DNA of 45,022 bases from Candidatus Saccharimonadales bacterium (GTDB lineage: Bacteria > Patescibacteriota > Saccharimonadia > Saccharimonadales > UBA4665): contig DASPHS010000039.1 of assembly GCA_035629475.1 (NCBI GenBank), positions 1 through 45,022 of the forward strand. The letters are read 5' to 3'. Positions 1 to 45,022 of this stretch are shown here, one piece after another; the first letter of the stretch is position 1; each line of letters begins with the position of its first letter. Made by a program: the position numbers and the translations under genes. The notes under the pieces were generated by a model. The model worked only from the letters and a program-made list of their open reading frames with translations, searched no databases and was not told where the DNA came from.

Positions 1-140
1 GTGGACGCAAGGTTTTCATTTCTTTTATCAACCACCACCTTGCAAATATGCTGGTGCATACAGTGAACGCTGACGGGTATAAATAACCGCTAACGTAGAC
101 CTTGCCAGTATAGTAGAGGGCTGAATGTTAAGGAGTTGAG

Positions 141-434
141 GTGCTTGATAACACTCTATATAATGAAAGTACTATGGCAGTGCGTAAAGACAACGAAGCA
201 AACGGCGAAGCAAACTACACTATCAATAATGGTGATTTACGGGCGCTGAATCGGATAAAAGAGCAATACCACCTCACCGATAGCGATGATGTGCTGGTAT
301 TCGCCATTGGCCTGCTCAGCCAAAGCAACGGCCGTGCCGTGACTGTCGAAAAGGACGATGGTTCGTTTGTAAAGCTGCTTCCTGCCGATGAATTACGCCG
401 GTCAGAAGACGACCATGAATCAAGAACAGAATAA
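141..434 (+). CDS. hypothetical small acidic protein (97 aa)
   Basis: GTG start at 141 preceded by AAGGAG at 130-135; uninterrupted 97-codon frame; no motif recognised. Confidence 0.5.
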   Translation: MLDNTLYNESTMAVRKDNEANGEANYTINNGDLRALNRIKEQYHLTDSDDVLVFAIGLLSQSNGRAVTVEKDDGSFVKLLPADELRRSEDDHESRTE

Positions 435-771
435 CACCTCAAATCCTATCCCTGGTCCTCAAGACGACCAGTATAAGCGCGGCACTAAGGCTGTTGTGGA
501 TGATGCTATGCGCATGGACGTTCTGGGTCCAAAAGTTGTTACCGTTCTCCAAAAGTACACGCCAGCCGGCAACGAGCTTAAGGACCAGATGCTTAAGAAT
601 CTTAAGGACGAAGAAATTAAAGAAGCTATTGTGAAGATCGTTAGTGTTCAACAGGTTACTGATACCGGTAAAACCACTAACAAGTACAAAGCTCTTATAA
701 TCACGGGCATTATAGGTACGGCTGTCGGGGTGATCGTTACCTGGAGTGTCGGTAAGTTGTTGCAGCCATAG
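415..771 (+). CDS. hypothetical protein with C-terminal membrane anchor
   Basis: Frame open from ATG 388. The second ATG at 415 (MNQEQNN...) shortens the overlap with the upstream gene. C-terminal hydrophobic helix ALIITGIIGTAVGVIVTWSVGKLL. Start uncertain. Confidence 0.5.
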   Translation: MNQEQNNTSNPIPGPQDDQYKRGTKAVVDDAMRMDVLGPKVVTVLQKYTPAGNELKDQMLKNLKDEEIKEAIVKIVSVQQVTDTGKTTNKYKALIITGIIGTAVGVIVTWSVGKLLQP

Positions 772-1040
772 CTTTGTAGTCCTGGCTGATGAGAACGAAC
801 AAGCGGTGCGCCGAAGATATGCAGTACCAGCCAGGTAGTGTAACTATTACGAAAGCGGTGCTGTAAGGATTAATGATATGTAATTTATACGATGTTGATC
901 TCGGGGGCAAAATTCGGAAGATGATCTAAGGTATTAAGGTAACGTGGTGTCTGCTCTTTATCGCCACCAACCCCACAAGCGCGGACTCCTATAGTCTCGA
1001 TCCATTTGTGTTATGTGAGAGTAGTTACTAACCGTAACCC

Positions 1041-1069
1041 TTCTCAATACACATTTTTAATGGTATAAT
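1041..1069 (+). promoter_or_regulatory. sigma70-like promoter with extended -10
   Basis: TTCTCA (1041-1046), 17-nt spacer, TGgTATAAT (1061-1069). The -10 abuts ATG 1070, so ATG 1094 is the more plausible start. Confidence 0.35.
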
Positions 1070-1093
1070 ATGTACTTTAAACGGTGTACATAT

Positions 1094-1843
1094 ATGAAGC
1101 GCATCCATTTTGGGCTCACCACGTGGCAGAAGGCTATCCTTTGGATTGGCGTGTTGGTGTGCGTGTGGCGCTTTATGCAAGTGCCAGCTGTCTTTGACGC
1201 CGTGCTGAAATTTTATGCCGCTGGCCAGGTACCCGGGACCGATATTGTGCTGACGCCTGACGCCTCGTTGCGTATTATGCTGATCGGGCTATTGATGCTG
1301 GCGGCACTGATTGTGTACATCACAAAGGTGCGGTCCTATACGCGGAAATCCCGCACAGCGGCAGTATCGACTCCCGCCCTTGCAGTGCCTGAAGCTATTG
1401 AGCACGTAGCGGAGCCGGTAGCTCCTCCAGTGGTTGCTGCACCCAAACCGCCGCGTGGCCCACGATTCGTGCGTGCTCGTGCCTTTGCTGCTCGCTGCCG
1501 GGCGGCTGCGATTCGTCGGTATCGGGCCACTGTGGCCTTCCTGGCACCGCGTAGCGCACGACTGCGTGACCACACACGGCAGTATGTCCGGCGCACTGCC
1601 CGCGCCGTTGCCTCAGTTGCCCGCCGTACCTGGGTGATAGCACGGTTAGCCGCACATGATTTTTGGGTGTGGTTTACGCCGTATGCCCACCGGTTTGATG
1701 TATGGCTCCGGCATGCACTCAATAGCCGTGAACCAAGCGCCACACTGATTCAGTTCGGACGCGATATGTGGCGGATGGCGCAAGAAGCCTGGAAAAAGCT
1801 CGAAGACCTCAACCGCCGCGCACAAGCCCACGGCCGCGACTAG
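1094..1843 (+). CDS. membrane protein with two N-terminal TM helices and a long Arg/Ala-rich basic tail
   Basis: ORF 1070-1843, start moved to ATG 1094 (MKRIHFGL...). Hydrophobic segments AILWIGVLVCVW and IMLIGLLMLAALIVYI, then an R/A-rich C-terminal half. Antisense ORFs here are GC-rich artefacts. Confidence 0.55.
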   Translation: MKRIHFGLTTWQKAILWIGVLVCVWRFMQVPAVFDAVLKFYAAGQVPGTDIVLTPDASLRIMLIGLLMLAALIVYITKVRSYTRKSRTAAVSTPALAVPEAIEHVAEPVAPPVVAAPKPPRGPRFVRARAFAARCRAAAIRRYRATVAFLAPRSARLRDHTRQYVRRTARAVASVARRTWVIARLAAHDFWVWFTPYAHRFDVWLRHALNSREPSATLIQFGRDMWRMAQEAWKKLEDLNRRAQAHGRD

Positions 1844-3166
1844 CTATTTTTTCTTTGGCAGGCTGAGAGAGAACGTGGTACCGCGGTTTTCCTCGGATAT
1901 GAATGTTATCTTACCGCCGTGCTGTTCAAGTACGGTCTTTACGAGGTATAAGCCCAGCCCTGTTCCCTGTACTTTACTGGCAATAGCGTTGCTAGCACGG
2001 TAAAAGCCCTGGAGCACCTTGCCCTGCTCGGTGGGTGGAATGCCGATACCCTGATCCTTAATGAGGATACGGTGCATCTTGTCGTCGGTCTGGTAGGCTA
2101 CGGTGACGGCCGTGCCTTCGCGGGTGTATTTGATGGCATTGGATATCATGTTGTTTAGGACGCGCTTCATTTTGTCTGGGTCGCACATAATCATCAAGTC
2201 TGCGCTCATGGACTCATCAAGCTTTAATGCCACGTTCTTTTGCTCGGCACTGAGCTGCTGCGTTTCAAATACTTCCTGGATGAGTCCGGCGATGCGCGTT
2301 TCGGTCAGCTGCACCTTGCTGTTATTGATGGCATAGGTCAAGGCCAGAATATCATCGGCGCTTGCCTGCAAGCTCTCCGCGCTGTTGTGAGTGGCATGGA
2401 TATAGGGCATGGCTTTCTCGTCGCTGACTAATTTTTCCAAGCTCTCCGCACCCCATTTGATGCCAATAATCGGCGTCCGTAGTTCGTGGGAGGCTACTGA
2501 TACCAGTTCGGAGCGGAGGGCTAGCAATTGCAAGTTGCGCCGTCGCATCCATTCAAAGGTGCCAATAACTGCGACAATGCCCAGCCCGCCAAAGGCCGGT
2601 ACGAGGGCTGCGACGATGATATCGCGCCAGTAGGTATCGGCAGCTATGTCCAAACCGGCAACGGCGATTACCCTGTCACCCTGCTTGATGGGTGCCAAAC
2701 CTGAAATAAAGGTGCCAAACTTATCGCTCACCGGCCCCTCAACAACGGTGCCGCCAGTAGTAAACATACCCTTGAATTCTGGGGTCGGGTCTTCATAGGG
2801 TTCTGCAGCTGGTGAGTAGTCACGGCTATCGGGCTTCTCGGAATCAACATAAAAGAATACCTGGCCGTTCTTTTCTCCGGCCAGGTATATACTGCGGACG
2901 CCTTTGTTTGCTGCCTTGATTGCTGCCAGCTGCGTTTTGAGTGCTTTATATTCCTTTGTCTTGCTATCGGCTGATACGCCTTCGAGCTTGGAAATCTGCT
3001 GTGAGCCCACTGCAGCAGCAATGGTTTGACTCTGTACGCTCAACTGACTACGGATTTCGCTGCTTTTGCGATGACCCATAATAATAGCCAGGCTCATACT
3101 GCCCGCAAGGGCAATTGCTGCGAGCACGAGGGCAACAATCCGGCTTCTGTCTCTGTCTGTGGGCAT
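1844..3166 (-). CDS. sensor histidine kinase (TM, extracytoplasmic Cache-like domain, TM, HisKA, HATPase_c)
   Basis: H-box SHELRTPIIGI, N-box LNNMISNAIKYT, G1 IKDQGIGI, G2 GTGLGLYLV; two hydrophobic segments flank a roughly 170-aa sensor region. Confidence 0.85.
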   Translation of the reverse strand: MPTDRDRSRIVALVLAAIALAGSMSLAIIMGHRKSSEIRSQLSVQSQTIAAAVGSQQISKLEGVSADSKTKEYKALKTQLAAIKAANKGVRSIYLAGEKNGQVFFYVDSEKPDSRDYSPAAEPYEDPTPEFKGMFTTGGTVVEGPVSDKFGTFISGLAPIKQGDRVIAVAGLDIAADTYWRDIIVAALVPAFGGLGIVAVIGTFEWMRRRNLQLLALRSELVSVASHELRTPIIGIKWGAESLEKLVSDEKAMPYIHATHNSAESLQASADDILALTYAINNSKVQLTETRIAGLIQEVFETQQLSAEQKNVALKLDESMSADLMIMCDPDKMKRVLNNMISNAIKYTREGTAVTVAYQTDDKMHRILIKDQGIGIPPTEQGKVLQGFYRASNAIASKVQGTGLGLYLVKTVLEQHGGKITFISEENRGTTFSLSLPKKK

Positions 3167-3233
3167 AAAAGGCTATAACTGCAATTACGTTTATGCTTAG
3201 CATAGCCTTTTTATGCGCTGCGCGTCAAAGTAT

Positions 3234-4391
3234 TTAGTACCGTAAAATAGCAGCCAATCCCGTACCTTGAGGCATAGCATCCTGGTTTACCATAACGACC
3301 GACCCACTGGTGTTCTGTACAGCCAAGGCGATGCTGTTGAACGCGTCAGCCATCGTCCCTTCAGGGAACGTCAGGCGTTCGGCTGGCCGGATGTCGTCAC
3401 GTACCGTATCCCGAGTCATACGGCTCAAGCCAACGATGAGGGTGCCAACCCTGCCCTGATTGGCGGCATCACGAATGGTACTGTCATCGTGGGCGGTCCG
3501 AGCTGTGTTGGTGCCGAGCAAGCGTTGGTACTCTTCCATGGCCTGCAGATGTTTGGGCTCGATGATTTCGTCATGAATAATGGCCTGGGTTTGTTCAAAG
3601 AGCTCGTCCAGATTGGCGTGCTCCATGTTACCACTGAGCGTTCCTTGCAGGATGGTGGGGTATTTGCTGTGGGCGCGATACTCAACCGTTTCAGCGTCGA
3701 TACCGGCCAGGATAAGTGGCAGCGAGCGGTCTGCCTTGTTCATGAGGATATTGTCGATCATCCTGAAAAAGCGGGCCCGGTCCTCTTCTTGCGGGTTACG
3801 TGCGCCACCCCGCCCATTAAAGCCGGAGGTATTGAATGAGGAGCCACCGGCAGATAGCGACTGCTCACTCTTCTGATTGTTCTCGTCAATGTTCAGACCC
3901 TCCTGGACGCTCGCCGGCAGGGTGATGGCGGTGGGCTGCAAGCCGTACATATCGGCTTTAAAAAGTTTAGGGTTATGTTGGGCGACAGTCAGCAAATAAT
4001 ATTCCTGGGCATCGTGCAGCAATCCCAGTATCGGCGCCAGGTAGAAGCTGTCACTGACACTTACGTGCTCCTCGGTGTCCATGGGCAGGTGGAATAGCTG
4101 AAAGGTGTCGGCGTTGGCGCAAATCAGTAATCCCCGGGTGGTCGTTTCCCAGAAGGCCAGGTCATCCATCAGTTCCTCCTGCTTTTGGCGCAGCTCCTTA
4201 GCCAATGCGTCGTTACCCTGCTCTTGTAGCTGTTCGGCGGCGGCATGGGTCAGGTTTTTGAGGCGCAATTGGTTTTCGGATACGTGCGGTGGTGATGCTG
4301 AAGTATGGGTAGGAATGTACATAGTGACCGCGGGTCCGTTGTGCTCCATTGCCAATAAATCGGCGATGGCTTGATTGGTAATTTTCTTCAT
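3234..4391 (-). CDS. baeRF-like protein (bacterial archaeo-eukaryotic release-factor-fold family)
   Basis: N-terminal pattern VTMYIPTH...NQLRLKNL...FWE...GLLI...LP...VSVSDSFYLAPILGLL. Central GRGGARNPQEEDRARFFRMID. C-terminal GRVGTLIV ... AAILRY. This matches my memory of baeRF-family proteins; not verified by search. Confidence 0.5.
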   Translation of the reverse strand: MKKITNQAIADLLAMEHNGPAVTMYIPTHTSASPPHVSENQLRLKNLTHAAAEQLQEQGNDALAKELRQKQEELMDDLAFWETTTRGLLICANADTFQLFHLPMDTEEHVSVSDSFYLAPILGLLHDAQEYYLLTVAQHNPKLFKADMYGLQPTAITLPASVQEGLNIDENNQKSEQSLSAGGSSFNTSGFNGRGGARNPQEEDRARFFRMIDNILMNKADRSLPLILAGIDAETVEYRAHSKYPTILQGTLSGNMEHANLDELFEQTQAIIHDEIIEPKHLQAMEEYQRLLGTNTARTAHDDSTIRDAANQGRVGTLIVGLSRMTRDTVRDDIRPAERLTFPEGTMADAFNSIALAVQNTSGSVVMVNQDAMPQGTGLAAILRY

Positions 4392-4495
4392 ATAGTGCCT
4401 CCGTATTTAGGTAGTGCATTTCTCATAGTAGAAGAAGTTGCTGTATCGTGTCGTAAGCTATCTAACAGGCGGGCTCCGTCGTACTATGATTAGGT

Positions 4496-6166
4496 ATGAC
4501 TATGAAACAACCACCATCCAACCAAGTATCCGCATCCCCTACTAGCCACCGTTGGTCAGACGGGGCTATCGTGTATCAAATTTATCCGCGCAGTTTGCAG
4601 GATAGTAACGGCGACGGTGTCGGCGACCTGCAAGGGATTATCCAACGACTGGATTACCTGCAGACGTTAGGGGTGAATGCGCTCTGGCTCTCCCCTTTCT
4701 ACCCCTCACCAATGGTTGATTTTGGGTATGACATCGCTGATTATTGTGCGGTCGACCCTCTGTTCGGTACGCTCGATGATTTTCGCGCGCTGCTGGCTGC
4801 AGCCCATGCACGTGACATTAAAGTGATGGTTGATCTGGTGGTGAACCATACGTCTGATGACCATGCCTGGTTCCAGGAGTCATGCACCTCACGGGACAAC
4901 CCCAAGGCAGATTGGTATATTTGGAAAGATGGTTCTGTCGACGCCGAAACAGGCATGCGAACGCCGCCCAACAACTGGCGCGATGCCCTGGTGGGTGCTT
5001 CGGCATGGGAATGGGACGAGACCAGGCAGCAGTATTATATGCATAGTTGGCACAAGCGCCAGCCGGACCTGAACTGGGCCAACAAGCAGGTTCGTGAAGC
5101 CGTTAAGGACGTTATGCGCTTCTGGCTTGATATGGGTGTTGATGGCTTCCGCGCAGATGCTGTCGACTGGATGGCCAAGGACCCGATGTTTCGTGACGAT
5201 AGCCCCAATCCCGACTACCTGGAAGGTGATGATTCGCCCTATGACGCCCTCATGCATAACAATAGCCGCGGCTGGCCAACAGAATATGCATATCTGGCGG
5301 CAATGACCGGTGTCTTCGAAGAGCCGGCATACCGTGACCAGCACAAGTTTATGGTGGCCGAAACCTATCAGGAGCGCCACAATCCCGCCGACGCCTATGT
5401 TGCTTTTTATGGAGGCATCGACCCCGAACTGGCCGCCCCCTTTAACTTTGAGGGACTGTATCTGGGCTGGGATGCTGCCAAGTGGCACCGTTTCCTGCGG
5501 GCCTTTCATGGCGGCTTGAGGAATATTAGCCGCTACTGTATACCGAGCTACGCCTTCGGCAATCATGATAATCCCCGCATGGTCTCACGGTTGGGTGAGG
5601 CCGCTGCCCGCAGCGCAGCGCTGATGCAGCTGACCCTGCCCGGTATGATCTTTATTTACTATGGCGAAGAAATCGGTATGCGCAGCTACGACTTGCCTCG
5701 GGAAGTCATGCAGGATGTCTACTATAAAAGCCGTGATCCGGAACGAACGCCCATGCAGTGGGACGCCACACTAAACGCTGGCTTTTCGGAGGCTGCTTCG
5801 ACCTGGTTGCCGGTTGCGCCGGATTATGCCACGAACAACGTTGCTGCGCAGCAAACCGATCCACATTCTTTCCTGGCACTCTATCGCCAGCTAACGGCAT
5901 TGCGTAATGGTTCGGCGGCACTGCGTCATGGCAGCATAGAACTGCTCGACCTTGATACGTCAGACGTTCTGGGCTACCTACGAAAGGACGCCTCCGGAGA
6001 GGCGTACCTTGTCTTAATTAATTTCTCGAATGATTCAGCGGTTTGTGATCCTGGCCTGGCGGTAGGAGAGTTCTTGCTCTCGAGTGATCCCCAGACTCAG
6101 CTGGCGCATGTTACCGAGGGCGGCATCCAGCTGCTTCCGCATGAGGGTGCCCTGTTTCGTCAGTAG
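4496..6166 (+). CDS. GH13 alpha-glucosidase / oligo-1,6-glucosidase-like enzyme
   Basis: IVYQIYPRSLQDSNGDGVGDLQGI, plus GH13 regions I DLVVNHTS, II GVDGFRADAV, III MVAETY and IV FGNHDNPR. Confidence 0.9.
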   Translation: MTMKQPPSNQVSASPTSHRWSDGAIVYQIYPRSLQDSNGDGVGDLQGIIQRLDYLQTLGVNALWLSPFYPSPMVDFGYDIADYCAVDPLFGTLDDFRALLAAAHARDIKVMVDLVVNHTSDDHAWFQESCTSRDNPKADWYIWKDGSVDAETGMRTPPNNWRDALVGASAWEWDETRQQYYMHSWHKRQPDLNWANKQVREAVKDVMRFWLDMGVDGFRADAVDWMAKDPMFRDDSPNPDYLEGDDSPYDALMHNNSRGWPTEYAYLAAMTGVFEEPAYRDQHKFMVAETYQERHNPADAYVAFYGGIDPELAAPFNFEGLYLGWDAAKWHRFLRAFHGGLRNISRYCIPSYAFGNHDNPRMVSRLGEAAARSAALMQLTLPGMIFIYYGEEIGMRSYDLPREVMQDVYYKSRDPERTPMQWDATLNAGFSEAASTWLPVAPDYATNNVAAQQTDPHSFLALYRQLTALRNGSAALRHGSIELLDLDTSDVLGYLRKDASGEAYLVLINFSNDSAVCDPGLAVGEFLLSSDPQTQLAHVTEGGIQLLPHEGALFRQ

Positions 6167-7204
6167 TGGCTTGCGCTGTTCATCCTGCAGCTTATGCTGG
6201 GCCATGATGGTCAGCAGCGAATCAACTGAGGACTGCACCGTAAATTTGGTGCTGGCAAAGGCACGTTCGGCTTTGGTCAGTGGACCAAGCTTGCCAGCCT
6301 TGGCTACGCCGCTTGCCAGTGCGCTTGGATCATCGGGTTTGACCAGTAAGAGGCCACCACAGTCGGTTTCGGGAATACCGCCACCGTTCGAGGCGACAAC
6401 CCGGCAGCCAGCGTGCTGTGCTTCTACTGATACGATACCGAATATTTCCTGCCAGAAGGTATTGGTTGATGGCATAACCACGATATCGTGCTCGGCCATG
6501 AGCTCTGCCATCTGCTGCGGTGACTTGCGGGAAGGGATAACGTTTACCTGTGGATGGGCTTTCAGTAATTCGTAAATCACCTGGCCATCGTCCGTGTCAC
6601 GTGCAGCGTCGGTAACGGTCAGCTCGACGTCGCCCATGTTCTTCCAACTATCCATATGCATTGCGGCCAGGAGCGTATAAATACCCTTGTCCGGCAGGAG
6701 TCGTCCGGCAAACAGAATGCGGGTCTTACTGTTTTGCGGTTTTGCCGGGCGTTCTACTTTGCTAAAGCAGGTTTCAGCAAATGGATAAGCAGTTGGGATG
6801 CGGGAGGGACGAACGTGGAGGGTGCGGCCCCATGACTGTGCGGCAAAGCGGCTGGGGGTAATGATGTACTTGCCAGGAATGGCGTTCATATCAAGTGCGG
6901 GGTACAAGCGGTCTTTGGGACAATGCAAAATAGCGTATGAAGGGTGCTTGGTGGGAACGTCGAGCGGATAGGTTACAAATACTAACGTATCATCCAGCCC
7001 ACTTAATTCTTCTTTGGATTCAAGCGCTTTGAACTGAATGTCAGGAAAGTCACCACGGCCGTCCTGTTCACCATGGCCTAGCGTTAAAACACGCGTGGGG
7101 ATGCCGCGGCGTTTTAATTCGCGTATTTGACCAGCGGTATAATTTTCAGAACCGCCTCGCCCAGCCAAGAAAGGCTGTTTCCCGGACCAGACAAAAGATA
7201 TCAT
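6035..7204 (-). CDS. GT4-family glycosyltransferase
   Basis: GT-B C-terminal signature EIFGIVSVEAQHAGCRVVASNGGGIPE. Start placed at ATG 7204 (MISFVW), which has AGGAGG 9 nt upstream. The 3' end overlaps the convergent GH13 gene. Confidence 0.8.
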   Translation of the reverse strand: MISFVWSGKQPFLAGRGGSENYTAGQIRELKRRGIPTRVLTLGHGEQDGRGDFPDIQFKALESKEELSGLDDTLVFVTYPLDVPTKHPSYAILHCPKDRLYPALDMNAIPGKYIITPSRFAAQSWGRTLHVRPSRIPTAYPFAETCFSKVERPAKPQNSKTRILFAGRLLPDKGIYTLLAAMHMDSWKNMGDVELTVTDAARDTDDGQVIYELLKAHPQVNVIPSRKSPQQMAELMAEHDIVVMPSTNTFWQEIFGIVSVEAQHAGCRVVASNGGGIPETDCGGLLLVKPDDPSALASGVAKAGKLGPLTKAERAFASTKFTVQSSVDSLLTIMAQHKLQDEQRKPLLTKQGTLMRKQLDAALGNMRQLSLGITREQELSYRQARITNR

Positions 7205-7369
7205 CTTTGAGTTTCCTCCTAAATAAAATAGATATCTCAATAGTAAAGGGCTCTCGTTTTTGCTGCTGTTAAATAATTAGCACCATTTTACTGATAACAG
7301 GGGTAAAAAAGTAATTAAAATTGCTGTTAAAGTTCCGAAAAATGCACGTATCCTGCTTATTTCACGCTG

Positions 7370-8299
7370 TTATTGCTTGAGATGCCGCGCCAAAAAGGCG
7401 GTAATGCTGCCACGCACATTACCCAAATTGGGCGTGAGGGGCTGCCCGTCAGTAATGCTCAGGCCATGGCCACCATTACGCACTACCAGTAGCTCGGATG
7501 AGACCCCCACTTGCTGTAGCTGGGCGTGGAGTAGCTGGGATTGCTCCAGGGGTACTGTTTTGTCGGCGTCACCGTGGACTATCAGAAATGGCGGATCATC
7601 CTGGGTGGCGTAGGTGCCAGCACTGGCTGCTGTAGGATCGGCTGTACCCAAAAAGTTTTTGGCCATTCTTGTGGCAGAAGCACTCGCGGTCGTGCCCACG
7701 AAGGTTGTCGGCCCGAACAGGTCCACGACAGCCTGCACATCATCCGATTCAGCTGCGTATTCAGCTGTCTTGAAAGTAGTATTGTTGCCGCTGGTGCCCG
7801 CCAGGGCTGCCAGGTAACCGCCGGCGCTCTCTCCCAGGATGCCGACACGTGCCGCATCAATCTGGTACTTATCGGCATTGGCACGCAAAAAGCGAATGGC
7901 ACACTTGGTGTCCTCTATTTGTGACGGAAACGTATATTCGGGCACGAGACGGTAATTAATGGATGCGACCACGTATCCCAACCGGGCAACCTCACTAATA
8001 TAGTCGGTGGCAACAGCCGATTCCTTGGAGCCAGCGTACCAGCCACCACCGTGAACGTATACCAGCAGCGGATACTGCTTGGTGGAGTCAGGAATGTGCA
8101 AGTCCAGTTTTTGGGCCATGCCGCCGGGGCTACAGTACGTAATGTCCCGTTCCGAACGGTAGGTAGTGGTGAGCGGCGTCTCCAGCTTGACCGATACCTC
8201 TGTATCAGCAAGCTGCTGGTAGATTGCCCAGCCAATGCCGCCCATAAGACCCAGGGTGGCAATGATAGCAAAAACAGTGAGTAGGATACCTTTGCGCAT
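7370..8299 (-). CDS. membrane-anchored alpha/beta hydrolase (esterase/lipase-like)
   Basis: HGGGW oxyanion motif, GESAGG nucleophile elbow, HGDADKTV; N-terminal TM helix. Confidence 0.85.
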   Translation of the reverse strand: MRKGILLTVFAIIATLGLMGGIGWAIYQQLADTEVSVKLETPLTTTYRSERDITYCSPGGMAQKLDLHIPDSTKQYPLLVYVHGGGWYAGSKESAVATDYISEVARLGYVVASINYRLVPEYTFPSQIEDTKCAIRFLRANADKYQIDAARVGILGESAGGYLAALAGTSGNNTTFKTAEYAAESDDVQAVVDLFGPTTFVGTTASASATRMAKNFLGTADPTAASAGTYATQDDPPFLIVHGDADKTVPLEQSQLLHAQLQQVGVSSELLVVRNGGHGLSITDGQPLTPNLGNVRGSITAFLARHLKQ

Positions 8300-8343
8300 A
8301 GCCCTGTTATTGTACCTGATTCGCGATATAAACGCTGAGATCT

Positions 8344-8368
8344 AAAAAACCGCCCAGGACCGGACGGT
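8344..8368 (-). terminator. intrinsic terminator downstream of tRNA-Asn
   Basis: The minus strand reads ACCGUCCGGUCCUGGGCGGU followed by UUUUUU (imperfect 7-bp stem plus U tract). Confidence 0.6.
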
Positions 8369-8395
8369 TAGTGTAATACTTGATGGGCAATTCTC

Positions 8396-8718
8396 TGGCT
8401 CCGGGGACTGGATTCGAACCAGCGACCTAGTGGTTACACTTATCTCCTACTTTCGTAGGGGCGTGGACTATATCATCACCCTTCTCCTTTCGGAGTGAGG
8501 GGCAAGGCGCTTCCCATCTTGCAAAACAGCTGCAAAACAGTACTTCCGTAAGGAATAGTCTCTGAACCTTCTCGTACTTGTCGTGTGGACGAGCTTGGCT
8601 GCGGATTAGCATATTCAAACGAACGTAGCTTTCCCGCAATTCACCTTGTTTTCACTAAGCAGTTTCTCACTTAGGCTGCCATTGACAGCCACCCGCTCTA
8701 CCGCTGAGCTACCCCGGA
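8396..8718 (-). tRNA. tRNA-Asn(GUU) interrupted by a group I intron in the anticodon loop; CCA encoded
   Basis: Exons 8718-8685 and 8436-8396 join into a 75-nt cloverleaf: UCCGGGG UA GCUC AGCGGUA GAGC G GGUGG CUGUUAA CCACU AGGUC GCUGG UUCGAAU CCAGU CCCCGGA G CCA. U1-A72 and G73 as in E. coli tRNA-Asn. Confidence 0.85.
8437..8684 (-). ncRNA. group I self-splicing intron, 248 nt, no ORF
   Basis: Core elements in order: P GAAUUGCGGGAAAG (8642-8629), Q AAUCCGCAGC (8607-8598), R GUUCAGAGACUA (8567-8556), S GAUAUAGUCC (8474-8465). P/Q and R/S are complementary. P1 pairs exon GGCUGU with intron GCAGCC, giving a U.G wobble at the splice site. The terminal nucleotide is G. Confidence 0.85.
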
Positions 8719-8763
8719 ATATGCCACAGGTTATGACAACTGTATATGGCGCATTGCTGCGTT

Positions 8764-8822
8764 GAAAGATGCGCTCCGCTCTCACAGTACCTGTAGTACG
8801 GCTCGTTTGCGGTGCTCCTTTC
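8764..8822. repeat. copy 3 of a conserved roughly 58-nt hairpin element
   Basis: gaaAGATGCGCTCCGCtctcacAGTACctgtaGTACGGCTCgtTTGCGGTgCTCCTttc aligns with the copies at 27145 and 38959. Confidence 0.6.
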
Positions 8823-8975
8823 GCCTTGTACTGCATCCATATGCAGCTGTCATTGGTCCGTGGTGTGACCAGAGAATTACCATCAAGTTTTGAATGTGCC
8901 GGGCGCTTTGTAGAAAATAAAAAACGCCGTAACGCTAGGGGTAATTATAGCAATTCCTTAACAGATAGCAAGGGG

Positions 8976-9446
8976 CTAACGGGCGTTGGCATTTTTGATG
9001 GCGTTTTGCATCCGCCGGGACTCATCGCGGGCTTTCAGCGTCTGGCGCTTGTCGTACTGTTTCTTACCCTTACCAATGGCAATGCGCATCTTTATGTAGC
9101 GACCTTGTGTCAGTATTTCCAGGGGTACGATAGTCCTGCCCTGCTGCTTGGCTTCAACCAAGTGTTCAATCTCCCGTTTTTTGGCCAGCAACTTACGGCT
9201 ACGGGTCTGACCGCTTTCATCGATGATAATACCGCGGGTGCCATTGATGGTGGCGTTTATCAGCCACAGCTCGCCGTTCTTGACCGTTACGTAAGCGCCG
9301 CGTAGTTGCCCATGGCCCATCCGTAGCGCCTTGGTTTCAGCACCTGTCAAGCTAATGCCGACCACCAAGCTATCACCAAGTTCATAGTCATGGCGTGCGC
9401 GGCGGTTAGTTATCTGCTTGGTCGCAGGTTGTTTCTTCTTTTTCAC
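8976..9446 (-). CDS. smpB: SsrA-binding protein SmpB
   Basis: NRRARHDYELGDSLVVGISLTGAETKALR ... LLAKKREI ... GKGKKQYDKR: typical SmpB pattern and length. Confidence 0.95.
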   Translation of the reverse strand: MKKKKQPATKQITNRRARHDYELGDSLVVGISLTGAETKALRMGHGQLRGAYVTVKNGELWLINATINGTRGIIIDESGQTRSRKLLAKKREIEHLVEAKQQGRTIVPLEILTQGRYIKMRIAIGKGKKQYDKRQTLKARDESRRMQNAIKNANAR

Positions 9447-9492
9447 GATATAGCTATTGTACCGGAGAAGCCAGAGTGGACAAAATCAACCA

Positions 9493-10452
9493 ATGGTGGA
9501 ATTATACGTAGCTATGAGAGAACGTTTTCCGAATATTATCGATCGTAACGCATTGGGCGGCCGTTTGGCGGTTCCCGGCTTAGGGCGTCTTGTGGGCAGC
9601 AGGGCTATTGCCCGTCCGCTGCAAGCACGGGCTGAAGAACTGGAAGCGGACTTTGTTATCCCTACCAATTTACCGGAGCTGAACATTGTTATTGACGCCC
9701 GGCGAAAGCGTTACCCCGCCGCCTTGGCTGAGGACTGGGCAGCCTATGGGAAGACGCTTACCACGGCAGTGCCAGCACGGTTGGACAATATCCGGCTCCA
9801 AAAGTATCCCCCGCACCGCATACGACGCGTCATGACTCTGGTAGAAGACGGCTTTGAGCTCACTGCGCTTCAGCAACGCCAGCTCGGCGACACCGAAGTC
9901 ATTCCGATTGCATCTAGCCGGAACCACCCACAGGGGCTGAACACTGCCATCAGGCAGATCGGTCCGCGCGAAGGTGTTACTATGCTGACCGATGTGCGCG
10001 CCCACTATGTGACGGATCGGGCCTTCAGGGCTGCCGTGCCTGCCGGCACGGAACGGGTGGCGGCAGTATTCGGGACGCAAGTGCCTGACCAGAACACCCC
10101 GCTCCTGGAAGCTGGGCTGTATTACGGATCGATAGTGAAGTTCCGGGGCCTTCGCAATGTCGATGCCAAGCCTGCGTTCGGCGCAGGTTATGCGTCTGCC
10201 AACCGCGGCGGATTCAACCAACTGCTGCTGCACGAGCACTCTTTTGATGAGAGGTATGGTCGCGGTGGTGCCGACGGCGAATGGGGTGAACGTATGGCCA
10301 CAGATCATACGGTACTCTATGACCCCGCCCTGTCAGTCCGGTTTGCGCAAGGTGCAGGCACCCCGAGCAAGTTAGTGGAGCTGCTGGGTGAATACGGTAC
10401 CTATATAGGGTCCACTATCCACTACGATAACCAGGCACCACCGCGCCAGTAG
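9493..10452 (+). CDS. hypothetical protein
   Basis: Long open frame filling the smpB-to-GH gap. The listed start at 9457 is TTG; the first ATG is 9493 (MVELYV). No confident motif. Confidence 0.55.
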   Translation: MVELYVAMRERFPNIIDRNALGGRLAVPGLGRLVGSRAIARPLQARAEELEADFVIPTNLPELNIVIDARRKRYPAALAEDWAAYGKTLTTAVPARLDNIRLQKYPPHRIRRVMTLVEDGFELTALQQRQLGDTEVIPIASSRNHPQGLNTAIRQIGPREGVTMLTDVRAHYVTDRAFRAAVPAGTERVAAVFGTQVPDQNTPLLEAGLYYGSIVKFRGLRNVDAKPAFGAGYASANRGGFNQLLLHEHSFDERYGRGGADGEWGERMATDHTVLYDPALSVRFAQGAGTPSKLVELLGEYGTYIGSTIHYDNQAPPRQ

Positions 10453-11382
10453 CTACTTGCGTAGTTCTTCGCTGACCGTGACCCACGTTGTGGGGTCTTG
10501 TAACACTTTGAGGCGCCAGTACCACCATTCGCCTCCCCAAATATCTATGGGGTAGAGGTTGGTGCGCTTGGCCAGGCGGACATTGGCCTTGATGTGCTCG
10601 GTGCCCATTGATTTATCTTGTTCTGGTATCTGCATTTTCCAGATAGCTGTCGGACCCCACGGTTCCAGCTGCAACTCATGTACGAAGCTGGGCTTGGCAT
10701 GGAACAGCTGAATGCCCAGTGCTCGCGCACGGTCGAGCATCGGAAAGTGAAAGGCATGATGATACCGTCCCTGTCCATACAGGATCCGATAAAAAGAAAA
10801 ACCCACAATATCTGGTACGGGTTTACGCATGGGAATTCCCCAGGAGGTGCTGGTGGTCATAATAACCGGACGGTGCGGATCAAGCCGCTTGACCAGATTG
10901 TACTCACTGCGTAGGCGTGCGCGGTCGACCTCGGGCTTTTCGCCGAAAGCCTTCAGCAGCGCCTCGTTTTCCAGCTGGTAGCTCACGATGTGATCGTAAT
11001 CCTTATAGCGTTGCACGACTGCTTCAATATAGCGTAGCAAGGCCCGACTGCGTTCGTTCTTGGGAGCTTCCCAGGCCCATTTGGGCCAGTGGTTTTCCGG
11101 CCAGCGCGGTTGGCGGGCGCCCAAACACAAAGTAATAAGGCAGCCGTTGCGGCGGGCGAGTTCAATTTGCCAATCAAGCTGCGAAAAGTCGTACACTCCG
11201 GGCTGTTTTTCGTGTTCGTTCCAGTAGCTCATCAGACGGAAGCGCCTGAAGCCGGCCTGCTCGATAAGCCAACGCATCGTTTCTTTGGGGTCTATGCCAA
11301 AGCTGCGGCATTGTTTTACTGAGAAGCTGACGCCGAACTTTTGCGGGTCGATGATGCGCGGGGTGTCTACTGGTTTTGCCAT
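10453..11382 (-). CDS. clan GH-A-like (TIM-barrel) glycoside hydrolase, no signal or anchor
   Basis: FRLMSYWNEHE..PGVYDFSQLDW; acid/base-type motif YQLENE; second conserved Glu in HELQLEPWG; paralogue of the next gene. Confidence 0.6.
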   Translation of the reverse strand: MAKPVDTPRIIDPQKFGVSFSVKQCRSFGIDPKETMRWLIEQAGFRRFRLMSYWNEHEKQPGVYDFSQLDWQIELARRNGCLITLCLGARQPRWPENHWPKWAWEAPKNERSRALLRYIEAVVQRYKDYDHIVSYQLENEALLKAFGEKPEVDRARLRSEYNLVKRLDPHRPVIMTTSTSWGIPMRKPVPDIVGFSFYRILYGQGRYHHAFHFPMLDRARALGIQLFHAKPSFVHELQLEPWGPTAIWKMQIPEQDKSMGTEHIKANVRLAKRTNLYPIDIWGGEWWYWRLKVLQDPTTWVTVSEELRK

Positions 11383-11400
11383 ACGATGAGTATACCTTGG

Positions 11401-12528
11401 TTACTTGTTGCGGAATGTATCTTTGGCTACATTCCAGAGGCTTGGATCGTCCTGGACTACCATGCGCGAATACCAATATTCAGCCCCCCACAAGTACATT
11501 TCACGCATTCCAGTCGCTTTACCGAATTCGACTCGGTGTGCAAAACGCTCAGCGCTAAACGATTTGTCGGCCTCAGTGACACTGATTTCATTCAGGTGCT
11601 TGCCGCGTGGCCCCCATGACTCTGCTTGGAGCTCATGAATCATCATGTCCTGCCCTGTCATGAGTTTTTGCCAGCCAGCTACAAAACCGTAGTACCAGGC
11701 CGGGAATGGATATTCCAGGTAGCGTTTCGTCAGCTGGGCGTCCCATACACGTTTGTAAATCGAGATGCCGTACTCATCGGGAGTCGGTTCGCCAACTGGC
11801 CAACCGAGCGCGTTATTACTCCGGTTAATAATAACTTTGTGGTCGGGATCAAGCGCCTTGACGAGCTTATACTCACGAACCAGGCGTTCACGGTCCATCG
11901 ATCCAGGGATTTCTTCGCAGTTGCCAAAGCCCTTTAGGAAAAACTCGTTTTCTACCTGGTAACTATCAAGTGCTGGCGAGTCCTTGTAGCGTTCCACCAC
12001 CTTGCCCATGTAGGCTTCGAGATGTTGCTGCCACACTGCCGGGTCTTGCTGGCGGGCCCAATCAGGCATATGGCATTCTGGCCACCGTGGCTGCCGCAGG
12101 CCAAGCGATAAGGTTATTTTGGCGTCGGCCTGCTCTGCTTTGCGGAACTGCCAGTCCAGCTGTGAAAAGTCGTAGGTACCCTGTTGGGGCTCTGCCTGAT
12201 TCCAGTAACTCACCAGGCGGAAGTGACGAATGCCGACGTCGTTTATCAGGGCGTCCATTGTTTCCTCGGGGTCAACACCCAGGCTTTCGGCGTAAGCGGG
12301 TATAAATGAGGCGCCCATAATGAGTGGCTTATCGGCCGAAGTTGTTATGTACCAGCGGGCGATGCCATACATGCCAGCCAGGAGTATGAGCCCGATGCTG
12401 ACCGTCACGACGACAACCTTATGCCACCAGGAGTGCGCCCAATAGCGCCGTAGCCCGCGAGCAGCAGCTTTAGGGAGCTTCTTTAAGGTGGTAGGCAGCT
12501 GGGACATGTAGGATGAATGTTTAGTCAT
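11401..12528 (-). CDS. clan GH-A-like glycoside hydrolase, membrane-anchored paralogue
   Basis: FRLVSYWNQAE..QGTYDFSQLDW, YQVENE, HELQAESWG; N-terminal TM VVVVTVSIGLILLAGMYGIA. The listed start at 12564 is GTG; ATG 12528 or 12507 are alternatives. Confidence 0.6.
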   Translation of the reverse strand: MTKHSSYMSQLPTTLKKLPKAAARGLRRYWAHSWWHKVVVVTVSIGLILLAGMYGIARWYITTSADKPLIMGASFIPAYAESLGVDPEETMDALINDVGIRHFRLVSYWNQAEPQQGTYDFSQLDWQFRKAEQADAKITLSLGLRQPRWPECHMPDWARQQDPAVWQQHLEAYMGKVVERYKDSPALDSYQVENEFFLKGFGNCEEIPGSMDRERLVREYKLVKALDPDHKVIINRSNNALGWPVGEPTPDEYGISIYKRVWDAQLTKRYLEYPFPAWYYGFVAGWQKLMTGQDMMIHELQAESWGPRGKHLNEISVTEADKSFSAERFAHRVEFGKATGMREMYLWGAEYWYSRMVVQDDPSLWNVAKDTFRNK

Positions 12529-12545
12529 GAAGTACACTAATTGTA

Positions 12546-13346
12546 ATGCATAAAACGCATCCACGCGTCAGTATTGTTATACCTGCCCACAATGAGGAGG
12601 GGCGCCTGCGTGCCTGTCTGGAATCGATTGCCGCACAGACGAGTCGGCCCTATGAAGTTATTGTGGTTGATAATAATTCCACCGACACCACAACGGCAAT
12701 TGCTGCTTCGTTTCCGTTTGTGCGTATTGTCAGTGAGGCCCAGCAAGGTATCGTGTTCGCTCGTAATGCCGGCTTTGATGCGGCGACAGGCGATATTATC
12801 GGCCGTATCGATGCTGATGTAACCATGCCGTCAAACTGGGTGGCGCACATCCAGGCCTTCTATGCCGATGCTGCTCATTGGCGACAGGCGTGGAGCGGCG
12901 CAGGATTTTTTTATAATATACCGCTCCCGCGGCTTATGAGTTGGGGTTACGCCTTTCTGGCATTCCGCCTGAACGTGGTGCTTTCAGGCAGCAGTACGCT
13001 GTGGGGTTCAAATATGGCCATAACCCGTGAGCAATGGCTTGCCGTGCGCCAAGGGGTGCACTTACGCACCGATATTCATGAGGACCTGGATCTGAGCTTG
13101 CACATTGCCGATGGCGGCTACACGATTATCTATGACTCACGCCTTAAGACGCGTGCTGAGCTACGCCGTGTCATGAGTGAGCGTGGCAAGCTGTGGGGAT
13201 ATGTACAATGGTGGCCCAACACCCTACGTGCACACCGTAAGCACACATGGATCCTCTGCTGGCTGATAAGCGTCATGGTGCTGTACCCCGGCCTGTATAC
13301 GCTGGTTGTACTGGATGCGCTGGCCCGAGCTATGGGGCGTCGTTAG
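12546..13346 (+). CDS. GT2-family glycosyltransferase
   Basis: VSIVIPAHNEE...VIVVDNNSTDTT...GRIDADV; C-terminal hydrophobic segment. Confidence 0.85.
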   Translation: MHKTHPRVSIVIPAHNEEGRLRACLESIAAQTSRPYEVIVVDNNSTDTTTAIAASFPFVRIVSEAQQGIVFARNAGFDAATGDIIGRIDADVTMPSNWVAHIQAFYADAAHWRQAWSGAGFFYNIPLPRLMSWGYAFLAFRLNVVLSGSSTLWGSNMAITREQWLAVRQGVHLRTDIHEDLDLSLHIADGGYTIIYDSRLKTRAELRRVMSERGKLWGYVQWWPNTLRAHRKHTWILCWLISVMVLYPGLYTLVVLDALARAMGRR

Positions 13347-13911
13347 TCTGCTTGGCGCCGTTTGTACGGGTTGTTACGGTGCAGTTGCCCCACAGTCCTT
13401 TATCAGCAGCTTTGGCTTGTTCCTCGGCGGCAACAAAATCATCCGTCTTGGTGAACGGGAATAAGGTGTATGCAAACCCGTAGCCGTTAGCGATGAGTTC
13501 TCGTGAGATGAGCTTACCATCCGGCAGGTAGACGTAGCGCAACAGGCGCCCATAGCGGTCGCGGTTTTGATTTTCGGGGTCTGCCTCCAGGCGGACAGTC
13601 TGATCGCCGATAAGGTTTTTTGTGTAGGCCGATGCCGCTGGACCATAACATTGGACCGGTGCATTAGGCTTGTGTGTCTCCGGCGTATCAACGCCGAGCA
13701 TGCGAATTGTCTCTTTGGTGCCGTTCATGTCGACGGTAATAGTATCGCCGTCTACAAAGCGGGTGACCTTGTACTGGCCAGGCTGGCTTTTTGTTGCGAC
13801 CTGCTCCGCTGATTGCAGCCAGCCGGCTTGCTGGGCGCCTGCAATGGCCAATACGATGAGGCCCACGATGAGTGAGGTTGTCTTTTTAGAAAGGAGTCTA
13901 GTGCGTGCCAT
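13330..13911 (-). CDS. membrane-anchored thermonuclease (SNase-like)
   Basis: VDGDTITV...RMLGVDTPE...DRYGRLLRYVYL. The listed start at 13932 is TTG; ATG 13911 gives MARTRLLSKK plus a TM helix. Confidence 0.85.
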   Translation of the reverse strand: MARTRLLSKKTTSLIVGLIVLAIAGAQQAGWLQSAEQVATKSQPGQYKVTRFVDGDTITVDMNGTKETIRMLGVDTPETHKPNAPVQCYGPAASAYTKNLIGDQTVRLEADPENQNRDRYGRLLRYVYLPDGKLISRELIANGYGFAYTLFPFTKTDDFVAAEEQAKAADKGLWGNCTVTTRTNGAKQTNDAP

Positions 13912-13938
13912 GCGGCTTATTGTAAACCACAATGACCC

Positions 13939-14994
13939 TTATGCTTGTAATTTTGTCGTCAGCGTCCGGAAGGCTTGGTCGGCATGACTGATTATAACGG
14001 TACTCCCGGCCCGGATAACGGACGTTTCGCCGTCGTATTGCACGGGCACGTCCTCGAGTACGGTAAAGGTATAGGTGGGGTTGTTCAGTACTTGCCCTGG
14101 GAGTTTGCCGAAGAACATTTGGACGGCCCCTACCAGCAGCGCGATGCTGCTGAAGCGGTGGTGTCGGACCATGGTCGTATATAACTCGGGCTTGTCCAGC
14201 CGGGCTGGCATCCGTCCCAGCTTGGCCGCGCGGTCACCATTGCCAAATAAGATCTCGCGTATTTGTATTTCACGGCCTTGAAGCATGATGCTAAAAGCTG
14301 GCGCCTGCAATGCGGCACGAAACGCCAGGAAGTCGGGCACGTGCTGGCCATAGAGTTTATGACCGAGTTTGTGCAGCCAGCCGGTGCCCCCTTCGCCCTT
14401 CGCCTGCTTGCGAACAGACTTTTTGTTGAGCGTCCGTGCGCCCTGGGCCGAAGCACCAAGGCTGATGTAGTTGCTGGCAATATGGCGCTCGGCAATCCGC
14501 ATGACGGCGGGATCGGCCGGGTTTTTGCCGGCGGGAATAACCAAAAATTCCAAGGGTTGAATATTAATGCTCTTGCCGTGCAGAAACAGCTCTTTGACGT
14601 TAGCGGGGTCGTGATACAGCATGTGTGCCAGGTCATTGGCGTTACCGGTACCTAGGGGGACGAGTATGGTGTCCTGTATGACTGACGGTGTGCTCTTGCT
14701 GGCTATAGTCTGCAGTGCCATATTTACGGTACCGTCACCGCCCGCTATCGCAAAAAGGGGCTCCCTGCCCGCTGCCAAGTGGGTGATGAGCGTCGTGTGT
14801 ATGGTGTTGCGGGTTATCTCGAGGTCGGGATGGCTTTCAATGACCTCCACATTGCCCTGCTCCGGGAACAGGCGTTGTAATGTGGTGATGCGCTCCAGGG
14901 CGACGTCCGCCTGCTTGCTCTTGGCATTATGCAGAATAACTACGGTGGTGAAGGTGTGTGCTTTGGTGAGCTCCGCGGGCGGCCGTTTATTCAT
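13939..14994 (-). CDS. diacylglycerol-kinase-family lipid kinase (YegS/BmrU-like)
   Basis: AIAGGDGTVNMALQ and LGTGNANDLA motifs; the ATG lies 1 nt after the upstream stop. Confidence 0.8.
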   Translation of the reverse strand: MNKRPPAELTKAHTFTTVVILHNAKSKQADVALERITTLQRLFPEQGNVEVIESHPDLEITRNTIHTTLITHLAAGREPLFAIAGGDGTVNMALQTIASKSTPSVIQDTILVPLGTGNANDLAHMLYHDPANVKELFLHGKSINIQPLEFLVIPAGKNPADPAVMRIAERHIASNYISLGASAQGARTLNKKSVRKQAKGEGGTGWLHKLGHKLYGQHVPDFLAFRAALQAPAFSIMLQGREIQIREILFGNGDRAAKLGRMPARLDKPELYTTMVRHHRFSSIALLVGAVQMFFGKLPGQVLNNPTYTFTVLEDVPVQYDGETSVIRAGSTVIISHADQAFRTLTTKLQA

Positions 14995-14995
14995 G

Positions 14996-15565
14996 TTAAA
15001 AGTCTATGCCTTTATTGGCTAGGAACTTATCATCAAAATGGTGTTTTATTTTGGTCATGTTGGTGGCAATATCTACCAGTCCGAGAAGGGTTTCGGGGAA
15101 ATCGCGCCCTGTGAGGCACAAGCTTGTGCCCTGCGCACGGGTTTCGATGAGCGTTCGCAGCTGCGCCTCACTCAACAGTCCATCGTGCACGGCATTATTT
15201 ATTTCATCACAAATGACCAGGTCGTAGGTGCCGCTGGTTGCTGCCTGCAGGGCCTCCTGGTAGGTTTCCTCCGCTGCTTGCCTGTGCTGTTCCTCGCTGA
15301 CAAACTCGGCGCTCAAGTCACCGGCTTTATAAAAGCCCTTACCGCCCTTATAAAAATAGAGCTGGTCCTTGAAGAGTGGGGTGATATCCCGGATGAAGAC
15401 ATGTTCGCCGACACCCCAATACTTGATGAATTGTATGAAGGCCACGTTCCAGCGATTGCCGAGCGCACGAACAAGTAGCCCGATGCCTGCGCTGGTTTTA
15501 CCTTTGCTCTCGCCGGTATACACAATTACCACCGACTCTTTTGTCTTATAGTCCTCGAATGCCAT
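14996..15565 (-). CDS. cobO: ATP:corrinoid (cob(I)yrinate a,c-diamide) adenosyltransferase, CobO/BtuR type
   Basis: P-loop YTGESKGKTSAGIGLL, FIQFIK, DLVICDEINNAV, LTGRDFP, KHHF. Confidence 0.8.
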   Translation of the reverse strand: MAFEDYKTKESVVIVYTGESKGKTSAGIGLLVRALGNRWNVAFIQFIKYWGVGEHVFIRDITPLFKDQLYFYKGGKGFYKAGDLSAEFVSEEQHRQAAEETYQEALQAATSGTYDLVICDEINNAVHDGLLSEAQLRTLIETRAQGTSLCLTGRDFPETLLGLVDIATNMTKIKHHFDDKFLANKGIDF

Positions 15566-15581
15566 TGCTAGGCATTATAGA

Positions 15582-16013
15582 CTACGCTGCTAGTGGGCCG
15601 CCATAGATCGCCGGCCAGGGCTCCTGCTGGATGGTGGCATTTTCTTTGTTAATGGCCAGCGAGGCCGCCAGCGCTCCCAGCCGAATCAGGCCCGGGTCGC
15701 GCTCGGCTGGCGCAGTTTCGATGGCCAGAAGCATCTGGTGCTCCAAATCGATGTCCATAGTAACTCTTGTCGTCGGATCGCCGCTAGCAAGGCTGGTAGC
15801 GAGTCTTGCTAGCGCGAGGGCATAGACGGAATCGTCGTGGCTATCCAGGCGGTCTGCGGCTGCCCGCAGGTCATCCGGTGATTCGTACGATGCAATGATG
15901 GCCCCCACCACTTCCGGATGGGTTACCATTAGGGTACAAAAAAGAGCGAGATGAGCTCGCTCTTCGTCGGGAACTGTTTCGCGGGGTGCTATGCGTGATC
16001 CTGGTGCTGTCAT
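15582..16013 (-). CDS. hypothetical protein (143 aa)
   Basis: Open frame packed between the redoxin and cobO genes on the same strand; no motif recognised. Confidence 0.5.
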   Translation of the reverse strand: MTAPGSRIAPRETVPDEERAHLALFCTLMVTHPEVVGAIIASYESPDDLRAAADRLDSHDDSVYALALARLATSLASGDPTTRVTMDIDLEHQMLLAIETAPAERDPGLIRLGALAASLAINKENATIQQEPWPAIYGGPLAA

Positions 16014-16087
16014 ATGCGTCCTCCGTTTAGGCTATACCTAACTTATAGCAGGAGTTGCCTACGTGCAGCGGTGATATTCATTACGAA

Positions 16088-16126
16088 ACGAGTTTCTTGT
16101 CTCGTTAGGACACGAGTTTCTTGTCT
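16088..16126. repeat. 24-nt-period tandem duplication spanning the 3' end of the redoxin gene
   Basis: ACGAGTTTCTTGTCT occurs at 16088-16102 and 16112-16126. On the minus strand both copies read DKKLVS-stop. Confidence 0.7.
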
Positions 16127-16374
16127 TTGAGCGCCGCATCGATACGCGGACGGTCAAAGCCGATAATGATCGTACCGTCGATGTCTAACACAGGGATGCC
16201 GGTCTGGCCGGACTTGTCGATTGCCTCGTGCATATTGGTTTCGCCGTGTTCAACGTTGCGTTCGTCGTAGGCGACGCCTAATTTGTCGAGGTATGCCTTG
16301 GCGGCGTGGCAAAAGGCACACCAATCAGCTGAGTAAACGATAACTTTGTCATTCATACTTACAGTATACACCAC
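16105..16374 (-). CDS. glutaredoxin-like / NrdH-like redoxin
   Basis: 89 aa; CAFC redox motif near the N-terminus; TGIPVLDIDG cis-Pro region; thioredoxin-fold spacing. Confidence 0.8.
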   Translation of the reverse strand: MVYTVSMNDKVIVYSADWCAFCHAAKAYLDKLGVAYDERNVEHGETNMHEAIDKSGQTGIPVLDIDGTIIIGFDRPRIDAALKDKKLVS

Positions 16375-16467
16375 CCCTGTACTGACGCTGTTAGATTTCC
16401 CCTATTCCTTCATCGATCCTGCAGTATTGCCCGGCTGCACTCTGTGATATTGCACACAAATTACTCT

Positions 16468-16496
16468 TTGCAGAGGTCACCTCTGTTTGCTATAGT
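16468..16496 (+). promoter_or_regulatory. sigma70-like promoter of the atp operon
   Basis: TTGCAG (16468-16473), 17 nt, TATAGT (16491-16496). The ATG at 16506 is only 9 nt downstream of the -10. Confidence 0.45.
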
Positions 16497-16505
16497 ATAT
16501 AAGAA

Positions 16506-16760
16506 ATGACGAAGAAAGCCGCCGACTCGACGACTAACCCTCCCACTGGTGACAAGCCATTCACAATTGCCACCCTCGGACTTGACCTCCTCGATACAAC
16601 ATGGCGCATCATTGTCCCCGTCATTATCTTCGCCCTTTTGGGCATTTTTGCGGATATACAATTAGATACGAAACCCTGGATGACTATGCTGGGTGTCGTG
16701 ATTGGATTTGTATTTGCAGGATTATTGATTAAAAAACTATTGAACACCATACAACGCTAG
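16506..16760 (+). CDS. AtpZ/AtpI-like small membrane protein
   Basis: 84 aa; two TM helices (IIVPVIIFALLGIFA, MLGVVIGFVFAGLLI); first gene of the atp operon. Confidence 0.6.
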   Translation: MTKKAADSTTNPPTGDKPFTIATLGLDLLDTTWRIIVPVIIFALLGIFADIQLDTKPWMTMLGVVIGFVFAGLLIKKLLNTIQR

Positions 16761-16779
16761 TACATAAGGATTTATACAT

Positions 16780-17595
16780 ATGATGAATATATTCGCAGCA
16801 GAGGGCCCACACATCAGCATTGCGCCTGATACGTTGTTCCATATTGGTCCGATGCCTGTTACCAACTCCCAGATACTGGGTATTGTCGGTAGCCTTTTAG
16901 TGCTTTGGATTCTGTGGGCAACCGCCAAGGCTATCAAGAATGGCAGCCGCGCACGCGGTCCACACATGATTCTGTGGTTCTTTGAGAACTTGTATGACAC
17001 GACCGTTGAAGTGATTGGCGACAAACACATTGCCCGTAAGGTGATTCCACTGGCTGTGACGATTGTCTTCTTCTTTGTCATTAACAACTGGTTGGGATTG
17101 CTGCCGATTGTCGGTTCGATTACGTATAATGACGTGCCTCTGCTCCGTGGTGCCGCCGCTGACCTGAACATGACCTTCGCCGTTGCGATCATCTCCATTG
17201 TGACCGCGCAGATCTGGGCCGCCAAGCGCCGTGGCTTCTTTGGCAATATCGGCCGGTACATTAACTTCCACAGCCCCCTCCACTTCGCAGAAGGTATCCT
17301 TGACCTGATCGCTGAATTCTCCCGTACGGCAGCCCTGAGCCTTCGTATGTTCGGTAACGTCTTTGGTGGTGAGGTGCTACTGGTAGTCATCGCCTTCCTG
17401 ACCTCATACGCTGCTGCTGTAGCCCTGCCGGTATTTTACGTTCTGGAACTCTTTGTGGGTGCCGTCCAGGCGTATGTTTTCTACATGTTAACCATTGCTT
17501 TTATTTCACTGGGTTTGCCAAACCCCGACGAGGCCCACGGACACAGTGCCGAAGCCAAGACGGAAATTGGCGCCCCTGCCCAGGAGAAGGCTTAA
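16780..17595 (+). CDS. atpB: F0 ATP synthase subunit a
   Basis: LSLRMFGNVFGGEVLL with the essential Arg; polytopic membrane protein. Confidence 0.95.
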   Translation: MMNIFAAEGPHISIAPDTLFHIGPMPVTNSQILGIVGSLLVLWILWATAKAIKNGSRARGPHMILWFFENLYDTTVEVIGDKHIARKVIPLAVTIVFFFVINNWLGLLPIVGSITYNDVPLLRGAAADLNMTFAVAIISIVTAQIWAAKRRGFFGNIGRYINFHSPLHFAEGILDLIAEFSRTAALSLRMFGNVFGGEVLLVVIAFLTSYAAAVALPVFYVLELFVGAVQAYVFYMLTIAFISLGLPNPDEAHGHSAEAKTEIGAPAQEKA

Positions 17596-17656
17596 TAGTC
17601 TTCGCCAGGTAATGGTTAATTAATGTAAAGTAACTAATTTAAGGAGTTAAAATAAT

Positions 17657-17869
17657 ATGGAATCAATGGCATTTGGTCTTACCTACGCTATCGCTGCCGG
17701 TCTTTGTGGTATCGGTCTTGGCCTTGTTGGTATGGGTGCAATGAACGCAGCCGGCCGCAACCCAGAAGCAATCGGTAACATTCGTACCCTGATGATCCTG
17801 GCTATGGCTTTCGTTGACGCCCTGGCTATCATCGGTTTGGTTGTTGCTCTTATCATTAAGTTCTTGTAA
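17657..17869 (+). CDS. atpE: F0 ATP synthase subunit c
   Basis: 70-aa helical hairpin, loop AGRNPEA, carboxylate Asp in AFVDALAI. Confidence 0.95.
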   Translation: MESMAFGLTYAIAAGLCGIGLGLVGMGAMNAAGRNPEAIGNIRTLMILAMAFVDALAIIGLVVALIIKFL

Positions 17870-17889
17870 TAACAAACGGGTACACCCGC

Positions 17890-18438
17890 ATGCATGATGT
17901 ATTGATATTAGCCAGCACAGCAGCCCACGGCTCCGAAGAGTCGGCCGGGCTGTTCCAGGCGCTTGGCATCGACCTGAAGCTGCTGGTCACACAGGCTATC
18001 GCCTTTTTGATTTTGGTATTCATACTCGGTAAATTTGTTTATCCAGTATTGATTAAGGCTGTCGACAGCCGCCGTGATCAGATTGAAGCTGGCCTGAAAG
18101 AAGCCAAGGAAGCCCAAGAGGCTTTGGAAAAAGCAGAAGCAAAAGTCGCAGACATGCTGGCTGAAGCTCGCAAAGAAGCTGACGGCATCCTTGCTCGCAC
18201 CCACCAGGAAACGAGCGCGATGGTTGCCGAAGCTGAAACCAAAGCCAAGGACCGCGCCGACCAAATTGTTAAAGATGCCCGCGCGCAATTGGACACTGAT
18301 GTGGCCAAGGCCCGTCAGGCATTGAAGCAAGAGACAATCAAGCTGGTCGCACAGGCGACTGAAAAGATTGTTGGCGACAAGCTCGACGCAAGCAAAGACG
18401 CTACGCTCATAACTAAGGCACTGCAGGACAAGGCATAA
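17890..18438 (+). CDS. atpF: F0 ATP synthase subunit b
   Basis: Single N-terminal TM helix followed by a long charged Ala/Lys/Glu-rich helix; operon position. Confidence 0.85.
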   Translation: MHDVLILASTAAHGSEESAGLFQALGIDLKLLVTQAIAFLILVFILGKFVYPVLIKAVDSRRDQIEAGLKEAKEAQEALEKAEAKVADMLAEARKEADGILARTHQETSAMVAEAETKAKDRADQIVKDARAQLDTDVAKARQALKQETIKLVAQATEKIVGDKLDASKDATLITKALQDKA

Positions 18439-18442
18439 TCGT

Positions 18443-18841
18443 ATGAACCATAAGTTTTCCCGACGTATCATTGCCCGGACCGTAGCTGCCAAGCTGTTAA
18501 GTGAGCCGGCACGTCAGGATCACTGGGTCAAAGTGCTGGCGGCCTATTTGGTTGACCAGCACCGCGAACAAGAAGCCGACCTGATTTTGAACGACCTCGC
18601 TCACGAGCTGTTCGTGCAAAACGGACAGTTAGCTGTTAGTGTAACGAGCGCCCGGCCCCTGAGCGAGGCAGTTCGTGCCAGCCTGCAGGCTTTGCTCGCC
18701 GAACAAACGAACGCCAAGACAGTCGAACTGAGCGAAACAATTGACCCCACCCTACTTGGTGGCTTGATTGCTCAAACCCCTGATGCTGTCATGGACGTAA
18801 GCGTACGCAGCCAACTAAACCAATTAGCTTCTCTTAAGTAG
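18443..18841 (+). CDS. atpH: F1 ATP synthase subunit delta (short, 132 aa)
   Basis: Position between atpF and atpA; C-terminal IDPTLLGGLI...D.S....L pattern of OSCP/delta. Confidence 0.7.
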   Translation: MNHKFSRRIIARTVAAKLLSEPARQDHWVKVLAAYLVDQHREQEADLILNDLAHELFVQNGQLAVSVTSARPLSEAVRASLQALLAEQTNAKTVELSETIDPTLLGGLIAQTPDAVMDVSVRSQLNQLASLK

Positions 18842-18871
18842 ATAGCTAGCCAAGGAGAATAAAAGAATAAG

Positions 18872-20416
18872 ATGAGTGATCTACAAGTACAAGAACTCTC
18901 GAGCGAGCTTCGTGAAGCGATTCAGTCACTTCGTGAAAACCGTGGCCTAGAGGAAGCCGGTATTGTCACCCGTGTTGGTGATGGTGTGGCCTTTGTCTAT
19001 GGCTTGCGCAGCGCTGGCTACAACGAGGTAATCGAAATTGAAACCCGTGACGGTGGCCGCGTAACCGCCTTCGTGCTGAACCTGCTCGAAGACGAAATCG
19101 GTGCCGTTATTCTGGGTGATGATGCCCAGGTTATGGCCGGCGCCAAAGTAACGCTGACCGGTAAGGTGCTTGATGTACCTGTCGGTCCTGAAATGGTTGG
19201 CCGTGTGGTCGACCCACTGGGCCGCCCACTGGACGGTAAGGGTCCTATCAAGGCCAAGCAGCGCAACCCAATCGAGCGCGTTGCCCCTGGTGTTATGACC
19301 CGTAAGTCAGTGCATGAACCTCTCATGACCGGCCTTATGGCTATCGACACCCTGGTGCCAATTGGTCGTGGTCAGCGTGAACTTATCATCGGTGACCGCC
19401 AGACCGGTAAGACTGCAATCGCTGTCGACACCATGATTAACCAGGCTAAGCAGAAGACCGGCGTTATCAACATTTATGTTGCTGTTGGTCAAAAATCATC
19501 CAAGGTTGCTGCCCTCATCGAGCGCTTGAAGCGTGAAGGCGTAATGGACCAGACCATCATCGTGGCTACCAGTCCCGCCGATCCAGCTCCCCTGCTGTAC
19601 TTGGCTCCATACGCTGGTGCCGCCATGGGTGAGTACTTCCGCGACAACGCACAGCACGCGCTGATTGTCTTTGACGACTTGTCTAAGCACGCTGTTGCCT
19701 ACCGCCAGATGTCCCTGTTGCTCCGTCGCCCACCGGGCCGTGAAGCCTATCCAGGTGACGTCTTCTACTTGCACTCCCGCTTGCTGGAACGTGCTGCTAA
19801 GTTGAACGACGAGCTTGGTGCTGGTTCTTTGACGGCATTGCCTATCATTGAAACCCAGGCCGGTGACATCTCAGCCTACATTCCAACGAACGTTATTTCT
19901 ATTACCGATGGTCAGATCTTCCTTGACACGAACCTGTTCTACCAGGGTATTCGCCCTGCTATCCAGGTTGGTCTATCGGTCTCCCGTGTGGGTGGTGCCG
20001 CACAGACGAAGGCCGTGAAGGCTGTGTCTGGTGGTCTGAAACTGTCCCTCGCCCAGTTCCGTGAACTTGCATCATTTGCCCAGTTCAGTAGCGACCTCGA
20101 TGAGGACACTAAGCAGCAGATCGAACGCGGTCAACGCCTGACAGAACTGCTCAAGCAGAAGCAATACAGCCCGCTAAGCATCGCTGAGCAGGTTGTGAGC
20201 CTGATGGCTGCCACCAAGGGCGCATTTGACGTCGTACCTACCGAGAAGATCAAGGATGCCCAGGCTGAGTTGATCGCGGCCGTCGAAGCTGACCACAAAG
20301 ATATTGTTAAGAGCCTCAACAAGGGCGAAAAGCCAACTGAAGAAACTGAAAAGGCTGTACTGGATGTCGCGAAGAAAGTTGCTAAATCCTACGCAGTAGC
20401 CAAGAAGGAAAAATAA
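18872..20416 (+). CDS. atpA: F1 ATP synthase subunit alpha
   Basis: Walker [36 protein letters not shown]. Confidence 0.98.
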
Positions 20417-20419
20417 CCT

Positions 20420-21294
20420 ATGGCTTCCCGTCAACAAATTAAACGGCGTATCGCTTCGGTCAAGAACACCAAGCAGATTACCAAGGCAATGCAGCTGGTC
20501 TCGGCCAGCAAGCTGCGCCGCGCCCAAGACGCCGCGGTTGGTCCCCGGGCATATGCTGAAATGGCCCGTGCTATTTTGGCTAAGCTCAAGCCACTGGCCC
20601 GTGAGGATGGACAGTTCCAGCTGTTTACGCCTCGCCCCGTCAAGGCCCGTCTGCTGATCCTGGTTGCCAGTGATCGCGGCCTGGCTGGTGCGTACAACGC
20701 TAACATCGTCCGCACGCTGGTCCGAGAAGCGCAAGCTGACCGTGAAGCTGGCGTGCAAACGTCAGTTATCGCCATTGGCCGCCAGGTAGCCAACGCCATC
20801 GGCCGCATCAGCGACCTCGATGTGCGTGGTGTCTACACTGACCTGCCTGACAAGCCCGACGCCGATGCCCTGCGCCCTGTCCTGACGACAGCCGTAGGCG
20901 CGTTCGCCGACGGCGAGATTGACGCCGTGGACATGATCTATACCAAATTCATCTCTACCGTTAACCAGCAAGTCCAGGTGCGTCGTATCCTGCCCGCTGG
21001 CTTTGACCAAGAGGAGGGCGATACTGCCGCCGAAATGACTGGCGTAACCGTTGAACCATCCCCCGAAGTACTGTTGCGCTCTGTCGCTATGCGATTGCTT
21101 GATGCACAGATTTACCAAGCAATTTTGGAAGCATTTGCCAGTGAGCACTCCATGCGTATGTTAGCCATGAAGACCGCAACCGACAACGCGACTGAACTTG
21201 CCGAAGACCTTACCCTGGCCTACAACAACGCCCGCCAGGCTGCTATTACCCAAGAGCTCGCTGAGATCTCTGGTGGTGCGGAGGCGATGAAATA

Positions 21295-21295
<1 letters not shown>
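20420..21295 (+). CDS. atpG: F1 ATP synthase subunit gamma
   Basis: IKRRIASVKNTKQITKAMQLVSASKLRRAQ and C-terminal ARQAAITQELAEI. Confidence 0.95.
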
Positions 21296-22901
<1,606 letters not shown>

Positions 22902-22918
22902 TAGCTGGAGATACAATC

Positions 22919-23341
22919 ATGAAATTTGAATTAGTATCGCTCGATGGTGTGAAGTTCAGCGAAGACGCCTACTCGGTTGTCTTACCAACTGCCGCCGGTC
23001 AGATTACGGTCATGCCTGGCCACGAAGCACTGCTGAGTGTTGTCGTGCCCGGCGTGATCACCATCCGCCGCAGCAAGGGTGACACCGAAGCACGGCTTGA
23101 ACACTTTGCCACCTTTGGTGGCGTGCTCGAAGTCGGCGATGACTACGCCCGGGTACTTGTTGACGAAGCCACACATGGTGATGACGTCAATGAGGCCGAG
23201 GCTGAAAAAGCCCATCAGGCCGCGCTCGAAGTCCGCAAAAACGCCAAAGATCAGGTTGAGCTGGAAAAAGCCCAAGCAATGGTTGACCGTCAGGCAGTCC
23301 GCCTGGCTGTGGCACAAGTCCGCCGCCGCAACCGTCACTAG
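22919..23341 (+). CDS. atpC: F1 ATP synthase subunit epsilon
   Basis: N-terminal beta-sandwich pattern (LVSLDG...MPGHEALLS) and a C-terminal helical hairpin; last gene of the operon. Confidence 0.9.
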   Translation: MKFELVSLDGVKFSEDAYSVVLPTAAGQITVMPGHEALLSVVVPGVITIRRSKGDTEARLEHFATFGGVLEVGDDYARVLVDEATHGDDVNEAEAEKAHQAALEVRKNAKDQVELEKAQAMVDRQAVRLAVAQVRRRNRH

Positions 23342-23355
23342 GAACGGTGCGCAAT

Positions 23356-23390
23356 AAAAAACACCCTCACTTGAGAGGGTGTTTTTTATT
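23356..23390. terminator. bidirectional intrinsic terminator
   Basis: AAAAA ACACCCTC acttga GAGGGTGT TTTTT between atpC (+) and the convergent 307-aa gene (-). Confidence 0.8.
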
Positions 23391-23403
23391 GGAGGTATTT
23401 CCG

Positions 23404-24327
23404 TTAGGCGTGCTGGACACGCTGCAGGTACTGAACGCCAAGCGGCATATTTGGCTCCGCCAGGGGCAAGTTCAGGATGGTCTTGGCGGTAAACACAGCC
23501 ACTGCATCGCGCATGGACTGGTACTCTGCGGCGCTGCGGCCCATGAAAGTGCCCATAGCGTCGTGTACGCGCTCCAGGTGTCCCATGCTGACGTGGTAGG
23601 CCTTGCCGCCGAGCTGCCATGATGCCATAGCATCAAAAGTGTGCCGGGGGTCGTCATTGATGGCGACGATACCAGCTTCGTGCTTGAGGTCGCCGATAGG
23701 TACGCGTGGAATCCCGCCCTTGATAGGCACCAGGAGCCCTCGCTCATTGCGCTCCCAGGCATTACCTTCGGGTGGGGTCATGGTCGGCTGGGAGACCCCA
23801 GCGTCACGTACGTGTTTAATTGCCATATAAGCCAGGCTGTCTGACACTTGGTCGAAACGGTCTTCGCTCATATCACTGAACTCAGCAACGTGTGCCAGAG
23901 CAGCTTTGCGCTGTCGGGCAGCGCTACGCTCTTCTTCAGGGGTCATGCCCGGTAGCTCGACGCCGGTGAGGGCGATGGCCTTCATGCCTAAGGCTGCGGC
24001 ACAGCTTTCGTGGTTCAGGCCAAGGATTCCTCTCGTCTCTAGGGCAATTTCGGTAATAACCGCCAACTGGTCAACGGCGCGGGCTATGCCGCCACTCGCG
24101 GCATCGAAGCCGCCGTTTTTCATGTTCATGCCGGCGCCATAGGCGAGCGCCAGGCCATATTGGCCGCCAAAGAATTGCACGCCACCGTGTGGCCAGCGGT
24201 CGTCTCCACAGCCAGCCGGCATCAAGATGCCATCTTTACGCAACGCATCGAAGTCGGCTTCGGTCCACATAGGACCTGCTTCAGGTAATTTATAGGGTAA
24301 CGGGGCGCGTTCCATCACATCGCTCAT
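23404..24327 (-). CDS. hypothetical protein A (307 aa), CxDxR...HxxC motif, paralogue of 26163-27116
   Basis: AAGGA 7 nt upstream of the ATG. AGCGDDRWP (C40, D42, R44) and NHESCAAALG (H106, C109). No TM segment. Confidence 0.65.
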   Translation of the reverse strand: MSDVMERAPLPYKLPEAGPMWTEADFDALRKDGILMPAGCGDDRWPHGGVQFFGGQYGLALAYGAGMNMKNGGFDAASGGIARAVDQLAVITEIALETRGILGLNHESCAAALGMKAIALTGVELPGMTPEEERSAARQRKAALAHVAEFSDMSEDRFDQVSDSLAYMAIKHVRDAGVSQPTMTPPEGNAWERNERGLLVPIKGGIPRVPIGDLKHEAGIVAINDDPRHTFDAMASWQLGGKAYHVSMGHLERVHDAMGTFMGRSAAEYQSMRDAVAVFTAKTILNLPLAEPNMPLGVQYLQRVQHA

Positions 24328-24398
24328 AAGTACATCCTTTGGCGTTATGGTTTATATTTGTGTCGTACAAAAAGTATAGTATAGCACCGGCATATACA

Positions 24399-24427
24399 TT
24401 GAAAAATAGCATTTATCATTGTAATAT
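24399..24427 (+). promoter_or_regulatory. sigma70-like promoter for the 399-aa gene
   Basis: TTGAAA (24399-24404), 17 nt, TAATAT (24422-24427) in the AT-rich divergent intergenic region. Confidence 0.45.
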
Positions 24428-24449
24428 ATACAAATTCTATGAGGATGTT

Positions 24450-25649
24450 ATGAGTAGCCCGGAAGAAACGGTGAACCGCTTCCCTTTGCCCCTAGGTTTG
24501 GTCGAGGCACATTTAGGTGCGTTTACAGGGTTTAATGATGCGCAGCTGGACATGATAGCTCGCTCGAACGAGCCCGAAGAGCGAATAAACGATGCTTCGC
24601 CCCTGGGCCATTTGTGGGATTTCAAGGAAGACACCATGTTCTCCCACCTGACCCGGTTTACTAATGACCGTCTGTCCTACCAGCAAGTACTGCCACCGAT
24701 GCGCGCCTATCGGGCTGCTGTCTGTCTGGGGGACATCCTGATGCGTGCCCGCGAAGACCAACTAGTGGACCAGGGCTATGCAGTCGACCCGGTCCGGCTC
24801 GACCCCTTGCGACATTACCTGCTGCTGCCCGAAGGCGAGCGTGGTGACGAGGCTGGGCGGTTCCGGGGTGAGCGCTTCCTCGAAGACCTGACAAGACAAT
24901 ATGGTGCTACTGCGGTACGACACGGCTATTTTGAGCAGGACGCAGCTGTTGAAGCTTTGGCTGCGCTGCGCGATGGGTGGCAGCAGTCCGAAATGCAGTA
25001 CCTCTTTCCGACTGCCGAAGACCCGGCAAACTTTTTTGGTGAACTGTGCCGGGGTATGTTCCAATTGCTACGTCTGTACAAAATTGGCGAAGCTGAGGCT
25101 ACAGTGGCGCCATGGACGGACAGCAGTTTTGATGCTGCAAGACACTTTATAACTGGCGACAGAGAGACCGTGCCTGATATTGACTACTTTCGGAAATTCC
25201 GGCGTCTGAGTACCGATACCCAGTTGGCCTATGCAAATGGTACCCATGGTGAGGCCTGTGGCTATGGGGCACTGCCCGCTGGCGCAGCGGCTGTGGCGAT
25301 CCGAAGCTACCTGATCGGTATGGTTCCGGCGGCACCGGGACGATTAATGGAAGTTGGGTTTAAGCGGAGCGTACGGACATTCGAGCTAGGACCTGATGAT
25401 GCGCTCGTGGTCAGTGACGCTGCTGATGTATCAGAACTTGTGCGCTACCCTTTTGTAAGCCCTGCGACCGACCCCGAGGGGCTTGAGCCAACGATACAGG
25501 CACTGTGCCGGGATGGTCGCACGATCCCTCTGTACTCACCTATGAGCCCGCCACACGACTCGTTCTATGCCGCTATCGATGAGGCGCATACTGGTACGTC
25601 GCCGTTGTATGAACTCGGTGTCGAGAAAGTAAAAGGCGGGTCGACATGA
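24450..25649 (+). CDS. hypothetical protein (399 aa)
   Basis: Start moved to ATG 24450 (GAGGA 4 nt upstream; MSSPEETV). Long uninterrupted frame; no motif recognised; no TM segment. Confidence 0.65.
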   Translation: MSSPEETVNRFPLPLGLVEAHLGAFTGFNDAQLDMIARSNEPEERINDASPLGHLWDFKEDTMFSHLTRFTNDRLSYQQVLPPMRAYRAAVCLGDILMRAREDQLVDQGYAVDPVRLDPLRHYLLLPEGERGDEAGRFRGERFLEDLTRQYGATAVRHGYFEQDAAVEALAALRDGWQQSEMQYLFPTAEDPANFFGELCRGMFQLLRLYKIGEAEATVAPWTDSSFDAARHFITGDRETVPDIDYFRKFRRLSTDTQLAYANGTHGEACGYGALPAGAAAVAIRSYLIGMVPAAPGRLMEVGFKRSVRTFELGPDDALVVSDAADVSELVRYPFVSPATDPEGLEPTIQALCRDGRTIPLYSPMSPPHDSFYAAIDEAHTGTSPLYELGVEKVKGGST

Positions 25650-25675
25650 GTGAACTTAGGCGTTTGCGGATGTGC

Positions 25676-25975
25676 CTACTCCACCGAACGGGACGCGGAT
25701 TCGGTAGACAGTACCTGCCCGTAGGTGGCAGTCAGCTGCTCGATATCCTTAAAATGGCCGAGTGTCATGAGGCCAGCAACTAACCCGTCAAAAGCGGCGG
25801 CCCGCTGCAACGGGTCCGGAAACTTGGATTGCAGGAATGGCCGCATGGCCATAGCTATGCCGTGAAACTCACGATTCACCTGTATCCAGCCCTGGTTTTT
25901 TAAGTCAGAAGATGAGAGGCTTTTGAGCCAAACCCTTACTGCCTCGGTTGCTGGGTCGGGTAGCTGCTGGCTCAT
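25676..25975 (-). CDS. hypothetical small protein (99 aa)
   Basis: AAGGAGGTGATT precedes ATG 25975 (MSQQLPD); predicted helical; no motif recognised. Confidence 0.6.
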   Translation of the reverse strand: MSQQLPDPATEAVRVWLKSLSSSDLKNQGWIQVNREFHGIAMAMRPFLQSKFPDPLQRAAAFDGLVAGLMTLGHFKDIEQLTATYGQVLSTESASRSVE

Positions 25976-26070
25976 AATCACCTCCTTGTTGTACTTTTAC
26001 TGTAGCAATAAAGCCTGAGCAATAGCTGTGTTATTCGTCACGCCCTCATGTACGCTCTATTGCCGTTTCC

Positions 26071-26100
26071 TTGCGTATATTTTATAAGCAGGCGTATAAT
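26071..26100 (+). promoter_or_regulatory. sigma70-like promoter for protein B
   Basis: TTGCGT (26071-26076), 18 nt, TATAAT (26095-26100). Confidence 0.4.
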
Positions 26101-26162
26101 CAACGCTGATACACAGTCCCCCGGGACGTATAAGTACTAACCAGTAAACAGAGCTATTTTAT

Positions 26163-27116
26163 ATGCAAACTACTATGGGCCAGATTGACACTGCTTCCGT
26201 ACAGGAAGTACAAATCGGTGACTTTATTGTTACCCGCATCGCTGACGACTTGAGCTGGGGCGTGGGCAGTATTCAACCCCAGGATGGTCTGAATAATGAC
26301 GCCGACCAGCAGCGCCTTATTGAAACGGTGATTGCCAGTCTCAGCCGGGTCAATGCAGCCGAACTTGCCTACTCTTCCTGCACTGATGGCCGCTTGCCCA
26401 TCAAGCTACTCGACGGCGAAGCTGTGCCCGTGCGTGAACAAATTGTCGGCACCGATACCATGCTCTTCTTCCATATGGCTGAAGCACTTGGATCCCGCTT
26501 TTACAAGGACCCGAACGAACCGCTTGCTGAACGTATTCAGGAAGTCATTGCCTTTATGCGCGATAGCGGCCTGGTTCCTTGCACGCACGTTGCCTGTGGG
26601 GCGGCCGCCGGGTACGTGCCTATCAACGAAAACTTGGTGCGCTTTACTGCTGAGCCCAAGTTTGCAGCCCGCCAGCAAGCGCTCCTGCCTGAGGGTGTGT
26701 ATGACGAATCGCTCCGCGCCACTATTACCAAGGGCTACCAGGATCGCCTGGAGCGCGGTGCATACGCTGACTGGAGCGACGCTTTGCTTATGGAAGCAGT
26801 CAAGACCGCCAGCGGCGACCATGCTATTGCTGAGCTGAACGACGACCAGCGTGGCGTGCATGGCCACGTAGAAGAACAGATTGTGCGCATTCAGGTTGAT
26901 GGCCTGGCTATCAATGAGACGCAAGTGTGTGCTCGCACGAGCGGTCGTGAAGTATTTGGCGTCAACGATTTGCGCTTGCAGCGCCATGCCCAGCTGATCG
27001 GCCGTGGCCAGGAAGAAGATTACAAGATAGCACTTATGGCGGCCGAGGACTTTACCGATGGCGGCCATGGCACACTTGCCAAAGACCTCCCCACCTACAT
27101 TGTTCGTGCTATCTAG
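26163..27116 (+). CDS. hypothetical protein B (317 aa), CxDxR...HxxCG motif, paralogue of 23404-24327
   Basis: SSCTDGRLP (C73, D75, R77) and THVACGAAAG (H142, C145). Further blocks shared with protein A at matching spacing. The antisense 239-aa ORF is judged spurious. Confidence 0.65.
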   Translation: MQTTMGQIDTASVQEVQIGDFIVTRIADDLSWGVGSIQPQDGLNNDADQQRLIETVIASLSRVNAAELAYSSCTDGRLPIKLLDGEAVPVREQIVGTDTMLFFHMAEALGSRFYKDPNEPLAERIQEVIAFMRDSGLVPCTHVACGAAAGYVPINENLVRFTAEPKFAARQQALLPEGVYDESLRATITKGYQDRLERGAYADWSDALLMEAVKTASGDHAIAELNDDQRGVHGHVEEQIVRIQVDGLAINETQVCARTSGREVFGVNDLRLQRHAQLIGRGQEEDYKIALMAAEDFTDGGHGTLAKDLPTYIVRAI

Positions 27117-27144
27117 ACGCCACACCGTGGCACATCTCGGGCGG

Positions 27145-27202
27145 ATCAGATGCGCTCCGCATTCACCGTACTCAAGTACGGCTCACTTGCGGTACTCCTG
27201 TC
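27145..27202. repeat. copy 1 of the conserved roughly 58-nt hairpin element
   Basis: atCAGATGCGCTCCGCAttcaCCGTACtcaaGTACGGctcactTGCGGTACTCCTGtc; nested stems CCGCA/TGCGG and CCGTAC/GTACGG. Confidence 0.6.
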
Positions 27203-27264
27203 CCATCCCAAGCTGCACACACGCTGAGCCGTCTTGAGCTCGAAATTATATGTGCGTCTTCGTC

Positions 27265-27285
27265 ATTCCTGATGCGTTCAGGAAT
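27265..27285 (+). other. 8-bp perfect hairpin without a U tract
   Basis: ATTCCTGA tgcgt TCAGGAAT in the long intergenic region before the aquaporin gene. Confidence 0.3.
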
Positions 27286-27387
27286 CTAATCAATTATCGT
27301 GTCCCTTGTGATACATAATCGGCAATTATTTACAAACACCCCTGTTTAGTTTACGCTGAGGGTAAGAACTAATCTTACGGAGGGTAT

Positions 27388-28059
27388 ATGATAACAAGAC
27401 GTAAAATCGCCATGATTGCGGCGGAGTTTTTGGGTACCGGGTTATTGACCCTGATTATCCTGGCTGTTGGCCGCTCGCAATTGGGCGCACCATACTTTAT
27501 AGGTATCGCTGCGGGCTTGACGCTCGTCATGGCGACACTTGTCCTGGGCCGTGTATCCGGTGCTCACTTGAACCCAGCAATCACCATTGGCCTATGGTCG
27601 GTGCGGCGCATTAAGGCTGTCCCTGCTATCGTGTACATCGCTGCCCAGATCATTGGTGCAGGTGTTGCCTATTTCTTGTACAGCTATCTGGTAGGTCAAA
27701 CATTGGAAAACACGACTGCCGGATTTGAGGGTAAGGTGCTGGTGGCGGAAGCTGTCGGTGCATTTGTCTTCAGCTTGGGCTGGGCGGCCGTTGTCTACCA
27801 GCGCCTCGAAGGCGGCCGTGCCGCTACGGTATTGGGTGTTTCCCTGATGCTTGGCATGCTGGTTGCAAGTGTTGGTATGGGTCTGTACGTCAACCCTGCA
27901 GTTGCGCTGGGCGCTCACTCATGGGTCTGGGGTACCTACGCTCTTGGTCCGGTGCTTGGTGCGATTATCGGGTTCAACCTGTACGGACTGCTGTTTGCTC
28001 CTGAAAAAGAGCTGACTGATGCCGCAGAGGCAAGTGCCCGCCGCAAGACAATAAAGTAG
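27388..28059 (+). CDS. MIP-family channel (aquaporin/glycerol facilitator-like)
   Basis: Two NPA boxes (HLNPAITIG, YVNPAVALG), six hydrophobic segments, GGAGGG upstream of the ATG. Confidence 0.9.
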   Translation: MITRRKIAMIAAEFLGTGLLTLIILAVGRSQLGAPYFIGIAAGLTLVMATLVLGRVSGAHLNPAITIGLWSVRRIKAVPAIVYIAAQIIGAGVAYFLYSYLVGQTLENTTAGFEGKVLVAEAVGAFVFSLGWAAVVYQRLEGGRAATVLGVSLMLGMLVASVGMGLYVNPAVALGAHSWVWGTYALGPVLGAIIGFNLYGLLFAPEKELTDAAEASARRKTIK

Positions 28060-28074
28060 TCTACGGTTCCATAT

Positions 28075-28106
28075 AAAAAATACCGCTCATCGGGGCGGTA
28101 TTTTTT
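28075..28106. terminator. bidirectional intrinsic terminator
   Basis: AAAAAA TACCGC tcatcggg GCGGTA TTTTTT; the T tract overlaps the stop codon of the convergent helicase gene. Confidence 0.7.
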
Positions 28107-31100
28107 ATGCCTCGCGCAGGAATTGCTCGAATTCCAGTACACCCGCCAGGTCGGCAGCGTAAGCACTGACATCGGGGATATCGAGCGACTTGATGCGCAT
28201 CCAGATGGCCTCGGCCAGTTTGCGGGCGTCAGCTTCCTCGCTGGGCGTAAAGTCCATGTGCAGCTCGTGGACGGTGCCATCCTCGTCAGGCTCCACGAAC
28301 TCCAGATAGGCATCTGTTACCGTGTAGCCGGCGAAGGCGTGCGATTCTTCAACGAGGGCTTTATACAGATACAGCTGCAGACGGTAGCGATGCAGCTTGG
28401 GGTCATTGCGCCAGCGGTCATAGCTTTTACCCGTCTTGTAATCGACGATAGTAATCGTGTGGTTTTGCTTATCGATAATCAGTTTATCTATTTTACCGGC
28501 CATGTGGGCATTACCAATGAACACTCCTTCGTTACGGAAGTTGAACTCGGCTTCGTCGGTGGCGTGATAGGTGTGGGCGCGCTGTTCCAGAACGGCTTTA
28601 ATGGCCAATTGCCCGCGGTCATAGAACTGCGTCGTATCTTGTTCGCTCAATCGTTTTGCACGCAAGTGGGCGCCAAATGTCTCCAGCGCAAGGGCGCGTT
28701 CGGGTAAGTGGCCATGCTGCTTGTTATAGCGGTGAAGCCACTCCAGCGTTTCGTGCATCGCGTTTCCGAATTCGCCGGTTGGAATCGGTGCTTTGGGAAA
28801 GCGCAAGATAGTATTCATAAAGAACGCGGCTGGGCCCTGGTGTTCCAGGTTAACAAAGGCGGTGACGTGTGTCGGACTCAGCTGGAACTGCTGTAACCTG
28901 CCCTGTAACAGCGCTCGCAAATCTTTGCTGCCCACGGCTGCTTCATGACGCTGTTGCCAATAGGCGGCGAGCTCGGTGGTGAGCGATGTATTGCTTTCCT
29001 CGGCGCGCTTGACTGATTGTTTACCCACCGGGAGATGCGGACTGGTAATGCTGCCATCATCATTGGTCGTCTCGTCCAGGTATTTCAGGCGTGTCTGTGC
29101 TCGGCCACCGTAGGTATTGGTGTAATTCAAGAGGTACAGCTGCGTCTTGGCGCGCGTTATGGCTACATAGAACAGGCGCAAGCGCTCATCGTTCGTAGCC
29201 CCGGCGTAGCGGATATATTGCAGATTTTGTGGTAAAGCCAGCCGGGAACCCAGGTTACGGGCTTTGCTTCCCCAGACATCGTCAGATACAGCCAGCACGA
29301 AGACGGCTTGGAATTCCATCCCCTTCGATTTGTAGGCGGTCATTAGCTGCACGGCCTCGCTAGCTTCCTGGTAGGGGCTGGTATTGAGGATTTTAATGTT
29401 AGCGGCCTGATGGGCGGCTACAAAGCTAATGAAGTCAGCCAGGTGCAGCTGGTCACCCTCCTCTTTGCGGAAGTCGCGGAGGCGGGAGCGCAGCACTGTC
29501 AGATTGGTCAGTAGGTTCCAGAATGACGCCGAAATAGTGGCGCTGGGCTGCTCCGTTTCAGCGGCAAAGGCCTCCTCCAGACTGACCTGCCCTTCGGGCT
29601 GCTCGGCGCGGGCGGGCACGACGACATCTTCGAAATGATGCGCATAGAACGGAGATTTGTAGGATGCGTGGTCGGGCTCCTGCAGGTCCAAGGGAGTAAC
29701 GCCAATCAAGTAATCAATCATTGTTTCCAGTGTTTCGGTGCCAGCCAGCATGCTCAGGCGGATGAAGAATAAGGCGATAGGCTTGAGTGATTCGTTTTCC
29801 AGCAGTACCTCGGTCCAGTTTTCGCGGTCATCATTGGCCTGCCAGGAAAGGTTCCAGATAAGGCTGGTGGGCAGCTGCCAAAAATCGAAGCTCAGCACTT
29901 CAGCCCAGAGGGCATTGGCTACAACATGCTGGCCACGGTTCAGGGCCAGCACCAGCTCGCTCATACGCACCAGTTGGGTAATAGACGGATCCTCAAGGAC
30001 GTTTTCACGCTTCTCGTAGCGCACGGGGATGTCCAGCTCTTGCAGGAATGGCACCAGCGGCTCCAGGAATTTATGTTTCGGGGCCAGCACGGCAATTTCT
30101 TCGGGCGGAACCTCGGCATCAATCAGCTTTTTAATCTGTTCAGCCGTCCAGGCGTATTGCCCGACGTCACTTTTGGCTTCGCGGCGTTCCACGATGGCCG
30201 TTTGCGGTAGGTTTTTATTCCCGGCGGTAATCGTTTTGGTAATAGCTGGAAAATTGTGGTGCAGGCGCTCGGTAATTTGCTCGGCAATGCCCTGGGCGGT
30301 GTGCAGAATGGCGCCATGCGAACGGTAGTTCTTGGTGAGGGTAATGACTTCTACGTCGCGGTAGAGGTTGTTAAACTGCAGCATGTGTGAATAATTCGCC
30401 CCTTGGAAGGCATAAATAGCCTGGTCGTCATCACCCACGGCGAGCACGTTCGGGCGGCCTTCACTGGCCGGGTTGTCGGTAAGCAGCTCTACCAGGCGTA
30501 GCTGGGCGCCGTTGGTATCCTGGAACTCATCCAGCAAGATATACAGGTAGCGTTCTTGCAGCGTAAAACGCAGGTCATCGTTAGTCTCCAGGGCGCGTAC
30601 TGCACGCAGAATCATATCGTCATAGTCAAATAACCCTTGGGCTTGCAACGCATCAAGATACTGTTGGTAGATGTCCGCCGCTGCGCGCAATTTTTGGTTC
30701 GTCTTGGTGCCGTCAACGGTAAAGTTGCCAGTCGAGTCTTTGGCAAGCCAGGCATTTTTCCACTGCGTAAGGGGTGTCGTCTTGCCACTCTCAGCGACTT
30801 CCTGTAGCGCCTGCACGAGCTCCTGCATGAACAGGCTGGCCAGCGGTACGACACCGTTGGTGGCACTGCCCAAGTCCACACTCTCCCCTACTTCACTGAG
30901 GATAGCCTCGAACAAGCCGGCACTGCTTTTGCTGATGCGGGTTAAGCCCCGTAATTTGGCGGCCACGATAGGGCTGGCTGCCGTGATAAAGCTGTCGTTC
31001 TGGTCGGCAATCGCCCGCAGGTCGCCGGGTGACAGGAGCGAGCGCTTGGCGTCACTGACAAAGGTTTGGATGTCCCGCAGGTACACCGATGCAAATTTAA

Positions 31101-31509
31101 GTGGGTTGCTGTACGGCAGGCCTTCAAAGATAGCCCGATAGATGCTGTCAGTGCCTAGGTCGTCGACGGGATCCATGTCAGCCAATTCGGCAAAGTAATC
31201 CGGATAGCGGCGGATAAGGTCACTGCCGAAGGCATGGTAGGTGCTGATGCTGACATCATATGCTTGCTGACCGATGAAGTTGCTCAACCGTTCACGCATG
31301 GTCTGTGCGGCGGACTCCGTAAAGGTCAGGCACAGGATGTTTTGTGGTAGCGTATCGGTGGTAGCCAAGATGTGGGCGATGCGAGTCGTAAGCAGCTGGG
31401 TCTTGCCCGTTCCCGGGCCGGCAATTACCAGCACTGGCCCGTCGATTGTCTCAACGGCCTTGCGCTGCTCAGCATTGAGCTTTGATAAGGCTACATCATA
31501 CTTCCCCAT
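28105..31509 (-). CDS. UvrD/PcrA-like SF1 helicase fused to a C-terminal PD-(D/E)XK (RecB-type) nuclease
   Basis: AGPGTGKT, LLDEFQDTN, VGDDDQAIYAFQGA, TKNYRS, YKSKGMEFQAVFVL, YVAITRAK. Nuclease motifs GKIDKLII...IVDYKTGK and RLQLYLYK. Start moved to ATG 31509 (GAGGTG upstream); the frame is open to 31560. Confidence 0.9.
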   Translation of the reverse strand: MGKYDVALSKLNAEQRKAVETIDGPVLVIAGPGTGKTQLLTTRIAHILATTDTLPQNILCLTFTESAAQTMRERLSNFIGQQAYDVSISTYHAFGSDLIRRYPDYFAELADMDPVDDLGTDSIYRAIFEGLPYSNPLKFASVYLRDIQTFVSDAKRSLLSPGDLRAIADQNDSFITAASPIVAAKLRGLTRISKSSAGLFEAILSEVGESVDLGSATNGVVPLASLFMQELVQALQEVAESGKTTPLTQWKNAWLAKDSTGNFTVDGTKTNQKLRAAADIYQQYLDALQAQGLFDYDDMILRAVRALETNDDLRFTLQERYLYILLDEFQDTNGAQLRLVELLTDNPASEGRPNVLAVGDDDQAIYAFQGANYSHMLQFNNLYRDVEVITLTKNYRSHGAILHTAQGIAEQITERLHHNFPAITKTITAGNKNLPQTAIVERREAKSDVGQYAWTAEQIKKLIDAEVPPEEIAVLAPKHKFLEPLVPFLQELDIPVRYEKRENVLEDPSITQLVRMSELVLALNRGQHVVANALWAEVLSFDFWQLPTSLIWNLSWQANDDRENWTEVLLENESLKPIALFFIRLSMLAGTETLETMIDYLIGVTPLDLQEPDHASYKSPFYAHHFEDVVVPARAEQPEGQVSLEEAFAAETEQPSATISASFWNLLTNLTVLRSRLRDFRKEEGDQLHLADFISFVAAHQAANIKILNTSPYQEASEAVQLMTAYKSKGMEFQAVFVLAVSDDVWGSKARNLGSRLALPQNLQYIRYAGATNDERLRLFYVAITRAKTQLYLLNYTNTYGGRAQTRLKYLDETTNDDGSITSPHLPVGKQSVKRAEESNTSLTTELAAYWQQRHEAAVGSKDLRALLQGRLQQFQLSPTHVTAFVNLEHQGPAAFFMNTILRFPKAPIPTGEFGNAMHETLEWLHRYNKQHGHLPERALALETFGAHLRAKRLSEQDTTQFYDRGQLAIKAVLEQRAHTYHATDEAEFNFRNEGVFIGNAHMAGKIDKLIIDKQNHTITIVDYKTGKSYDRWRNDPKLHRYRLQLYLYKALVEESHAFAGYTVTDAYLEFVEPDEDGTVHELHMDFTPSEEADARKLAEAIWMRIKSLDIPDVSAYAADLAGVLEFEQFLREA

Positions 31510-31589
31510 AGACACCTCTATTGTATCACCCACGCAGGCAGAGGCCGTAAATATTGACATAACTTAATTTATATAATATAAATATTATT

Positions 31590-31892
31590 ATGACACGAGA
31601 ACTATTACTGATGACCGCAGGTGTGGCAGCCTTCGGAATAGGGGCCAGTTGGGCGATCGGTGAAATGGCTGATAATGGGTATAACAATGGCGCCGAAGCA
31701 GTTGTTTATGCCGAAGAGAACGGCTACACAAACGTAGAGCTAGTCGATACAGACACGTTAACCTTTTTCAGTGGTTGCGACGACAGTGATGCAGTTAAAT
31801 ACGAAATGACCGCTACTGCGCCTAATGGTGCGCAAGCAAACGTTATCGCTTGTGGTGGCGTATGGACAGCGCTCACACTGCGCCGAGGCTAG
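31590..31892 (+). CDS. hypothetical small secreted/membrane protein
   Basis: 100 aa; N-terminal hydrophobic helix LLLMTAGVAAFGIGASWAI; two Cys. Confidence 0.45.
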   Translation: MTRELLLMTAGVAAFGIGASWAIGEMADNGYNNGAEAVVYAEENGYTNVELVDTDTLTFFSGCDDSDAVKYEMTATAPNGAQANVIACGGVWTALTLRRG

Positions 31893-31907
31893 ATCACGCG
31901 CTATATA

Positions 31908-31936
31908 AAGAGGCCAGCTATAACGCTGGTCTCTTT
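31908..31936. terminator. bidirectional hairpin between convergent genes
   Basis: AAAGAGGCCAGC tataa CGCTGGTCTCTTT (one mismatch), flanked by AT-rich runs. Confidence 0.55.
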
Positions 31937-31953
31937 ATATATAAACTGCGAAC

Positions 31954-33177
31954 CTAGATGATATCGGGGGCTTTGGCGCCGAGTGCCTTGGCGCACTGTG
32001 GGCAGGATTCTTCGTTGTCGAACTCGGTGGCCCACTGCTTGGTGGCCTTCCAGAAGGGTTGGAGGTCCTTGAAGCCAATCCAGTCGGCAGCGTTACGCAG
32101 CAGGTATCCCACGAACCCAAACAGGTTCCGGTTGCCCCATTGCACCGCTGCCCAGTTTTCACCGACTGGCAGCACGTAAATAGGCTGCTTGGGCTCGTAC
32201 TTGCGCATCAGGTCGCCTCGCGCCTCGCGCTCCAGGTTGTCTACCACGAACAGCGCGTCATAGAGGGCGGTTTGTGCTACGCCGCCATACTTGGTGTCGG
32301 CGTTATCGCCAATGACGTAGACACCATCGTCTGCTTGCAGATACTCGTTGACCGTAACCTTTGTGCCGCGCTCGTTCAGTGTGAACCCATTGTCTTTAAA
32401 GAACGGATGGTTAGAGACGCCGGCCGTCCATACGATGGTATGGCTTTGGATTGGCTTGCCGTCGACGGTCAGGCCCTCAGCGGTTGCGCCCTGAACGGTT
32501 TTGCCCAGATACAGTTTGACGCCTAGTTTGCGCAGGCGCTTGGCAGCGGCTTTCTGAATGCCTTTTGACATGCGGGGTACCAAGGTGGGTGCCGCTTCAA
32601 TAAGGTCAATATGCGGTGTGCGGTGCTTGATGCCATGGGCGGCCATTATCTCGCGGAGGTAGGTGCTGAGTGCCCCGGACAGCTCAATGCCTGTTGGGCC
32701 ACCACCCACGATGACATAGTTCAGGTCTGGCTTGCCGTCGCTGGTTAGCTGGTTGTGCAGGTGGTCCTTGAAGCGCCGGGCTTCTTCGGGTGATTTGATG
32801 CCGTAGGAGAATTCTTTCAGCCCTTCAATGCCAAAGTAATTAGTGACTACGCCGAGGCTCATGATGAGTACGTCATACATGTGTACGTGTCCGTCTGCGT
32901 CCTTGACGATTTTTTTCTTTTTATCGATGTGTACGGCGCTGCCAATTTTGACTTTGACGCCGGTGTTCTCAAATAACTCGGCAAGGGGGATACGGGACTG
33001 GCGGGCAGTGCCGCCGGTGGCAGTATGGTACAGCGTTGGGTAGTAATGAAAATTTGGTCGGTCAGATAGCAAGGTGACATCAAAAAGGCCGCTCTTGGAT
33101 GCTTCCAAAGCGGCCTTCACGCCACCAAAACCACCGCCGACCACGAGAATGTGTGTCTTAGAGATAGTTTTGTTCAT
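31954..33177 (-). CDS. ndh: type II NADH dehydrogenase (NDH-2)
   Basis: ILVVGGGFGG and VIVGGGPTGIE dinucleotide-binding folds, VYVIGDNA. Confidence 0.9.
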   Translation of the reverse strand: MNKTISKTHILVVGGGFGGVKAALEASKSGLFDVTLLSDRPNFHYYPTLYHTATGGTARQSRIPLAELFENTGVKVKIGSAVHIDKKKKIVKDADGHVHMYDVLIMSLGVVTNYFGIEGLKEFSYGIKSPEEARRFKDHLHNQLTSDGKPDLNYVIVGGGPTGIELSGALSTYLREIMAAHGIKHRTPHIDLIEAAPTLVPRMSKGIQKAAAKRLRKLGVKLYLGKTVQGATAEGLTVDGKPIQSHTIVWTAGVSNHPFFKDNGFTLNERGTKVTVNEYLQADDGVYVIGDNADTKYGGVAQTALYDALFVVDNLEREARGDLMRKYEPKQPIYVLPVGENWAAVQWGNRNLFGFVGYLLRNAADWIGFKDLQPFWKATKQWATEFDNEESCPQCAKALGAKAPDII

Positions 33178-33207
33178 ATGTTTTAGTATACAGGATAGGG
33201 CTTGTGC

Positions 33208-34041
33208 TTAACCAGTAATAAGCCGTTGATTGGCGTGGAGCCAGCCTTCGGTGGTGCCGCAGTCGAGGAATTCGCCTTCAGCTCGAATGACGGCCATACG
33301 GCTGCCGGCTGCGGTGTAGGCATTGATAACGTCGGTTATCATATACTCGCCGCTCCGTTCGGCGTTCATGTTTTCTTCCAGGAATGGGAAGATATCCCTG
33401 CCCATCAAGAAGCAACTGGAGTTATTCAGATTAGATGGAGCCTCTTCTTTGGTTGGCTTTTCAACGATACGTTCGTAGATTTCCCGCCCATCCTCGTCTT
33501 TGGTAACGACGACACCATAATTGTGCACTTCGTCCCACGATACTTCATTTGCGAGCATGGCTGAGGGCGTGCCGCTGTGTTGGGCGCGCTCTATAAAGCG
33601 AGCTACTTCGGAGCCATTGTCTTCACGGTAGAAGAACTGATCGCCAAAAACGACGAGTACTTTCTCGTCGGGGTGGACGAATTGGCGGCAAAGCCATATC
33701 GGCGTCGTAGTGCCATAGGGTTGGTGCTGGTCCTGGATAACGTAATGAAAGCGTGCTTTGCTTCGCAATTCGGATATCTCTTCCAGTTCTTTGATTTTCC
33801 CCTTGTTCTGCAGGTACTCCTCGAGGAGCTGGTGATGGCCGTAGTAGCGTTTGAGTTGCGAGAATTCCTCGCCCACCACAAAAAAGAATTCGGTTATGCC
33901 GGCTCGTATGCAGTCGTCTACAACGTAATCGATAATCGGGCGGTTGCCCACTGGCAGCATGCATTTTTCAATAGCTTTGGTAATAGGCAGCCGGCGGGTG
34001 CCATATCCGGCAACAGCAATAATAGCCTTAGTACAGTTCAT
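33208..34041 (-). CDS. sugar-1-phosphate nucleotidyltransferase (UTP-glucose-1-phosphate uridylyltransferase-like)
   Basis: KAIIAVAGYGTRRLPITKAIEKCMLPV...PIIDYVVDD. Confidence 0.85.
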   Translation of the reverse strand: MNCTKAIIAVAGYGTRRLPITKAIEKCMLPVGNRPIIDYVVDDCIRAGITEFFFVVGEEFSQLKRYYGHHQLLEEYLQNKGKIKELEEISELRSKARFHYVIQDQHQPYGTTTPIWLCRQFVHPDEKVLVVFGDQFFYREDNGSEVARFIERAQHSGTPSAMLANEVSWDEVHNYGVVVTKDEDGREIYERIVEKPTKEEAPSNLNNSSCFLMGRDIFPFLEENMNAERSGEYMITDVINAYTAAGSRMAVIRAEGEFLDCGTTEGWLHANQRLITG

Positions 34042-34047
34042 AGGTGG

Positions 34048-34668
34048 TTACTCCGCTGGTACAGTTACGGTAATTGTCTTGGTGAGGTCGAGGTTGCGGA
34101 CGCTGTCCTTGGCATGCACCGTAAATGTATAGGTGCCGGGTGCGGCCTGGCCGACGCGCAGGCTAAACGAAAAGCCCGTGGCGGCAGTAGCTTCTTGGTT
34201 GCCAACGATTGTTGGACTGGTGGCGCTGTCGCTCGTAACTGTCCACTGGACGGCGCTGCTGTCGCTCATGTTGAATGATAGGGGCTGTGATGTCGTCCCT
34301 TTTTTGAGTGTCACGGTACTCTCGGTCGAGGACTGGATACTGGGGCTTACAGCAGTGATGCTGTTGGGCGTTGTGGCGGGAGTAGGCGTAGGCGTCGCAG
34401 TGCTGTCCTGGCTGGGTTGCTGTGTGGCACTGGGAGCGTCTTCACGAGTGCTTCGGGCGCTCGGCGTTTGACCTGAGAGTGCTTCCTTGGTGGGGTCTTC
34501 GGCCTGCTGCACCGTACTTGCTGCGGTGCCATGAGGTTTTTGGTATACAGACCAGACGGCGGTAACCCCAATGAGCGTCATGCCCAAGGCTAAGCCGGAA
34601 AATACAAGAGGCTTGTATCTTTTGGTGCCGATCAATGTGGCGATGTAACTTAAAAATTTTACTAGCAT
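34048..34668 (-). CDS. membrane-anchored surface protein: S/T/P-rich linker plus beta-rich C-terminal domain
   Basis: TM LVFSGLALGMTLIGVTAVW, low-complexity TPTPTPATTP, C-terminal alternating beta pattern (TYTFTVHAKD...ITVTV). Confidence 0.55.
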   Translation of the reverse strand: MLVKFLSYIATLIGTKRYKPLVFSGLALGMTLIGVTAVWSVYQKPHGTAASTVQQAEDPTKEALSGQTPSARSTREDAPSATQQPSQDSTATPTPTPATTPNSITAVSPSIQSSTESTVTLKKGTTSQPLSFNMSDSSAVQWTVTSDSATSPTIVGNQEATAATGFSFSLRVGQAAPGTYTFTVHAKDSVRNLDLTKTITVTVPAE

Positions 34669-34742
34669 GAATGTTCCTAGTAGCTGCTACAAGTATAGCT
34701 GCTTATGCTGCAAAAAGCAATTCCACCCCTGTTAGATAGCGC

Positions 34743-35273
34743 CTACTGCAAGAGGTTTTTGATGGGCCGGGTGACACTATCAAGGGTTTCAATGACAGGT
34801 TGCACCATGTTCGGCACCGAAACGGTTATACCATCCTCAGTCAAAATCGGTGCCTGGAGGTGTAATTGGAGCCTGTCTTTGTCGGTGGTGAGCGAAATAC
34901 CCGTTTTGGACGGTTCGGCCGTCTGTTCTGGTGCCACATCTGGTAGCTGCGGTGCTGTCGGTGCTGTAGTGGTGACTAACGGTTCGGTAGCCTGTGTAAC
35001 TTGTCCGGCCTGCCCCACTGGAGCCTGGCCCGCGGGTGCCTGTTGGGGCGTGGCTTGCTGTTCGCCAATGACGGGCGCCGATGGCTTTGTGGCCACATAG
35101 ACAGCTCCCACGCTCAGAGCACCCAGGATAAGTGCCAGCGCGGCACACAGGACAACGACAAAGGAATTTTTGGCCAGCAGGAGGCTGGTATGGCGTTTGG
35201 TAGAGGTGAAGGCATGGGACATGCTTTTACGCATAGTACCTTTAGTATGCCACTTGTGCCCGCCCCTGTACAA
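34743..35273 (-). CDS. membrane-anchored low-complexity (Q/A/P-rich) protein
   Basis: Basic N-terminus, TM FVVVLCAALALILGALSVGAVYV, QQATPQQAPAGQAPVGQAGQ. The start may be the internal ATG at 35234. Confidence 0.5.
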   Translation of the reverse strand: MYRGGHKWHTKGTMRKSMSHAFTSTKRHTSLLLAKNSFVVVLCAALALILGALSVGAVYVATKPSAPVIGEQQATPQQAPAGQAPVGQAGQVTQATEPLVTTTAPTAPQLPDVAPEQTAEPSKTGISLTTDKDRLQLHLQAPILTEDGITVSVPNMVQPVIETLDSVTRPIKNLLQ

Positions 35274-35285
35274 TTGCTGTTTGTG

Positions 35286-36272
35286 CTAGGTGTCTTTTGG
35301 TGTTCCCTTTTTAGGCTTCGATCCACCAAAGCTAACATCAATATTTTCCTGACTGATGTACTCAGCAGCCTTAGCCGCCAGTGCGTAGGCCTTTTTGTCA
35401 CCTGCTGTAGGGTGCTTGGCATCCAGGCCGCGTGGCCATAGTTTATGGTAGCGCACGGTATCGATTTCAGCGGCATACACAACCACCTGCGTGATCAGGT
35501 AAATCCAAAACAACAGCCCTAATACGATGGCAAAGGTACCGTACAGGGCATCCAGGCCCTTTAGCTGGTGGGCGACCAGTAAGCTACCGAATGTCAGTAG
35601 CAGCTGAACGCCTAAGGCCGATATAGTCGCGCCAATGGCAACATTCTTCAGTGAAATGCGACGGGCAGTCGCCAGGTGAAAGATGACGGTGGTGGTGCCG
35701 GCCAGAATAATGAAGCCCACAATGTTGAGGACTACTTTAACCCACCATGCCCTGCCCAGTGATGACGTGATAATAGAGGCGCCGATAGTTGCAGCAAACC
35801 CTACAGCTCCCATACCTATGATACTCAGACTTTGCAGGATATTTTTAGGGAAGCCTGCCCGTTTGTCCTTGGGGATCTGCCACATATTATCAAGCGCATA
35901 GCGCAGCGCGTCGGCTGCGCCCCGGGCACCATATAACGTAATGATAATACCGATAGCCAGCCCAAACCCGGTTTTGCCCATGCTTTGAATGCTGCCCTGA
36001 AGTTGTTCACCAAGCATCGGAAAGTACGTGTTGATACTGCTGGATACTTGCGCCTCAACTGCCGGATTATTATTGAACACCAGATGCAAGACCGTCACCA
36101 GTACCAGTAACAGCGGGAAGAGCGACAGGAACCCATAGTATGTTATCAGCGCAGCTTGGAAGCCACCATTATCGTCACCGAATTTTTTGATAACAGCATA
36201 CGGAAACCCCACTACAGGGTGGCGCTGCTGGAATGCATCGAGTTTTTGGGTAACGACAGTGATGATGTTCAT
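35286..36272 (-). CDS. YihY/BrkB-family inner membrane protein
   Basis: GGFQAALITYYGFLSLFPLLLVL plus six hydrophobic segments. Confidence 0.85.
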   Translation of the reverse strand: MNIITVVTQKLDAFQQRHPVVGFPYAVIKKFGDDNGGFQAALITYYGFLSLFPLLLVLVTVLHLVFNNNPAVEAQVSSSINTYFPMLGEQLQGSIQSMGKTGFGLAIGIIITLYGARGAADALRYALDNMWQIPKDKRAGFPKNILQSLSIIGMGAVGFAATIGASIITSSLGRAWWVKVVLNIVGFIILAGTTTVIFHLATARRISLKNVAIGATISALGVQLLLTFGSLLVAHQLKGLDALYGTFAIVLGLLFWIYLITQVVVYAAEIDTVRYHKLWPRGLDAKHPTAGDKKAYALAAKAAEYISQENIDVSFGGSKPKKGTPKDT

Positions 36273-36281
36273 GTCACTCTG

Positions 36282-36500
36282 CTAGGCGTGCTTTTTGAAC
36301 GTGCTCTTGGCTTTCTCGACCAATTCACTGCCAGCATGGGCGATATTGGTAACCATAGCCAATTTTTGCTCGATGTTGTGGTGGATATGGTCAATCTTTT
36401 TCTTGATAGCGAATACGGCAATCACGGCGGCAATCATCAGAATGAACATGATGGCCATGTAGATAATGCCCATAAGGTAAAACGTTTCTTGTAAGTCCAT
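36282..36500 (-). CDS. small membrane protein (72 aa)
   Basis: Single TM YLMGIIYMAIMFILMIAAVIAVFAI followed by an amphipathic helix. Confidence 0.5.
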   Translation of the reverse strand: MDLQETFYLMGIIYMAIMFILMIAAVIAVFAIKKKIDHIHHNIEQKLAMVTNIAHAGSELVEKAKSTFKKHA

Positions 36501-36577
36501 GAGGAAGCTCCTTTTAATACATCGTATGGTAGCGGTTTTGCTGTTAGCGCTCTGTAAGAACGCTTACAGAGGCGGCC

Positions 36578-37150
36578 CTAGTTATCTGTGGCCTGCTCCT
36601 GGACCTGTTGACTACCGCGCTGCTGCAGGCTGCTCTCGAGGGGGAGTTGGTCGGGGCTGCTGCTGCCATCGCCTTCAGTAGGACTCGTTGGGGTTTCGAC
36701 GGGTGGTGTCGGCGTGTTCACCGGTACATCGGGTGTTACCGGCGCTGTTTGGGGTGGCGTGTGTTCACTGGCAGTGGGCTGTATGGCGTCTACCGTTGCC
36801 GTTGCCTTGTTGGTTGTCTTGGTTGGGCCGAGGCTGTTGGTGTCAGTATTCTTGACGCTAATGCTGGGTGACTGCGTTGGCTGACTTGTTACCGTCAGCT
36901 GAGGCCTTGCAATTGTTTTGAGGGCTTGATTCTTCAGGTTTGTCGCAGCTGCTTCCTCTGCTGAGGGTTGGCCGCCAAAGGTGCTCGGCACAGCTAATTC
37001 GCGCTGTTGGAAGCTGTCATCGCTGCTAAAAAGTGAGGCACCACCGCTGGTTGTTCCGAGTATCAATGCAAGGCCTGCGCAAACCATCACTATTGATCGT
37101 TTACTAGATGCGAGATTGCGACGAGCTGACTTGTGGGCGGATGCACGCAT
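36578..37150 (-). CDS. membrane-anchored S/T/P-rich protein
   Basis: Basic N-terminus, TM IVMVCAGLALILG, TPPQTAPVTPDVPVNTPTPPVETPTSP. Confidence 0.5.
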   Translation of the reverse strand: MRASAHKSARRNLASSKRSIVMVCAGLALILGTTSGGASLFSSDDSFQQRELAVPSTFGGQPSAEEAAATNLKNQALKTIARPQLTVTSQPTQSPSISVKNTDTNSLGPTKTTNKATATVDAIQPTASEHTPPQTAPVTPDVPVNTPTPPVETPTSPTEGDGSSSPDQLPLESSLQQRGSQQVQEQATDN

Positions 37151-37252
37151 GGCTGTTTATAGTATGACACACTCCCAATGTGATATTTCTCTTGTTCCCC
37201 TAGCATGAAATGCTGCTTGCGTTAAATATACCATAGCCCTTAAGCTTATGGT

Positions 37253-38917
37253 ATGGATGAATTTAAAAAGAAGTTGGTAGCCAGCGGTTTTGCCGGTGAG
37301 CTTGCTGATGATGCTGCCACAAAAGAATTTTATAGCCACGATGCGAGTCTCTTCGAGATTAAGCCGCAGCTGGTCGTGTCACCTAAGGACACGAAAGATG
37401 TGCAAACGTTGGTAACGCTCGTAGCGAAAGAAAAGAAGAATATACCCGACCTATCGGTAACTGCCCGCTCAGCCGGTACCGACATGTCAGGGGGAGCGGT
37501 CAACGACTCTATCATCGTGGACTTCAACAAACACCTCACCACTATTAAAGATATCAGCCCGACGCTGGGACACGCTCAGCCCGGGGTGTTTTACCGGGAT
37601 TTTGAGGCAGAAACCCTCAAGCAGAAAGCCCTGATGCCCTCTTACCCCGCAAGCCGCAGCCTTTGTACGATTGGTGGCATGGTCGCTAACAACTCCGGTG
37701 GTGAAAAGTCATTGGAATATGGCAAAGTGCAGGATTTCGTGGAAGAGCTGAGCGTCGTGCTGGGTGACGGCAAAGAGTACGTGGTAAAGCCACTGACCAA
37801 AGACCAGCTGATTAAAAAAATGGCTCAAGGTGACTACGAGGGTGACCTGTACAAGAACCTCTTCAAGCTGATCGAGGCGAACATGGAAACTATCCAGAAT
37901 GCACGCCCCAAAGTCAGCAAGAACTCCATGGGTTATAACTTGTGGGATGTATGGAATCCTGAGACAGGAATCTTCAATCTTAACAAGTTAATCGTTGGCT
38001 CCCAGGGTACTTTGGGACTGGTGACTGACATTAAGTTCCGCCTGGTCCCTGCCCGTCCACACTCTGGCTTACTGGTGCTGTTTTTGAAGGACATCGACAA
38101 GTTGGGTGAGCTGATTAATGTCGTACTCAAACATAAGCCAGCGACATTTGAGTCATTTGATGATGCTACGCTGTGGCTATCTATCAAGTTTATGCCCTAC
38201 TTCTTGAAGATGCTGGGGCCCAAAGCATTCATTAAGCTCCTCATAGGCCTGATACCTGACGGCTTGATGCTCCTGAAGGGTATTCCTAAGCTGGTGCTGA
38301 TGGTTGAGTTTAACGGCGAGACTGCCGAAGAAGTCCAGGAGAAGATTACTGCCCTGCACAAGGAACTCAAGATTAAGCGCGCCTACTACGAGATTAGTGC
38401 TGAAGAGGAAGACCCTACCGAAATGAGCAGCGAGAAGTTCTGGGTCATGCGCCGCCAAAGCTTCCAGCTGTTACGGAGCAAGGTAAAGGACAAACACACG
38501 GCACCATTTATCGATGACCTGATTGTGAATCCTGAGCACTTGCCGGAATTCCTGCCCCGCTTGCGTAAGATCATCAAGAAGTACGAATTATTCGCAACGA
38601 TTGCCGGGCACATGGGCGACGGCAACTTCCACATTATTCCGCTGATGAAGCTGGAAAACCAGTCAGAGAAAGACAAGATCTTGCCGGCTATGGAAGAAAT
38701 TGATGACCTGGTGCTGCACTACGGTGGCTCACTGTCCGGCGAGCACAACGATGGTCTGGTTCGCGGCCCATGGCTGAAGGAGCAATTCGGCGAAGAGGTA
38801 CTCAACCTGTTCAAAGAAACTAAAAAGATTTTTGACCCTCAGAATATCTTTAACCCGCATAAGAAAGCTGATGCTGATTGGGACTATTCCTACCAGCACA
38901 TCCGTGACCACTTCTAG
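37253..38917 (+). CDS. FAD-linked oxidase (GlcD / D-lactate dehydrogenase-like)
   Basis: SVTARSAGTDMSGGAV, CTIGGMVANNSGGE, C-terminal GGSLSGEHNDGLVR. Confidence 0.9.
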   Translation: MDEFKKKLVASGFAGELADDAATKEFYSHDASLFEIKPQLVVSPKDTKDVQTLVTLVAKEKKNIPDLSVTARSAGTDMSGGAVNDSIIVDFNKHLTTIKDISPTLGHAQPGVFYRDFEAETLKQKALMPSYPASRSLCTIGGMVANNSGGEKSLEYGKVQDFVEELSVVLGDGKEYVVKPLTKDQLIKKMAQGDYEGDLYKNLFKLIEANMETIQNARPKVSKNSMGYNLWDVWNPETGIFNLNKLIVGSQGTLGLVTDIKFRLVPARPHSGLLVLFLKDIDKLGELINVVLKHKPATFESFDDATLWLSIKFMPYFLKMLGPKAFIKLLIGLIPDGLMLLKGIPKLVLMVEFNGETAEEVQEKITALHKELKIKRAYYEISAEEEDPTEMSSEKFWVMRRQSFQLLRSKVKDKHTAPFIDDLIVNPEHLPEFLPRLRKIIKKYELFATIAGHMGDGNFHIIPLMKLENQSEKDKILPAMEEIDDLVLHYGGSLSGEHNDGLVRGPWLKEQFGEEVLNLFKETKKIFDPQNIFNPHKKADADWDYSYQHIRDHF

Positions 38918-38958
38918 TTTGTTTATGGCGCCCTTCCTGAACGGCAGATTCTGAGCGT

Positions 38959-39016
38959 AACAGATGCGGTCCGCGCTCACCGTACCGAAGTACGGCTCAC
39001 TTGCGGTCCTCCTGTT
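38959..39016. repeat. copy 2 of the conserved roughly 58-nt hairpin element
   Basis: aaCAGATGCGGTCCGCGctcaCCGTACcgaaGTACGGctcactTGCGGTCCTCCTGtt; lies inside a longer imperfect hairpin 38928-39049. Confidence 0.6.
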
Positions 39017-39073
39017 TCATCTCAGACTCCGCTCGTCCAGGAAAGGCGCTTAGTCTGTTCCGGATTCGCAAAT

Positions 39074-39103
39074 AAAACACCCGCTTTGTGCGGGTGTTTT
39101 ATT
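39074..39103. terminator. bidirectional intrinsic terminator
   Basis: AAAA ACACCCGC tttgt GCGGGTGT TTTT between convergent genes. Confidence 0.75.
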
Positions 39104-39117
39104 AGTAAGGGAGTGAG

Positions 39118-40008
39118 TTAGGCTTGGCGGCCGATGACCAGGAGGTCGCTCATGATGTATAGGTGGTCGGATGCTGGGCGGTAGACGCCGTGATCGGCTT
39201 CGGCGTTGAAATCGCCAACAGCGTTAGATAGTACATGGACTTCTTTAGAGACAAAAATATGGTCGAGACGCATCTTAGGATTTTCAGCGGGAATAGTCGG
39301 CGCATGTGTCGGGTCGGCATCGCGTAGACCATCAGCCTCAAACTGATCAACGATATCATCCCTACCCATGTCGGTAGTGCGGTAACCCAGGCTGATTTTA
39401 CGCATTAGTTTTGACTGTTGCACAGTGGGGTCCGGGTCACGGTAGAGGGGCCGCATGAATGGGCGCAGTACCTGTGCCCGGCGCATAAGCTTAGAGTAAG
39501 GGTCATTGCGATCGGCAGAGTTGGCATCAGTTAATATTGCCCGAGCCCCGTTCATATTGCCTGCCATGCGTTGCGTACGATAGGCTTCAAGCATTATGTT
39601 GCGCCCTGCCCAGGAACGGTCGTTAAGGTGTGTCAGCAGAGTAGTCATCGATTCGCCCGTTTCGGGGTCCTGAACGGTGCCCTGAATAGCAAAGCGACTA
39701 GCAAGCCAAAGGGGGCGCGGGTACTGGCTGGGCTGTTGGGGCAGCACGTCTTCATGAATGGCGAGCAGCAAACCGTGGCGGTCCTTGCGTCCGTCAGTAT
39801 CGTGGTACGGCGTATGCATCACGGTGTAGCCGAGCTTACGAAGCGTACTGACCGTATTGCTGACATCGGCCCCTTCGGCGTAGGCTTCACTAAAGCCTGC
39901 TACATCTGGTGCCAGGCGCTCGACTGCGTCCAACAGTACAGGTGCCCGATCTGGTTCACCTAATCCATCTTTTACATTCCACGCAAGCGCCCGCACTGCC
40001 ATAATCAC
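39118..40008 (-). CDS. endonuclease/exonuclease/phosphatase (EEP) family protein
   Basis: LAWNVKDG, FSEAY, LTHLN, LTDANS, LDHIFVS, ASDHLYI. Confidence 0.8.
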   Translation of the reverse strand: MIMAVRALAWNVKDGLGEPDRAPVLLDAVERLAPDVAGFSEAYAEGADVSNTVSTLRKLGYTVMHTPYHDTDGRKDRHGLLLAIHEDVLPQQPSQYPRPLWLASRFAIQGTVQDPETGESMTTLLTHLNDRSWAGRNIMLEAYRTQRMAGNMNGARAILTDANSADRNDPYSKLMRRAQVLRPFMRPLYRDPDPTVQQSKLMRKISLGYRTTDMGRDDIVDQFEADGLRDADPTHAPTIPAENPKMRLDHIFVSKEVHVLSNAVGDFNAEADHGVYRPASDHLYIMSDLLVIGRQA

Positions 40009-40036
40009 GTCATTATAAACGTGTTACGTCAAATTG

Positions 40037-40699
40037 TCACCCCTTAAGTAAGAGAGATGGCAGCTCGGTGAGGCTGTGGATTGTCTTCCAGGCATGTGGC
40101 GCCAATTCGGGTGAAGGCTCTGCTTCAGCCAAAAGCACGCCGCGCCCACACGCCGCAAAGAGTGCCAGGTCGTTCTTGCTGTCGCCCACCGCTACGCATT
40201 CATCAGGCGAAATTCCATGAGCAGCACAAAAGGCTTCAAAATCTGTGAGCTTTTGCCCGGCCTGGTCTTTCTGATAGGCATAATCCACGAGATTCCCTTG
40301 CCCATTCCAAATGAGTTCAGTATTGGCGTGCCACTCCTGGACGCCGACTTTTCGGGCGATCGTTGCCGCATACAAGTCCATGGAACCTGTTATAAGACAC
40401 AACTGATAGTCTTTCTGTAGTTCCGCAATAACAGCAGGCGCTTCAGGTTTCAAAGGCCAAGCGGCAAACAGTTCGCTTATGAATGTCTGGTTTGCCTTGC
40501 CTGTAGACTGCCATAGCCCCAGCAATTGGCGTTTGGATTCAGGATAATCTATAGACCCATCAAGGAAGTTATTAAAGATGCGCAGATGCTCATCGGCCGA
40601 TGCGCCAAGGCCTGCTGTAAGACTGGTCCATGAGACCTCGGGTGTCAGCGTGCCGTCAATATCGAAAATGATCGCTCGTACAGGTCTAAACTCTGTCAT
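40037..40699 (-). CDS. HAD-superfamily hydrolase (phosphoserine-phosphatase-like subfamily)
   Basis: IIFDIDGTLT, ITGS, VGDSKNDLALF. The listed start at 40726 is TTG; ATG 40699 is preferred. Confidence 0.85.
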   Translation of the reverse strand: MTEFRPVRAIIFDIDGTLTPEVSWTSLTAGLGASADEHLRIFNNFLDGSIDYPESKRQLLGLWQSTGKANQTFISELFAAWPLKPEAPAVIAELQKDYQLCLITGSMDLYAATIARKVGVQEWHANTELIWNGQGNLVDYAYQKDQAGQKLTDFEAFCAAHGISPDECVAVGDSKNDLALFAACGRGVLLAEAEPSPELAPHAWKTIHSLTELPSLLLKG

Positions 40700-40749
40700 T
40701 GGTTCAGTATACCAGCATGGCCGCAAGACCCAGTCTCGTCTGTCGGTAA

Positions 40750-41235
40750 CTAAAGAAAATAATCGTAGGATTTGCGGTTGTACTCTGCTGCGCTATAGAT
40801 GTCTGCCCCGCCCGCATTCCAGAGGGCAAATTCGCCAATGCCTGACTCTAATGTCAATCTGCTGCAGGTGGTGCAGTACGGATCGCCCGCATCGGTGAAG
40901 TTACCTTCAATGTCTACCCTCATGAAATACAGCACAGAGTCTTCAATTTTATCGGGATTACGCTTACAGGCATCAATAATCGCCCGCCATTCGGCATGAG
41001 TGCAACACGTTTTATCGAATTTAGGCTTTCTTTGCAGTTCGTACACATCATTGCACGTACGATTGTCCACATCATCAAACGCCGGCCCATTGTAGCCTTT
41101 GCCAATGATTTCGCCGTCTTTTATGACAACCGTTCCACATAAACCGCGTAGGCACTTTGCCTGTTCGGCTAGTTTGCCTGCTGCAATAAAGAAGGGGCGG
41201 ATGGTTTTGAGGTCATCTCCAATGATTCTTTTCAT
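40750..41235 (-). CDS. CDA-fold deaminase (dCMP/cytidine deaminase family)
   Basis: CTHAEWRAI (HAE) and PYCTTCSRL (PCxxC) zinc motifs. Start moved to ATG 41235 (MKRIIGDD). Confidence 0.8.
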   Translation of the reverse strand: MKRIIGDDLKTIRPFFIAAGKLAEQAKCLRGLCGTVVIKDGEIIGKGYNGPAFDDVDNRTCNDVYELQRKPKFDKTCCTHAEWRAIIDACKRNPDKIEDSVLYFMRVDIEGNFTDAGDPYCTTCSRLTLESGIGEFALWNAGGADIYSAAEYNRKSYDYFL

Positions 41236-41283
41236 ATCTGTAATGGTATCAGATTCGCAGGCTGGAGTTAGAATAACGCATAA

Positions 41284-41306
41284 CAAAAAACCGGGCGTAG
41301 GCCCGG
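41284..41306 (-). terminator. intrinsic terminator
   Basis: The minus strand reads CCGGGC cuac GCCCGG UUUUUUGUU, directly after the 48-aa ORF. Confidence 0.75.
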
Positions 41307-41330
41307 TTGCAAAAGAATGATGGGATAGAT

Positions 41331-41477
41331 TTAAGCCAGTTCGTGGCGGAGTCTGCGCCACTTGCGCACTTGCATGCGGTTTGCTTTGTCATCAGCGTCG
41401 CTATCGACGTAGTTGTAGTCATCAAGTTGGATGGTCGCGATCTGTGTTGGGTGGGACAAGATCTTTACTTTCTTCAT
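41331..41477 (-). CDS. small ORF (48 aa), below the ORF-track cutoff
   Basis: My own translation: MKKVKILSHPTQIATIQLDDYNYVDSDADDKANRMQVRKWRRLRHELA. AAGGGGG about 12 nt upstream; followed by a strong terminator. Confidence 0.45.
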   Translation of the reverse strand: MKKVKILSHPTQIATIQLDDYNYVDSDADDKANRMQVRKWRRLRHELA

Positions 41478-41591
41478 GGCTTTTTCGAACCCCCTTATGA
41501 TTTATGGTAATTCCATAGTATGCTGGCAGGCTGTGAATCAACTGTAAGATTTCTAACTAGCGAGACGTGATTAAAATGACTCCTGCCCCTG

Positions 41592-42668
41592 TTATGAGGG
41601 CTTTTTGTCGTTGCGCCTGGTCTTGCTCCGGGCATAGGCACCAGACTTTTTAAGCGGGTTCAGGAGCAGCTGCTGGGCAAATTCCTCAGGGCTGGGCAGC
41701 TGCTTGCGCTGCAGTGTCGATTTACGGGCGTTTTGTACGGTCCGGGCAAAACGCTTGTCGGCCTCAACGTCCGCATACCTGGCAATCGGTTCGTTTTCCA
41801 GGACGGGCTTTTTGTTCTCTTCGTCCATTTCCTTCATGTTCTTGACGGCGTAATCCTGTAGCAGCCATTCACGACCTGGTGCGGTTTCACCCACAGCGAC
41901 GATGTGCCACAATTTAGGTCCTACTTCGTCTTTGTGCATGATGTGCAACGGCCGGACGACCATCAGCGGGCCGGTGGGAAGCCGTAGGTTGGTCTGTTCG
42001 ATAAGGTTAAGACCTTTTTCCAGGTCGGACACGAAAATGTCGATGGCTAGTGTCCGGACACCTTTTGGTGACACCCGCACGCCCTGGATGTTCTGGTTGC
42101 TAATCCAAATGATTTCTCCGTTCAGGCCACGGATACGGGTGGAACGCAGTGTTACGCGCTCCACGACGCCTTGTAAGTCACCAAAGGGCTCTAATTTGAC
42201 GTGGTCGCCCACTCCAAACCAATGTTCAGCCATCATTACGCCGCCATATGCCAGGTCGCGCAGGATGGGCGCAATGGTAGCACCGGCGATTACGGCAACA
42301 AGGGCGCTGGCACCGATAAGGGCTGTCGGTTGTTGCCCGGGGTGGGAGTAAGCCCACCAAAAGTACAGCGCAAAGACTACGAAGACGACGCGTATCAGGG
42401 CGATGAACAGCACGGTGAGCGTCTCGATGCGACGCAGCTGGTTCACTTCACGCAAGTCCTGGGTTTTATCGGCCCGGGTGCTGAGCACACGCGTAAACCG
42501 TCGCAACAGTGCCGCCACAATGCGCCCTAAAACGACTGCAATGGTCATGGCCACGATGAACGTTATGATCGATTCGGCATTGAAGAACGTGCCAGAAACA
42601 CGGTCTAACAGATTTTTTGAACGCTCAAACGCTTGGTCGAGCTGCTGATCGGCGAAAAGATGTATCAT
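41592..42668 (-). CDS. MscS-family mechanosensitive channel
   Basis: Three TM helices, then GDHVKLEPFGDLQGVVERVTLRSTRIRGLNGEIIWISNQNI. Confidence 0.9.
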   Translation of the reverse strand: MIHLFADQQLDQAFERSKNLLDRVSGTFFNAESIITFIVAMTIAVVLGRIVAALLRRFTRVLSTRADKTQDLREVNQLRRIETLTVLFIALIRVVFVVFALYFWWAYSHPGQQPTALIGASALVAVIAGATIAPILRDLAYGGVMMAEHWFGVGDHVKLEPFGDLQGVVERVTLRSTRIRGLNGEIIWISNQNIQGVRVSPKGVRTLAIDIFVSDLEKGLNLIEQTNLRLPTGPLMVVRPLHIMHKDEVGPKLWHIVAVGETAPGREWLLQDYAVKNMKEMDEENKKPVLENEPIARYADVEADKRFARTVQNARKSTLQRKQLPSPEEFAQQLLLNPLKKSGAYARSKTRRNDKKPS

Positions 42669-42713
42669 ATATACCCTAATCCTAGTATATATTGCGCCAA
42701 GTGCCTAGGGTGC

Positions 42714-43910
42714 TTACTTGGTTTTGTCGTAGAGGGTCACGGGTACGCCCCGATCGTTGGCCTTGGTCAGGAAGTCCTTCAGGATCGTCTTTGATTCGGT
42801 GCTCTGGAAGTATGACCAGTCGGTTGCCTCGCCCGCCTCGCTTTTATCTTCGCTAAACAGGTTCACAAATACACGGTACTCGTTCTGCTGGTAGTCCTGG
42901 GTACTTTCGGCGGTTGTCAGTATGTCGGCCAGGATTGCCTTGCGCTCATTAGCGGTTATATTCACGCGTCGGTCGTCGTCCTGGGTGTACTTGGCAGCAA
43001 AGGAGCCGGTGTTATACCAGATATCACGGATGCGTAGTTCGCGCGCGGCCTCAATGGCCAGTTCGGGCTGTAGGAACTCGGCGGCCTTAAAGATTTCGCG
43101 GCGCTGGGCTTGTGCGTTAGAGACCCAAGGGAATCCCTGGATGCCAATGCTGTCGATACTCCCCCGGGTAATTTCCTGCAGGTATGGCACGAGGCTGATG
43201 TAATCGCCATTATTGTATTCCAGGTCATTGGGGTCATAGGTGGTCGCACTCAGCAATACGCTGGCCTTGGCCTTCGGGAAATACTTTTTCATGGTGCTCA
43301 CGTACTTGTTCACGGATAGCGAAAAGTCTCGCGGTTCAGTGTCTTTGTTGTTCCATAATGGCGTGTTGCTTTCCGGGAATGGCACCCACAGGCCCATCAT
43401 TTGGTCGGTCACGCCAGCATCCTTTAGTTTTTGGAAATAGGTGTTCATACCGGCATCATATGCCCCGCTGAGGTACGTTTTGTATGACATTGGCCCATCG
43501 CCTACATATGGCTCGGCGATGACAATCGGGCTGACCTTAGCGGCGGCGAAGGTCTTCAGTTGCGCGGCCATTTTGGCGGCATCACCTGCGGCGGTGTTGT
43601 TGTCCGAGAAGCTGGTAAATAGCATCATCCGGTTGGTAGCTTGCGAGCCACACAGCTCCTGGTACTGCTGCAATTTACCGAGGTAGGGGTCTTTGCTGTA
43701 GCCGGTAAGTGCCAACGCCTGCTTTTTGGAACAGGTGGCAGTCATTTCTTTTTCAATTTGTTGCAAGGCTGTCGTGTCCTTGCCGCCAAATGCTCCTTTG
43801 ATGAGTGTAGCAAGGTCATCGTTGACCGAAAGGCCTACAGTCAGGGCGCCAAAAAAGACGACCAGACTAATAATGATAGCGTTTACGACGAGGAGTTCTT
43901 TGCGTTTCAT
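42714..43910 (-). CDS. membrane-anchored extracytoplasmic protein, possibly glycoside-hydrolase-like, coupled to the GT2 synthase
   Basis: N-terminal TM LLVVNAIIISLVVFFGALTV. ATGA overlap with the upstream GT2 stop. WVPFPESN and GIQGFPW blocks are only suggestive. Confidence 0.55.
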   Translation of the reverse strand: MKRKELLVVNAIIISLVVFFGALTVGLSVNDDLATLIKGAFGGKDTTALQQIEKEMTATCSKKQALALTGYSKDPYLGKLQQYQELCGSQATNRMMLFTSFSDNNTAAGDAAKMAAQLKTFAAAKVSPIVIAEPYVGDGPMSYKTYLSGAYDAGMNTYFQKLKDAGVTDQMMGLWVPFPESNTPLWNNKDTEPRDFSLSVNKYVSTMKKYFPKAKASVLLSATTYDPNDLEYNNGDYISLVPYLQEITRGSIDSIGIQGFPWVSNAQAQRREIFKAAEFLQPELAIEAARELRIRDIWYNTGSFAAKYTQDDDRRVNITANERKAILADILTTAESTQDYQQNEYRVFVNLFSEDKSEAGEATDWSYFQSTESKTILKDFLTKANDRGVPVTLYDKTK

Positions 43911-45022
43911 ACTTTCTCACCCTCCAGGAAGTTACCGATACCCTTACGGTCCCAGCGTTGCCATTCAACATCTTTACCTTGGCGAATCATCTTGAGGCTC
44001 TTGTGGAGGGCCAGGAATTCAATCCAATCCAGCATGTAGAACAGTGGCCAGAAGAATGGGAAGCTAAAGATCAACAGTGGTCGCGGCTTGCTGCTGTGGA
44101 AGAACGACACAGCAATGAACACGAGCATAATGAACAGGAGACCGATGGCCAGCGATAGATACTCACTGGTTACCAGGCTATAAGCAATCGCAATCGCAAT
44201 CGCGATAGGTTCAAAAAGCAGCTGAATCTCAGCCAAGAGTGAGAACGGCAGGATGAAGAATGACAGGAAAAAGTTATGCTTTTCTTCGGTTGAGAAAAAG
44301 AGCGAGCGATATTTGCGGAACGTGTCCAAGCGCCCCTTCTTCCAGCGTACGCGCTGTGAAATCAGGTCGCCCACCCGGGCTGCGCCTTCGGTGTAGCAGA
44401 CGACGTCTTCGGCGTACGTCGAGCGGAGCCCGTGGAATTTAGTGCGCATGGACATCTCGATGTCCTCGGTTTTATTCAGGGTATCGAACAAGCCGATAGT
44501 CTTGAACACTTCGCGGCGGAACGAAGCGCAGGCGCCACCAAAGATATATTCTGCGCCTAGAATGGCGTGGGCACGCTTGTTGTAGAAGCCAAAGTAGTAT
44601 TCCATTTGCTGAGCGAGGCCGACAACGGTACTGGCGTTAATGACTTCGACGTTACCGACGACAGCCATAATCTTGTCGTCCAGGTAGTACTTGACGAGCT
44701 TTTGCAGCGCCCCTGCCTCCAGGGCTGAGTCGGCGTCCATAGTCAGGATGATGTCGCCCTTGGACATTTTGATACCGGTATTAAGTGCCTTCCCCTTGCC
44801 TTCATTCTGCTTGTACAGATAGCCAACGCGGCGGACATTGTTGCGCTTGGTCTCTTTGACTTCACGTAAGTAGTCCTTGATAACCTGGTCAGAATTGTCG
44901 GTGGAGCCGTCATTAATAATGATAAGTTCGGTATTCTTGTAGCCGTTGTCCAGGACGGACTGAATGGTCTTGATGATGCCCGCTTCTTCATTCCAGGCGG
45001 GGACGATTACTGAGATAAGTGG
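43907..45022 (-). CDS. processive GT2 polysaccharide synthase (PgaC/cellulose-synthase-like), 5' end outside the window
   Basis: TMDADS, QRVRWKKG (QxxRW), C-terminal TM helices. My translation shows the frame stays open upstream of the listed Met to the window edge (PLISVIVPAWNEEAGI...LIIINDGSTDNS...). Confidence 0.85.
   Translation of the reverse strand, partial: PLISVIVPAWNEEAGIIKTIQSVLDNGYKNTELIIINDGSTDNSDQVIKDYLREVKETKRNNVRRVGYLYKQNEGKGKALNTGIKMSKGDIILTMDADSALEAGALQKLVKYYLDDKIMAVVGNVEVINASTVVGLAQQMEYYFGFYNKRAHAILGAEYIFGGACASFRREVFKTIGLFDTLNKTEDIEMSMRTKFHGLRSTYAEDVVCYTEGAARVGDLISQRVRWKKGRLDTFRKYRSLFFSTEEKHNFFLSFFILPFSLLAEIQLLFEPIAIAIAIAYSLVTSEYLSLAIGLLFIMLVFIAVSFFHSSKPRPLLIFSFPFFWPLFYMLDWIEFLALHKSLKMIRQGKDVEWQRWDRKGIGNFLEGEKV

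What the first reader, a model, noticed from the sequence alone, without database searches (positions are those of the whole stretch)
8396..8718. tRNA-Asn(GUU) gene split by an ORF-less 248-nt group I intron
On the minus strand the two exons (34 nt and 41 nt) assemble into a canonical cloverleaf with anticodon loop CUGUUAA, U1-A72, G73 and an encoded CCA. The intervening 248 nt lie between U35 and U36 and contain all four classical group I core elements in the correct order. P and Q are mutually complementary, as are R and S. A P1 helix forms in which the exon end GGCUGU pairs with intron GCAGCC, placing a U.G wobble at the 5' splice site. The intron ends in G. Peripheral hairpins are GAAA-capped (CUCC-GAAA-GGAG, CCUAC-GAAA-GUAGG). 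The well-characterised bacterial tRNA group I introns that I know of sit in tRNA-Leu(UAA), tRNA-fMet, tRNA-Ile(CAU) and tRNA-Arg(CCU). An Asn(GUU) host with this insertion point is not one I recognise. If this is the only tRNA-Asn gene in a reduced genome, self-splicing would be essential for translation.
Basis: partly seen in the sequence, partly recalled or inferred. Interest (0 to 1): 0.68.

Follow-up and report, generated by a model that had tools for sequence, protein, structure and literature searches.

The report
Catalogued self-splicing intron in tRNA-Asn gene
The only asparagine tRNA gene found in this tiny Saccharibacteria-type genome is really interrupted inside its anticodon by an intact self-splicing-type group I intron, but this gene-and-position combination was already catalogued in a 2020 preprint and occurs in many other genomes, so it is a well-supported ordinary case.

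Summary
On the minus strand, exon 1 (8718-8685) and exon 2 (8436-8396) join into a canonical 75-nt tRNA-Asn(GUU). The 248 nt between them (8684-8437) match Rfam Intron_gpI over the full model at 91 bits (cut-off 50).

- **Insertion site:** the joined exons are 100% identical to uninterrupted tRNA-Asn genes in at least 19 genomes of the same order. That fixes the site at U35|U36 and rules out a Thr(UGU) register.
- **Fold:** a 45-member alignment supports P1-P9 and the P3/P7 pseudoknot by covariation. The U.G at the 5' splice site is present in 45 of 45.
- **Not decayed:** the window copy keeps 73 of 73 positions that are at least 90% conserved in the other 44.
- **Only copy found:** no other tRNA-Asn and no other group I intron was detected in the 1.42-Mb, roughly 99%-complete assembly.
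- **Relatives:** some have an empty site, some an ORF-less intron, and some a longer intron with an HNH-type endonuclease ORF in the P1 loop.
- **Novelty:** the host and site are not new. K. P. Williams's 2020 preprint (bioRxiv 10.1101/2020.01.27.920355) includes a seed named "Asn.4Ug".

The parts
8685..8718 (-). tRNA-Asn(GUU) exon 1 (positions 1-35; ends in G34 U35)
   Evidence: 100% identical to the 5' part of uninterrupted tRNA-Asn genes in the same order.
8437..8684 (-). Group I intron, 248 nt, no endonuclease ORF, class 'Asn.4Ug'
   Evidence: Rfam RF00028 at 91 bits, E 3.8e-22. Covariation in a 45-sequence family. 73 of 73 conserved positions kept. Single copy in the genome.
8396..8436 (-). 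tRNA-Asn(GUU) exon 2 (U36 to the encoded CCA)
8674..8690 (-). P1: exon GGCUGU plus intron C (8690-8684), loop AAU, guide sequence GGCAGCC (8680-8674). U35 (8685) forms the U.G wobble at the 5' splice site.
   Evidence: Sequence. The U.G pair is present in 45 of 45 family members and helix 1 is 96.7% paired.
8656..8673 (-). P2 hairpin with a GAAA loop (UAAGUGA/CUGCUUA; the closing A.C is a mismatch in this copy)
   Evidence: 7 of 7 pairs show changes on both sides in the family, 93% paired.
8642..8648 (-). P3 5' strand (CAAGGUG)
   Evidence: Pairs with 8509-8503. 4 of 7 pairs have double changes, 93.6% paired.
8600..8638 (-). P4-P5-P4' domain. P4 is UGCGGG/UCCGCA. P5 carries a GCUACG...UAUGC internal loop that resembles an 11-nt GAAA-tetraloop receptor.
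   Evidence: P4 helices are 96-100% paired with double changes. The receptor resemblance is my reading of the sequence.
8566..8599 (-). P6/P6a (GC..GU and CUCGU/ACGAG)
   Evidence: P6a has 5 of 5 pairs with double changes, 93.5% paired.
8556..8562 (-). P7 5' strand G(A)GACUA with a bulged A (the guanosine-binding helix)
   Evidence: Pairs with 8470-8465. 100% paired and essentially invariant in 45 sequences.
8511..8555 (-). Peripheral insert between P7 and P3' (P7.1 UUCC/GGAA and P7.2 UUUUGC/GCAAGA)
   Evidence: Unique in the genome. It is of the 'UCCnnnnGGAGUAC...GGAAGCG' type seen in non-Saccharimonadales CPR copies. Hairpins at this place are in the consensus structure of the Williams seed alignment.
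8503..8509 (-). P3 3' strand (CGCCUUG)
8479..8501 (-). P8 (CCCU/AGGG, then CUCC-GAAA-GGAG)
   Evidence: Sequence. The family alignment is poor here (about 50% paired), so support is weak.
8465..8470 (-). P7 3' strand (UAGUCC)
8437..8461 (-). P9 (CCCCUAC-GAAA-GUAGGAG) and the 3' tail ending in omega-G at 8437
   Evidence: P9 has 7 of 7 pairs with double changes, 90% paired. The terminal G is invariant.
8348..8369 (-). Intrinsic-terminator-like hairpin plus T-run, 27 nt after the CCA end
8976..9446 (-). smpB, upstream on the same strand (context). The smpB/tRNA-Asn neighbourhood is shared with intron-free relatives.
   Evidence: Pfam SmpB, E 8e-42. Conserved region next to tRNA-Asn in G001, G003 (no intron) and G007 (intron).

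Best explanation
This is the functional, and apparently only, tRNA-Asn(GUU) gene of a Saccharimonadales-type (CPR) bacterium. It is interrupted between anticodon nucleotides U35 and U36 by an intact group I intron of the already catalogued 'Asn.4Ug' class.

Inferred mechanism, from the standard group I pathway:
1. The gene is transcribed as a precursor of at least 323 nt, which ends at the terminator at 8369-8348.
2. The intron folds into the P1-P9 core.
3. An external guanosine attacks after U35, which sits in a U.G wobble in P1.
4. The freed 3'-OH of U35 then attacks after the terminal G (8437). This joins GU to U and restores the GUU anticodon.
5. Ordinary end-processing and aminoacylation follow.

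The copy carries no homing-endonuclease gene and the genome encodes none, so it is an immobile descendant of a mobile element. Sibling introns at the same site carry a 100-136-aa HNH-type ORF in the P1 loop.

Shown: the anatomy, family membership, insertion site, conservation and evolutionary polymorphism. Inferred: that splicing happens, and that it needs no protein.
For: - Full-length Rfam Intron_gpI match at 91 bits, against a cut-off of 50.
- The joined exons give tRNA-Asn(gtt). They are 100% identical over 75 nt to uninterrupted genes in at least 19 genomes of the order. Same-genus genomes G001, G002, G003, G005 and G009 have the empty site. G004, G006 and G007 have introns at the same site.
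- Covariation on 45 homologous introns: 86.6% paired against 35-47% for slid controls, score 0.443 against 0.06-0.13, and 0 of 500 shuffles reach it. P2, P6a and P9 have double changes at every pair. U.G is present in 45 of 45 and P7 is invariant.
- The window copy matches the consensus at 73 of 73 columns that are at least 90% conserved in the other 44. This is the best score of all 45.
- No other tRNA-Asn among 38 tRNAs. No other exon match and no other group I intron in a 98.7%-complete assembly.
- A terminator lies 27 nt after the CCA.
- The class is in the literature: seed 'Pam37.Asn.4Ug' in Supp. File gpI.sto of bioRxiv 10.1101/2020.01.27.920355.
- HNH-type ORFs sit in the P1 loop of the long siblings. 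There is no HNH match in this genome.
Against: - There is no RNA evidence.
- No intron of this class has, to my knowledge, been shown to splice in vitro. The preprint is purely computational.
- The assembly has 155 contigs and also lacks tRNA-Thr(UGU), Ile(GAU) and Ala(UGC). A second tRNA-Asn in an unassembled part cannot be excluded.
- P2 in this copy closes with an A.C mismatch and two G.U pairs.
- P8 is poorly supported by the alignment.
- No convincing promoter lies directly upstream. The only promoter-like site is about 226 nt upstream (8971-8944).
Confidence: 0.9

Rival explanations
1. The intron is genuine, but splicing in the cell depends on a protein cofactor (an RNA chaperone or a maturase-like factor) and is not truly autonomous.
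For: - Many group I introns need helpers in vivo. This is established knowledge, reviewed in PMC3984707.
- This copy's P2 is weakened by an A.C mismatch and two G.U pairs.
- It carries an extra peripheral domain between P7 and P3'.
Against: - The complete conserved core is present: 73 of 73 positions.
- GNRA loops in P2 and P9 and a receptor-like motif in P5 resemble small self-sufficient tRNA introns (my reading of the sequence).
- No intron ORF is present and no HNH homologue exists in the genome.
Confidence: 0.15
2. The locus is a decaying pseudogene. The intron no longer splices, and asparagine decoding relies on another tRNA-Asn gene that lies in an unassembled part of the genome.
For: - The assembly is fragmented (155 contigs) and lacks several expected tRNAs.
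- The intron has lost its endonuclease ORF.
Against: - The exons are 100% identical to intact genes of relatives.
- The intron keeps every conserved position and ranks best of 45.
- Near-complete relatives with the intron (G004 with about 9 contigs, G012 with 4, G017 with 7, G020 with 2) show no second tRNA-Asn match.
- A terminator is kept.
Confidence: 0.04
3. The splice register is shifted by two bases (exon 1 ends at ...GGCU, the intron ends at ...AUAAG). The product would then be tRNA-Thr(UGU), which is also missing from the assembly.
For: - ARAGORN in intron mode reports 'tRNA-Thr (tgt) i(33,248)'.
- That register also has U before the 5' site and G at the intron end.
- tRNA-Thr(UGU) was not detected in the genome.
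Against: - The empty-site genes in relatives read GGCTGT|TAACC, exactly exon 1 plus exon 2 in the Asn register.
- The U that would precede the shifted site pairs with A, not G, in P1. The U.G at U35 is invariant in 45 of 45.
- The tRNA body has U1-A72 and G73, which are typical of bacterial tRNA-Asn and not of tRNA-Thr (established identity rules; my knowledge).
Confidence: 0.01

Closest known systems
'Asn.4Ug' class of bacterial tRNA group I introns (K. P. [quoted passage not shown]
   Same: - Same host tRNA (Asn, GUU).
- Same insertion point: anticodon-loop position 4, CUGU/UAA, which is 35|36.
- U at -1 and G at omega.
- Same core sequence blocks (GUGAAUU..GGAA, GCAGAGACUA, AGCGCCC, GAUAGUCC).
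- A hairpin between P7 and P3' (compared).
   Different: - The seed belongs to the cyanobacterial sub-lineage (like L051, L056, L090). It has a long P1 extension and a single P7.1 hairpin.
- The window copy has a minimal 3-nt P1 loop and two hairpins between P7 and P3'.
- Blastn identity to any sampled relative is only about 65-80% where matches extend beyond 90 nt; short terminal stretches reach about 90%.
- The preprint's Table 1 and Fig. 3 are images that are not held, so counts and phyla for the class could not be read.
Classical IC3 tRNA introns: cyanobacterial/plastid tRNA-Leu(UAA) (Leu.3Ug), Azoarcus tRNA-Ile(CAU) (Ile2.5Ug), Agrobacterium tRNA-Arg(CCU) (Arg.5Ug), cyanobacterial tRNA-fMet (fMet.2Ug)
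   Same: - Small size (about 200-250 nt).
- Inserted in the anticodon loop directly after a U that forms the P1 U.G wobble.
- GNRA-capped P2 and P9.
- Conserved ..AGAGACUA.. / ..AUAGUCC.. P7.
- Sporadic distribution. The fMet intron has endonuclease-bearing variants.
   Different: - Different host tRNA and loop position (4, against 3, 5, 5 and 2).
- Extra P7.1/P7.2 hairpins.
- The associated endonuclease is HNH-type and sits in the P1 loop.
- Self-splicing has been shown experimentally for the classical ones but not for this class (my knowledge).
HNH-ORF-bearing sibling introns at the same site (G006, G007, G050, L052, L046 and others)
   Same: Same site, same ribozyme core, same order of bacteria. 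G006 and G007 are in the same genus.
   Different: They carry a conserved 100-136-aa ORF (C..CG..LHH..CANCHREIH) in the P1 loop. Only two of three tested proteins matched Pfam HNH, both below its cut-off (E 0.003 and 0.035). The window copy has none. In G020 the ORF is frameshifted, an intermediate stage of loss.

Membership tests
Group I intron (Rfam RF00028) | Covariance-model score at or above the curated cut-off over the whole core | tested here: met
   91.0 bits against 50, E 3.8e-22, model positions 1-253 of 253.
Group I intron (Rfam RF00028) | 5' splice site after a U that forms a U.G wobble in P1 with an internal guide sequence | tested here: met
   GGCUGU|C pairs with GGCAGCC. The U.G pair is present in 45 of 45 homologues.
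Group I intron (Rfam RF00028) | Intron ends in G (omega-G) | tested here: met
   G at 8437. This column is invariant in the family alignment.
Group I intron (Rfam RF00028) | P3-P9 core with a P3/P7 pseudoknot, supported by compensatory changes | tested here: met
   86.6% paired, covariation score 0.443 against at most 0.128 for slid controls, 0 of 500 shuffles. P7 is invariant and so uninformative. P8 is weakly supported.
Group I intron (Rfam RF00028) | Guanosine-dependent self-splicing | not testable with these tools
No bench assay was possible.
Asn.4Ug class (Williams 2020) | Host is tRNA-Asn and the intron lies at anticodon-loop position 4 (between 35 and 36) | tested here: met
   ARAGORN on the joined exons. 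Empty-site genes are identical to exon 1 plus exon 2.
Asn.4Ug class (Williams 2020) | Homology to the class seed Pam37.Asn.4Ug | tested here: met
   The seed string shares its core blocks, judged by eye, with rows L051, L056, L090 and L138 of alignment A1. The window aligns with those rows throughout the core. No pairwise identity of window to seed was computed.
Subgroup IC3 | Formal subgroup assignment by peripheral architecture and core signatures | not testable with these tools
   No subgroup classifier was on hand. Consistent features: no P5abc, GNRA loops on P2 and P9, a receptor-like loop in P5. The P7.1/P7.2 hairpins are not part of the classical Azoarcus or Anabaena IC3 picture (my knowledge) but are in the Williams consensus structure.
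Mobile (homing) group I intron | Encodes, or has access to, a homing endonuclease | tested here: not met
   The P1 loop is 3 nt. No HNH homologue exists anywhere in the genome (tblastn). Siblings do carry one.

The most novel reading that the evidence does not exclude
The ORF-less intron may be more than a dead remnant.

It may be kept in the sole tRNA-Asn gene because it splits the recognition site of the HNH endonucleases that circulate with sibling introns. Those siblings occur in same-genus genomes, and related introns occur in phage-like contigs that carry tRNA arrays. In that case the intron would act as immunity against repeated cutting of an essential single-copy gene.

The mosaic make-up of this copy fits repeated recombination between intron lineages at this site. 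Its P7.1/P7.2 domain resembles non-Saccharimonadales CPR introns (up to 69% identity, against 33% to the Saccharimonadales type). Its ends are closer to the Saccharimonadales type.
Probability: 0.15. Interest if true: 0.45.

Novelty: new member of a known kind. Interest (0 to 1): 0.2.

Why it matters
- **Annotation:** standard tRNA finders miss this gene (ARAGORN found no tRNA in the window). The genome would be wrongly scored as lacking tRNA-Asn. Published work on CPR genomes has noted the same difficulty (PMC8172020).
- **Biology:** a reduced genome appears to depend on ribozyme splicing to decode AAY codons. The genus shows all stages of a homing-intron life cycle side by side: empty site, HNH-bearing intron, frameshifted ORF and ORF-less intron.
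- **Limits:** none of this is new in kind. The class has been catalogued since 2020, and what is still missing is experimental proof of splicing for this class.

Tried and rejected

- ARAGORN in intron mode on the whole genome gave two further 'split tRNA' calls (C6 and C154). Both are poor cloverleaves with mismatched stems, and I rejected them as false positives.
- I did not build my own covariance model. A 250-position model exceeds the calibration limit. I used Rfam plus DNA alignment and the count of structure pairs instead.

**Ideas tested and dropped**
- The Thr(UGU) register that ARAGORN proposed was rejected on the empty-site and U.G evidence.
- The 44-nt peripheral insert is not a genomic repeat; it has a single copy.
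- The + strand ORF at 8769-9305 that I first used as a 'flanking protein' has no Pfam hit. It is the antisense shadow of smpB (8976-9446, minus strand). The synteny result stands, but for smpB.

**Literature**
- Eight searches for tRNA-Asn plus group I intron under several spellings found no paper naming this host.
- Paquin et al. 1997 (PMC179611) is not held. The positions of the classical introns are therefore taken from the Williams nomenclature and from my own knowledge.

Full report
**1. The observation**

- Exon 1 is a 34-nt 5' tRNA half (8718-8685, ending ...GGCTGT).
- 248 nt follow (8684-8437, CAATGGCAGCC...GATAAGTG).
- Exon 2 is a 41-nt 3' half (8436-8396, TAACC...GGAGCCA).

ARAGORN finds no tRNA in the window in default mode. 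It calls a 75-nt tRNA-Asn(gtt) with a regular cloverleaf once the two exons are joined.

Rfam's Intron_gpI model matches 8694-8444 (-) over its full length at 91.0 bits, against a gathering score of 50, with E 3.8e-22. This is the only Rfam hit in the 45-kb window and the only group I intron in the whole assembly.

**2. Which splice register?**

ARAGORN's intron mode proposed a register shifted by two bases that would give tRNA-Thr(UGU). Both Asn(GUU) and Thr(UGU) are absent from the 38 tRNAs found in the genome, so this had to be settled. Three lines of evidence settle it.
- Same-genus genomes G001, G002, G003, G005 and G009, and many others, have an uninterrupted gene that equals exon 1 plus exon 2.
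- Across 401 genomes of the order, the 75-nt joined sequence is 100% identical to a contiguous gene in at least 19 genomes, and 83-99% identical in many more. Only the cut GGCTGT|TAACC reproduces that sequence.
- The U before this cut forms the U.G wobble in P1, which is invariant in 45 of 45 homologues. The U of the alternative register would pair with A.

U1-A72 and G73 also fit Asn rather than Thr (identity rules; my knowledge).

**3. Structure and integrity**

I derived a P1-P9 structure for the window copy, with P3/P7 as a pseudoknot and two hairpins between P7 and P3'. I tested it on a MAFFT alignment of 45 homologous ORF-less introns from the same site.

| Measure | Observed | Controls |
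|---|---|---|
| Cells forming standard pairs | 86.6% | 35-47% with partners slid |
| Covariation score | 0.443 | 0.056-0.128 with partners slid |
| Shuffles reaching the observed values | 0 of 500 | - |

- P2 (7 of 7), P6a (5 of 5) and P9 (7 of 7) have changes on both sides at every pair.
- P3 and P4 have double changes at most variable pairs.
- P7 is invariant and fully paired.
- P8 and P7.2 are poorly aligned, at about 50% paired, so they rest on the single sequence.

The window copy agrees with the consensus at all 73 columns that are at least 90% conserved among the other 44 introns. That is the best score of the 45 and argues strongly against decay.

**4. Genomic setting**

- The genome is 1.42 Mb in 155 contigs, 98.7% complete.
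Some of the loci most similar to this intron and its exons are titled Saccharimonadales or Saccharibacteria.
- smpB (8976-9446, minus strand; Pfam SmpB, E 8e-42) lies upstream on the same strand.
- A terminator-like hairpin with a T-run (8369-8348) lies 27 nt after the CCA.
- The only promoter-like site is at 8971-8944, just after smpB.
- The conserved smpB region is adjacent to tRNA-Asn in intron-free (G001, G003) and intron-bearing (G007) relatives. This is therefore one orthologous locus with an intron presence/absence polymorphism.
- The downstream gene encodes an alpha/beta hydrolase (BD-FAE).

**5. The family**

Within the genus:

| State of the tRNA-Asn gene | Genomes |
|---|---|
| Intron present | G000 (the window), G004, G006, G007 |
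| Empty site | G001, G002, G003, G005, G009 |
| No match | G008 (74% complete) |

- Introns of about 550 nt (G006, G007, G050, L052 and others) carry a conserved 100-136-aa ORF in the P1 loop, with CxxCG...LHHxD...CANCHREIH motifs. Two of three tested proteins matched Pfam HNH, both below its cut-off (E 0.003 and 0.035). In G020 this ORF is frameshifted.
- The window copy has a 3-nt P1 loop, and the genome has no HNH homologue. It is an immobile derivative.
Of these, 57 are tRNA-Asn genes split exactly at 35|36, and 56 of them have inserts of 202-716 nt.
- The record titles name many hosts: Saccharibacteria, many other Patescibacteria, Cyanobacteria (Floridaenema, Phormidium), Melainabacteria, Chloroflexota/Limnocylindria, Elusimicrobia, Gemmatimonadales, Bdellovibrionales and MAGs labelled Gammaproteobacteria.
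- Rfam confirms a group I intron in 15 of 18 loci tested.
- Three IMG/VR contigs with tRNA arrays also carry a group I intron in tRNA-Asn.

**6. Comparison with what is known**

Eight full-text searches found no paper naming tRNA-Asn as a group I host. [quoted passage not shown]

- It extends the four classical settings (Leu.3Ug, Arg.5Ug, fMet.2Ug, Ile2.5Ug, all listed as IC3) to 21.
- Its Table 1 is an image and is not held.
- Its supplementary seed alignment contains 'Pam37.Asn.4Ug'.
- In its nomenclature, position 4 with U at -1 and G at omega is exactly CUGU/UAA, that is 35|36.
- The seed's core blocks match the cyanobacterial rows of my alignment.
- The consensus structure in that file also has two optional hairpins between P7 and P3', so the window's P7.1/P7.2 is within the known range.

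**7. What is particular to this copy**

- It has a minimal P1 loop.
- P2 is weakened by an A.C closing mismatch and two G.U pairs.
- Its make-up is mosaic. The P7.1/P7.2 segment is up to 69% identical to introns of other CPR lineages but only 33% identical to the Saccharimonadales type. The 5' and 3' ends are somewhat closer to the Saccharimonadales type.

These are minor and were not pursued further.

**8. Verdict**

The finding is real and correctly interpreted. It is a new member of a known, previously catalogued class, not a new host or site. Splicing is inferred from intact anatomy and from the gene's apparent indispensability.

Noticed in passing
L166:448-568, L171:4820-4940; also L183, L184, L189, L192, L196 (IMG/VR viral contigs): tRNA-Asn(GUU) genes in phage-like tRNA arrays are split at the same 35|36 point by a 49-nt insert. 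That is far too short for a group I intron and has no Intron_gpI hit. Rfam's tRNA model spans the whole 121 nt.
   Followed up: partly
L170:4402-4597, L188:786-977, L187:3192-3390 (IMG/VR viral contigs): Group I introns (66-88 bits) interrupt tRNA-Asn genes inside tRNA arrays of viral contigs. A 2014 review (PMC3984707) stated that all phage group I introns known then were in protein-coding genes.
   Followed up: partly
L049, L112, L130, L157 (rows of alignment A1): A second, divergent intron lineage occupies the same tRNA-Asn site. Its core (GGGAUAAC..GGUGAA, CGCCGUAGAGACUAGAUACC) looks like the Tyr.4Ug and Thr.2Ug seeds of the Williams alignment, not the Asn.4Ug seed. This suggests independent invasions of one site. 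L049 and L157 fell below the Rfam cut-off.
   Followed up: no
L081 (contig CAYTFL010000170.1, 1963 nt, titled Woesearchaeota archaeon): A bacterial-type tRNA-Asn with a 249-nt intron at 35|36 sits on a short contig binned as archaeal. This is either mis-binning or one of the archaeal cases that earlier notes of this scan discuss.
   Followed up: no
L036:227-589 (G020): The intron's HNH ORF is split by a frameshift into a 69-aa N-terminal piece and a 120-aa piece. It is an intermediate between ORF-bearing and ORF-less introns.
   Followed up: no
whole genome G000: ARAGORN finds no tRNA-Thr(UGU), Ile(GAU), Ala(UGC), Glu(CUC), Leu(GAG) or Val(CAC). Some of these probably lie in unassembled rRNA operons. 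Only one group I intron exists in the assembly, so they are not intron-split in the same way.
   Followed up: partly
window 8944-8971 (-) and 8975-8990 (+): A promoter-like site (TTGCTA, 16-nt spacer, TATAAT with an upstream TG) starts 5 nt after the smpB stop, about 226 nt upstream of the tRNA. A terminator-like hairpin lies on the opposite strand at the same place. The long leader is unexplained.
   Followed up: no
window 8769-9305 (+): A 178-aa ATG ORF with no Pfam hit is the antisense shadow of smpB. Its 'conservation' in relatives comes from smpB on the other strand.
   Followed up: yes

Follow-up and report, generated by a model that had tools for sequence, protein, structure and literature searches.

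A four-gene block (A, C, D and B) lies between the ATP synthase operon and a MIP-family channel gene in a 45,022-nucleotide stretch from a Candidatus Saccharimonadales bacterium (contig DASPHS010000039.1; hereafter the window). Comparison with related loci shows the block to be a composite and not one system, and profile homology places two of its proteins, B and A, in the superfamily of the zeta carbonic anhydrase CDCA. Our explanation as a whole, a composite locus with CDCA-like B and A in which B would be a Cys2His zinc enzyme acting on CO2 or a CO2-like molecule, is one we hold with moderate confidence.

Gene layout of the block

The four ORFs are genuine genes, with homologues found for each. 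The ORF list reproduces the orientations and the two divergent pairs described in an earlier note on this DNA, and the flanking terminator and the repeats and hairpins that it placed at 27145-27285 are both present. The features are as follows.

23356-23390, between convergent atpC and A: bidirectional intrinsic terminator, a perfect G+C-rich hairpin between an A-run and a T-run
23404-24327, minus strand: A, 307 aa; distant CDCA-like (zeta carbonic anhydrase-like) paralogue of B, accessory
24405 to 24378, opposite strand to the C promoter and overlapping it: A promoter candidate from a promoter scan
24399-24427, plus strand: putative C promoter, TTGAAA, 17 nt, TAATAT, with an upstream TG
24450-25649, plus strand: C, 399 aa; partner of A, fast-evolving family
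25676-25975, minus strand: D, 99 aa; small conserved protein, divergent from B
26000-26008, minus strand: predicted extended −10 of the D promoter, TGCTACAGT; start predicted from sequence
26027-26042, no strand assigned: CRP/FNR-type palindrome, TGTGTTATTCGTCACG; consensus TGTGt-N6-TCACa
26071-26100, plus strand: putative B promoter, TTGCGT, 18 nt, TATAAT
26163-27116, plus strand: B, 317 aa; conserved CDCA-like protein with a predicted Cys2His metal site
27117-27387, plus strand: B-MIP spacer with small hairpins and repeats
27388-28059, plus strand: MIP-family channel of the aquaporin/glycerol facilitator type, on the same strand as B and directly downstream

The minus-strand version of the terminator was recovered by a terminator scan. 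The B-MIP spacer is 271 nt long in the window, where most relatives have roughly 70-95 nt. Its RNA fold has a z of −2.6; it has no Rfam match and no terminator predicted by the scan. PF00230 is annotated on orthologues of the MIP gene.

Ribosome-binding sites, which the earlier note had reported for three of the four genes, are confirmed, and are read for C and D (AAGGAGGTGA for D); B has no clear site, and its ATG-CAA start is conserved among homologues. The open frame of C runs upstream to a TTG at 24339, and we chose the ATG at 24450 on the basis of a GAGGAT ribosome-binding site and the N-termini of homologues. The base composition of the four genes is that of neighbouring genes, consistent with native sequence. 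No transmembrane segment is found in any of the four proteins (maximum 19-residue hydropathy ≤1.5, against 2.18 for the MIP protein), in agreement with the earlier reading by eye, and all look cytoplasmic. None has a direct sequence match in Pfam, NCBIfam, PADLOC, PHROGs or PDB; for such searches the earlier statement that no family could be recognised was right.

Homology of B and A to zeta carbonic anhydrase

Profile methods go further, and put both A and B, which had been called unrecognisable, in the CDCA superfamily. B has at least 218 homologues, and its family profile, searched against 1.84 billion proteins, recovers 129 representatives and matches P0219, P0221, P0227 and P0241 at E 7e-6 to 8e-5. 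Fourteen of 73 distant relatives match PF18484 (CDCA, zeta carbonic anhydrase), and these four exceed the Pfam cut-off of 29.2 bits (P0219, 39.8; P0221, 38.6; P0227, 32.2; P0241, 35.9); the scores linking the chain to genuine diatom CDCA are modest at 32-40 bits. P0219, which scores best, is matched over positions 1-173 of 184. The link also runs from these relatives back to B: hhalign aligns the B family to them with a probability of 99.6% (E 1.3e-24, 260 columns), and an HMM built from them detects the window B at E 5.6e-21. They are also positional orthologues of B at the same locus; P0219, P0221, P0258 and P0174 share the identical position atpC-[small gene]-X-MIP-helicase. The top PDB match of two profiles, A3 (the superfamily alignment) and A6, is the CDCA1 structure 3boh (E 0.003 and 1.2e-4), followed by 3uk8 and 3bob. 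This chain identifies B as a homologue, highly divergent and with a single domain, of the zeta-class repeat (CDCA1 of diatoms, PF18484). The Pfam CDCA model gives no match to B itself even at E ≤1, and many superfamily members likewise fall below detection by PF18484.

The predicted metal site of B is conserved throughout its family. Cys73-x-Asp75-x-Arg77, His142 and Cys145-Gly146 are invariant in 74 sequences with no exception, and profile alignments bring the CDCA1 catalytic residues onto B: the counterparts of Cys73, His142 and Cys145 (ligands), of the Asp75/Arg77 dyad and of Gly146 serve metal binding and positioning of the catalytic water in CDCA1. Additional invariants are specific to the B family (H235, E237, E238, R242, R262, D269, R271, E295 and H302).

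The earlier suggestion that A and B are distant paralogues gains support from the wider superfamily profile. Their paralogy is invisible to BLASTP (E = 1), and direct profile-profile comparison is borderline (E 0.11 to 0.008). Against the superfamily alignment, the A family aligns with a probability of 95.6% (E 1.2e-8, 215 columns), and the corresponding HMM detects A at E 3.3e-6. A, for which only three database homologues were found, keeps the invariant motifs C40-G-D42-D-R44, H106 and C109. By homology A belongs with B in the CDCA superfamily, as a paralogue that has diverged even further.

Structure prediction and Foldseek, which had been proposed as a check on the four proteins, were applied to B. 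The AlphaFold2 model of B is confident (pLDDT 93.6, pTM 0.91) and shows an inserted helical region at roughly 146-217. Foldseek with this model found no PDB match (best E 1.1, TM ≤0.15, CDCA1 absent among the 50 matches listed) and a BFVD search was empty, so that this route does not support fold identity with CDCA. The model of A is not usable (pLDDT 39.5).

Gene order and promoters in related loci

A, B, C, D, atpC and MIP served as tblastn queries against 33 loci, and ORFs, HMMs and HMM-to-HMM comparison were used in addition. The counts given here refer to 19 distinct related Saccharimonadales loci, window included, that span the whole atpC-to-B interval. In the order that these loci conserve, atpC is followed by a variable slot, then D(−)/B(+) and the MIP channel. 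D is found in 16 of the 19 loci at the same position and orientation (tblastn, 38-58% identity), an A/C-type pair in only six, and all four genes together in only three (window, L006 and L019); B occurs without A/C in 13. The mirrored, self-contained four-gene module of the earlier note, for which co-occurrence in relatives was to be the check, is therefore not borne out, while its view that each divergent pair joins one paralogue to one unrelated partner holds. By tblastn, B is followed by a MIP gene in almost every locus. By comparison of these loci, the ancestral Saccharimonadales arrangement is the atp operon, a terminator, a variable slot, divergent D(−)/B(+), the MIP channel and an AddA-like helicase; D/B is its vertically conserved core, and the place of B between the ATP-synthase operon and the aquaporin gene is fixed throughout Saccharimonadales bacteria.

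The gene content of the slot between atpC and D differs from genome to genome, and the A/C divergent pair is, on these counts, a lineage-restricted, optional occupant of it. Where A is found in relatives, atpC is always adjacent. Further CDCA-like paralogues occupy the same slot in L002 (B2, E 5e-29), L031 (E 5e-31) and L013 (E 4e-25). For C, one close homologue was found; divergent members adjoin A-like genes in L005, L006, L012, L019 and L027, and the A-type paralogue is accompanied by a C-type partner in six of six cases. Pfam matches none of 10 C-family members, and no polar or catalytic position is invariant in the family alignment; some C-like proteins end in a hydrophobic tail at the C-terminus. 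C looks like a non-enzymatic partner that evolves rapidly and is specific to A-type paralogues, and may act as an adaptor or modulator.

D has no Pfam or PDB match, and its alignment (A5) has nine invariant residues (W16, L17, W30, N34, R45, P46, F62, D63 and G64). It is missing while B is kept in L005, L012 and L027, B also stands without D in L037, and inserted genes split D from B in L001 and L031. Similarly sized small genes occupy the position of D in the distant lineages L034, L035 and L038, with no homology to D detectable.

The promoter candidates noted earlier in both divergent intergenic regions exist and are conserved in related loci. TTGaAA-N17-TGTAAaAT is kept in seven A-C intergenic regions, and TTG...GTATAAT at the B promoter is nearly invariant (14/15 aligned loci). 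The block ACTGTAGCA, containing the D −10, is conserved across 15 aligned D-B intergenic regions. The CRP/FNR-type palindrome, TGTG-N8-CAC, has its centre at about −41.5 relative to the D start and about −72 relative to the B start, both starts being predicted, and TGTG-N7-TCAC recurs at this position in about 20 loci, including the distant L035 and L038. The palindrome keeps a fixed spacing of 20-22 nt to the D −10, whereas its distance from the B −10 varies from 40 to 76 nt; it stays with D where D and B are separated (L001, L031), and is kept in L005 though D is lost there. The conserved sequence suggests that D would be driven by a promoter dependent on the site at about −41.5, and B by its own −35/−10 promoter. 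This resembles class II CRP/FNR-dependent promoters (TGTGA-N6-TCACA at −41.5): the 16-bp D palindrome agrees at 8-9 of 10 half-site positions, and the D promoter likewise has a fixed 20-22 nt to an extended −10 and no −35, a likeness of consensus only with the start predicted. A Pfam scan of ten proteins encoded in the window, about 176-266 aa in length, gave no Crp-family member.

Proposed function and relation to known carbonic anhydrases

B, and probably A, are probably cytoplasmic Cys2His-metal hydratases, with CO2 as the probable substrate. In B a metal-bound hydroxide would attack CO2 or a linear CO2-like molecule (CS2, COS), the expected reaction being CO2 <-> bicarbonate + proton. The conserved same-strand adjacency of B and MIP suggests that B acts together with a channel whose solute is small and neutral, for example CO2 or water, and the setting may be CO2, bicarbonate and pH balance beside the proton-translocating ATPase genes. 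The linkage of B, MIP and atp may also be inherited gene order without functional coupling. Few bicarbonate-requiring pathways are known in Saccharimonadia, which makes the physiological need for a carbonic anhydrase doubtful.

B and A could carry a CDCA-type metal site in another role, as hydrolases of CS2, COS or a cyanate-like molecule, or as metal- or CO2/bicarbonate-sensing proteins; we think this unlikely but a serious possibility. CDCA1 itself also hydrolyses CS2 (PMC8217695). B orthologues share 23-27% identity where AtpD shares 77-81%, a speed unusual for a housekeeping carbonic anhydrase, the repeated paralogue expansion at the locus suggests diversification of specificity, and the invariants from H235 to H302 and the large helical insertion are additions of the B family. 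The full ligand set, Asp-Arg dyad and Cys-Gly pair of B are nevertheless exactly the CO2-hydration set of the zeta and beta classes, and the H-x-E and F-x-V-D motifs are common with CDCA1. We find it hardly credible that B has a new fold unrelated to CDCA and that convergence or chance accounts for its CxDxR...H..CG pattern and weak CDCA scores. The empty Foldseek result for a high-confidence model and the lack of a direct Pfam match speak for this reading. Against it, several collinear motifs are common to B and the CDCA1 crystal sequences, and B aligns over 260 columns to proteins that score above the CDCA gathering threshold and are its positional orthologues.

Concerning the partners, D might modulate B and C modulate A as activator, inhibitor, metallochaperone or localisation factor, a reading compatible with our preferred explanation that we regard as rather improbable. 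The divergent adjacency of D and B in 16 of 19 loci, the similar-sized genes in distant lineages and the strict coupling of A-type and C-type genes are consistent with it, and the hydrophobic tails of some C-like proteins could tether a complex to the membrane; the distant small genes are not detectably homologous to D, however, B occurs without D in four loci, and C lacks invariant functional residues. We consider it very unlikely that the four genes form one undescribed self-contained system, possibly conflict-related, of two mirrored enzyme-partner pairs. The mirrored layout is genuine and recurs in full in L006 and L019, C-type partners accompany every A-type paralogue and D usually B, and A and C are fast-evolving genes in a variable slot, a frequent trait of accessory or conflict genes. 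The rarity of the full set, the 13 loci with B and no A/C, the retention of B after loss of D, the separation of D from B by insertions and an operator that follows D and not B all argue against such a system, as do the native composition and the absence of PADLOC and PHROGs matches.

Returning to the CDCA-like hydratase that we favor, the closest known system is CDCA1 of Thalassiosira weissflogii (PF18484; PDB 3BOB, 3BOH, 3UK8), homologous to B by the profile chain. Reviews list the zeta (cadmium/zinc) class from diatoms only, whereas B is from bacteria (Saccharimonadales). In CDCA1 the ligands are Cys473, His525 and Cys535, Asp475 and Gly536 hold the metal-bound water, and an Asp/Arg dyad is present (PMC8217695). 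B has the same Cys/His/Cys ligands and Asp-Arg dyad, the same motif order (C-x-D-G-R, His, Cys-Gly, H-x-E-(x)-V-V, F-x-V-D) and a two-lobed domain with the ligands in its N-terminal half. CDCA1 is built from three repeats in tandem, each of about 210 aa; B has a single domain of about 300-320 aa, which exceeds a repeat by about 100 residues and includes helical inserts of roughly 70-100 residues in total. The gap from His to the second Cys is 2 residues in B (H-x-x-C, beta-like) and 9 in CDCA1. Unlike CDCA1, B appears cytoplasmic and lacks a signal peptide. The B family lies below Pfam model detection, and Foldseek gave no match to CDCA1 structures; the metal site of B is a predicted one.

The CDCA repeat has been described as a structural mimic of a beta carbonic anhydrase dimer (PMC4413181). 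Beta-class enzymes (PF00484 Pro_CA; E. coli Can/CynT) have in common with B the pattern Cys-x-Asp-x-Arg ... His-x-x-Cys-Gly and Cys2His zinc chemistry, predicted for B. Pro_CA matches neither A, B nor any of the 73 relatives, and the B model has no Foldseek match to beta carbonic anhydrase structures; B is longer than the beta-class enzymes, and the motifs of its C-terminal lobe are of CDCA type.

Gene block and order of the locus

Exactly the four open reading frames (ORFs) described in the earlier note were found in the region, and the terminator that it placed on the atp side is present as a perfect hairpin.

Gene block and flanking terminator (window coordinates)
23356-23390, both strands: perfect bidirectional terminator between atpC and A
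23404-24327, minus strand: A, ORF of 307 aa
24450-25649, plus strand: C, ORF of 399 aa; the open frame extends to a TTG at 24339
25676-25975, minus strand: D, 99 aa, with ribosome-binding site AAGGAGGTGA
26163-27116, plus strand: B, 317 aa, with an ATG-CAA start kept in relatives

The ATG start of C has a GAGGAT ribosome-binding site and agrees with the N-termini of homologues; no clear ribosome-binding site was found 5′ of B. The G+C content of the four genes is that of their neighbours. All four proteins look cytoplasmic, and the earlier reading that they have no membrane-spanning segment holds, with no hydrophobic stretch of transmembrane grade in any of them. That no family is recognised directly was likewise confirmed: none of the four proteins matched a model in Pfam, NCBIfam, PADLOC or PHROGs, and phmmer found no PDB sequence for A, B or C. 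Searching the PDB with the family profiles of A and B gave only noise, and Rfam had no match at E ≤1 over 23300-27420.

Related loci were gathered by exact-protein look-up, one genome scan and one metagenome scan, and the fetched loci were searched locally by tblastn, ORF and HMM searches. The synteny counts refer to 19 distinct loci with the whole interval. In these loci atpC is followed, in conserved order, by a variable slot (0-3 kb), the divergent pair D (minus) and B (plus), and the aquaporin-type channel gene MIP, usually with an AddA-like helicase gene next; the position of B between the atp operon and MIP is fixed. D is present in 16 of the 19 loci and is absent exactly where a C-like gene abuts B directly (L005, L012 and L027). 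A divergent A/C-type pair occurs in six loci (the window, L005, L006, L012, L019 and L027); the variable slot is empty in six and holds other genes in the remaining loci. The divergent pairing proposed in the earlier note is supported; its self-contained four-gene module is not, since A, B, C and D occur together in 3/19 loci. Instead, the synteny resolves an orphan-looking block into a conserved D/B(/MIP) core with an accessory A/C insertion. We also considered a known anti-phage defence or toxin-antitoxin system, for which a mobile, patchily distributed module would be expected. It is not supported: the PADLOC and PHROGs searches were empty, and D/B is conserved vertically at a fixed chromosomal site.

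B and MIP lie on the same strand, about 70-95 nt apart in most loci versus 271 nt in the window (27117-27387). This longer spacer contains small hairpins (27178-27232 and 27265-27285) and short direct repeats (RNA fold z = −2.6), and has neither an Rfam match nor a predicted terminator.

Several loci depart from the common order. Inserted genes can part D from B (L001, L031); in L001 the insertion encodes a 730-aa protein with a hydrophobic segment at its N-terminus (7648-9840), and the place of MIP 3′ of B is taken by an ORF that by eye is of sigma-70 type (11023-12114). In L005 (ENA contig_20456) the atp and helicase genes are broken up into numerous pieces, pointing to frameshift errors in the assembly. 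The absence of D from this locus is still real, because only 165 nt separate C and B and the operator of the D-B spacer is retained. A different divergent pair fills the slot after atpC in L015 (3118-5472) and L017 (408-2345), comprising a minus-strand CGDDR or CSDDR protein together with a partner of 391-442 aa on the plus strand. We did not accept it as related to A/C, as HMM searches were empty and hhalign reached only E 0.0015-0.0025; it could still be a pair of A/C type that has diverged to an extreme degree. Short unannotated ORFs lie among the ATP-synthase genes of L002 (3052-8358), L003 (5897-6317), L006 (11318-18065) and L034/L035; such ORFs, of about 40-190 aa and with no Pfam match, are interspersed in the Saccharimonadales atp operons of many loci. 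Elsewhere in the window, a tRNA-Thr(UGU) gene (8396-8718, minus strand) carries a 248-nt group I intron within its anticodon loop. The match to Rfam RF00028 covers 8444-8694 (91 bits), and ARAGORN finds this tRNA only with introns allowed, its default run returning no tRNA in the window.

Relationship of B and A to the zeta carbonic anhydrase repeat

At least 218 database proteins are homologous to B. Wherever a source name is given, the protein is annotated as 'hypothetical protein' and comes from Candidatus Saccharimonadales or Patescibacteria. A B-family profile identified 129 representatives at E ≤0.001 (1.84 billion proteins; clusters at 50% identity), 41 of them at E ≤1e-30. Beyond about E 1e-15 lie the distant members, most of them near full length (~300 aa) and nearly all with CxD[GE]R. 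Every B-branch member examined for genomic context or source name comes from a Saccharimonadales-type locus.

Invariant residues of the B family include C73-T-D75-G-R77, H142, C145-G146-A147, D228, H235, E237 and E238, among others; C73, D75, R77, H142, C145 and G146 are invariant in 74 sequences. The CxDxR...HxxCG pattern of B, the zinc signature of beta carbonic anhydrases, made that class the first lead. The AlphaFold2 model of B (pLDDT 93.6, pTM 0.91) gave no significant Foldseek match in the PDB, with no chain of CDCA1, the zeta-class enzyme of Thalassiosira weissflogii, among the best 50, and no match in BFVD. The Pro_CA family (PF00484) was not matched by A, B or any of 73 relatives. 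Because of these negative results and of matches to PF18484, the zeta-class CDCA repeat, in distant relatives, the beta assignment was dropped in favour of CDCA.

A and B themselves gave no match to PF18484 at E ≤1 in the Pfam scan (gathering threshold 29.2 bits). A Pfam scan of the 73 distant B relatives matched 14 to this model ('cadmium carbonic anhydrase repeat'), and four exceed the 29.2-bit cut-off (P0219, 39.8; P0221, 38.6; P0241, 35.9; P0227, 32.2 bits). The match of P0219, the best scorer, spans positions 1-173 of 184. The B family aligns to the PF18484-matching group in hhalign over 260 columns (probability 99.6%, E 1.3e-24), and a plain HMM of that group matches the window B at E 5.6e-21. 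Searched against the PDB, profiles of distant relatives found CDCA1 best (3boh at E 0.003 and 1.2e-4, then 3uk8 and 3bob), with matches collinear at KCVDGR and GSHAEKVVYIN...QRFIVDGW.

The Pfam-positive relatives are also positional orthologues of B, with P0219, P0221, P0258 and P0174 lying directly after atpC and in most cases preceded by a small minus-strand gene. MIP is next in three of these loci, and the same helicase is present in all four. Across them AtpD is 77-81% identical versus 23-27% for B at the one locus, indicating that B is an old, fast-evolving resident.

The alignment also carries over the metal site. In CDCA1-R3 the metal is held by Cys473, His525, Cys535 and one water, Asp475 and Gly536 hold the metal-bound water, and the Asp/Arg dyad is common to the beta class (PMC8217695; PMC4413181).

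Residues of CDCA1-R3 and their aligned positions in B
Cys473: C73
Asp475: D75
dyad Arg: R77
His525: H142
Cys535: C145
Gly536: G146

The loop from the His to the second Cys varies in length: CDCA1 has 9 residues there, P0219 about 32, and B only 2.

A has only three database homologues. Its family motifs are G39-C40-G-D42-D-R44-W and N105-H106-x-x-C109-A, in which the ligand equivalents C40, H106 and C109 do not vary across the 4 sequences and the D42/R44 dyad is kept, with Ala110 where B has Gly. Direct comparison of A with B is weak, at E = 1 in BLASTP and at E 0.11 when the two families (4 sequences for A) were compared with hhalign. Against A3, a broad superfamily alignment, the A family aligned over 215 columns (probability 95.6%, E 1.2e-8), a region that includes the C-terminal helix as well as the motifs CxDxR, H..C and H-E. 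The A3 HMM matched A at E 3.3e-6 and the A-like protein of L027 at E 1.3e-7. The description of A and B as distant paralogues in the earlier note is therefore correct. The slot holds further paralogues in other loci (B2 of L002 and the L013/L031 family). The AlphaFold2 model of A, built on 4 sequences, reached a pLDDT of 39.5.

Profile comparison shows the homology of both B and A to the repeat of zeta carbonic anhydrases, and automatic annotation with the Pfam model already assigns a few of these proteins to CDCA. For B, the CDCA reading carries the caveats that Foldseek and direct Pfam scans are without a match, and its activity is predicted.

Proteins C and D and predicted control in the D-B spacer

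C has a single database homologue, and its family is fast-evolving and always paired with A-type genes. Ten C-family proteins gave no Pfam match, the family alignment has no invariant polar residues, and hhalign detected no relation to the A or B family. The strings 'CRDGR' and 'HGEACG' in C raised the idea of a permuted CDCA domain, which we rejected because they vary across the C family. Longer C-like proteins of 493-528 aa in L012 (2034-3620, plus strand) and L019 (4019-5500, plus strand) have a hydrophobic C-terminal stretch that could be a membrane anchor; the window C is without this tail. On a 2.2-kb contig (L008), a 306-aa ORF (6-926, plus strand) directly 5′ of a C homologue has a C-terminal ALCRxGxxIPL in common with C and looks like a tandem C paralogue.

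The D family is well conserved (about 95-112 aa), has no detectable relatives and gave no Pfam match with 10 proteins. A ribosomal protein was suggested by a weak match of the D profile in the PDB (E 0.009), which we judged spurious. For the small minus-strand genes at the position of D in L034, L035 and L038, no homology to D was detected.

Conserved promoter elements and a palindrome were found in the two divergent spacers.

Regulatory elements of the A-C and D-B spacers
A-C spacer, plus strand: C promoter, conserved TTGaAA-N17-TGTAAaAT
D-B spacer, minus strand: predicted extended −10 of D, block ACTGTAGCA, read as TGCTACAGT
26027-26042: palindrome TGTGt-N6-TCACa, window copy TGTGTTATTCGTCACG, a conserved block of the D-B spacer
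D-B spacer, plus strand: B promoter, conserved TTG...GTATAAT

Transcription is predicted to start at ~25993 for D and ~26107 for B. The palindrome recurs at this position of the D-B spacer in about 20 loci, L035, L038 and the D-less L005 included, and stays beside D where D and B are parted. Its distance to the D −10 is fixed (20-22 nt), placing its centre about −41.5 from the predicted D start; the B −10, in contrast, lies anywhere between 40 and 76 nt away. Class II CRP/FNR-type promoters carry a TGTGA-N6-TCACA palindrome near −41.5. By its spacing, the D promoter would have class II CRP/FNR-type architecture, with both the start and the regulator predicted. A search of ten window proteins revealed no Crp-like regulator. 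A second match, TGTG-N7-TCAC at 16444-16458 (minus strand), lies in the AT-rich region 5′ of the atp operon; as an operator it was rejected, being at chance level (1.7 expected) and not conserved 5′ of atp operons elsewhere.

Possible role and comparison with known carbonic anhydrases

We propose a Cys2His zinc hydratase for B, with CO2 as the most likely substrate; the enzyme may act together with MIP and the proton ATPase to balance CO2, bicarbonate and pH. A would be a second, specialised copy with C as its partner, and D probably a small protein under separate regulation. A far wider scheme is imaginable, and we think it improbable: Saccharimonadia, which belong to the candidate phyla radiation, would universally carry an unrecognised bacterial zeta branch that is coupled to an aquaporin and the ATP-synthase operon, is controlled by a CRP/FNR-like operator, and time and again gives rise to paralogues, each recruiting its own fast-evolving partner (C, perhaps D). 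It would form a new CO2/pH enzyme-plus-modulator module of episymbionts and possibly be the source of the diatom enzyme.

Reviews list the zeta class for diatoms only, and for bacteria they name no classes beyond alpha, beta, gamma and iota (PMC7215798; PMC8425729). Within the library searched, we found no description of zeta-like carbonic anhydrases from bacteria or Saccharibacteria. The B family forms a large, very divergent bacterial zeta-like branch that keeps the full catalytic signature at one fixed locus. If these proteins are active, the zeta class would be known from bacteria besides diatoms, and reduced-genome episymbionts would gain a CO2/bicarbonate/pH function wholly missed by current annotation.

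CDCA1 has three tandem repeats per polypeptide, whereas A (307 aa) and B (317 aa) are single domains. The CDCA fold has nine strands and seven helices in two lobes; the B model has about 11 strands and 11 helices. With beta carbonic anhydrases, A and B have only the short CxDxR/HxxC signature in common, B having the beta-like HxxC spacing. If active, this single-domain form with its beta-like spacing would link the active sites of the beta and zeta classes.
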